Assembly (NCBI GenBank): GCA_022763165.1
Contig: JALEGO010000294.1
Location: forward strand, 1-13,324
Length of the DNA: 13,324 nucleotides
Direction: 5' to 3'
Origin: Flavobacteriales bacterium
GTDB taxonomy: Bacteria; Bacteroidota; Bacteroidia; Flavobacteriales_G; JALEGO01
In this document: positions 1 through 13,324 of the stretch, one piece after another
How the letters are laid out: every line of letters starts with the position of its first letter
Numbering within the stretch: the first letter of the stretch is position 1
Notes under the pieces: generated by a model
What the model was told of the DNA's origin: nothing
The model's input: only the letters and a program-made list of their open reading frames with translations
Databases searched by the model: none
Position numbers and translations under genes: made by a program

Positions 1-2899
1 CTCCTTTTACATAACCTTCACTATATTTAGGCTGTGCATAGGTTTGAATTAACCCCAATAACTCTTTAGGTGTTAAAGTCAATAATGTGCTAATTCTGGC
101 AATTTGACCTTTCCACTGAATCTTCTCATTCTCTAAATCAGACAATAGTGTATGTGCTAAGTATTCCGCTCTATATATGTCTTGATTTTCCGATGTTAGT
201 GTTTGACCCCAAACCTCTTTTGTGCCATTGAAGTCCAAATCATTGACCTTTTCAAAGAAATCAGTTCCGGAGAGATGATAATACATATCAGAGTCTTTCA
301 ATACCATGGTCAAATCCAGTTTTTGCTTGTTGTAAGTAAACTGGTGCTTCCCAAATTTCACAATATCTTGACCATTGAGATACAGTTCGTTTTTATCTTT
401 AAGTTGCCTTAAAGCTTCCTCCTTTGCCGATTTTAGTTGACTCTGGATACGGTCCGCCTTCACCGAATCCCCCAAGTCCATCAGGCGCTTCACTATGTCA
501 CGTACCTTATCCACCATGATATCAGAAGCATAATAGCCGTTGATTTCACTCACCGTCATAAGCTCTGAAAGTTTATGATGAATACCTTTTAAAATTCGAT
601 CAGCAGAATTTGACAAGGCGGTTGTTTTTCGATTAATCTCTTCTACCAGAGTCAATTTCCTGGATTCAAAGGCATTGTAAATCTCTTCTCGTTTATCATG
701 AATAAGATCAGTAAACTCTTCAAATTCTGAAAATTTTCCTTCCAACTCTTCGAGTTGAATCATCAATTTATTGAGATACTCTTCGCATTTTTCCGGACTA
801 TCACTGACATCAAGATAATTCACAACACCTTGACTAATCAATTTGATTTGCGCATTAAACTCAGCCCTTCCTTCAAGCGAAAAGAGCTCTTTGCGTTTCT
901 GTTTAAGAATAGAATTTACTTGATTAAATTCTGCATATATTGAGCCGATGTGATCAACAATTTCAGTCGTTTTGGTAGGATCTGTAATTTTTAGATTGCT
1001 AACAATTTCAATTAACATCTCCAACTCTTTAGACGTATCAGAAATGTTTTCAGCAATGAGCTCAGCATCTGCATTTTTTGATACCCCTTCTATTTCTTTC
1101 CTTAGAGTTGCGACCTTCCCTTCATAGGGTTTAAGTGATTCATCTTGAAGCAGGAATTGAATACAATTCTCTGAAATGCCTTCCACCTGAGCCCCCAATG
1201 TTTCCTCCGTTTGATTTACAACATCCAACTCAACATACCGAAGCTCTTTTAAGGAAATGACTTCACCCCGAATGACTCGCAACTCAGATAATAGGTTTAC
1301 AAACTCATCAATATGTTCAAATGTTGAGCGTTTGATCTTCGAAATAATATCTTCCGCTTTTTGAAGCGTTTCAGAAGTTTGTTTTTTGGTACTCTTTTTG
1401 ATTTGAACAACCTTTTCAAACTCGCTAATTGCAGAGTTAGAAGTACCCTTTATATCCTCTAAAGGCTTACGCAATTCAAAAGCGTCTTTGTGGGTGAGCC
1501 AGTGGTAGGTATCAATAATATCAGTGCTCTTTTTGACAAGGTCAATATACAAGTTGTTGTAACTATCATCTTTCTCTATCAACTTGATGACATCTCGACA
1601 CTCCGCCATGGCCTTGACGATCTCTTTGTTGCCCAATTTGAATAAGTAGGAGTCTTGTTTTCCTTTGAGCTCAAAATCTGGGCCGATGAAGGGCGTTTGC
1701 CAAATCTGAATGGCATGATGCTTCTTCTGATCATCGTCACCTTTGAAGTATAATAGCTCTCCATTCTCAAGTAGTGTAAATCCATGACAGACAATTGGGG
1801 TTCCTACTGATTGTTCGATTAAATTATATGGCAGTAAAATATAAGTTCCAGAGCTGTTATTGTAAAATGTAAAAAGGTAATCCTCTCCATTTTGAGAGAC
1901 AATCCTTTTTTCGAATATCATATCTTCTTGCTGGTTATCAAATAGTTTGAACTCTCCAGTTTGCGCATAATATCCTTTCGAAAAAATAATCCCCTGGTTG
2001 TCCGGCAAGAAAATACAGCTATTCTCAAGCGCATCAATTCTTACTGCTTTTTCGATTTTCTCATTATAGACGATGTATCTGAAATCATCCTCTTTGTAAG
2101 GTTTAATTTTGAGGATAATTAAATTCTCAATGATAGCGTATTGAATGGCAGCATCACCTAGATTTTGATCCTTTTCATTGACAGGTTCAGAATATATTCC
2201 CAAACCTGAATCCGTATTGTCTTCAATTTTGATGGTAAGATCTCCACCAACGGTCTCTACAAATATCCGATCCTCAATTGAGATGTGTGGATGACGACCT
2301 GATCTGAACTGTTCCCTTTTAGGTTTCTGCCATTTGAATTCGTGCTGATTTGGAAATTTGAACTCATGATCGGACCGGTTGTCAATATACTTCAGTTTCC
2401 CATTGACTAAGGTCCATTTGAACGTTTTGATATCATCTTCTGTTTTTCCGACTTGGAACACCATAAATATGTTTACTCCAATTTGTGCGAATTTGACAAA
2501 CTGTGTATCACGGTAGTATTTGTAGAGATTAAGGAAGTCATCTACGAATTTTTTATCTTCAACGAATTTTAGGGAGGTTTCGTGAAAGGCGTTGTCTTTG
2601 TATGTGTACGCGCTGAAAACATCTGACAGTTTCATTTCCGATTTTAGTCCCATGTGCACATTATAACCAAATAAAAAGGTATCTCCGAGCATGATGATGT
2701 CTCGAGCAACGCAATTGTTTTTGGTTGTTACACGCTCTGTTGCGAGCAATTTGGTTTCTATGGCTCCAAAAACTTCTTTTCGAGCCTGATTAAGCTTCAA
2801 AAGACGCCCTGTAAGGTCCTTTCCCTCTTTTTTCAGACGGTTTTGAATGATTTCGTATGTTCCTTCTTCTAATATGATATTTTCGTTCTCTTCTGCCAT
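1..2899 (-). CDS. Giant uncharacterised protein. Only the N-terminal 966 codons are in the window; the C-terminus lies beyond position 1. Residues 1 to about 430 look beta-rich, followed by about 500 aa of alpha-helical, acidic, coiled-coil-like sequence. No Walker A motif was seen.
   Basis: Manual translation of the minus strand from ATG at 2897-2899 (context ccATATg) runs stop-free to position 2. The frame was checked codon-by-codon at both ends. The protein begins MAEENENIILEEGTYEIIQNRLKKEG... Within this span the ORF track shows no competing long ORF, only the off-frame 71-aa 1579..1794. The gene is missing from the track because no stop codon lies inside the window. Confidence 0.75.
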   Translation of the reverse strand, partial: MAEENENIILEEGTYEIIQNRLKKEGKDLTGRLLKLNQARKEVFGAIETKLLATERVTTKNNCVARDIIMLGDTFLFGYNVHMGLKSEMKLSDVFSAYTYKDNAFHETSLKFVEDKKFVDDFLNLYKYYRDTQFVKFAQIGVNIFMVFQVGKTEDDIKTFKWTLVNGKLKYIDNRSDHEFKFPNQHEFKWQKPKREQFRSGRHPHISIEDRIFVETVGGDLTIKIEDNTDSGLGIYSEPVNEKDQNLGDAAIQYAIIENLIILKIKPYKEDDFRYIVYNEKIEKAVRIDALENSCIFLPDNQGIIFSKGYYAQTGEFKLFDNQQEDMIFEKRIVSQNGEDYLFTFYNNSSGTYILLPYNLIEQSVGTPIVCHGFTLLENGELLYFKGDDDQKKHHAIQIWQTPFIGPDFELKGKQDSYLFKLGNKEIVKAMAECRDVIKLIEKDDSYNNLYIDLVKKSTDIIDTYHWLTHKDAFELRKPLEDIKGTSNSAISEFEKVVQIKKSTKKQTSETLQKAEDIISKIKRSTFEHIDEFVNLLSELRVIRGEVISLKELRYVELDVVNQTEETLGAQVEGISENCIQFLLQDESLKPYEGKVATLRKEIEGVSKNADAELIAENISDTSKELEMLIEIVSNLKITDPTKTTEIVDHIGSIYAEFNQVNSILKQKRKELFSLEGRAEFNAQIKLISQGVVNYLDVSDSPEKCEEYLNKLMIQLEELEGKFSEFEEFTDLIHDKREEIYNAFESRKLTLVEEINRKTTALSNSADRILKGIHHKLSELMTVSEINGYYASDIMVDKVRDIVKRLMDLGDSVKADRIQSQLKSAKEEALRQLKDKNELYLNGQDIVKFGKHQFTYNKQKLDLTMVLKDSDMYYHLSGTDFFEKVNDLDFNGTKEVWGQTLTSENQDIYRAEYLAHTLLSDLENEKIQWKGQIARISTLLTLTPKELLGLIQTYAQPKYSEGYVKG

Positions 2900-2928
2900 A
2901 TGTGTTTTTCAATTAAATCCTATTTTTT

Positions 2929-3025
2929 CGGTCTACACTTCATTAGACTCAGTGCAAGCTAGCTCAGCGTGACCGTGCAGTTTGCAGATGCCCTTAGCCT
3001 GACAAAGGGCTTTAGTTTCATTGCA
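2929..3025. repeat. REP-like palindromic intergenic element, copy A. It is a chimeric variant: left arm cttcattagactcag, right arm cttagcctgacaaagggcttt.
   Basis: It shares (g)gtctac(a/g)c, agctcagcgtgac and cctgac.aagggcttt(c)attt blocks with copies B and C, with an 11-bp insertion relative to them. Confidence 0.6.
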
Positions 3026-3057
3026 CTTAGCTCATATTTGGTCTACACCAGCGTAAG

Positions 3058-3135
3058 TTGGTCTACGCTTCGTCAAGCTCAGCGTGACAGAACACTTTCG
3101 TTGCTAATGACCTGAGACTAATGAAGTCTCATTTC
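3058..3135. repeat. REP-like palindromic element, copy B. Its right end overlaps the GIY-YIG stop codon.
   Basis: ttggtctacgcttcgtcaagctcagcgtgacagaacactttcgttgct is identical to copy C at about 45 of 47 positions. The distal arm cctgagactaatgaagtctcatttc has diverged. Confidence 0.7.
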
Positions 3136-3413
3136 TTATTCGACAATTCCTTTAACAATTCAATATTTCCATTTATCAAAGCTTCTTTTTTACTCCTTTT
3201 CAAACCCTTTATTCTATTTTCCCATTTAATTGCTTCGCTTTCTAAGCTGAAATTCTGAGAATAGACCAATTCTACCGGCCTTCGATTATAAGTATATGCT
3301 GATACAAATTTTCCTATTTGATGTTCATTCAATCGATTGGTTAAATCAGATGTACATCCAGTATAATATGAACCATCAGAGCATTTTAGTATGTATACGG
3401 TTAAATGTGGCAT
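3129..3413 (-). CDS. Small GIY-YIG nuclease family protein of 94 aa, YhbQ/UPF0213-like
   Basis: ORF track 94 aa begins MPHLTVYILKCSDGSYYTGCTSDLTNRLNEH. It carries the GIY-YIG hallmark (VYIL..GSYYTG...R...H) and the conserved downstream E/N region. Size is typical of stand-alone GIY-YIG proteins. Confidence 0.85.
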   Translation of the reverse strand: MPHLTVYILKCSDGSYYTGCTSDLTNRLNEHQIGKFVSAYTYNRRPVELVYSQNFSLESEAIKWENRIKGLKRSKKEALINGNIELLKELSNKK

Positions 3414-3420
3414 GCACTAT

Positions 3421-3500
3421 TTGGTCTACGCTTCGTCAAGCTCAGCGTGACAGAGCACTTTTGTTGCTGAAGTCCTGAGCCTGACGAAGGGCTTTCATTT
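3421..3500. repeat. REP-like palindromic element, copy C, carrying the best-preserved 15-bp inverted arms (cttcgtcaagctcag / ctgagcctgacgaag, 14 of 15 complementary)
   Basis: Direct repeat of copy B immediately upstream of the GIY-YIG gene. The internal inverted repeat can form a stem of about 15 bp with a loop of about 29 nt. Confidence 0.7.
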
Positions 3501-3529
3501 AATGTTTCTTTATTTGACAATTTACTCAT

Positions 3530-3575
3530 GACTCATATTTGGCCTACGCTCCCTCGCTTCGTTCTTTCTCTTAGC
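3530..3575. repeat. Partial REP-like copy D (ctcatatttggcctacgctccctcgcttcg...tagctcagg)
   Basis: It shares the ctcatatttgg(t/c)ctac(g/a)c leader seen at 3031-3049 and a degenerate tagctcag block. Confidence 0.4.
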
Positions 3576-3590
3576 TCAGGAACCTAAATC

Positions 3591-3971
3591 TTATACCAAT
3601 TCATTGGCCTTCAAATCCTCAAGAAAGCGTGCTTGAAGGTCTGACATAAAACCTTGAATCACATCAGCCTCGGATTTCTGGATGCCACTAGACTCTTTTG
3701 CTACTTCTTCTAAGATTTCAATAAAGAAATTGTAGGCGGGGTTTGGACCAACTTCTTTACATCTCTGGAGTGCTTTTTGATAAACATCTTCCAAGTCACC
3801 CTTTTTCTTTACCTCATAATCAAAGGACCATTTGATTTCCTGAGCCCAAGCATGATTCTTTAACATTTGAGAGAGTTTTTCCTTTTCCTCAGGTTGAATC
3901 ACTCCATCAGCAATACATACTGCGTATAGCAATTCACCTAGCGCATCATTTAATTTTTCTTGATCTGTCAT
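3591..3971 (-). CDS. TerB-like (tellurite-resistance TerB / DjlA N-terminal superfamily) small cytoplasmic protein, 126 aa
   Basis: Two helical repeats carry the TerB-type acidic motif: LLYAVCIADGVIQPEEKEKL and FIEILEEVAKESSGIQKSEADVI. Compare the TerB aADGeIxxEEk pattern. The assignment is by eye only. Confidence 0.55.
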   Translation of the reverse strand: MTDQEKLNDALGELLYAVCIADGVIQPEEKEKLSQMLKNHAWAQEIKWSFDYEVKKKGDLEDVYQKALQRCKEVGPNPAYNFFIEILEEVAKESSGIQKSEADVIQGFMSDLQARFLEDLKANELV

Positions 3972-4007
3972 ATTTAAAGTTTAGTTATATCGTTGTTTTA
4001 GTTGTTC

Positions 4008-4142
4008 CTAGTTATCTCGTTTTTCAAAATTCTCGAGTTTTTTAATCTTGGTTCTTCTGATCGCAAGAAATATCAGGGCAATCAAACAAAAGCCCATGAA
4101 AATACCTTGAGAACCCATAATCAATTTTGGTAACCATTCCAT
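4008..4142 (-). CDS. Hypothetical 44-aa single-pass membrane peptide (MEWLPKLIMGSQGIFMGFCLIALIFLAIRRTKIKKLENFEKRDN). Its ATG lies 1 nt after the ybjQ-like stop.
   Basis: Manual translation. The hydrophobic core GIFMGFCLIALIFLAI is followed by a basic stretch. The arrangement stop(TGA 4144-4146)-t-ATG(4140-4142) suggests translational coupling. The ORF is below the track's size cutoff. Confidence 0.3.
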   Translation of the reverse strand: MEWLPKLIMGSQGIFMGFCLIALIFLAIRRTKIKKLENFEKRDN

Positions 4143-4143
4143 A

Positions 4144-4458
4144 TCAACTCAGTTTTACAGCGGTTCCGTAGGCTAGTATTTCTGAACAACCTTGCATAAC
4201 CATTGAAGTAGTCAACCGGACATTGATTATAGCATCTGCTCCTAGTCTTTTTGCATCATCTTTCATTCTTTGGAGTGCCTGTTCCCTTGACTGAGCTTGA
4301 AGCTTAGTATACTCTTCAATTTCGCCACCAATTAGGTTTTTTAAGGCTGCAAAAATATCGCGACCAAAGTTTCTAGCTCTAACCGTACTTCCTCTGGCTA
4401 CCCCAAGTATTTGGGTGACACTTTTTTGAGGAATATTATCTGTTGTTGTAATTATCAT
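4144..4458 (-). CDS. YbjQ family protein (UPF0145/DUF74, heavy-metal-binding-like), 104 aa
   Basis: MIITTTDNIPQKSVTQILGVARGSTVRARNFGRDIFAALKNLIGGEIEEYTKL...ILAYGTAVKLS is collinear with the conserved YbjQ pattern M.vtTt..ieg..i.eylGvV.Ge.v.gan..rd.fa..rdivGGr...Y...l...R..A...m...A..lGAnAvv.vr.d...........v.a.GTAVkl. Confidence 0.85.
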   Translation of the reverse strand: MIITTTDNIPQKSVTQILGVARGSTVRARNFGRDIFAALKNLIGGEIEEYTKLQAQSREQALQRMKDDAKRLGADAIINVRLTTSMVMQGCSEILAYGTAVKLS

Positions 4459-4560
4459 TGTCGTGTATTTTTAGTTAAACAATAGGTCAACCAATCATTC
4501 TTTTCTTGGTTTCTTTTTGTCAGCGCTAGGGGTTGGAACGATATCCTTTTGGTTTTTAGT

Positions 4561-4630
4561 TGCTGGCACTTCGTCAGTACTGCGAAGTTATTTTGCCATC
4601 CTAAGCTTGACGAAGGATAGGCCTTCTAAC
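4561..4630. repeat. Degenerate copy (E) of the REP-like palindromic element (cacttcgtcag ... ctaagcttgacgaagg)
   Basis: It shares the cttcgtca(a)g / ct.agc.tgacgaagg arms with the copies at 2929-3500. A gaagg-atag-ccttc mini-hairpin follows at 4612-4626. Confidence 0.45.
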
Positions 4631-4654
4631 CAAAAGATAAAGCGGAAGACCCGA

Positions 4655-4682
4655 CCCCGATATCCTTAAGGACAAATCGGGG
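4655..4682 (-). terminator. GC-rich hairpin (ccccgat-N14-atcgggg, inner ccttaagg palindrome) 23 bp downstream of the flotillin stop. Possible terminator or attenuator on the minus strand; the following T-tract is weak (ctttatctttt).
   Basis: A 7-bp perfect stem seen directly in the sequence. The U-tract is not contiguous with the stem, so the assignment is tentative. Confidence 0.3.
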
Positions 4683-4704
4683 TAGCGCCCAAATCCTTCA
4701 TCCA

Positions 4705-6801
4705 TTAGTTGTTGATGAAATTTCTTGCTGGAAGATCAGATAGGCCAGCGTTTTTGGCCATAGTGTAAAGCTCTTCAAGCATTCCTTTTTGACCTCCATT
4801 ACTGGACTTACTTATCATTTTATAGAGTAAAGCTGACACAGTCAAGTTTTTAACATCATCTGAACTAATATTCAACTCTTTGATAAGATTTTGAATATTT
4901 TCCTTCAGGTTTCCTGAACCACCGTTGAGTAGTTGACTTTTCACCTCAGAAAGTGTCTCGCTATTGTCTATAAATCTGTCTACCATTTTCCCGTTTCCAA
5001 TGGCACCAACGAGTTTATCAAAGAATACTTGCTCACCACCTACGATGTCAATTTTCGCTGATTTAAGCGCTTGACTCATCACATCAGCTTGCGCAAAAGC
5101 GATGTCTTTTCCAACATTTACTTTAGCAAGATCCACTTCTTTTTCCTTTGCAAGTCTCAGTTTGAACTCTTCATGTTCTTTACCAGCTCCATCGAGTTTC
5201 TGCATCGCTTGAGCTTTTAACTCAATCACCTTCGCATCAATTGTTCCTTGCTTCTCAGAAGCACTTGCTAATGCCTCTTTGACCTCAGCCTCAGCATGAC
5301 CAAGTTTCTTGTCAGCCTCTGCTTGAGCATCAGCCTTTTTGCTGATACCATCGGCCTCAGCTTCGGCTGTTAATCTAATGATATCCGCATGAGCTTCACC
5401 ATCTTTCTTCTTAGCAAATGCTTTAGCTTCAATTACTTGCGCTTCAGATTTACCATGAGTCGCCTCTTTAACCGCTTCAGCTTCAGCTAAAATCTTGATC
5501 GCTTCAGCCTTCTGAATCGCAGATGCTTGTTCAGCTTCAGCATCGATAATTTTCTTTTTAGCATTGTATTCGGCAGCTTCTCTTTCAGCCTCAGCCTGCT
5601 TGATTCTCTCAACCATTTTGGCTTGAGCAGATTCTTCTGCCTTCTTAACGGCAACTGTTTTTTGTCGCTCTGCTGCGGCCAGTGCTCTTGTATCTTTGAT
5701 TTTCTCTTCCTCTTGAACAACAGTTTTCTCAATAGCAACTCTTTCGCGAATCACTTCTTGAATATTCTTACGCTCCTGTTCAACTGACTTCTCCTTTTCA
5801 ATCTGTGCTAGAGTAACAATTTTCTCTCGTTCAGTAGCCTCAAGAGCCCTGTCTTTTTCAACTCTCTCAAGTTCAACTGCATCCGCCTTTTCCTTGGCGC
5901 GTTGAGCCAACAATACTTCTCTTTGTTTATTTTGCTCTTTGACGAGTAATTCCTCATTAGCAGCAATACGTGCCTTCTCAGACTTCACTCTTTCCTCTTG
6001 TTGAACTTTAGCAGCTTCAGCCTCTTCTCTTGCTTTAACTGTGGCAATTTCACGTTTTTGTTTTTCCTCTTTTTCCGCTAACTGCCTATCAAGCTCTAGA
6101 ATCGCCTCTCTAGCTTCAACGTCTTGTTGTCTAATGATCTTTTCCTTGTCCCTTTCGATAAGATTGGCTTGAACCTTTTGTTTTGCCGTCAAATCGATGA
6201 TTTTCTTGATACCTTCAGCATCTAAAATATTTGCTTCGTCCAGAGCCTCAATTGGTGTCTGTTCTAAGTAGTCAATGGCAGCATCATCCATAATATAACC
6301 ATTCAGGTTTTTACCAATGGTTTGAATAATTTCAGATCTCAGTTTATCCCGTTCAGTATATAATTCGACAAAATCAAATTGCTTCCCTACTGTCTTAAGG
6401 GCTTCTGAGAATTTAGCCTCAAAAAGCTGATTTAAAGCTTCTTTTGAGGAGGCTCTTTCGCAACCAACAGATTGGGCAACTTTCTTTACATCTGAATGAC
6501 TTTCGTTCACCCTTACGAAGAAGGCCATTTTAATATCAGCGCGCATATTGTCTTTACATACAAGACCGTCTTTTCCCTCTCTTGAAATCACGATACTCTT
6601 TAATGAAATATCCATAACCTCCAGTTTGTGAAGCACGGGTATAACCAGCATGCCAGAGAATGACACTTTTACACCACCAATTCCCGTTCTTACTAAGGCT
6701 TGGCCCTGCTTGGCCTTCTTGTAGAATCTTGAAATTAAGGCGATGATTCCAAAAATGAACAGTATTACGATTACTGTTGCAACAATTACAGTTTGTGGCA
6801 T
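4705..6801 (-). CDS. Flotillin-like SPFH/band-7 protein (YqiK family), 698 aa. N-terminal TM helix, SPFH domain, long EA/K-rich coiled coil, C-terminal flotillin tail.
   Basis: The ORF track gives 698 aa. The N-terminus MPQTVIVATVIVILFIFGIIALISRFYKKAKQGQALVRTGIGG matches the YqiK/flotillin N-terminus. About 350 aa of REEAEAAK-type coiled coil follow. The gene sits immediately downstream of a YqiJ/NfeD-like gene, as in E. coli yqiJK. Confidence 0.9.
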   Translation of the reverse strand: MPQTVIVATVIVILFIFGIIALISRFYKKAKQGQALVRTGIGGVKVSFSGMLVIPVLHKLEVMDISLKSIVISREGKDGLVCKDNMRADIKMAFFVRVNESHSDVKKVAQSVGCERASSKEALNQLFEAKFSEALKTVGKQFDFVELYTERDKLRSEIIQTIGKNLNGYIMDDAAIDYLEQTPIEALDEANILDAEGIKKIIDLTAKQKVQANLIERDKEKIIRQQDVEAREAILELDRQLAEKEEKQKREIATVKAREEAEAAKVQQEERVKSEKARIAANEELLVKEQNKQREVLLAQRAKEKADAVELERVEKDRALEATEREKIVTLAQIEKEKSVEQERKNIQEVIRERVAIEKTVVQEEEKIKDTRALAAAERQKTVAVKKAEESAQAKMVERIKQAEAEREAAEYNAKKKIIDAEAEQASAIQKAEAIKILAEAEAVKEATHGKSEAQVIEAKAFAKKKDGEAHADIIRLTAEAEADGISKKADAQAEADKKLGHAEAEVKEALASASEKQGTIDAKVIELKAQAMQKLDGAGKEHEEFKLRLAKEKEVDLAKVNVGKDIAFAQADVMSQALKSAKIDIVGGEQVFFDKLVGAIGNGKMVDRFIDNSETLSEVKSQLLNGGSGNLKENIQNLIKELNISSDDVKNLTVSALLYKMISKSSNGGQKGMLEELYTMAKNAGLSDLPARNFINN

Positions 6802-6853
6802 AATTTAATAGTTTTAGTTTGTTAAAAAATTCGTTTTACAATAAAAATCAGTG

Positions 6854-7528
6854 CTATACGTAATGCTCATACGGCTCTACCAAATAGCATTCCTCCTGAT
6901 TGTCTTTTTCAATTACCAAAGCAGTTTGACCAGCCTTAAGCTCCATTTCCGGCTTCATTGCTTTGATATATATTAATATATGTGAGCCATCAGCGTCAAT
7001 TTCAGCTTGTCCTTTCATTTCAAAACTTGCTGGCAAGGTCACTTCACAGATTCTGCCTAAAATCTCCTTCTCTTCTGTGCCCTTATTCAAAGCCGCAAAA
7101 ACTTTTATAAATGGCATAGTCAAAACTTTTGCAATGAATAGGCAAACGATGAACGATGGTATCAGAATGGCAATACCGATAAGGAGTGTAGTATTTCCAA
7201 GAACATAATTTGCATTGACAACCATTAACCAAAGTGGTAAAGCAACAAAGCTCATAAATACCATTAGAGGGATTTTACCCAGATTGAAAAATCTCAAAAT
7301 GTTATTGATCCAAGATATGTCAGCCTCACCGTCAATGTCCCCAGCATCAACATTAGAATCAAATTCTGCATCCAAATCGATCTCCGCTTCCAAATCCAAA
7401 TCTATATCGATAAAATCCATATCTATTGCTCCAAAGATTACGATCACCCAGTATAGCACCACGAATAGTAAAAGCGCTGTGGGAATGATATTCGCTAAGG
7501 AAAATGATATGTCAATTAATTCTTTCAT
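6854..7528 (-). CDS. YqiJ family inner-membrane protein (DUF1449, NfeD-like partner of flotillin), 224 aa, with an acidic DIDLDLEAEIDLDAEFD insert
   Basis: The N-terminal TM segment is followed by the motif FNLGKIPLMVFMSFVALP (compare E. coli YqiJ LNIGRLPALVVLCLLAG). There are further TM helices and a C-terminal soluble beta-domain. The gene lies directly upstream of the flotillin gene. Confidence 0.8.
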   Translation of the reverse strand: MKELIDISFSLANIIPTALLLFVVLYWVIVIFGAIDMDFIDIDLDLEAEIDLDAEFDSNVDAGDIDGEADISWINNILRFFNLGKIPLMVFMSFVALPLWLMVVNANYVLGNTTLLIGIAILIPSFIVCLFIAKVLTMPFIKVFAALNKGTEEKEILGRICEVTLPASFEMKGQAEIDADGSHILIYIKAMKPEMELKAGQTALVIEKDNQEECYLVEPYEHYV

Positions 7529-7592
7529 ATTTAGTTTAAAGTTTAAAGCTGAAGGCTAAAGGTCTTCCATCAAAAAATGACTACAGGTTTAT

Positions 7593-8300
7593 TCAGCTAT
7601 TCAAACCCATTTTCTCCTTCAGTGCTGCTAAGGCGTCTGTTGCTGCTGTTTTTTCAGAACCTTCCAAAGCCTTATCAATTTCATCATCTACTGACCTGCT
7701 TTCATCTGCAATTTCACCATAAGCTTCTGCTAAAGCCTCAGATTCAGCAACTTTATCTCTCATTCTCTCCAACATAGCAATGGTATCAGAACCATCGATT
7801 TGCGCCATTTGCTTATTGAGTTTTTCAGTGGCCGCACTAACCTTCACTCTAGCCTTTAGCGTTTTCAGCTCGTTTTCCCATTTGCTGATATTGTGTCGAA
7901 TGCTCCTGATGTTTTGTTCTAGTTGAGAAATATTGCCATCAAATTTCTCACGTTCAGCTTTGGCCCTAGCAGCTTGCTGAATAGCCTCCTCCTTTTTGAC
8001 GAGCGCCTCAGTTGCAAGCCGATCAGCTTCAACAATATCCAAGTCTCCTTTTTGAGCCTTTTGCAATAAAAGCATTGCTTTGTTCTCATACTCTTTGGAC
8101 CGTTCAATTTCCTTCACCTCTTCGTTCTTAGCACGAATTTGCATTGCTTTAACTTCTGCCAAAGCATGAAGGCTTTTATCAAGATCTTCTTTCATATCTC
8201 GAATGCCCTGTTCGGTCAATTTAATTGGATTCTCAAGATGATCCACTGCAGCGTGGGCCTCAGCCTGGCCAATTTTAAAAAGTCTTTTGAAAATATTCAT
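7593..8300 (-). CDS. pspA: PspA/IM30 (Vipp1, phage-shock protein A) family protein, YjfJ-like, 235 aa
   Basis: MNIFKRLFKIGQAEAHAAVDHLENPIKLTEQGIRDMKEDL is the canonical PspA N-terminus (MGIFSRF..I..N.NALLDKAEDP.K...Q.IREME..L). The rest is coiled-coil. The gene sits 12 bp downstream of a YjfI-like gene. Confidence 0.9.
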   Translation of the reverse strand: MNIFKRLFKIGQAEAHAAVDHLENPIKLTEQGIRDMKEDLDKSLHALAEVKAMQIRAKNEEVKEIERSKEYENKAMLLLQKAQKGDLDIVEADRLATEALVKKEEAIQQAARAKAEREKFDGNISQLEQNIRSIRHNISKWENELKTLKARVKVSAATEKLNKQMAQIDGSDTIAMLERMRDKVAESEALAEAYGEIADESRSVDDEIDKALEGSEKTAATDALAALKEKMGLNS

Positions 8301-8312
8301 TGTAGTATATTT

Positions 8313-8705
8313 TTAATTTTTTGAGAACTCTATCAATTCCGATGAATACTCACTTAAGAGTAAACTCAAAGAATTGATGGATCCTTCTAATTCATTTAAG
8401 TCTAGATTTTCGAGTTGCAAAGTATCTCTAAAAATCAAGCGTTTTCCGCTTTCATCCAGAGCAAATGCCCCATGGACAATATCTCTGTTTTTCTGAAGGA
8501 GTTTGGTTAAAATCGTTTCATTCCCATTTAACTCTAAAATGAATTGCTCCATGATTAAAATGGGCTCCGCACATCCTATTACTAATCTGTTTATTCCAGC
8601 TTCTTCATCGTTTATTACTATTACTCCATCTTCAGCATTTTCATGGGTGATTGTGTAATCGAGATCGAGTAAATAGTTTTTCACTTTTTCAAAGTTGCTT
8701 TTCAT
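8313..8705 (-). CDS. YjfI/DUF2170 family protein (YbjN-like fold), 130 aa. This is the canonical upstream partner of the PspA homologue YjfJ.
   Basis: The 130-aa length and pattern GVIVIND.EAGINRLVIGCAEPILIMEQFI ... LLQKNRDIVHGAFALDESGKRLIFRDTLQLENLDLNEL parallel E. coli YjfI (LRITLAG.EELPVFVSLSD.QLVCAVNLW ... LLELNPAVPLSSFGKVGDAYVLFGAL). The yjfI-yjfJ order and spacing are conserved. Confidence 0.65.
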   Translation of the reverse strand: MKSNFEKVKNYLLDLDYTITHENAEDGVIVINDEEAGINRLVIGCAEPILIMEQFILELNGNETILTKLLQKNRDIVHGAFALDESGKRLIFRDTLQLENLDLNELEGSINSLSLLLSEYSSELIEFSKN

Positions 8706-8851
8706 GTATATAAATTATTGTTATTCAAAAATTTGCTTTAAAATTATATCTAAGCATTTAATTATCCAATACCACCCCGCTCAGGAATATTCTATGGCGG
8801 CATGAGATGAGCGCACATATATATTTTTATTTTCATTGTCGTGTTTTTTAC

Positions 8852-8859
8852 TAAATTTG
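8852..8859 (+). promoter_or_regulatory. Candidate Bacteroidota sigma-A -7 box (TAAATTTG = TAnnTTTG) for the XRE regulator gene
   Basis: Exact match to the Bacteroidetes -7 consensus TAnnTTTG, 62 bp upstream of ATG 8921. The operator palindromes lie between it and the start codon. Confidence 0.35.
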
Positions 8860-8871
8860 TTAGGTAAATAT

Positions 8872-8917
8872 ACTAAATATTTTAGTTAAAGCAAATATTT
8901 TTAGTAAAAAACTAAAA
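8872..8917. promoter_or_regulatory. Putative operator array. Palindrome ACTAAA-tat-TTTAGT spans 8872-8886 and palindrome TTTAGT-aaaaa-ACTAAA spans 8900-8916. A fifth ACTAAA half-site lies at 8850-8855.
   Basis: Perfect inverted repeats are visible in the sequence. Five copies of the same hexamer half-site fall within 67 bp, immediately upstream of the HTH regulator's start codon, in the divergent region shared with the psp/flotillin array. Confidence 0.5.
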
Positions 8918-8920
8918 TTT

Positions 8921-9598
8921 ATGTCATTTTTTGGTAAAAATATTAGAAAAATAAGAGGATTTAAAGGCCTTAGTCAGGCTGCGTTTGCAGAAATCTTTGA
9001 CGTGAATCGCTCTAACATAGGAGCCTACGAGGAGGGGAGAGCAGAACCTAAGATCGATCTCATCATAGAAATTGCTAAATATTTTAGCATATCCCTAGAA
9101 GATATGGTAGGGAAAGAGTTGACCATAAATGATATCAGCTCATTCAAGTTGTTTGACGAAGGACCTACAATTAAAAAGGAACAGGAGAGCCCTAAGATAT
9201 TACAACCGATCTTGGTGCGGGCGGTGGATCAGAATTACTATATCAATCATCACAGAGATAAACCAGCACTTGATCAAATGAAAATTAGCAATGACTTTGG
9301 GATTCTAACCTGCGACAGAATTTTTGAACTCACAAGTCCGCTTGATGGTTTAGGACTATCAGCAGGCGACTACGTACTTTGTGACTCAGAACTTGGATCT
9401 GAAGGTTTTGGCATCGGCATTTATAAGGAAGAAATCAAAGCTTTTCGAATTGAAGATATCCTGAATGAGGATTTCAGTGAGTCTTGGCGCATAAATGGTT
9501 ATATCAAAAAAAATCTTACTCACACCTCATTAGAAGCGCGCATGAATCATGTTGAGAAGTCCCTTATTGAATTGAAAGCCAGATTGAAGATCGATTGA
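8921..9598 (+). CDS. XRE-family (Cro/C1-type HTH) transcriptional regulator with a C-terminal LexA/CI-like (S24-type) beta-domain, 225 aa
   Basis: The N-terminus IRKIRGFKGLSQAAFAEIFDVNRSNIGAYEEGRAEPKIDLIIEIAKYFSISLEDM is a textbook HTH_3. The C-terminal SPLDGLGLSAGDYVLCD...GIGIYKEEIKAFRIEDI aligns by eye with LexA GDSMIDAGILDGDLLAV...VVARIDDEVTVKRL. Confidence 0.85.
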   Translation: MSFFGKNIRKIRGFKGLSQAAFAEIFDVNRSNIGAYEEGRAEPKIDLIIEIAKYFSISLEDMVGKELTINDISSFKLFDEGPTIKKEQESPKILQPILVRAVDQNYYINHHRDKPALDQMKISNDFGILTCDRIFELTSPLDGLGLSAGDYVLCDSELGSEGFGIGIYKEEIKAFRIEDILNEDFSESWRINGYIKKNLTHTSLEARMNHVEKSLIELKARLKID

Positions 9599-9637
9599 CG
9601 TTAAAAATTTCCTACTTTCGGCAAATAGAAAGATAAA

Positions 9638-10378
9638 ATGGAGCAAAACAGCGGCAAACCACTGGGGCAAGGGGTCAGAACAATGGGACTGGAAGATCAA
9701 GCGCCTGATTGTGAAATCTACATCAACACTAAGATTTATGATTTAAAGGAATTGGTCAGCGGTAAGAGAGTTGTTGACATTGGATGTGGTTATGGCAGAA
9801 ACAAACAAATGGTCGAGTCCCTGAACGGGGAATGGATTGGAGTCGAACCATTTGAAGGTGGCGCACATACGGTTAAAGCTGATGCTGAAAACCTTCCTTT
9901 TGAAGATAACTCTTTTGATATTGCTATTATGGATGCTGTTTTGGAACATATCCCTGATGTTGGAAAGGCATTCAATGAGGTATCTAGGGTACTCAAACCT
10001 GGTGGCTTATTTGTTGGATACGTAGCATTTATGGAGTGTTTTCATGAAATCTCCTATTCCCACCTTTCGTTTAAAGCTTTGGAACACTATTCTAATATCA
10101 ACAATATGACCCTTAAGAAGGTCTCTGGTGGGAAAAGGTTTGGCATTGACTATCACCTTAATGTCATATTTTACCCTTTACCATTTAAAATGATGCGAGG
10201 ACTCATTGCGTCTTCTATCCGAACAACAATAAAGCTTAAATCAAAACTGGCTTACCTTGGTCTACGATATAAACGCAAACTGGACAGACAAGAAGCGAAA
10301 CGATTATCCTCATTGTATTACAAAATCGAATGCCTAAGACAATCCAATGGATTTTCTTATGTCATTGAAAAGAATTAA
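9638..10378 (+). CDS. Class I SAM-dependent methyltransferase (Methyltransf_11/25-like), 246 aa
   Basis: Motif I is VVDIGCGYGRN, post-I is EWIGVEPFE, motif II is FDIAIMDAVLEHIPD and motif III is LKPGGLFVG. Confidence 0.8.
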   Translation: MEQNSGKPLGQGVRTMGLEDQAPDCEIYINTKIYDLKELVSGKRVVDIGCGYGRNKQMVESLNGEWIGVEPFEGGAHTVKADAENLPFEDNSFDIAIMDAVLEHIPDVGKAFNEVSRVLKPGGLFVGYVAFMECFHEISYSHLSFKALEHYSNINNMTLKKVSGGKRFGIDYHLNVIFYPLPFKMMRGLIASSIRTTIKLKSKLAYLGLRYKRKLDRQEAKRLSSLYYKIECLRQSNGFSYVIEKN

Positions 10379-10438
10379 GACTTTTATATCTTATTGTATT
10401 ACTAAGCGAGACTTATAGATTTCGCGGTTCTGAATCAA

Positions 10439-10464
10439 TCTCACAAAGTACGTTCCTCGTGAGA
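10439..10464 (+). terminator. Weak hairpin (tctcac-N14-gtgaga with nested cctc/gagg) 60 bp after the methyltransferase stop. Possible terminator; the T-tract is poor.
   Basis: Inverted repeat seen in the sequence, followed only by aaatttt. Confidence 0.2.
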
Positions 10465-10504
10465 GGTCAAGTGACAAATTTTCAGCTGCTATCAGCCAAA
10501 TTCT

Positions 10505-10512
10505 TACCTTTG
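10505..10512 (+). promoter_or_regulatory. Candidate -7 box TACCTTTG (TAnnTTTG) 16 bp upstream of ATG 10528 of the AI-2E transporter
   Basis: Consensus match. It lies inside the 5' extension of track ORF 10459..11601, which argues that the true start is Met24 at 10528. Confidence 0.3.
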
Positions 10513-10527
10513 CCCGGAATTAGCAAG

Positions 10528-11601
10528 ATGAAAAAGAACCTGAATACCATTAAAAATGTACTATTACTTTTTGCCGTGATTTTGGTACTTTATCTCGTGA
10601 AGGTACTAGCCACTCTATTGATTCCCCTAGCCCTCGCTCTTTTCGTTGCACTGCTTCTACAACCGCTGATTGCATGGTTTCAATCTAAAAACTGGCCCTT
10701 AGGGTGGACCATTGTTGCAATCTCCCTAATGACAACCTCAGCCTTAGGGCTGTTAGGTCTAATGTTTGCCAATACAGGCGGAAAGTTCATTGCAGAAAAG
10801 GATAATTTGCTCCAGATGATCAACGATAAACTGGATATTGTATTTGTATATGTGGAACAATGGACTGGGGAAAAGCTGAGCCTGCTGGATATAGAAACCT
10901 ATGTTTCAACACACCTTTCATCTGATTTACTTATCACTTCTTCAGAAAAATTCGCAGATTCTCTAGGAGGTTTTTTCGGGATGTTTTTTATGGCTTCACT
11001 ATACCTGATGGCATTGCTTGGAAGTATTATGAAATATGAACAATTTCTGAGTTATTTAGGAAATGATCAGAAAAAAAGCTCAAGTCTCATCTCAGCTTTT
11101 GAGACGGTCAAAAATTCAATAGTTGGCTATATAAAGGTTAAATTCTTTGTTAGCTTTTTGACCGGATTAGGCTTCTTTATCGTTTGTCTGATCTTTGGTA
11201 TAGACTTCCCATTGTTTTGGGGATTTCTGGCGTTCATTTTGAATTTCATCCCCACAGTAGGCTCCGTGATAGCCACTTTACCCCCTGTTCTAATGGGGCT
11301 TATACAGTTAGAACACATGTGGGAGATCGTGTTGTTATTGGTGCTTTTAGGAGGGGTTCAAGTGGTATTTGGAAGTGTTTTGGAACCTAAGCTACTGGGT
11401 GACAGGCTCTCATTGAGTACAGTAGTTGTGATCTTTGGGCTTGTATTTTGGGGATATCTTTGGGGTGTGGTTGGAATGATCCTATCAGTGCCTCTCTTAG
11501 TATTAACCAAGGTAATCTTAAGTCAATTTCCAGATGCAGATATGTTGGTTAGGCTTATTGGGGTAGATAACACAACAACCATTAAAAAAACCAAAATTTA
11601 A
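10528..11601 (+). CDS. AI-2E family transporter (UPF0118/PerM/YhhT-like), about 357 aa from the preferred start; track ORF starts at 10459
   Basis: Multi-TM protein. The family-typical C-terminal block LSLSTVVVIFGLVFWGYLWGVVGMILSVPLLVLTKVIL matches the AI-2E consensus l.p.vv..sl.fwg.lwGi.G..la.Pl.a.lkv.l. The N-terminus MKKNLNTIKNVLLLFAVILV is a plausible start. Confidence 0.85.
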   Translation: MKKNLNTIKNVLLLFAVILVLYLVKVLATLLIPLALALFVALLLQPLIAWFQSKNWPLGWTIVAISLMTTSALGLLGLMFANTGGKFIAEKDNLLQMINDKLDIVFVYVEQWTGEKLSLLDIETYVSTHLSSDLLITSSEKFADSLGGFFGMFFMASLYLMALLGSIMKYEQFLSYLGNDQKKSSSLISAFETVKNSIVGYIKVKFFVSFLTGLGFFIVCLIFGIDFPLFWGFLAFILNFIPTVGSVIATLPPVLMGLIQLEHMWEIVLLLVLLGGVQVVFGSVLEPKLLGDRLSLSTVVVIFGLVFWGYLWGVVGMILSVPLLVLTKVILSQFPDADMLVRLIGVDNTTTIKKTKI

Positions 11602-11632
11602 TTTTAGTAGATAATTTCGTACCTTAGAGAGG

Positions 11633-12010
11633 ATGAATGTTTTGAGGATCATAATCGCTTTAATGTACTTGCTATCAACCAATGGCTTGGTTTTTAGTGC
11701 TCATTACTGTGCTGGCGACCTTAGTAAGGTTTCTATCGTGGAAAAGGACTTATCATGCTGTTGTGGCGATAAAGATATGTCTGATTGCTGCGAAAATGAC
11801 ACCAAGTTTCTGGAACAGTCAGCTCCAGGAGTAGATCTCAAATCCGAGCTGAAATTCATTTGCTTATCCGAAAGATTATATTCGACAGATTATTGTCTTC
11901 AAAAAATTGATGAGCAAGCGAATACTCAAGCAAACCCTTCTAATGGTCCACCAGGGGTCAGGAAGATCAGCTTTTTTCGCCTGTTTTCTTGTCCTCTACA
12001 TTATGCTTGA
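11633..12010 (+). CDS. HYC_CC_PP family small secreted Cys-rich protein, 125 aa
   Basis: A signal peptide (MNVLRIIIALMYLLSTNGLVFSA) is followed by HYC (AHYCAGD), CC (SCCCGD, DCCEND) and PP (NGPPGV) motifs in the order that names this Bacteroidota family. Placement next to an HMA-like protein and a TonB-dependent receptor is typical. The family assignment is from memory of NCBI annotation and has not been searched. Confidence 0.6.
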   Translation: MNVLRIIIALMYLLSTNGLVFSAHYCAGDLSKVSIVEKDLSCCCGDKDMSDCCENDTKFLEQSAPGVDLKSELKFICLSERLYSTDYCLQKIDEQANTQANPSNGPPGVRKISFFRLFSCPLHYA

Positions 12011-12060
12011 TAATCGATTTTTATTTCAAGAAATTATTTAAAAATCAAAATTGTTAAGAA

Positions 12061-12393
12061 ATGAATACTTTAAAATATATGTTTATCGGAATGTTCTGCT
12101 TCATAGGGCTTGCAGGGTATTCGGAAGTTAACACAGATACTCTTACAGTGAAAGGGTCTTGTGAAAAATGTGAAATGCAAATTGAGGAAGCAGCAATGCG
12201 TGTGAAAGGTGTCAAAGCCGCTGATTGGGAAAAGGGCTCAAATTTGCTAATCGTAAAATATAACCCTTCAAAAGTTGGCCTTGCCGAAATTGACAAGGCT
12301 GTTCAGGGCTCACAACATTGTGCTCCAATGAAGTCTTGTGGAGCGGCAACAAAAGGTTGCTGCAAATCTAAAGCATCTCCAAAGAAGGAATAG
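12061..12393 (+). CDS. Heavy-metal-associated (HMA)-like domain protein with a variant metal-binding motif (GSCEKCE) and a Cys-rich C-terminal tail (HCAPMKSCGAATKGCCKSK); signal peptide present
   Basis: TLTVKGSCEKCEMQIEEAAMRVKGVKAADWEKGSNLLIVKY resembles the HMA beta-alpha-beta-beta-alpha-beta core (compare GMTCxxC ... V..v.vd...g...V) but with SCxxC. Confidence 0.55.
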   Translation: MNTLKYMFIGMFCFIGLAGYSEVNTDTLTVKGSCEKCEMQIEEAAMRVKGVKAADWEKGSNLLIVKYNPSKVGLAEIDKAVQGSQHCAPMKSCGAATKGCCKSKASPKKE

Positions 12394-12394
12394 C

Positions 12395-13324
12395 ATGAGG
12401 ATATTGATGTACTTGATTCTGGCTTTTGCAAGCCAGAATCTATGTGCTCAAGTTGTTTCAGGTGAGATTAAAGATCATAGTGGTGAACCCTTAGTAGGGG
12501 CCAATGTTTACTGGTTAAAATATCAAAAAGTAACCGCTTCAGACGAAAACGGACATTTTAGCATCCCATTTGAGGGAGAGGATGCACTGATTGTAAGTTT
12601 TATCGGTTTTAAGGCTGACACAATTCCATTGGAACAGCCGAGAAACATCATAGTAAATTTAATCTCTAGTGTTGAACTTGAGTCATTTGAAGTGAAGAGT
12701 CGGACCTCTTCTACAGAGATTTCAATGTTGAAACCCCTTCAGGTCCAAACCCTAAATGAAAAGGAACTTGGTAAAGCAGCTTGCTGTAATTTATCCGAAT
12801 CATTTGAAACTAATGCTTCAGTGGATGCTCATTTCACAGATGCGATCAGTGGTTATAGGCATATTAGTCTTTTAGGTTTAAAAGGGAAGTACGTTCTGTT
12901 TTCTCGAGAACTCATCCCCACCTTTCAGGGTATTAATAATATAACAGGATTAACATACACGCCTGGCTCATGGCTGAGCAGCATTCAAATATCGAAGGGG
13001 GTGGGTTCTGTTGTTAGCGGATATCAGGGCATCACAGGACAAATCAACTTTGAGTTAAAAAAACCTTCTCTTAAAGACAGATTTTATCTCAATATGTATG
13101 GCAACCAAGGAGGTAGGCTTGAGCTCAATTCTGATCTGAGCTACAAACTTAGTGACAAAGTTCAAGCTATGGTGCTGTTGCATGCAAGCACCAGAACTAT
13201 AGAAAACGACAGAAATCAAGATGGTTTCTTAGACAATCCTTTGACTAAGCAATACAACTTCATCAATCGATATCATTTTCTAGAAACCAATGGATGGATG
13301 GGTCAAGCCGGACTTCATGTCATC
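12395..13324 (+). CDS. TonB-dependent outer-membrane receptor, N-terminal 310 aa (signal peptide, carboxypeptidase-regulatory-like domain, plug); 3' end beyond the window
   Basis: Manual translation is stop-free to the window end: MRILMYLILAFASQNLCAQVVSGEIKDHSGEPLVGANVYWLKYQKVTASDENGHFSI... (CarbopepD_reg-like). This is followed by FEVKSRTSSTEISMLKPLQVQTLNEKELGKAACCNLSESFETNASVD and plug-like sequence. The ATG lies 1 nt after the previous stop. Confidence 0.8.
   Translation, partial: MRILMYLILAFASQNLCAQVVSGEIKDHSGEPLVGANVYWLKYQKVTASDENGHFSIPFEGEDALIVSFIGFKADTIPLEQPRNIIVNLISSVELESFEVKSRTSSTEISMLKPLQVQTLNEKELGKAACCNLSESFETNASVDAHFTDAISGYRHISLLGLKGKYVLFSRELIPTFQGINNITGLTYTPGSWLSSIQISKGVGSVVSGYQGITGQINFELKKPSLKDRFYLNMYGNQGGRLELNSDLSYKLSDKVQAMVLLHASTRTIENDRNQDGFLDNPLTKQYNFINRYHFLETNGWMGQAGLHVI

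What the first reader, a model, noticed from the sequence alone, without database searches (positions are those of the whole stretch)
1..2899. Giant ORF (>=966 codons, truncated) missing from the ORF track
The largest gene in the window is invisible in the supplied ORF list because it has no in-window stop codon. Its product starts MAEENENIILEEGTYEII. It has a beta-rich region of about 430 aa, then about 500 aa of acidic helical or coiled-coil sequence with no P-loop. I cannot place it in any family by eye. It terminates the same-strand array that contains the PspA, flotillin, YbjQ and TerB-like genes. It has its own 230-bp upstream region packed with REP-like elements. A protein of this size, syntenic with a membrane-stress module, could be a scaffold, an ATPase whose catalytic domain lies beyond the window, or a sensor. 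It is the best candidate for an undescribed component.
Basis: seen in the sequence. Interest (0 to 1): 0.7.

Follow-up and report, generated by a model that had tools for sequence, protein, structure and literature searches.

The report
Truncated flotillin-linked AAA+ ATPase gene
The big open reading frame is real, but it is the front 60% of a widespread, already catalogued and still untested bacterial ATPase that nearly always sits next to membrane-scaffold (flotillin/NfeD, sometimes PspA) genes; the contig simply ends before its ATPase domain.

Summary
Observation confirmed. Minus-strand 2899..1 is an uninterrupted 966-codon frame that runs off the contig end.

It can be placed in a family. 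Residues 28-466 match Pfam DUF3686 end to end (E 6e-184) and residues 588-671 match DUF7902. The identical protein is in NCBI as 'DNA repair ATPase, partial [Flavobacteriales bacterium]'.

Full-length relatives (about 1,600-1,900 aa; 1,245 clusters at 50% identity) add a C-terminal AAA+ module with invariant Walker A, Walker B, sensor-1 and arginine-finger motifs.

Structure prediction (pLDDT 82) gives a divergent beta-propeller, then spectrin-like helical repeats, then a small alpha/beta domain.

In reference genomes a flotillin-like (SPFH) gene lies directly upstream in 63 of 66 loci and an NfeD/YqiJ-like 3-TM gene in 58 of 64. CesT-PspA is present in about 40% of loci, all Bacteroidota. YbjQ, TerB-like and GIY-YIG are lineage-specific inserts.

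[quoted passage not shown] (mSystems 2024). No experiment exists, and the 'DNA repair' name is unsupported.

Most likely role (inferred): an ATP-driven remodeller of SPFH/PspA membrane assemblies. It is a known family with an open function, of modest interest.

The parts
1..2899 (-). N-terminal 966 codons (about 59%) of a DUF3686-DUF7902-AAA+ ATPase. The gene is cut by the contig end; the AAA+ module is missing.
   Evidence: open frame, start, no Walker A. (Pfam). (identical NCBI protein; relatives of 1,630-1,660 aa with PF00004/PF07728).
1502..2818 (-). DUF3686 region (aa 28-466): an N-terminal helix (12-44) followed by a divergent beta-propeller (strands over aa 50-401).
404..1648 (-). Long helical region (aa 418-832) resembling spectrin-type helical-bundle repeats. 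It includes DUF7902 (aa 588-671, nt 887-1138).
23..364 (-). Small alpha/beta domain (aa 846-959), modelled with lower confidence. The protein continues beyond the contig end.
   Evidence: strands 846-884, helices 910-959; pLDDT 40-80.
2900..3128 (-). 229-nt spacer upstream of the ATPase start, holding two copies of a bipartite hairpin repeat (about 3128-3055 and about 3021-2950). No Bacteroidota-type -7 promoter box.
   Evidence: (families D1, D2, D4, D7).
3129..3413 (-). Small GIY-YIG protein (94 aa), bracketed by 69-nt direct repeats (3058-3126 and 3421-3489, 88% identical). A lineage-specific insert.
   Evidence: PF01541, 1.5e-15. (D1). (homologue at the same position only in L055; elsewhere only L017).
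3591..3971 (-). 126-aa TerB-like protein (below Pfam threshold). A lineage-specific insert.
   Evidence: TerB 19.5 bits against a cut-off of 24.4. (no homologue in the 80 genome-scan loci).
4144..4458 (-). YbjQ_1 family protein (104 aa). A sporadic insert.
   Evidence: 7.7e-40. (otherwise only in L037, at a different position).
4705..6801 (-). 698-aa flotillin-like SPFH protein: N-terminal TM helix, SPFH region, Glu/Ala-rich coiled coil, C-terminal domain. The most conserved neighbour of the ATPase.
   Evidence: TM 5-23. (Band_7 hit in 5 of 30 orthologues, best 7e-14). (profile hit to QmcA 8z5g, 9.6e-5). (upstream on the same strand in 63 of 66 loci). (RefSeq names: 'SPFH domain-containing', 'flotillin family').
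6854..7528 (-). 224-aa 3-TM protein of the NfeD/YqiJ/YuaF type.
   Evidence: TM 14-32, 86-104, 115-133. (58 of 64 loci). (Ravi et al.: 3TM YqiJ/YuaF).
7593..8300 (-). PspA/IM30 (ESCRT-III superfamily) protein. A Bacteroidota-specific addition to the triad.
   Evidence: PF04012, 6.2e-40. (25 of 60 loci, all Bacteroidota).
8313..8705 (-). CesT_Tir_1/YbjN-like chaperone-type protein; the first gene of the array.
   Evidence: PF22550, 5.4e-54. (23 of 60 loci).
8921..9598 (+). Divergently transcribed HTH_3 regulator-like protein, conserved with the CesT-PspA dyad.
   Evidence: HTH_3, 3.6e-10. (23 of 60 loci, divergent). ('cHTH+Protease' in the Dokdonia context).

Best explanation
**What it is (shown).** Window 2899..1 encodes the N-terminal 966 residues of a cytoplasmic ATPase of about 1,640 residues. 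The family architecture is N-terminal helix, divergent beta-propeller (DUF3686), spectrin-like helical repeats (including DUF7902), a small alpha/beta domain, a further helical region, and one C-terminal AAA+ module. The contig ends before the AAA+ module. The gene is the last member of a conserved triad: NfeD/YqiJ-like 3-TM protein, flotillin-like SPFH protein, ATPase. In many Bacteroidota, as here, that triad is preceded by CesT-like and PspA genes and by a divergent HTH regulator.

**How it works (inferred, not shown).** The propeller and helical repeats dock the enzyme onto the cytoplasmic face of the membrane-anchored SPFH/NfeD assembly and, where present, onto PspA polymers. The AAA+ ring then uses ATP to remodel, disassemble or recycle those assemblies, or clients held in them, during envelope stress. 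The role is comparable to Vps4 on ESCRT-III or FtsH inside HflK/C cages. The AAA+ module is not of the classical Vps4/FtsH clade and lacks an aromatic pore loop, so the action may be conformational remodelling rather than threading.

**Confidence.** Identity and architecture about 0.97; functional partnership with SPFH/NfeD about 0.8; the specific remodelling mechanism about 0.4.
For: **Identity**
- Pfam DUF3686 at 5.8e-184 (full length of the model) and DUF7902 at 6e-25.
- The identical NCBI record, and 2,676 word-sharing relatives, those listed being about 1,630-1,660 aa with PF00004/PF07728.
- 1,245 clusters at 50% identity.

**AAA+ module in relatives**
- AAA_5 at 7.8e-8 and AAA at 2.2e-7, both above their cut-offs.
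- Across 43 sequences from several phyla: Walker A SPPGYGKTT and the Walker B DDIQH core are identical in all 43; sensor-1 AGNPYTE and the arginine in the finger motif (37 LANRAD, 4 LSNRAD, 2 LANRSD) are also conserved in all 43.
- Foldseek matches to RuvB, MCM, NorQ/CbbQ, ClpB and p97, with prob up to 0.99.

**Fold of the window part**
- AF2 pLDDT 82.
- Propeller matches by Foldseek.
- No TM segment, so cytoplasmic.

**Partnership**
- SPFH gene directly upstream on the same strand in 63 of 66 loci; NfeD-like in 58 of 64; PspA in 25 of 60; CesT in 23 of 60. The loci span Bacteroidota, Planctomycetota, Verrucomicrobiota, Clostridia and others.
- The same pair occurs in Pseudomonas pQBR103 and in Streptomyces, annotated 'SPFH'/'flotillin family' next to 'DNA repair ATPase'.
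- Partner identity: Band_7 hits in orthologues, a QmcA profile hit, and TM topology.

**Literature**
- Ravi et al. 2024 describe the identical operon and propose chaperone-like and membrane-dynamics roles.
- A 2025 review states that no Vps4-like ATPase is known for bacterial PspA.
Against: - No experiment on any family member was found.
- The AAA+ module cannot be seen in this window, and an attempt to extend the contig failed.
- The AAA+ clade is unresolved. Sequence similarity to solved AAA+ proteins is limited to about 40 residues around Walker A. The model shows a pre-sensor-1 beta-hairpin, and the pore-loop-1 position lacks an aromatic residue. A Vps4-like threading mechanism is therefore not supported.
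- Walker B is D-D rather than D-E, so hydrolysis could be slow or switch-like.
- PspA is absent from most loci, so a PspA-directed role cannot be general.
- In this window three unrelated small genes and repeat-filled spacers (1.8 kb) separate the ATPase from the SPFH gene, so co-transcription here is unproven.
- No physical interaction was tested; synteny is the only link.
Confidence: 0.55

Rival explanations
1. It is what the databases call it: a DNA repair ATPase (RuvB-, SbcC- or SMC-like) that acts on DNA. Its position next to membrane genes would then be incidental.
For: - Pfam describes DUF3686 as 'ATPase involved in DNA repair', and NCBI and RefSeq name members 'DNA repair ATPase'.
- Weak RuvB_N/RuvB similarity around the P-loop.
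- RuvB is among the best Foldseek matches of the AAA+ module.
- A GIY-YIG nuclease-type gene lies immediately upstream in this window.
Against: - RuvB matches are below family cut-offs: Pfam 25 bits against 27, NCBIfam 25 against 282. They cover only about 45 residues at Walker A.
- No SMC/SbcC architecture: no N-terminal Walker A in the 966 aa and no SMC Pfam hit.
- No DNA-binding domain was detected.
- The conserved neighbours are membrane proteins in 63 of 66 loci. No repair gene is conserved nearby.
- The GIY-YIG neighbour is present in only 2 of the 80 genome-scan loci and is flanked by mobile-looking repeats.
- No paper supporting the name was found.
Confidence: 0.04
2. It is the effector or sensor of an anti-phage or other conflict system: a large NTPase with a propeller sensor domain, comparable to STAND/Avs-type proteins, using membrane partners for abortive infection.
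For: - The architecture (large size, propeller plus helical repeats plus NTPase) superficially resembles sensor NTPases.
- Some loci lie near integrases, transposases and group II intron reverse transcriptases (L003).
- Copies occur on megaplasmids such as pQBR103.
- PspA, TerB and TerD-type neighbours occur in stress or conflict contexts.
Against: - No significant PADLOC match for the ATPase or its partners; the only hit is TRIP13 at E 0.003 over 38 residues at the P-loop.
- No homologue in 50,697 phage records.
- The NTPase is AAA+ (Walker B followed by sensor 1 and an arginine finger), not STAND.
- The triad has the same order across at least six phyla, which looks like a housekeeping or stress module rather than a patchy defence island.
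Confidence: 0.06
3. It is mainly a structural scaffold or coat. The propeller plus helical-repeat region forms a sub-membrane lattice with flotillin, and the AAA+ module only regulates the protein's own assembly. This is a protocoatomer-like reading.
For: - The propeller-then-helical-repeat order resembles clathrin heavy chain, IFT-A and nucleoporins, which appear among the Foldseek matches (ranks 3, 15, 16, 39, 40).
- The helical part resembles cytoskeletal spectrin and plectin repeats.
- The helical region 672-832 is as conserved as the propeller.
- The family is abundant in Planctomycetota and Verrucomicrobiota.
Against: - The long-range Foldseek alignments to coat proteins have very poor TM-scores (0.07-0.13) and huge rmsd. 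The resemblance is one of domain order only.
- All catalytic AAA+ residues are invariant, which argues for an enzyme with real turnover.
- No oligomer modelling was possible.
Confidence: 0.12

Closest known systems
[quoted passage not shown]
   Same: - Same gene order, including the divergent HTH gene.
- Same domain order for the ATPase.
- Same class of organism (Flavobacteriia).
- The paper also notes the abbreviated flotillin-YqiJ-ATPase form, which my scan finds to be the majority.
   Different: - This copy is truncated by the contig end.
- It is at most 59% identical to any other member seen.
- It is separated from the flotillin gene by three inserted small genes (YbjQ, TerB-like, GIY-YIG) and hairpin-repeat spacers. 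That layout was seen in no other locus, apart from one GIY-YIG insert in L055.
Vps4/CdvC acting on ESCRT-III polymers
   Same: An AAA+ enzyme genetically linked, in Bacteroidota, to an ESCRT-III superfamily protein (PspA). It has a non-catalytic N-terminal recognition region ahead of a single AAA+ module. The proposed role is polymer remodelling.
   Different: - Not an orthologue.
- No MIT domain; the N-terminus is a propeller plus helical repeats.
- The model shows a pre-sensor-1 hairpin, and there is no aromatic pore loop 1.
- Vps4 ranks only 40th among fold matches, and the CdvC NCBIfam match is E 0.057.
- The primary linkage is to SPFH/NfeD, not PspA.
FtsH within HflK/HflC (SPFH) cages; prohibitin with m-AAA protease
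   Same: An SPFH-family membrane scaffold paired with an AAA+ machine. This is a recurring partnership (established knowledge; for SPFH cage structures such as QmcA 8z5g).
   Different: - The ATPase here is soluble, with no TM segment.
- It has no protease domain.
- It is about 1,640 aa with a propeller and helical N-terminal region.
- Its AAA+ module is not demonstrably of the classical FtsH clade.
MoxR/AAA_5-type and RuvB-type AAA+ modules
   Same: - Pfam AAA_5 matches nearly full length and above its cut-off.
- The motif layout is Walker B, helix, beta-hairpin, 'AGNP' sensor 1, 'NR' arginine finger.
- NorQ, CbbQ and RuvB are among the top fold matches.
   Different: - No VWA partner was seen in any locus.
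- RuvB family models score far below their cut-offs.
- PF00004 (classical AAA) scores equally well.
- Clade assignment therefore remains open.

Membership tests
Pfam DUF3686 (PF12458) / DUF7902 (PF25472) protein family | Match to both family HMMs above the curated gathering scores | tested here: met
   DUF3686 612.2 bits (cut-off 25), profile 1-448 of 448. DUF7902 87.7 bits (cut-off 26), profile 2-85 of 85.
DUF3686-DUF7902-AAA+ ATPase (NCBI 'DNA repair ATPase') | C-terminal AAA+ module with Walker A, Walker B, sensor 1 and arginine finger in the same polypeptide | not testable with these tools
   The contig ends at codon 966, about 300 residues before Walker A of relatives. The overlap search found nothing. 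All 39 aligned relatives and 43 locus-derived sequences have the module, with invariant motifs.
NfeD/YqiJ - flotillin(SPFH) - ATPase triad | SPFH and NfeD-like genes upstream on the same strand | tested here: met
   Window order 6854-7528, 4705-6801, 2899-1, all on the minus strand. Family-wide 63 of 66 and 58 of 64 loci.
CesT/Tir-PspA-YqiJ-flotillin-AAA+ operon of Ravi et al. 2024 | All five gene types in that order, with a divergent HTH gene | tested here: met
   (Pfam for CesT_Tir_1, PspA_IM30, HTH_3). (3TM, SPFH). (published description).
Beta-propeller fold (N-terminal domain) | Structural similarity of the predicted domain to solved propellers | tested here: met
Classical AAA clade, Vps4/CdvC-like | MIT-type N-terminal domain; aromatic pore loop 1; no pre-sensor-1 hairpin; family-model match | tested here: not met
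   The N-terminus is a propeller plus helical repeats. The pore-loop-1 position reads NGPAIGH, with no aromatic residue. The model has a hairpin at 423-436 between Walker B and sensor 1. CdvC model E 0.057.
RuvB / DNA-repair helicase | Match to RuvB family models above cut-off; DNA-repair gene context | tested here: not met
   RuvB_N 25.0 bits against cut-off 27. NCBIfam RuvB 25 bits against 282. No repair genes conserved nearby.
   No Walker A in residues 1-966. No SMC or SbcC Pfam or NCBIfam hit for this protein. The N-terminus is a propeller.
MoxR (AAA_5) family | AAA_5-type module plus a VWA-domain partner | tested here: inconclusive
   AAA_5 32.9 bits against cut-off 22, profile 2-127 of 139, but PF00004 scores 31.8. 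NorQ and CbbQ are among the fold matches. No VWA partner adjacent in the loci inspected.
Known anti-phage defence systems (PADLOC) | Match to any defence-protein model | tested here: not met
   no match for the window protein or its partners. For full-length P0020 only TRIP13 at E 0.003 over 38 residues. No phage homologues.

The most novel reading that the evidence does not exclude
This family is the missing ATP-driven remodeller of bacterial membrane scaffolds. A soluble AAA+ machine would use a propeller and a spectrin-like arm to seize flotillin/SPFH cages and, in Bacteroidota, PspA (ESCRT-III) polymers, and disassemble or reset them. That would make it a functional analogue of Vps4 built on a different AAA+ clade, in organisms where reviews currently state that no such ATPase exists.
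Probability: 0.3. Interest if true: 0.7.

Novelty: new member of a known kind. Interest (0 to 1): 0.3.

Why it matters
Bacterial flotillins and PspA are studied as membrane-organising and membrane-repair proteins, but what drives their assembly and disassembly is unknown. A 2025 review says a Vps4-like ATPase appears absent in bacteria. A conserved ATPase welded by synteny to flotillin/NfeD across many phyla is the obvious candidate, and it is still annotated misleadingly as 'DNA repair ATPase'.

The value of this window is limited. The family and the operon are already published, the gene here is truncated, and the organism is an uncultured MAG. Cultivable relatives (Dokdonia, Pontibacter, Hymenobacter, Pseudomonas pQBR103, Streptomyces) are better entry points.

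The useful additions from this analysis are:
- the quantified linkage (SPFH in 63 of 66 loci against PspA in 25 of 60);
- the predicted fold of the N-terminal 966 residues;
- the evidence that the AAA+ module is not Vps4-like.

Tried and rejected
- **Possible Rosetta-stone fusion**, NfeD1b_N plus DUF3686 in P0140. Rejected as a gene-calling artefact. The 'linker' is Arg/Pro/Gly-rich out-of-frame sequence on a 5x-coverage contig, a normal ATPase start follows it, and the ATPase is itself split in two there.
- **Extending the contig** with an exact 34-mer against public metagenomes found nothing. The exact protein occurs on one contig only.
I redid it with substrings of proteins returned by the protein search.
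- **Single-sequence and profile searches against PDB sequences** gave nothing beyond the Walker A stretch, for both halves. The SPFH partner (profile A2) gave only a modest QmcA hit; the NfeD-like partner was searched as a single sequence only and gave nothing significant.
- **Literature searches** for DUF3686 and PF12458 returned nothing. SPFH/NfeD/AAA+ searches found no experimental work on this ATPase.
- **Promoters.** The sigma-70 scan was no better than shuffles. The Bacteroidota -7 motif is absent from all internal spacers. Promoter structure upstream of the ATPase is unresolved.
- **Rfam.** Only a sub-threshold Flavo-1 match outside the finding.


Full report
**1. The observation**

Translating window 1-2899 on the minus strand gives 966 sense codons with no stop, beginning MAEENENIILEEGTYEII. 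The mechanical ORF list does not show it because ORFs that run off an end are not listed.

An in-frame TGA lies four codons upstream of the ATG. By base composition, the probability that 966 codons stay open by chance is about 2e-31. No Walker A motif occurs in the 966 residues. The N-terminus aligns with 39 full-length relatives, so the start is right.

The truncation is an assembly end. The identical 966-aa protein is on record from one contig of 13,324 bases, which is the length of the window. It is named 'MAG: DNA repair ATPase, partial [Flavobacteriales bacterium]'. An exact-match search for an overlapping metagenome contig found none.

**2. What the protein is**

It can be placed in a family.
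- Residues 28-466 match Pfam DUF3686 over the whole model (E 5.8e-184).
- Residues 588-671 match DUF7902 (E 6e-25).
- The word-indexed search gave 2,676 relatives. The best are only 53-59% identical and about 1,630-1,660 aa long, and they add PF00004/PF07728 AAA domains.
- The exhaustive search of 50%-identity representatives gave 1,245 clusters at E<=1e-3 and 387 at E<=1e-30, typically 1,600-1,900 aa.

In relatives the AAA+ module starts about 300 residues beyond the point where the window ends.
- It matches AAA_5 (7.8e-8, nearly full length) and AAA (2.2e-7) about equally.
- Across 43 sequences from several phyla, Walker A (SPPGYGKTT) and the Walker B DDIQH core are identical in every sequence. 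The AGNPYTE sensor-1 core and the finger arginine (37 LANRAD, 4 LSNRAD, 2 LANRSD) are also conserved in all 43.
- Walker B is D-D rather than D-E, and the pore-loop-1 position (NGPAIGH) has no aromatic residue.

**3. Predicted structure**

The 966 residues, predicted with a 40-sequence alignment, gave a model with mean pLDDT 82. It contains:
- a helix at 12-44;
- about 28 strands over 50-401;
- long helices over 418-832;
- a small alpha/beta domain at 846-959.

Foldseek against the PDB returned 79 matches at E<=1e-3. They are dominated by 6-7-bladed beta-propellers: CyRPA, prolyl oligopeptidase, WD40 proteins, the clathrin N-terminal domain and the trilobed-protease propeller.

The C-terminal 690 residues of relative P0020 gave a model with pLDDT 75. 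It has a recognisable AAA+ core and a beta-hairpin between Walker B and sensor 1. Its fold matches are RuvB, MCM, CLPB, NorQ/CbbQ, ClpA and p97, with Vps4 only at rank 40. All have E>1e-3 but probabilities up to 0.99.

Profile searches against PDB sequences align only about 40 residues around Walker A. The module is certainly AAA+, probably not of the classical Vps4/FtsH/Cdc48 clade, and its exact clade is unresolved. No family member has a solved structure.

**4. Gene context**

In the window the minus-strand array is as follows:

| Coordinates | Product |
|---|---|
| 8313-8705 | CesT_Tir_1 |
| 7593-8300 | PspA |
| 6854-7528 | 224-aa 3-TM protein |
| 4705-6801 | 698-aa protein with one N-terminal TM |
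| 4144-4458 | YbjQ |
| 3591-3971 | weak TerB-like protein |
| 3129-3413 | GIY-YIG |
| 2899-1 | the ATPase |

A divergent HTH_3 gene follows at 8921-9598.

The 698-aa protein has no Pfam hit itself. Five of its 30 orthologues (47-62% identical) hit Band_7/SPFH, best 7e-14. The family profile hits the SPFH cage protein QmcA. RefSeq calls orthologues 'SPFH domain-containing' or 'flotillin family' protein.

I examined 80 loci from Bacteroidota, Planctomycetota, Verrucomicrobiota, Clostridia, Desulfobacterales and Chitinispirillaceae. Among loci with enough upstream sequence:

| Upstream gene | Loci with it |
|---|---|
| SPFH gene, directly upstream, same strand | 63 of 66 |
| NfeD-like gene | 58 of 64 |
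| PspA | 25 of 60 (all Bacteroidota) |
| CesT | 23 of 60 (all Bacteroidota) |
| Divergent HTH | 23 of 60 (all Bacteroidota) |

YbjQ appears in one other locus at a different position. GIY-YIG appears in two other loci, once at the same position. The TerB-like gene appears in none.

The pair also occurs in Pseudomonas fluorescens megaplasmid pQBR103, there appended to a PspA/polyamine-type operon, and in Streptomyces. There are no phage homologues and no PADLOC matches.

**5. Prior knowledge**

Ravi et al. (mSystems 2024, PMC11237479) describe this operon. [quoted passage not shown] They note that abbreviated flotillin-YqiJ-ATPase operons are more widespread. Their supplement lists the same order, with a divergent cHTH+protease gene, for Dokdonia donghaensis.

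I found no experimental study of the ATPase. A 2025 review states that a Vps4-like ATPase appears absent in bacteria.

**6. Mechanism**

*Shown:* identity, architecture, cytoplasmic location, an intact catalytic motif set in relatives, and near-obligatory linkage to SPFH/NfeD.

*Inferred:* the propeller and spectrin-like arm recognise the cytoplasmic face of the SPFH/NfeD assembly (and PspA where present), and the AAA+ ring remodels or recycles it. This parallels two known partnerships: SPFH with AAA+ (HflK/C with FtsH) and ESCRT-III with Vps4. The lack of an aromatic pore loop, the D-D Walker B and the pre-sensor-1 hairpin argue against simple Vps4-like threading.

The 'DNA repair' name has no support. 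RuvB models score far below their cut-offs, there is no SMC/SbcC architecture, and no repair genes are conserved nearby.

**7. The upstream spacer**

The 229-nt spacer 2900-3128 carries two copies of an approximately 75-nt element made of two hairpins: GCCCTT..AAGGGC and ACGCT-GAGCTTGACGA-AGCGT. A third copy lies upstream of the GIY-YIG gene, and a variant with compensatory stem changes lies at 4594-4623.

The GIY-YIG gene is bracketed by 69-nt direct repeats that are 88% identical. Similar hairpins lie next to GIY-YIG genes in two other genomes.

No Bacteroidota -7 box lies in any internal spacer. Whether the ATPase here has its own promoter is unresolved.

**8. Verdict**

The ORF is real and correctly delimited. 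The guess that it is an ATPase whose catalytic domain lies beyond the window is right. The claim that it is unplaceable and undescribed is not. It is a divergent, truncated member of a catalogued and published but experimentally untouched family. Interest is modest (0.3). The most novel reading still open is that it is a dedicated flotillin/PspA remodeller, with probability about 0.3.

Noticed in passing
window 3058-3126 and 3421-3489 (flanking 3129-3413); also L055:9230-9290 and L017:15531-16800: The small GIY-YIG gene is bracketed by 69-nt direct repeats (88% identical) built from hairpins of the form N5-GAGCTTGACGA-N5'. The same hairpin type lies next to GIY-YIG homologues in two other genomes, once at the same flotillin/ATPase spacer. 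This looks like a mobile GIY-YIG/hairpin cassette that lands in intergenic spacers.
   Followed up: partly
window 4514-4660 (+): Sub-threshold match to the Flavo-1 RNA family (27.3 bits against a gathering score of 42), spanning the whole model but with a 73-nt insertion in the terminal loop. The insertion contains the hairpin-repeat copy at 4594-4623. It may be a Flavo-1-like RNA interrupted by a repeat, or chance.
   Followed up: partly
window 8894-8911 / 8927-8944: An 18-nt inverted repeat (89% complementary, 15 nt apart) straddles the start of the divergent HTH_3 gene in the CesT/HTH intergenic region. It could be an operator for that regulator. The only good Bacteroidota -7 box (TAAATTTG) lies 61 nt upstream of the HTH gene.
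   Followed up: no
window 4705-6801 (-): The flotillin-like partner gets no Pfam hit at E<=0.01 on its own, although close orthologues hit Band_7 at 7e-14. This SPFH subfamily sits at the edge of the current Pfam model and is easily missed in annotation.
   Followed up: yes
window 3591-4458 (-); L037:5060: YbjQ and a TerB-like gene are inserted between the flotillin and ATPase genes only in this lineage. In Aquimarina latercula a YbjQ gene (82% identical) is instead inserted between PspA and the NfeD-like gene. YbjQ has therefore entered this operon at least twice, at different points.
   Followed up: partly
L086 (Pseudomonas fluorescens SBW25 plasmid pQBR103, 85437-102343): On this megaplasmid the SPFH-ATPase pair is appended to a PspA - rhomboid - DUF2491 - DUF350 - DUF1190 - glutathionylspermidine-synthase-like operon. 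This joins two of the PspA operon classes that the 2024 paper treats separately.
   Followed up: no
L085:6001-13100 (protein P0140): A metagenomic 'NfeD1b_N-DUF3686 fusion protein' is a gene-calling artefact: out-of-frame read-through on a 5x-coverage, high-GC contig, with the ATPase also split in two. It is a caution for anyone mining domain fusions in this family.
   Followed up: yes
relatives of the window protein, AAA+ module (e.g. P0020 aa 1283-1420): Walker B is invariantly Asp-Asp (YLDDIQH) rather than Asp-Glu. The pore-loop-1 position has a conserved His instead of an aromatic residue. Both are unusual for an unfoldase-type AAA+.
   Followed up: partly

Follow-up and report, generated by a model that had tools for sequence, protein, structure and literature searches.

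The closest described system is that of the Ssn proteins, single-domain GIY-YIG nucleases that act site-specifically on single-stranded DNA (ssDNA) (Chenal et al., Nat Commun 2025, PMC11893778). They bind GTC-tagged hairpins (NTS/SRM) beside their own genes and cut upstream of them, cleavage having been shown biochemically for four homologues; the identity of the hairpin loop is dispensable, loop extensions are tolerated, and SsnA does not bind RNA (PMC11893778). Of SRM-rich genomes, 81 % encode an Ssn protein (PMC11893778). SsnA of N. meningitidis (NMV_0044, CAX49033.1, CDD cd10448, GIY-YIG_unchar_3) is 94 aa long, and the authors draw an analogy between Ssn and IS or REP/RAYT systems and raise an IS-like hypothesis (PMC11893778). 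CGTC-tagged REPs, including the Neisseria dRS3 and Rickettsia RPE repeats, were reported from five phyla, Bacteroidetes among them, with no dedicated enzyme found (Di Nocera et al., BMC Genomics 2013, PMC3733652).

In the window, by which we mean the whole 13,324-nt stretch analysed here, a 94-aa GIY-YIG gene lies among hairpin repeats, and by analogy with Ssn we put the probability that the locus is an Ssn-type nuclease/hairpin-repeat pair, whose protein binds and nicks its own flanking hairpins, at roughly 75 %. The first-pass annotation had proposed a repeat-associated nuclease of the REP/RAYT kind with a GIY-YIG fold. Hairpin-flanked homologues occur in eight other lineages and the locus matches the Ssn/SRM system; that proposal is therefore supported, and already published. 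The annotation had also seen a candidate uncharacterised mobile unit or recombination hotspot. Mobility and a hotspot are conjectural here, and the family is no longer uncharacterised, as a nuclease between its own hairpins was described in 2025 for the Ssn family (PMC11893778) and the locus represents no new category.

The predicted protein matches PF01541 over residues 5–76 (E = 1.5e-15 in Pfam), and its AlphaFold2 model is one compact GIY-YIG domain (pLDDT 91.2) for which Foldseek returned the GIY-YIG domains of UPF0213, Slx1 and UvrC, in agreement with the initial assignment. The catalytic residues are intact: the GIY and YIG tyrosines, the Arg and the metal-binding Glu of the catalytic set are all present, and alignments of 10 and of 48 homologues show no substitution of Y7, Y17, R27, H31 or E65. 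An NCBI 'GIY-YIG nuclease family protein' from a Flavobacteriales MAG is 100 % identical, an exact-protein look-up did not record this gene as a called gene, and none of the NCBIfam models, TIGR01453 included, matches the protein. A GIY-YIG homing endonuclease (I-TevI, Seg) was rejected because the protein is a single domain of 94 aa that does not include a C-terminal DNA-binding domain, and the context is chromosomal, Rfam showing neither an intron nor another family at the GIY-YIG locus.

The repeat copies are real and far above chance, and lie in both flanks of the gene where they had first been reported. Allowing up to three mismatches, the 15-nt arm CTTCGTCARGCTCAG has nine matches in the window against 0.46 expected, seven of them within 2938–3489 and one at 4601, and the tail GGTCTACRC has five matches in 2930–3549. 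The weak arm matches at 5290, 8969, 9154 and 10259 are in coding sequence and were taken as chance. Of the copies in the region around the gene (2930–3584), two are intact, one is composite and several are degenerate (Table 1). As had been noted, copies B (3058–3126) and C (3421–3489) are near-identical, with 88 % identity over 69 nt and the first ~33 nt the same, and bracket the ORF as direct repeats, the right arm of B covering the TGA stop codon (3129–3131). The fifth, degenerate copy reported near 4561–4630 is also present, in inverted orientation, the arm pair 3053–3100/4583–4630 being 71 % complementary.

Table 1. Positions in the window of the GIY-YIG gene, the hairpin units and the features around them
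Feature	Position	Strand	Basis
GIY-YIG nuclease gene, Ssn-like, 94 aa, single-domain	3129–3413	minus	Pfam, alignments, model, fold search
U1, intact hairpin unit, left half of copy C	3421–3452	minus (gene sense strand)	regex, sequence
P1, tag-less partner unit, right half of copy C	3470–3500	plus	sequence, arm search
U2, intact hairpin unit, left half of copy B	3058–3089	minus	identical to U1
P2, degenerate partner unit, right half of copy B	3108–3131	plus	arm with 3 mismatches
Unit fragment, 3' stem and TAGACC tail only	3040–3057	minus	sequence, tail search
U3, composite unit, left part of copy A	2930–2974	minus	sequence
P3, degenerate partner unit, right part of copy A	2987–3013	plus	sequence, arm search
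D, degenerate unit, tag lost	3539–3584	minus	sequence, tail search
E, diverged dimer (unit 4594–4623, partner arm 4567–4588)	4567–4623	plus	repeat and arm search
Flavo-1-like hairpin, dimer E in apical loop	4514–4660	plus	RF01705
Lineage-specific ~1.8-kb segment	2900–4704	minus	comparison with relatives L142, L143

The repeat had been described as a palindrome of ~80 bp, and copy C does fold in this way (−16.5 to −17 kcal/mol as DNA, z about −3.5; the hairpin at 3415–3510 has a z of −3.1 to −4.4 as RNA and about −3.5 as DNA). It is the only copy that does, A, B and D being half, composite or degenerate, and the true unit is a tagged hairpin of ~30 nt, T-GTCA-NNCT-GAGC..CGA-AGNN-T, on the minus strand at the gene; in the ~80-bp element, an intact unit is joined in inverted orientation by a tag-less partner. 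In copy C these are U1, TGTCA-CGCT-GAGCTTGACGA-AGCG-TAGACCAA, and P1, AAG-TCCT-GAGCCTGACGA-AGGG-CTTTCATTT. The U1 core (3429–3451) ends 16 nt upstream of the GIY-YIG ATG and the TAGACCAA tail extends to 3421 (minus-strand sequence of 3456–3418, GCTCTGTCACGCTGAGCTTGACGAAGCGTAGACCAAATA). In the DNA fold of U1, GTCACGCT pairs with AGCGT-A-GAC, and in the window lineage the tag can pair with the TAGACC tail. GTC-tagged units lie on both sides of the gene, 16 nt upstream and 41 and 156 nt downstream, U2 being the unit 41 nt beyond the stop codon on the sense strand. Its partner P2 (TGAC-CTGAGACTAATGAAG-TCTCA), which overlaps the stop, forms a 7-bp hairpin of its own. U3 (GGTCA-CGCT-GAGC, a 20-nt loop insert, TGA-AGTG-TAGACC) retains stem pairing via one G·T, and its tail ends 30 nt ahead of the start of the DUF3686 ATPase gene (2899); in P3 the CCCT/AGGG stem is intact and the loop and tag are mutated. 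D (CCTGAGC..CGAAGCG..AGCG-TAGGCC) is directly downstream of the stop of a TerB-like gene (3591). The unit in E, T-GCCA-TCCT-AAGCTTGACGA-AGGA-TAGGCC, is oriented opposite to U1–U3 and carries a compensatory change of tag and tail from GTC/GAC to GCC/GGC.

By nearest-neighbour energies, a single unit has only marginal stability (about −5 kcal/mol, z about −1). The stem covaries strongly among 152 units gathered from at least 120 stretches of genome: pair 5–23 is Watson–Crick in 137 of the 152 and pair 6–22 in 143, and 12 different stems are fully paired. Both variable pairs are Watson–Crick in 116 of the 137 non-redundant units, whereas shuffles give 19.0±4.0 such units (maximum 32). The stem may also carry a tandem G·A step in the GAGC...CGA segment. 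While the stem varies by covariation, the loop sequence and the unpaired GTC tag are conserved, the GTC(A) tag having been a fixed part of the search pattern that gathered the units; the base 5' of GTC is T in 117, C in 20, A in 11 and G in 4 of the 152. Loop inserts range from 3 to 60 nt, which fits the tolerance of loop extensions by Ssn.

Like N. meningitidis SsnA, the window protein is a 94-aa single-domain GIY-YIG protein, and as in the Ssn/SRM system its gene is flanked on both sides by ~30-nt hairpins, the palindrome being preceded on its 5' side by a GTC(A) tag that may be left unpaired. The window-type repeats are, like SRM, directional, in other genomes also dispersed intergenically, often in clusters and inverted dimers, and tolerant of variation and insertions in the apical loop. 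They differ from SRM in the stem, which is NNCT/AGNN plus a conserved GAGC...CGA rather than 6–9 bp and G+C-rich, in the base before GTC (mostly T, not C), in the tag's ability to pair with the tail in the window lineage, and in the host phylum, Bacteroidota not being discussed in the main text of PMC11893778. The published SRM pattern, HGTCWYN(0-2)YYVSBRHN(0-5)WNVSBRGN(0-2)RNCYNB, has no match in the window and none beside any homologue, with 10 scattered matches in 1.02 Mb of loci, and when relaxed at its two S positions it still matches none of these units. The CGTC-tagged REPs are likewise short, tagged stem-loops whose stem begins A...T; they have short unpaired tails, frequently form head-to-head or tail-to-tail dimers, often heterodimers, and occur mainly between co-directional and convergent genes. 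However, they have 4–5 nt loops and continuous stems, unlike the TGTC-tagged, interrupted stem seen here. Finally, in REP/RAYT systems, too, a small nuclease-type gene is bracketed by hairpin repeats scattered genome-wide, inverted pairs form larger palindromes (BIMEs), and the enzyme targets a hairpin in ssDNA, a likeness if the window protein does the same. RAYTs, on the other hand, are Y1 (HUH) transposases of the IS200/IS605 type acting with GTAG-tagged REPs. No Y1 transposase was found in the window, the flanked gene encodes a GIY-YIG protein rather than Y1_Tnp and the tag is TGTC, so a REP/RAYT system (REPtron) proper was rejected.

By extension from Ssn, the most likely target of the 94-aa protein is the ~30-nt hairpin T-GTCA-NNCT-GAGC(loop)CGA-AGNN-T, recognised whenever a process such as replication, repair or DNA uptake makes the tagged strand single-stranded. 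The protein would then nick this strand on the 5' side of the hairpin, at a distance of a few nucleotides, as the four Ssn homologues do. By homology or analogy with those enzymes, binding and cleavage would be specific for ssDNA and for the strand, and the pair may also restrict or shape recombination or help the repeats to spread. The gene would lie between copies of its own target, with two intact units on its sense strand, each forming with its degenerate inverted partner a BIME-like palindrome of ~80 bp. If so, the Ssn nuclease/hairpin pairing extends to the Flavobacteriales, and a hairpin that is very common in Bacteroidota, Eremiobacterota, Chloroflexota and other phyla, and to which the published pattern is blind, would be assigned to the Ssn system. 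Each Ssn/hairpin pair is potentially a new site-specific ssDNA nuclease for biotechnology, and the window clade would add a recognition element in which 2 bp of the stem can vary freely and the loop accepts insertions.

The refuting condition set with the first-pass annotation, a core repeat unique to this locus or GIY-YIG paralogues never adjacent to it, was not borne out. The motif is widespread, and a related hairpin flanks GIY-YIG homologues in eight other lineages of Bacteroidota, Eremiobacterota and Alphaproteobacteria, namely L001–3, L004, L005–8, L009 (Robertkochia), L010 (Pustulibacterium), L031 (Eremiobacterota), L050 (Lutibacter, a single unit) and L134 (Methylobacterium, with a CTCA tag). 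These genes share 41–65 % identity with that in the window, or 34 % by tblastn for L050, and all units in these 4–20 kb loci are within 800 nt of the GIY-YIG gene. Controls, comprising 15 viral-contig homologues, six unrelated loci and the B. subtilis yazA locus (L135), contained no units, nor did the locus of one close homologue (P0068, 56 % identity). The association of the hairpin with this GIY-YIG clade holds across phyla. The orientation of the units around the gene varies by lineage (sense/antisense, antisense/sense, all-antisense or all-sense).

These comparisons bear on whether the protein is an ordinary housekeeping nuclease of the UPF0213/YhbQ/YazA type that happens to be encoded in a repeat-rich intergenic region. 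UPF0213 (CDD cd10456; E. coli YhbQ, B. subtilis YazA, BH0048 1ZG2, EF2693 1YWL) is a sister family of stand-alone GIY-YIG domains of ~100 aa with the same predicted fold and about 38–46 % identity, for which hairpin association is unreported. The closest solved structures are BH0048 (E = 2e-16) and EF2693 (E = 4e-11), at 43–45 % identity, searches of the PDB having yielded no Ssn structure, and YazA is 45 % identical by tblastn and 38 % in the multiple alignment. Against this, the same hairpin accompanies homologues in nine independent lineages, including that of the window, always at short range, and the chance expectation is near zero; it is missing from the viral homologues and from the only UPF0213 locus examined, yazA, which unlike the window gene is in a housekeeping operon (trmNF-yazA-rsmI). 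An incidental association is thus highly improbable.

Away from the gene, the hairpin is dispersed in intergenic DNA with a REP-like distribution. Among the matches listed, 83 of 91 units are intergenic, 17 are between convergent and 3 between divergent genes, gaps between co-directional genes hold 31 sense and 18 antisense units, and the GIY-YIG gene is present in 2 and absent from 118 of 120 stretches (from a set of at least 120). In the source genome, as represented by this contig, one copy is outside the gene locus (4594–4623). The exact 23-mer GGTCTACGCTTCGTCARGCTCAG has no match in 185,579 representative genomes, and the source species or this repeat variant is therefore absent from that set. 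The full-hairpin pattern has no match in IMG/VR. A metagenome scan with the lineage-specific tail CTGAGCTTGACGAAGNNTAGACC gave two weak matches, neither informative because one is within a coding ORF and the other tag-less.

The enrichment downstream of genes raises the question of whether the hairpins act mainly as RNA, as terminators, mRNA stabilisers or regulators (also of the GIY-YIG gene), with the nuclease not their ligand, and such roles were proposed for tagged REPs by Di Nocera et al. 2013 (PMC3733652). The excess of G·T over A·C on the tagged strand (14 versus 5), as expected if that strand folds, also fits, the tagged strand being the mRNA strand for U1–U3. However, an RNA role leaves unexplained why units cluster at one small nuclease gene across phyla and why an unpaired GTC tag and loop are conserved on a covarying stem; no T-tract follows the units on the gene strand and SsnA does not bind RNA (PMC11893778). 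Nor does any Rfam family cover the repeats in the window and four homologous loci, and a structured-RNA family or intron was rejected on that ground. We consider an RNA role very unlikely. A hammerhead-like reading of CUGAG...CGAAG was also discarded, as the core GA and GAAA elements are absent when read from the sequence, and a scan for Sigma-70 promoters and intrinsic terminators, using a consensus unsuited to Bacteroidota, found nothing above background that would explain the units.

Besides all repeat copies, the lineage-specific segment includes YbjQ, a 44-aa ORF and the TerB-like and GIY-YIG genes, and it interrupts a conserved PspA-YbjN-flotillin-like-DUF3686 cluster, with U3 and E at its edges, opposed and with tails outward. 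Synteny through the DUF3686 gene identified two relatives (Tenacibaculum sp. SG-28, L142, and L143) in which DUF3686 directly follows a ~700-aa gene after a gap of 128–155 nt and which lack hairpin units in 20 kb, though as 'empty sites' they share just 55–58 % protein identity with the window. Homologues of the TerB-like gene are in unrelated contexts, and it therefore provided no such test.

Such a segment might be expected if the GIY-YIG protein were the transposase or homing nuclease of a (formerly) autonomous repeat-gene-repeat element with solo hairpins, REPtron/RAYT-like, that inserted, perhaps with neighbouring genes, into a psp-like operon; this is compatible with the Ssn explanation and adds mobility to it. 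The homologous gene is in an unrelated context in each lineage, two copies (L002/L003) have shuffled flanks and share 98 % identity across 300 nt, the Flavo-1-like hairpin has a unit dimer in its loop, and the IS-like hypothesis of Chenal et al. (PMC11893778) is the same. Many close homologues are also on contigs of <3 kb, suggesting that assemblies may break at the flanking repeats, a point that, with the mostly intergenic position of the hairpins, matters for annotation. However, the terminal architecture is inconsistent across lineages, we identified no target-site duplication, rejoining of DNA strands is not known from GIY-YIG enzymes, and the empty-site relatives are distant. We therefore regard a mobile element as rather unlikely, and the Ssn-type pair remains our preferred reading.

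A broader reading, which we hold to be quite doubtful, would join these strands: a distinct multi-phylum REP superfamily, TGTCA-NNCT-GAGC...CGA-AGNN, would be served by a dedicated Ssn-like clade, and opposed unit pairs would bracket and move gene cassettes. Were this so, current SRM definitions would miss a TGTCA hairpin superfamily, the cassette moved here would be the 1.8-kb YbjQ/TerB-like/GIY-YIG segment in the conserved psp-like operon, another dimer would have inserted into the Flavo-1 hairpin loop, and the system would be an active ssDNA-based gene-mobilising element, beyond a nuclease and its binding sites.

The hairpin holding dimer E matches RF01705 with 27.3 bits (E = 0.03) and a 73-nt loop insert, and is not accepted as a bona fide Flavo-1 RNA because the score is below the Rfam gathering score of 42. 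A bona fide Flavo-1 RNA (49.6 bits) is present in L006.

The repeats around the GIY-YIG gene (see table) had been described in the first-pass annotation as palindromes of about 80 bp, designated copies A to D. Repeats are indeed present at this place, but the basic unit is only about 30 nt long, and copy C alone forms a complete hairpin of about 80 bp (z −3.1 to −4.4 as RNA and about −3.5 as DNA). The arm CTTCGTCARGCTCAG has nine matches with no more than 3 mismatches in the window versus 0.46 expected, seven of them within 2938–3489 and one at 4601, and five occurrences of the tail GGTCTACRC are found in 2930–3549. As originally noted, copies B and C are near-identical direct repeats that bracket the gene (88 % identity over 69 nt), and B overlaps its stop codon, with the degenerate right arm covering the TGA at 3129–3131. 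A degenerate fifth copy (E) also exists, at 4583–4630, though its orientation is inverted. Copy C is an inverted heterodimer of units and resembles a BIME, which consists of two REPs. In the lineage of the window, the GTC tag is able to pair with the GAC in the TAGACC tail, and in unit E a GCC tag and a GGC tail represent a compensatory change relative to GTC/GAC.

Positions and strands of genes and hairpin units in the window
Feature	Position	Strand	Remarks
DUF3686 'DNA repair ATPase' gene, large	start 2899	−	runs off contig end
Composite unit (U3)	2930–2974	−	20-nt loop insert
Inverted partner unit	2987–3013	+	no tag
Fragment or degenerate unit	3040–3057		
Intact unit	3058–3089	−	reads as unit 3421–3452
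Inverted partner unit	3108–3131	+	no tag
GIY-YIG gene, 94 aa	3129–3413	−	
Intact unit	3421–3452	−	TGTCA-CGCT-GAGCTTGACGA-AGCG-TAGACCAA
Inverted partner unit	3470–3500	+	no tag
Fragment or degenerate unit	3539–3584		
TerB-like gene	3591–3971	−	
Hydrophobic ORF, 44 aa	4008–4142	−	MEWLPKLIMGSQGIFMGFCLIALIFLAIRRTKIKKLENFEKRDN; fills gap between YbjQ and TerB-like genes
YbjQ gene	4144–4458	−	
Diverged unit (E)	4594–4623	+	
Coiled-coil protein gene, 698 aa	4705–6801	−	
Genes for 224-aa membrane protein, PspA and YbjN/CesT-like protein		−	follow 698-aa gene in this order by rising coordinate
Two neighbouring small Cys-rich ORFs, 125 and 110 aa	11633–12393	+	after predicted permease

Sequence related but not identical to the window repeat surrounds close GIY-YIG homologues in other organisms (49–65 % identity), and alignment of the repeat sequences around these homologues defined the unit of about 30 nt as T-GTCA-NN-CT-GAG(C)-[loop]-(T/C)GA-AG-NN-T, where the NN dinucleotides are mutually complementary and the variable loop is about 5 to 60 nt. 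A scan for GTCANNCTGAGCTTGWCGAAG in 185,579 species, each represented by a single genome, recovered at least 120 stretches, against a roughly estimated chance expectation of <10, and the matches listed span the Bacteroidota, Eremiobacterota/Vulcanimicrobiota, Nitrospirota, Verrucomicrobiota, Patescibacteria, Chloroflexota, Calditrichota, Ignavibacteria and others. Among the 152 units in the matches listed, pair 5-23 is Watson–Crick in 137 (G·T in 9, A·C in 4) and pair 6-22 in 143 (G·T in 5, A·C in 1), at least 12 different fully paired stems occur, T precedes GTCA in 117 and conservation stops at the unit edges. Both pairs are Watson–Crick in 116 of the 137 non-redundant units from these listed matches, versus 19.0±4.0 (maximum 32) in shuffles. 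The greater frequency of G·T than of A·C points to folding of the tagged strand, and a tandem G·A step might be formed within the stem by its conserved G-A...G-A positions. A Candidatus Limnocylindria MAG carries 13 head-to-tail copies of the unit (CTGTCATGCTGAGCTTGTCGAAGCATCCGT) with a strict 30-nt period (L122, 3270–3640), a tandem array unlike the usual inverted dimers.

In the GIY-YIG-centred loci that contain units, every unit lies within 800 nt of the gene, namely 3/3 in the window, 14/14 in L002 (two gene copies), 2/2 in L004, 3/3 in L006, 9/9 and 8/8 in the 20-kb loci of Robertkochia (L009) and Pustulibacterium (L010), 7/7 in L031 (Eremiobacterota), 1/1 in L050 (Lutibacter) and 2/2 in L134 (Methylobacterium). 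As controls, 15 less closely related homologues from viral contigs, six unrelated loci (about 80 kb altogether) and the B. subtilis yazA locus were examined and contained no units; none surround P0068, a close homologue from Chryseobacterium. The converse is not true, as the gene is present in just 2 of 120 motif-centred 8-kb stretches among the matches listed. This asymmetry, with the gene always amid repeats and most repeats elsewhere, is the REP/RAYT pattern, and the early proposal of a repeat-associated nuclease analogous to REP/RAYT but with a GIY-YIG fold is borne out, though systems of this kind have been known since 2025. At low-GC loci among the matches listed, intergenic DNA holds 83 of 91 units; 17 units have convergent genes on either side, versus 3 with divergent ones. 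A large share of the closest homologues is found only on contigs <3 kb, consistent with assembly breaks at flanking repeats.

The two gene copies at L002/L003 (1–5200) share 98 % identity over 300 nt, and the 14 units around them fall into three sub-types, some of them carrying a hairpin of 20 to 47 nt as a loop insert; the flanks are shuffled between the copies. The alphaproteobacterial homologue in Methylobacterium bullatum (49 % identity; L134, 2900–3420) has CTCA-TCCT-GAGG...CTCGA-AGGA units on its flanks, and their loops contain long G+C-rich inserts; CTCA replaces the GTCA tag in these units and the architecture is unchanged.

The Ssn family consists of single-domain GIY-YIG proteins of about 94 aa (CDD cd10448), whose genes are flanked by hairpin repeats, called NTS in Neisseria (CGTCATTCCCGCGMAVGCGGGAATCYRG) and SRM generally, and NTS-ssnA-NTS was likened by the authors to IS and REP/RAYT (Chenal et al. 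2025, PMC11893778). Four purified Ssn homologues bound the hairpin only as ssDNA, and only one strand of it, and cleaved a few nucleotides upstream of it; cleavage depended critically on the nucleotides immediately 5′ of the palindrome, loop identity was dispensable and loop extensions were possible (PMC11893778). The same repeats had been catalogued earlier, without a dedicated enzyme and with Bacteroidetes included, as 'CGTC-tagged REPs' (Di Nocera et al. 2013, PMC3733652). The window protein resembles Ssn in size, domain and catalytic residues, and its units share with SRM the GTC(A) tag, placed immediately 5′ of a palindrome starting A...T, and the overall length; in both, the loop tolerates insertions, inverted dimers occur and the gene is flanked in the same way. 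However, the tag in the window is TGTC, the Bacteroidota are absent from the main text of PMC11893778, and the published SRM pattern does not match window-type units because it expects a continuous G+C-rich stem. This hairpin variant is missed by existing search patterns, and the locus appears best placed among the Ssn nuclease/hairpin-repeat systems, as a Bacteroidota-type member. By homology and context, we put at roughly three in four the probability that the protein would recognise the hairpin in ssDNA and then nick upstream of it. Among solved structures, UPF0213 proteins come closest (43–45 % identity).

All genes from position 1 to 8705 of the window lie on the minus strand. In two relatives, Tenacibaculum sp. 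SG-28 (L142) and an ENA contig (L143), a gene of about 700 aa is followed directly by DUF3686 with a gap of 128–155 nt, and no hairpin units were found in 20 kb at either locus. The order is complete in L142 (HTH, YbjN-PspA-~238 aa-~700 aa-DUF3686-AAA) and partial in L143 (~700 aa-DUF3686-AAA only). Between the same two genes, the window has 1.8 kb (2900–4704) containing YbjQ, the small ORF, which may encode a small membrane protein, TerB-like, GIY-YIG and all repeat copies, and this is a lineage-specific segment interrupting a conserved PspA/YbjN/flotillin-like/DUF3686 cluster. One end of the segment is marked by U3 and the other by E; these units are oppositely oriented, and their tails, at 2930 and 4623 respectively, point outward. 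Judged against the two relatives, at only 55–58 % protein identity, the segment and its ends are suggestive of a repeat-associated insertion. The orientation of the flanking units relative to the gene differs among lineages, which argues against a canonical element with terminal inverted repeats. A match to Flavo-1 (RF01705) at 4514–4660 (+) scores 27.3 bits, below the gathering score of 42, and the apical loop of this Flavo-1-like hairpin holds a 73-nt insert, the diverged dimer E, as though a repeat dimer had entered the loop of a different structured element.

L006 has a clean Flavo-1 of 49.6 bits at 740–822, some 4 kb away from its GIY-YIG gene. In L143, a 300-aa gene (16838–17740) with a faint Pfam match to Y1_Tnp (IS200/IS605-like) is separated from the DUF3686 cluster by about 6 kb. 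The Cys-rich ORFs of the window may encode metal-binding proteins.

Follow-up and report, generated by a model that had tools for sequence, protein, structure and literature searches.

The locus carried by the window (the whole 13,324-nucleotide stretch of Flavobacteriales DNA analyzed here) is, with a probability of about 0.85, a Bacteroidota member of an already described PspA-flotillin-AAA+ membrane-maintenance operon, whose mechanism would follow that of known families. The system comprises an HTH regulator, operators, a CesT-like protein, PspA, a YqiJ-like protein, flotillin, and a ~1640-aa DUF3686 ATPase. The core gene cluster was already known in flavobacteria; what is new are the small inserted extras, chiefly YbjQ and its peptide partner. 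The published order is a divergent cHTH+protease regulator, CesT/Tir, PspA, YqiJ/YuaF, Band-7/flotillin, and a beta-propeller/coiled-coil AAA+ ATPase (Ravi et al. 2024, mSystems 9:e00847-23, PMC11237479), and Dokdonia donghaensis ANH61663.1 is listed there with equal architecture in both Table S3 and the main text. The window shares with that operon the families, their order, the divergent cHTH and protease-like regulator, the phylum, and the taxonomic order, and differs from it by an extra 1.8-kb insertion that separates the flotillin gene from the AAA+ gene; neither the main paper nor its supplement mentions YbjQ. The original prediction was right to see an envelope- or membrane-stress type operon, but not in holding that it was not a described system, as operon class, gene order, and a flavobacterial example had all been published.

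All seven open reading frames (ORFs) of the predicted array lie on the minus strand at the coordinates first proposed (Table 1), separated by gaps of 12, 64, 52, 246, 1, and 36 bp, and a scan of the first three gaps returned no terminator-like site, again as predicted. The spacer preceding YbjQ had been described as structured, which its predicted fold bears out (MFE -71.3 kcal/mol, z = -3.06). It contains two weak terminator-like sites 3' of the flotillin stop codon (4692..4677 and 4659..4643), which count against a single transcript. In inverted orientation, at 4583-4630, it also has a copy of the hairpin repeat bracketing the GIY-YIG gene, supported by the inverted-repeat pairs I1 and I2. 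The conserved system extends past positions 3591-8705 to the DUF3686 AAA+ gene on one side and the divergent HTH gene on the other, two conserved partners that the earlier reading of this DNA had overlooked.

Table 1. Features of the locus, in window coordinates
Feature	Coordinates	Strand	Details
CesT/Tir-like chaperone (CesT_Tir_1 family)	8705..8313	-	130 aa; PF22550
PspA/IM30, ESCRT-III-like membrane-remodelling protein	8300..7593	-	235 aa; PF04012
YqiJ/YuaF-type (NfeD-like) multi-TM protein	7528..6854	-	224 aa; homologues match YqiJ_N
Flotillin-like SPFH protein	6801..4705	-	698 aa; Band_7 in N-terminal part
Structured spacer, 246 nt	4459..4704	-	RNA fold
YbjQ (UPF0145) family protein	4458..4144	-	104 aa; PF01906; accessory
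Single-TM micro-protein	4142..4008	-	44 aa; conserved neighbor of YbjQ
TerB-like six-helix protein, small Bacteroidota-only subfamily	3971..3591	-	126 aa
Small GIY-YIG nuclease-family gene	3129..3413	-	PF01541
Giant ATPase, N-terminal 966 aa (DUF3686, DUF7902)	2899..<1 (2..2899)	-	cut by contig end
Divergent XRE-type HTH regulator	8921..9598	+	predicted repressor
Operator-like palindrome cluster CTAA-N5-TTAG	8851..8904	.	pattern matches
Candidate leader uORF MKIKIYMCAHLMPP*	8792..8836	-	86 nt upstream of CesT-like start codon

Family assignments of the core proteins draw on direct matches for some members and on homologues for others. The first gene product matches CesT_Tir_1 over its full length (Pfam, E = 5.4e-54), and DUF2170 is not among its Pfam matches. 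The DUF2170/YjfI label was therefore rejected; CesT_Tir_1 belongs to the same superfamily but is a different family, and the protein is a functional analogue of YjfI/BacA. The labels PspA (PspA_IM30, E = 6.2e-40) and YbjQ (YbjQ_1, E = 7.7e-40) were confirmed directly in Pfam, whereas those of the NfeD/YqiJ-like protein and the flotillin were confirmed indirectly. The YqiJ-like protein (~25 kDa; multi-TM, its loop acidic and its C-terminus a beta domain) has no direct Pfam match of its own, YqiJ_N (PF21001) is matched by 25/38 of its homologues, and its family profile aligns with the soluble domain of YuaF (2k14; E = 0.05, residues 148-204). The flotillin-like protein (~77 kDa) consists of an N-terminal TM segment, a Band-7 domain, a long Ala/Glu/Lys-rich coiled coil, and a C-terminal domain. 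At full length it matched nothing in Pfam, NCBIfam, or PDB; once the coiled coil was removed and the N-terminal 230 aa were searched alone, Band_7 was matched at residues 29-176 (E = 3.1e-12), as it is by three of 20 close homologues. Both NCBI and JGI annotate it as flotillin family/YqiK, and a search for the C-terminal "Flot" domain (PF15975) did not detect it. The ATPase fragment matches DUF3686 (E = 5.8e-184) and DUF7902 (E = 6e-25). Its full-length orthologues, of 1643-1656 aa, are ordered as DUF3686 beta-propeller, DUF7902, coiled coil, and C-terminal AAA+ (AAA domain at about residues 1286-1409), so that the AAA+ domain of the window ATPase falls beyond the contig end.

Conservation was surveyed in 80 species-level genome loci from Bacteroidota, Planctomycetota, Verrucomicrobiota, Acidobacteriota, Omnitrophota, and others, with presence counted in the 66 loci that had room. 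A YqiJ-like gene lies 5' of the flotillin gene in 65/66 and an AAA+ gene 3' of it in 64/66, the latter across at least six phyla; the YqiJ-flotillin-AAA+ trio is syntenic and near-universal over the species with a relative of the flotillin-like protein, which number more than 586 and belong to several phyla. A PspA orthologue occurs in 41/66 loci and a CesT-like gene in 39/66, where the next gene downstream is always PspA or belongs to an inserted YbjQ cassette. HTH, CesT, and PspA genes occur jointly in 39/66 loci, every one of them from Bacteroidota, and these 39 conserve the architecture reported by Ravi et al. (2024). By the neighborhood-conservation check suggested with the original prediction, the CesT-PspA-YqiJ-flotillin core is therefore tightly linked across this phylum. 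The genes that flank the operon are housekeeping genes.

The extras behave differently from this core. In 61/72 YbjQ loci with room, a TM ORF of 31-50 aa that carries the C-terminal motif E[DN]FE[DK]R[DEN]N (...ENFEKRDN in the window) lies directly 3' of YbjQ, starting -3 to +41 nt from its stop codon (59/61 within -3 to +13). A library of 1.84 billion proteins holds 12 representative peptide proteins of 41-45 aa. The exact 44-aa sequence of the window is absent from the protein collection, so the source record probably leaves its gene unannotated; searches of Pfam and NCBIfam gave no family for it. On sequence conservation, we regard the peptide as a real conserved gene and an obligate neighbor of the window's YbjQ clade, its conserved tail taken as cytoplasmic, and the pair as a conserved two-gene cassette that is usually located outside the PspA-flotillin operon. 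Within the operon, YbjQ was found in 5/80 genome loci and 3/80 metagenome YbjQ loci, in three gene orders: after the flotillin gene (the window and L003), between PspA and YqiJ (Aquimarina L031, L053, and L076), and between CesT and PspA (L087-L089).

The cassette may possibly be a neutral passenger with no functional tie to PspA and flotillin, a reading that we consider unlikely though deserving of some weight. For the remaining 77/80 metagenome relatives of YbjQ, the available sequence contains no gene of the operon, many of these contigs being short; the junction that holds the cassette in the window is demonstrably permissive; and operon-embedded YbjQ proteins mostly group in one broad clade, so that a single capture followed by rearrangement is possible. 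Against this, the CesT|PspA and PspA|YqiJ positions lie among the closely spaced 5' genes of the operon rather than in the hot-spot junction, all five YbjQ matches in 1.5 Mb of flotillin loci fall inside the operon and none in the flanks, and the linkage is kept across several genera. We conclude that YbjQ and its peptide were probably recruited as an accessory cassette, outside the conserved core, in which the peptide would act as a tether between a soluble YbjQ oligomer and the membrane's inner face.

The flotillin-to-AAA+ junction, usually short but variable, spans 1805 bp in the window and 4-1936 bp in other loci, where it carries unrelated cargo (GIY-YIG, DUF559-like, IS200/RAYT-like, and other genes). 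Its contents in the window are YbjQ with its peptide, a solitary TerB-like gene, and a GIY-YIG gene (E = 1.5e-15) bracketed by direct hairpin repeats of ~69 nt (3058-3126 and 3421-3489, with a partial copy at 2961-2983). These repeats constitute families D1 and D2 and lie in spacers of 177 and 229 nt; the flanks of the GIY-YIG gene fold with z-scores of -2.8 and -3.5. The GIY-YIG gene and its repeats are probably a mobile or selfish insertion, the TerB-like gene is a lineage-specific insertion at its junction position, and the two most likely ride as passengers in a hot spot for insertions.

It is very unlikely that the seven genes from CesT-like to TerB make up a single dedicated composite stress system not described before, despite their common strand and short gaps. 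The core had been published before (Ravi et al. 2024), YbjQ occurs in just 5/80 loci, and the TerB subfamily of the window was found near the operon in 0/80 related loci, its orthologues in three other genomes adjoining carB, DinB/NADAR, or polA, which are unrelated housekeeping contexts. Further, the closest relative (flotillin 68% identical) keeps the gene order with a flotillin-to-AAA+ gap of 160 nt and without YbjQ, a 44-aa-type peptide, or GIY-YIG, and in the window the extras are interleaved with the GIY-YIG gene and hairpin repeats in a cargo-bearing junction. Two points do favor this reading: a TerB-family gene of another subfamily immediately follows the AAA+ gene in L164, L023, L001, and L078, these four being the only such matches in 1.5 Mb of related loci, and the YbjQ cassette recurs in the operon at three positions. 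The proposal that YbjQ, the peptide, and TerB are integral to the system is nonetheless not supported.

PspA was originally discovered as a phage-induced protein, and some defense loci carry TerB domains and XRE regulators, but a membrane-acting anti-phage or abortive-infection module, also suggested for this locus, is highly improbable, as the ten window proteins gave only generic HTH matches (to the regulator) and two marginal PspA-LmuB coiled-coil matches (E 0.006-0.01) in PADLOC, and as housekeeping flanks and a near-universal YqiJ-flotillin-AAA+ trio fit a housekeeping stress pattern rather than a patchy island.

As a membrane-maintenance operon, the locus resembles several known systems. 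In Pseudomonas aeruginosa, the six co-transcribed genes of the "biofilm-associated cluster" bacABCDEF (PA3732-PA3727) likewise begin with a CesT-fold protein followed by a PspA homologue, and proteins of 23 kDa (TM) and 76 kDa correspond in order and size to the YqiJ-like and flotillin-like proteins. BacA is DUF2170/YjfI whereas the first protein of the window is CesT_Tir_1, and the bac operon has a putative sigma-54 promoter whereas the window has a divergent predicted HTH repressor and no match to a -24/-12 element. This experimentally studied operon is probably of the same class, judging from published work and from the order of its genes and the sizes of their products, which are also the basis for relating BacC-F to the window proteins. 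Loss of BacA raises the levels of the other Bac proteins. In Escherichia coli, yjfIJ and yqiJK are separate loci; the former places a CesT-superfamily protein before a PspA-family protein and the latter a YqiJ-type membrane protein before a Band-7/flotillin protein, as in the window, whose first gene is not DUF2170 and which adds an AAA+ ATPase and a dedicated repressor. In Bacillus subtilis, pspA-ydjGHI similarly encodes PspA with SPFH-domain and small membrane proteins, and PspA depends on YdjI (SPFH) for its placement at the membrane, a "hardwired" PspA-SPFH link. However, YdjI is short compared with the 700-aa flotillin of the window, and that operon lacks a CesT-like gene and an AAA+ ATPase and is regulated differently.

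The divergent regulator combines an XRE-type HTH with a degenerate LexA/S24-like beta-barrel and a C-terminal helix, and is predicted to repress both the operon and its own gene. CTAA-N5-TTAG sites occur at 8851-8863, 8873-8885, and 8892-8904 (the last with one mismatch), and the HTH gene itself contains two more copies, an exact one (9075-9087) and one with a single mismatch (8934-8946); every exact match in the 13.3 kb of the window, three in all, falls within 8851-9087. Related loci have equivalent palindromes in the HTH-CesT intergenic region, with lineage-dependent sequence (GCTCAAAnTTTGAGC in Hymenobacter, TTGCAAAnnnTTTGCAA in Sphingobacteriales and Chryseobacterium). The clustering of the palindromes around the divergent promoter and their covariation with lineage support the proposed regulation, as does the overlap of the first site with TAAATTTG, a Bacteroidota -7 box at 8852 of the plus strand; no strict -7 box was found on the operon strand.

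From known families, the regulator would hold the operon and its own gene repressed via the operators until a membrane-stress signal lifts repression. Self-cleavage of the LexA type is not expected to bring about this relief, as the S24-like fold of the regulator lacks the catalytic Ser and Lys. Family knowledge and gene context, on which the roles proposed for the CesT-like protein, the AAA+ ATPase, and YbjQ are based, suggest that the CesT-like protein would hold or regulate PspA. A flotillin/YqiJ membrane platform could draw PspA polymers to damaged bilayer, much as YdjI does in B. subtilis, and the AAA+ ATPase might remodel or disassemble the assemblies, like Vps4 on ESCRT-III.

Upstream of the CesT-like gene, a putative leader uORF terminates in Pro-Pro-stop. 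Three relatives (L002, L003, and L008) have diverged uORFs at 81-93 nt that likewise end in PP-stop, and Flavobacteriaceae loci have a hydrophobic uORF in its place.

The locus is a further member of a published operon class, carrying a lineage-specific insertion. The window, 13,324 bp long, is an entire contig from a Flavobacteriales MAG, and its seven minus-strand ORFs from the CesT-like to the TerB-like gene lie exactly where the original prediction had placed them, separated, in order, by gaps of 12, 64, 52, 246, 1, and 36 bp. The first three gaps are free of terminator-like sites and the 246-nt flotillin-YbjQ spacer is structured, folding above shuffled controls (z = -3.06), both as predicted; two weak terminator-like sites lie right behind the flotillin stop codon. 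An Rfam scan of the window at gathering thresholds matched no family, which means that no known RNA accounts for the structured spacers. The predicted gene set was incomplete, however, as it overlooked the GIY-YIG gene, the DUF3686 ORF, and the divergent XRE-HTH gene. A strict Bacteroidota -7 box (TAnnTTTG), sought upstream of the YbjQ, TerB, GIY-YIG, and AAA+ genes, is missing from the spacers, which neither supports nor excludes internal promoters.

Coordinates of features in the window and of selected genes at related loci (L numbers; L164 is the closest relative)
Feature	Coordinates	Strand	Remarks
CesT-like ORF	8705..8313	-	130 aa
PspA ORF	8300..7593	-	235 aa
YqiJ-like ORF	7528..6854	-	224 aa
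Flotillin-like ORF	6801..4705	-	698 aa
YbjQ ORF	4458..4144	-	104 aa
Micro-peptide ORF	4142..4008	-	44 aa
TerB-like ORF	3971..3591	-	126 aa
GIY-YIG gene	3413..3129	-	downstream of TerB-like ORF
DUF3686/DUF7902 ORF	2899..<1	-	966 aa, runs off contig
XRE-HTH gene	8921-9598		divergent, upstream of CesT-like gene
Flank beyond regulator	9638-12393	+	SAM methyltransferase, AI-2E family transporter, 125-aa ORF, 110-aa HMA (heavy-metal-associated) domain protein
Pro-Pro-stop uORF	8792-8836	-	upstream of CesT-like gene; MKIKIYMCAHLMPP, then stop
CTAA-N5-TTAG palindromes	8851-9087		all three exact copies in the window; near-copies at 8892, 8934
Hairpin-forming repeat	3058-3126, 3421-3489, 2961-2983, 4583-4630		~69 nt; core GTCACGCTGAGCTTGACGAAGCGTAGACC
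Extra Band_7 gene	L164:7307-7873		188 aa, between YqiJ-like and flotillin genes
TerB-family gene	L164:15388-15783		3' of AAA+; 35 bits
TerB-family gene	L023:17704-18108		3' of AAA+; 28 bits
TerB-family gene	L001:17267-17734	opposite	3' of AAA+; 26 bits
TerB-family gene	L078:8439-8861		3' of AAA+; 18 bits

The first gene, predicted to encode a DUF2170/YjfI protein, instead encodes a CesT_Tir_1 protein (PF22550, 5.4e-54); at E <= 0.01 it matches CesT_Tir_1, YbjN, and CesT only, and not DUF2170 (PF09938), and a search of PDB sequences turned up no solved relative of it, BacA included. PspA matches PF04012 (PspA_IM30) at 6.2e-40 and 137.6 bits (cut-off 33.9 bits). The YqiJ-like protein has no Pfam match of its own, YqiJ_N is matched by 25 of its 38 homologues, and the family profile reaches the YuaF soluble domain (2k14) at E = 0.05; the YqiJ/YuaF-type multi-TM assignment holds at family level only. 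At full length, the 698-aa protein matches nothing in Pfam, NCBIfam, or PDB sequences, and a Band_7 match (3.1e-12) emerges when residues 1-230 are scanned alone; a long low-complexity coiled coil probably masks the full-length match. A TM is present and this coiled coil is apparent from the sequence itself, and the C-terminal 181 aa gave no match to the Pfam "Flot" domain. The family is named flotillin/YqiK by NCBI and JGI, and an exact lookup of the window's flotillin in the contig index returned no record. The ORF that runs off the contig matches DUF3686 (5.8e-184) and DUF7902 within the 966 aa present; its full-length orthologues have ~1,640-1,660 aa with a C-terminal AAA+ domain at residues ~1286-1409, a position that in the window falls past the contig end.

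Conservation of this arrangement was assessed in 80 species-level genome loci (L001-L080) drawn from >586 matches to an alignment of flotillin homologues and representing Bacteroidota, Planctomycetota, Verrucomicrobiota, Acidobacteriota, Omnitrophota, and other phyla. Six-frame ORFs were searched with the window's proteins, and counts for the core genes were limited to loci with enough flanking sequence. A YqiJ-like gene lies 5' of flotillin in 65/66 of these loci and a DUF3686 AAA+ gene 3' of it in 64/66, and the divergent HTH, CesT, and PspA genes occur all together in 39/66, exclusively in Bacteroidota. The methyltransferase, AI-2E transporter, 125-aa ORF, and HMA protein beyond the HTH gene are not conserved neighbors, and the conserved unit therefore has the HTH and AAA+ genes as its two ends. 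Some loci depart from this pattern: two from Chryseobacterium (L070, L080) have the divergent HTH gene and YqiJ-flotillin-AAA+ without CesT-PspA, two others (L014, L030) have PspA with no HTH gene detected, and the closest relative has an extra Band_7 protein.

An operon class combining PspA, flotillin, and an AAA+ protein has been described (Ravi et al. 2024), and Table S3 of that study shows this gene order, "<-cHTH+Protease" included, for Dokdonia donghaensis, a flavobacterium. Set against this class, the window has a CesT/Tir-superfamily gene immediately 5' of pspA, a PspA/IM30 protein, and a YqiJ/YuaF-type multi-TM protein assigned at family level; the large beta-propeller/coiled-coil/AAA+ ATPase gene 3' of flotillin and the divergent cHTH + S24-like ("protease") regulator are found here too. 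The P. aeruginosa operon bacABCDEF, which is co-transcribed and influences biofilm formation and virulence, begins with a CesT-fold protein (DUF2170) followed by a PspA homologue and then 23-kDa TM and 76-kDa proteins (PMC2587700, PMC10948618); its likeness to the window is one of gene order and published protein sizes. No counterpart of the putative sigma-54 promoter of bac (-24 GG / -12 GC) was found upstream of the window's first gene, where the best TGGCAC-N5-TTGCA match within 8706-8920 has five mismatches; this interval holds candidate HTH operators. PspA of B. subtilis needs the SPFH protein YdjI to reach the membrane. The idea that PspA-flotillin co-expression had gone undescribed does not stand, and the core operon is another example of a system known from the literature, with nothing new beyond that. 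For the suggested defense role we found no evidence: searches of the window's proteins against PADLOC-DB 2.0 gave only generic HTH matches for the regulator and, for PspA, two borderline coiled-coil hits to LmuB (E 0.006-0.01), with none for the eight other proteins.

What sets the window apart lies largely between the flotillin-like and AAA+ genes, where the gap is 1,805 bp. Across L001-L080 this gap ranges from 4 to 1,936 bp, two small overlaps excepted, and the long gaps hold unrelated cargo, identified by eye from translations: DUF559-like (Hymenobacter), GxxExxY-like, IS200/RAYT-like, and GIY-YIG genes, lipoproteins, and small membrane proteins. The junction is an insertion hot spot with small nuclease-type or selfish genes. 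In the closest relative (flotillin 68% identical) the gap is 160 nt and lacks the window's inserted genes, and among the 80 loci GIY-YIG occurs in two, YbjQ in five, and the window's TerB subfamily in none. Direct copies of a hairpin-forming repeat bracket the GIY-YIG gene, with a further, inverted copy in the flotillin-YbjQ spacer. The repeat matched no Rfam family, and a search with GTCACNCTGAGCNNGNCGAAG gave 0 matches in the 163 loci searched, indicating that it is specific to the window's lineage.

The region between the divergent genes contains candidate control elements. The window has three exact CTAA-N5-TTAG palindromes, all within 8851-9087, and the Bacteroidota -7 box of the HTH gene overlaps one site. 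In related loci, two to four palindromes of this kind with lineage-specific half-sites occupy the same place, and such an explicit, lineage-co-varying candidate operator motif makes the regulon of the regulator predictable. The C-terminal, S24-like domain of the regulator has a LexA-like fold and lacks the catalytic Ser and Lys, as do most aligned homologues. LexA-like autoproteolysis was therefore rejected as the induction mechanism for this protein, self-cleavage being unlikely as a switch without this dyad. Upstream of the CesT-like gene is a uORF ending Pro-Pro-stop; similar uORFs occur in L002, L003, and L008 (ending KFFPP, NYFPP, and VKPP, respectively), 81-93 nt ahead of the CesT start, with the remaining peptide sequence diverged, and may act as stalling leaders. 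In Flavobacteriaceae operons, a very hydrophobic uORF of 15-23 codons (e.g., MILIACYLVNLAVSIVEKLCDFL, then stop) precedes the CesT-like gene by 34-67 nt. It was found in 11/40 loci (L022, L028, L031, L034, L037, L040, L046, L053, L064, L073, L076) vs. 3.2 +/- 1.7 in shuffles, and its third-position changes between species are synonymous. Through either type of candidate leader, operon expression may be coupled to translation or membrane insertion.

The YbjQ-peptide part of the insertion may be a genuine accessory. The window's YbjQ is a full-length match to PF01906 (YbjQ_1; 7.7e-40, 136 bits, residues 1-103 of 103), and a metagenome scan with it yielded 80 close relatives. In 61 of the 72 YbjQ loci with room, a single-TM ORF of 31-50 aa that ends E[DN]FE[DK]R[DEN]N lies just 3' of YbjQ, starting -3 to +13 nt from the YbjQ stop in 59 of the 61; the window peptide ends ENFEKRDN. 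This membrane peptide is conserved and so far undescribed. The window's copy matches no Pfam or NCBIfam family, and its exact sequence is missing from the protein collection, which suggests that the source record probably leaves it unannotated; a library of 1.84 billion proteins includes 12 representative members of the peptide family, 41-45 aa long. Most of the metagenome cassettes show no PspA-flotillin gene close by, and all YbjQ matches in 1.5 Mb of flotillin loci fall within the operon. The position of the cassette varies: CesT-YbjQ-peptide-PspA in three metagenome loci (L087-L089), PspA-YbjQ-peptide-YqiJ in Aquimarina, and behind the flotillin gene in Crocinitomix and the window. We read this association as real but optional. 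A neighbor-joining tree does not tell whether the cassette was captured several times or once and then rearranged, because YbjQ, at 104 aa, offers too little resolution. The cassette, recurrent in the operon, offers this analysis its first clue to YbjQ from gene context. Our tentative reading, to which we give a probability of roughly 0.3, is that YbjQ (UPF0145) and the 31-50-aa peptide form a membrane-tethered complex that is an accessory of PspA-flotillin-AAA+ membrane repair, with TerB-domain proteins, two subfamilies of which turn up beside this operon, as a second optional accessory. If true, this would assign a cellular role to the YbjQ family, long an orphan, together with a partner open to testing.

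We regard the window's own TerB-like gene as most likely a lineage-specific insertion. Its protein reaches 19.5 bits against PF05099, under the 24.4-bit Pfam gathering threshold, and about half of its homologues carry this domain; across the subfamily, residues A21, D22, G23, E29, and E101 do not vary. Foldseek returned no match, the subfamily profile reached only E = 0.38 (2ou3) among PDB sequences, and other genomes place its orthologues in three unrelated neighborhoods. TerB-domain proteins may have a loose link to the PspA-flotillin-AAA+ system. Four loci, from Bacteroidota and Omnitrophota, have a TerB-family gene immediately 3' of the AAA+ gene; it belongs to a separate subfamily that shows no BLAST similarity to the window's, and three of the four account for all matches of that protein among the 80 loci. 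The 3' flank of the AAA+ gene is otherwise heterogeneous, with DUF4178 and DUF3592 proteins occurring three times each.

Follow-up and report, generated by a model that had tools for sequence, protein, structure and literature searches.

Putative operator boxes between a LexA-like regulator gene and a divergent psp-type operon of a Flavobacteriales bacterium

The locus and the boxes of the spacer

In the present study, a stretch of 13,324 nucleotides (hereafter the window) from a Flavobacteriales bacterium was analysed, in which a spacer of 215 bp with 24% G+C (positions 8706-8920) separates a psp-type operon from a divergently transcribed regulator gene (Table 1). The CesT/YbjN gene that opens the operon is divergent from the regulator in 78 of 82 related loci, which come from many Bacteroidota families, and PspA is present in 76 of the 82, nearly always adjoining ybjN and with 56-71% identity. 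The genes downstream of the regulator are not conserved across the loci. Ravi et al. 2024 described the operon type CesT/Tir-PspA-band-7/flotillin-AAA+ ATPase (PMC11237479), and the window fits it, with CesT/Tir followed by pspA, a large protein and a large ATPase. In two loci (L001 and L002), a 1614-aa ATPase homologue follows the homologue of the 698-aa protein. In addition, the 90%-identity cluster of the regulator includes ANH61661.1 from Dokdonia donghaensis, which is numbered consecutively with the exemplars ANH61662.1 and ANH61663.1 of Ravi et al. (PMC11237479). The 698-aa protein gave no match in Pfam, NCBIfam, PDB sequences or PADLOC; its identity as a flotillin was not confirmed by sequence, and it takes the band-7/flotillin label solely from the operon-type description (PMC11237479). 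The 224-aa protein, which likewise matched nothing in Pfam, NCBIfam, PDB sequences or PADLOC, may correspond to the 3TM YqiJ/YuaF-type partner of the same authors (PMC11237479). The other neighbours in the window are a methyltransferase and an AI-2E transporter.

Table 1. Features of the window around the regulator gene and the divergent operon
Feature	Position	Strand	Remarks
DUF3686/DUF7902 large ATPase, N-terminal 969 aa	2..2908	-	Distal module component; cut by contig end
Conserved 698-aa protein	4705..6801	-	Homologue in 63/82 loci, ~55% identity
Conserved 224-aa protein	6854..7528	-	Homologue in 58/82 loci
PspA/IM30 family protein, 235 aa	7593..8300	-	PF04012, E = 6e-40
CesT/Tir-like (YbjN-like) protein, 130 aa	8313..8705	-	First operon gene; PF22550 CesT_Tir_1, E = 5e-54
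-7-like element AATTTTTG of the psp-type operon	8727..8734	-	22-29 nt upstream of ybjN/cesT ATG
Three-box array	8843..8912		Ends form a perfect 13-nt inverted repeat, GTTTTTTACTAAA / TTTAGTAAAAAAC
Box 1, CTAA-ATTTG-TTAG, perfect	8851..8863		~-13 to -1 of predicted regulator promoter; encloses -7 element
Sigma-A -7 element TAAATTTG of the regulator promoter	8852..8859	+	Consensus TAnnTTTG; predicted TSS near 8864
Box 2, CTAA-ATATT-TTAG, perfect	8873..8885		~+10 to +22, leader; reads ACTAAA-TAT-TTTAGT
Box 3, CAAA-TATTT-TTAG, one mismatch	8892..8904		~+29 to +41
Unpaired ACTAAA half-site	8911..8916	+	5 nt before regulator ATG
Regulator, 225 aa	8921..9598	+	XRE HTH (residues 5-61) and shortened S24-like C-terminal domain
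Box 4, G-CTAA-ATATT-TTAG-C, perfect	9075..9087		Regulator CDS nt +155, codons Ala52-Ser56

The spacer contains ACTAAA three times (8850, 8872, 8911) and TTTAGT twice (8881, 8900), at the very positions given in a sequence-only reading. These five hexamers are far above chance: 0.33 are expected, and among 5,000 shuffles of the spacer that kept its dinucleotide composition, none reached five. That reading had arranged the half-sites into two palindromes, one with an N3 and one with an N5 spacer. In our analysis, a row of three 13-bp boxes of the form CTAA-N5-TTAG, one of them a CAAA variant, accounts for the hexamers better. The ACTAAA at 8850 is then no orphan but the left half of box 1, and the TTTAGT at 8900 is the right half of box 3. 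The N3 palindrome is retained as box 2, and the N5 palindrome (TTTAGT-AAAAA-ACTAAA) was given up, as it joins halves from different sites. Two perfect boxes in the spacer compare with 0.006 expected (P = 5e-5, 20,000 shuffles of the spacer), and three in the whole window with 0.28 expected, a number that none of 200 shuffles reached. Single ACTAAA words were not significantly enriched window-wide (17 vs 10.6 expected; 17 reached in 11 of 200 shuffles). The words ACTAAA and TTTAGT are very probably parts of binding sites for the neighbouring repressor.

Boxes 1 and 2 are 22 bp apart from centre to centre, and boxes 2 and 3 are 19 bp apart; box 2 lies within a 20-nt direct repeat (D2). The arms of the 13-nt inverted repeat (I4) stand at 8843-8855 and 8900-8912, and their flanks outside the box halves are not conserved in the related locus L020. 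The ACTAAA at 8911 has no partner at N5 and is not conserved in relatives, and it probably does not belong to an operator. Five other start codons of the window also have a sense-oriented ACTAAA no more than 30 nt before them. Besides the promoter boxes and box 4 inside the regulator gene, which lay outside the region first described, the window has no other box, and no SOS gene was found within the 13 kb. The 11-mer TTTTAGTTAAA does have exact copies at 4469-4479 and 8880-8890, as had been noted. The suggestion that the former is a second operator was rejected: it is a lone half-site without partner, and the conserved module includes ybjQ, in front of which it lies, at only 2 of the 82 loci.

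The -7 box of the regulator promoter was confirmed at the position first proposed for it. Its consensus and its location at -12 to -5 were taken from the TSS map of F. psychrophilum (PMC9723704), from which the regulator TSS was also predicted. The palindromes had been placed between this element and the ATG; box 1, overlooked at that time, in fact contains it. A scan with a sigma-70-type promoter and terminator model gave 3 promoter-like sites vs 3.5 expected, and this model is uninformative for Bacteroidota.

The regulator and its relatives

The HTH domain of the regulator is recognised by Pfam (HTH_3, PF01381; E = 3.6e-10, residues 8-61). The C-terminal domain falls below the Pfam S24 threshold (PF00717), and its predicted fold is S24-like (LexA/CI-like). 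Over 67 aa, the HTH is 48% identical to that of the P. actiniarum protein WP_025606010.1, and the recognition stretch RS-x-[IV]-GAYEEGRAEPK is common to both. This protein is a non-canonical LexA of Bacteroidetes with XRE-HTH and S24 domains, and CTAA-N5-TTAG is its EMSA-validated operator (Sanchez-Osuna et al. 2021, NAR 49:11050, PMC8565304). The window regulator, which is 34-48% identical to its nearest relatives, is a paralogue of this LexA. At the scissile column, K-A-S-A-G-Y in the reference, the window has N-Y, and none of the 83 family members has AG there. The catalytic Ser is replaced in 80 of 83, mostly by Glu or Asp (SP-- in the window); all 83 lack the catalytic Lys, for which Arg usually stands (AFR in the window). 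Since both the Ala-Gly site and the Ser-Lys dyad are missing, the regulator would not be a functional LexA-type autoprotease. This qualifies the earlier description as XRE/LexA-like. We found no PspF-type sigma-54 AAA+ domain and no Fis-type HTH in the regulator, only XRE-type HTH families, and PADLOC matched only generic HTH.

The sequence-only reading had proposed conservation in orthologous upstream regions as one of its tests. In 83 such regions, 69 boxes were found against 0.84 expected. Perfect boxes occur within 300 nt upstream in 43 of 83 loci, at 2.77 per kb vs 0.018 per kb in the flanks. The flanks (~940 kb) contained 16 extra perfect boxes, some of them at a homologous position in the ybjN coding sequence or, in Tenacibaculum, downstream of pspA, and none was consistent across loci. 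The conservation is limited to the 4-nt half-sites and the fixed N5 spacing, and the spacers are free. The Flavobacteriaceae-type loci, defined by a box at about -60 (n = 35), have a fixed three-box layout in which the middle box encloses the -7 element. The homologous -7 element of Flavobacteriaceae reads TAATATTG or TAATTTTG and lies inside box B, so that the overlap of a palindromic box with the core promoter of its own gene is kept in these 35 loci. In all 35, the ATG-proximal box (-17 to -20) is the CAAA-N5-TTAG variant, as in the window. The box spacing is 32 and 42 bp in Flavobacteriaceae vs 22 and 19 bp in the window. One relative, L020, has boxes at the window's -70 and -48 positions from the ATG, and GCTAAATTTGTT is kept in L020 and L005. 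The closest protein relatives, L001 and L002, lack both ybjN-pspA and perfect upstream boxes and were therefore of little use as orthologous spacers.

The operator motif also varies together with the protein. CTAA operators pair with the recognition helix [KTN]R[AGS][TSNL][LIV] and CTCA operators with ARPSV, a co-variation that may stem from only one or two evolutionary events. In Hymenobacter, the operator has changed to CTCA-N5-TGAG, and genomes of this genus also encode a cleavable homologue of LexA that shares 77-80% identity with the validated protein binding CTAA. The co-variation would favour binding by the regulator itself over binding by another factor.

Probable autoregulation, the divergent operon and the intragenic box

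We consider it probable that the spacer serves as control region for a conserved module of Bacteroidota, whose XRE-HTH/LexA-CI-like regulator controls its own gene through CTAA-N5-TTAG boxes. The regulator would bind each 13-bp box as a dimer. The three tandem boxes follow one another at about two helical turns; box 1 covers the -7 element and the predicted start, and boxes 2 and 3 would lie in the leader, so that occupancy would block RNA polymerase and result in negative autoregulation. Because box 1 contains the -7 element, putative autorepression is well supported. The layout for autorepression that had been recognised at first sight is supported in that the motif is the published operator of the family, lies over the -7 element and has been kept in the upstream regions of relatives. 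With the catalytic residues lost, RecA-stimulated self-cleavage is probably not what relieves repression, and another signal would be needed. As the neighbourhood is invariant, this signal is probably stress on the envelope or membrane that the neighbouring Psp-type proteins pass on.

That the array may also control the divergent stress operon had been proposed as well, and the pairing of regulator and operon in 78 of 82 loci lends this strong indirect support. However, box 1 is centred 130 bp from the psp-side -7-like element, and as the boxes lie this far off, we infer direct control of the psp operon from synteny only. The regulator may, on the other hand, regulate only itself, with no transcriptional effect on the psp operon; the adjacency would then reflect post-translational coupling or co-inheritance, and the real targets would lie elsewhere. 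To this reading we give somewhat less than an even chance. In the ybjN-proximal 110 nt, operator-like sites were not above shuffled expectation in the window and the other CTAA-type loci. Relatives have psp-side elements at the analogous position (ACTTTTTTG, TAAATTTG and TAGATTTG). The distance from the psp-side element to the centre of the closest box is mostly 99-144 bp, with occasional values of 72 or above 200 bp, which is a loose clustering and not a fixed distance. In Flavobacteriaceae, the element TAATATT[GA] is common to both divergent promoters, and only that of the regulator is embedded in a box. Against autoregulation alone stands the divergent pairing itself, which is kept across many families while the genes downstream of the regulator are not. 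Furthermore, a site that resembles an operator, G-CTCA-AAAAA-GTAG-C, recurs in the Hymenobacter clade over the promoter element on the psp side, and in Aquimarina, where the spacers are ~80 bp longer, an extra perfect box restores a distance of ~105-114 bp to the psp element.

Box 4 has the same core as box 2 and lies at ~+212 to +224 from the predicted TSS. Of the 83 family genes, 45 have a perfect box at +155, whereas other positions in the genes account for only 5 perfect boxes, so that 45 of the 50 perfect intragenic boxes stand at this one position. Synonymous codon choice preserves the box. Ala52 is GCT in 45 of 46 genes, vs 42-46% GCT at other Ala codons of the same genes, and Ser56 has AGC:AGT at 44:2 vs 15:65 at control serines; the genes were chosen by amino-acid sequence only, and these statistics ignore phylogenetic non-independence. 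The two codons together complete the extended palindrome G-CTAA...TTAG-C. Most likely, box 4 would be an auxiliary operator, which may form a loop with the promoter boxes or act as a roadblock. Its distance from the promoter boxes is 183-224 bp in the window vs 173-247 bp in Flavobacteriaceae, and the phasing is not conserved.

It is rather unlikely, in our estimate, that the box at +155 is a by-product, with no regulatory role, of the conserved peptide I-A-[NK]-[YH]-F-S in AT-rich genomes. Residues 51-56 of the HTH domain are indeed conserved, the codons AAA/AAT, TAT and TTT are favoured where codon usage is AT-rich, and the serine class (AGY vs TCN) changes slowly and is also kept by the control serines. 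The validated P. actiniarum LexA gene, moreover, lacks a perfect box at +155 because its Ala52 is GCG. Nevertheless, positions that are free to change, the third base of Ala52 and that of Ser56, are fixed too, while the codons of the flanking Ile and of the spacer vary. In addition, the Hymenobacter and Roseivirga lineages, whose operators are of the CTCA type, have CTCA as the left half at +155 (residue 53 Q/H). Cyclobacteriaceae, Rufibacter and Pontibacter are also of the CTCA type, but in these lineages the left half is still CTAA or CCAA, or the site is gone.

Intragenic auxiliary operators are known from lac O2 in lacZ and gal OI in galE. Like these, box 4 would be a full-strength operator in a coding sequence, at most a few hundred bp downstream of the promoter operators. 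It differs in its putative location inside the HTH codons of the repressor itself, where protein sequence and binding site would constrain each other.

Other readings, known systems and meaning

The nearest known system is the non-canonical LexA of Bacteroidetes. Both regulators have a penta-helical HTH of XRE type, in which the recognition stretch is nearly the same, and a probably homologous S24-type domain with the framework RAFE... and ...E[IV]WE...; both use the same 13-bp palindrome with at least one box in their own promoter, and both are limited to Bacteroidota. Two members of the psp-linked subfamily, WP_137092443.1 and WP_035325255.1, appear in the homologue list of that study, merely as homologues (PMC8565304). 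The window regulator differs in having no Ala-Gly bond and no catalytic Ser or Lys, and in its partner, which is a CesT-PspA-type operon and not SOS genes; the neighbours at the P. actiniarum LexA locus are RecQ, an S8 peptidase and pirin. The psp-linked family also has the conserved +155 box that the P. actiniarum gene lacks, and it coexists with the cleavable LexA in the same genomes.

These likenesses raise the question whether the boxes are bound by a bona fide CTAA-type LexA encoded elsewhere in the genome, which we consider improbable. The boxes share their motif with the published LexA operator (PMC8565304), and as the MAG contig is only 13 kb long, a LexA gene outside it is possible. 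Some genera, Tenacibaculum among them, are labelled in the tree file with two L2 (CTAA-group) homologues and with M2 (PMC8565304); if M2 is taken as the CTAA motif or regulon, cross-talk would be conceivable. However, the same box layout is found in Dokdonia, Aquimarina and Leeuwenhoekiella, while the SOS regulon of Flavobacteriaceae is under a GGA-N5-TCC regulator (PMC8565304). Dokdonia donghaensis DSW-1 has one L1 and one L2, and the psp-linked WP_035325255.1, being one of only two homologues of this strain in Table S9, is presumably the L2. In those genomes of Hymenobacter and Pontibacter that have both paralogues, the CTCA-type operators of the psp-linked gene co-vary with its own helix.

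We regard it as very improbable that the palindromes are RNA hairpins in the 5' leader of the regulator, acting in translational or attenuation control, instead of DNA operators. Boxes 2 and 3 come after the predicted TSS, and in the minimum-energy fold the ACTAAA and TTTAGT arms noted in the sequence-only reading are predicted to pair. Against this, box 1 is upstream of the TSS, only the half-sites and the N5 spacing are conserved, and the leader folds with -5.6 kcal/mol (z = -0.47 vs shuffles; z = +0.71 for the psp-side strand). The Rfam scan of the whole window gave no family at gathering score, and a GC-rich patch folded no better than its shuffles. Chance AT-rich palindromes, suggested by the base composition of the spacer and by the unremarkable number of single ACTAAA words, are refuted by the composition-matched local shuffles and by the excess of boxes in the homologous upstream regions.

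Returning to autoregulation by the psp-linked regulator, we found no account of how Psp-type envelope-stress operons of Bacteroidota are regulated in the literature searched. The link between this regulator and the psp operon is absent from the SOS study (PMC8565304) and from two comparative Psp surveys, one of which gives the operon type without a regulator while the other scored same-strand neighbours only. The present analysis provides a candidate regulator and a defined putative operator for a membrane-stress module that is widespread in marine and soil Bacteroidota, with cultivable hosts in Dokdonia, Tenacibaculum, Aquimarina and Hymenobacter. It also points to a LexA-type repressor that would have been re-purposed after duplication, with loss of its catalytic residues. 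The psp-linked regulator appears to have kept the CTAA operator where the SOS regulator has a different motif, and in Hymenobacter its operator has changed. The putative operator inside the repressor's own gene would be maintained through selection on synonymous codons. We tentatively suggest that a pseudo-peptidase derivative of LexA has been recruited across Bacteroidota as the dedicated regulator of the PspA/CesT/flotillin-type module. Repression might then be released when the CesT/YbjN-like protein or PspA binds the dead S24 domain, not by self-cleavage, and residues 52-56 might co-evolve with the operator (CTAA with N/K53, CTCA with Q/H53).

Among more distant systems, the CI/C2 repressors of lambdoid phages, which bind cooperatively and loop over long range, resemble the window regulator in their architecture of HTH and S24 or S24-like domain and in tandem operators at whole-helical-turn spacing over the own promoter, and Foldseek gave full-length matches of the regulator to lambda CI (3bdn) and 186 CI. 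The window regulator differs in being chromosomal and, as predicted, non-cleavable, and its putative auxiliary site lies ~200 bp away in the repressor gene, vs kilobases for the second operator region of CI/C2. A prophage immunity repressor of CI type was ruled out by the CesT/PspA-type neighbours and the shared chromosomal synteny; no phage genes were found in the window or the 82 related loci.

E. coli PspF, as Jovanovic et al. reportedly observed in 1997, autoregulates through upstream sites that it shares with the pspA promoter. The pspF-pspABCDE control region is outlined in PMC11237479. In both cases the regulator gene is divergent from the pspA operon, and sites ~100 bp upstream of the psp promoter overlap a self-repressed regulator promoter, the binding in the window being predicted. 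PspF, however, is a sigma-54 enhancer-binding AAA+ activator, whereas the window regulator is XRE/S24-like and the psp-side promoter element of the window looks sigma-A-like. In Actinobacteria, ClgR is a Cro-like HTH regulator encoded in clgR-pspA-pspM-pspN (PMC11237479). It resembles the window regulator in the genetic coupling of an XRE/Cro-type HTH to pspA, but it has no S24-like domain, stands in the same operon as pspA, uses another motif and belongs to another phylum. ClgR structures were among the structural matches of the regulator HTH.

Probable operator boxes in the regulator promoter

The repeats upstream of the regulator gene are a real feature and belong to a published operator/repressor system. 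According to Sanchez-Osuna et al. (2021, PMC8565304), Bacteroidetes lack canonical LexA and use instead XRE-HTH/S24 repressors, which target GGA-N5-TCC or CTAA-N5-TTAG; EMSA and mutagenesis with the Pontibacter actiniarum protein validated the CTAA motif, also on that protein's own promoter. In the window, the search with CTAANNNNNTTAG returned three perfect matches against 0.28 expected, a number reached by 0 of 200 shuffles; for the two perfect boxes in the 215-bp spacer, P was 5e-5 by local shuffling.

The sequence-only reading had described five ACTAAA/TTTAGT half-sites here. All the hexamers were found at their positions, five against 0.33 expected, and 0 of 5,000 shuffles that preserved the dinucleotides of this 24%-G+C spacer got to five. 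The words are real, but their arrangement is three tandem boxes and one unpaired ACTAAA (8911). The proposed ACTAAA-TAT-TTTAGT is A-CTAA-ATATT-TTAG-T, whereas the proposed TTTAGT-N5-ACTAAA palindrome combines the unpaired word with one half, the right, of box 3 and is abandoned. An 11-mer does recur at 4469 as claimed, but the second operator suggested for 4469-4479 is one half-site with no partner, and ybjQ occurs in the module at only 2 of 82 loci. ACTAAA was found in sense orientation 2-26 nt 5' of six start codons, those of ybjQ and the regulator included (3980, 3997, 4470, 6813, 7530, 8911), which suggests that the lone words are leader composition and not operators. To our knowledge, Shine-Dalgarno sequences are absent in Bacteroidota, so these words are probably A-rich leader composition, which would account for the orphan half-sites at 8911 and 4470.

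Features of the window, a whole Flavobacteriales MAG contig of 13,324 bp
Feature	Position	Strand	Remark
DUF3686/DUF7902 ATPase, N-terminal 969 aa	2-2908	-	open frame off contig end; DUF3686 E = 6e-184
ybjQ, weak TerB-like gene, small (94-aa) GIY-YIG gene		-	after 698-aa gene
224-aa gene, then 698-aa gene		-	both without family match; after pspA
pspA	7593-8300	-	after CesT/Tir-like gene
CesT/Tir-like (YbjN-like) gene	8313-8705	-	first in divergent minus-strand order
psp-side -7-like element AATTTTTG	8727-8734	-	22-29 nt 5' of ybjN ATG; 130 bp to box 1 centre
Box 1, perfect	8851-8863		CTAANNNNNTTAG search
Box 2, perfect	8873-8885		CTAANNNNNTTAG search
Box 3, CAAA-TATTT-TTAG	8892-8904		one-mismatch search
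XRE-type HTH protein (regulator), 225 aa	8921-9598	+	100% identical to protein of same record
Intragenic box, perfect	9075-9087		CTAANNNNNTTAG search; nt +155 of regulator CDS

The sigma-A -7 box of Flavobacterium psychrophilum is TAnnTTTG at -12 to -5 (PMC9723704). With TAAATTTG confirmed at 8852-8859, transcription of the regulator is predicted to start near 8864, and relative to this predicted start the boxes lie at about -13 to -1 (box 1), +10 to +22 (box 2), +29 to +41 (box 3) and +212 to +224 (intragenic box). A repeat scan revealed two elements that the sequence-only reading had not seen, a 20-nt direct repeat (8849-8868 and 8871-8890, offset 22 bp) and a perfect 13-nt inverted repeat, GTTTTTTACTAAA / TTTAGTAAAAAAC (8843-8855 and 8900-8912). 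The latter encloses the three-box array near-symmetrically about box 2, and its flanks outside the half-sites are not conserved in L020, the locus of another Flavobacteriales MAG. RNA-level readings of the repeats were not supported.

The spacer has further symmetry. Positions 8727-8741 and 8886-8900 form a 15-nt inverted repeat (93% complementary), and TTAAAGCAAAT[A/T]TTT stands exactly 21 nt 5' of both divergent starts, each in its own gene's orientation; the regulator-side copy overlaps box 3, and the psp-side copy overlaps the -7-like element and forms no box. Between the divergent promoters there is a GC-rich patch, CCAATACCACCCCGCTCAGGAATATTCTATGGCGGCATGAGATGAGCGC (8758-8815, 47% G+C within the 24% spacer), which aligns partially with L020 (ACCCC..CTCA..AAT..TT), holds no CTAA box and folds as RNA no better than shuffles do. 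Another factor could bind there.

Conservation of the boxes and the probable intragenic operator

A scan with the regulator aligned to 19 homologues, limited to one genome per species, gave 80 loci from many Bacteroidota families, which with two metagenomic loci and the window make a family of 83. The palindromes are conserved upstream of these relatives: 43 of the 83 loci have perfect boxes in the 300 nt 5' of the regulator gene, in total 69 boxes against 0.84 expected from shuffles (2.77 per kb vs 0.018 per kb in flanks). The 35 loci having a box at about -60, here called Flavobacteriaceae-type, share a fixed layout in which box A (about -92) covers the -33 position, box B (-60) is G-CTAATATTG-TTAG with the -7 element inside, and box C (about -19) is always G-CAAA-N5-TTAG-C. 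The window follows the same logic: one box overlaps the -7 element, the proximal one is a CAAA variant, and the boxes are closer together (22 and 19 bp). In L020, one-mismatch boxes stand at the window's -70 and -48 positions, and GCTAAATTTGTT, TACTA and TTAG align over four distant loci. The autorepression layout proposed earlier agrees with a -7-overlapping box that is conserved in relatives, and autoregulation is well supported.

The intragenic box covers codons Ala52-Ser56 in the HTH domain. It is perfect in 45 of 83 family genes, which hold just five perfect boxes elsewhere. In the 46 genes chosen by amino acids alone (A52, F55, S56), Ala52 is GCT in 45, whereas GCT makes up 46% in three alanine columns used as controls and 42% over the remaining alanines of these genes, and Ser56 is AGC rather than AGT by 44:2, compared with 15:65 at control AGY serines. 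These choices complete the extended palindrome G-CTAA-N5-TTAG-C, as in the relatives' upstream boxes, while the flanking Ile codons and the spacer codons are free to vary. Shared ancestry is not taken into account in the P values (1e-14 and 1e-18), but at other synonymous sites these sequences are well mixed. The phasing of this box to the promoter boxes is not conserved. From these codon patterns we read the +155 box as a functional auxiliary operator, which would act by looping or roadblock.

The regulator subfamily and its probable recognition of the boxes

The HTH of the regulator is 48% identical to that of the validated P. actiniarum protein, and both share RS-x-[IV]-GAYEEGRAEPK. Its C-terminal half had no Pfam match; Peptidase_S24 was matched in 14 of 20 aligned relatives, and the family profile aligns with the LexA catalytic domain (hhalign 89%). 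Judged against the C-terminal alignment in PMC8565304 (KASAGY, RAFEISGDSM, VFKRI), the Ala-Gly bond and the catalytic Lys (usually Arg instead) are found in 0 of 83 family proteins, and the catalytic Ser is absent in 80 of 83 (usually Glu or Asp instead); this subfamily is therefore paralogous and apparently non-cleavable. The psp-linked paralogue and a cleavable LexA occur together in Hymenobacter edaphi, H. sp. B81, H. gummosus and Pontibacter sp. MBLB2868. The BLASTP homologue list of PMC8565304 includes members of this subfamily (WP_137092443.1, WP_035325255.1); neither loss of catalytic residues nor a psp link was found in the portions of its text and supplements that were covered. The repressor falls in a subfamily that is uncharacterised and apparently non-cleavable, that is paired across Bacteroidota with a Psp-type operon, and that has a conserved operator in its own gene.

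We argue that the regulator itself, and not a separate LexA, would bind these boxes, since Dokdonia, Aquimarina and Leeuwenhoekiella share the layout, while the SOS regulon of Flavobacteriaceae is under a GGA-type regulator (PMC8565304) and the psp-linked protein is one of only two homologues listed in that paper for Dokdonia donghaensis, and since the type of operator changes together with the recognition helix of the regulator itself. Helices of the type [KTN]-R-[AGS]-[TSNL]-[LIV], including VNRSNI of the window and the validated IKRSLV, go with CTAA boxes, and A-R-P-S-V goes with CTCA-type boxes, although one or two evolutionary events may be all that lies behind this co-variation. At the +155 site, Hymenobacter and Roseivirga have G-CTCA-... 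and, at residue 53, Q/H in place of N/K, whereas the other CTCA-type lineages (Cyclobacteriaceae, Rufibacter, Pontibacter) retained CTAA or CCAA or lost the site.

In Hymenobacteraceae (Hymenobacter and Solirubrum) the recognition helix of the psp-linked regulator starts A-R-P-S-V, and its proximal operator is a perfect G-CTCA-N5-TGAG-C palindrome about -33 from the regulator ATG (loci L013-L015, L021, L022, L033, L037, L039, L040, L048, L049, L054, L061, L072, L073). A cleavable LexA is also present in those genomes, and the change has the appearance of a switch in specificity, by which the two paralogues would be insulated from each other.

The divergent psp-type operon

Of 82 loci searched by tblastn with the window proteins, 78 have the CesT/YbjN-like gene directly divergent from the regulator, 76 contain pspA, 58 a homologue of the 224-aa protein and 63 one of the 698-aa protein; genes downstream of the regulator are not conserved. 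This pairing is a strong functional hint. The operon matches the CesT/Tir-PspA type with 3TM, band-7/flotillin and AAA+ proteins described by Ravi et al. (2024, PMC11237479), whose exemplars ANH61662.1 and ANH61663.1 are consecutive with ANH61661.1, the psp-linked regulator of D. donghaensis; their section on the operon type does not mention a divergent regulator. Popp et al. (2022) counted same-strand neighbours only.

Direct control of the psp operon by the regulator stands at about an even chance, below autoregulation, because the psp-proximal 110 nt of CTAA-type loci hold no operator-like site above chance and the distance is not fixed, the nearest box in relatives being mostly 99-144 bp from the psp-side -7-like element. 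In the Hymenobacter clade only, the psp promoter element is overlain by an operator-like site that recurs among loci.

In Flavobacteriaceae, 26-73 nt 5' of the ybjN ATG (e.g. L024, L031, L058), there is a conserved ACTTTTTTG followed by TAATATTA or TAATATTG, with a 10-bp palindrome GTAATATTAC in most genera. This element resembles the regulator-side -7 element TAATATTG, is not inside a CTAA box, and might serve as the psp promoter or be bound by a different factor. A perfect CTAA-N5-TTAG box stands some 100-180 bp 3' of pspA in four Tenacibaculum loci (L031:4593, L058:4613, L065:4576, L076:4538), near the start of the operon's next gene; in the window there is only a one-mismatch box (6805-6817), just 5' of the 698-aa gene.

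The regulator's closest protein relatives (L001 and L002, 48% identity) keep the +155 box and have only imperfect upstream boxes. They are divergent from a shorter module of the 224-aa and 698-aa homologues and a 1614-aa ATPase, without ybjN or pspA; a PLD-like gene and NUDIX/NrtR NAD-salvage genes come after them. In these two loci the large DUF3686/DUF7902 ATPase gene directly follows the 698-aa homologue; in the window, where the ATPase frame is missing from the ORF list because it is open at the contig end, the ybjQ, TerB-like and GIY-YIG genes (3129-4704) separate the two. These three genes look like an insertion into the module, and the 246-bp spacer 4459-4704 contains GC-rich inverted repeats, e.g. 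ccccgat...atcgggg.
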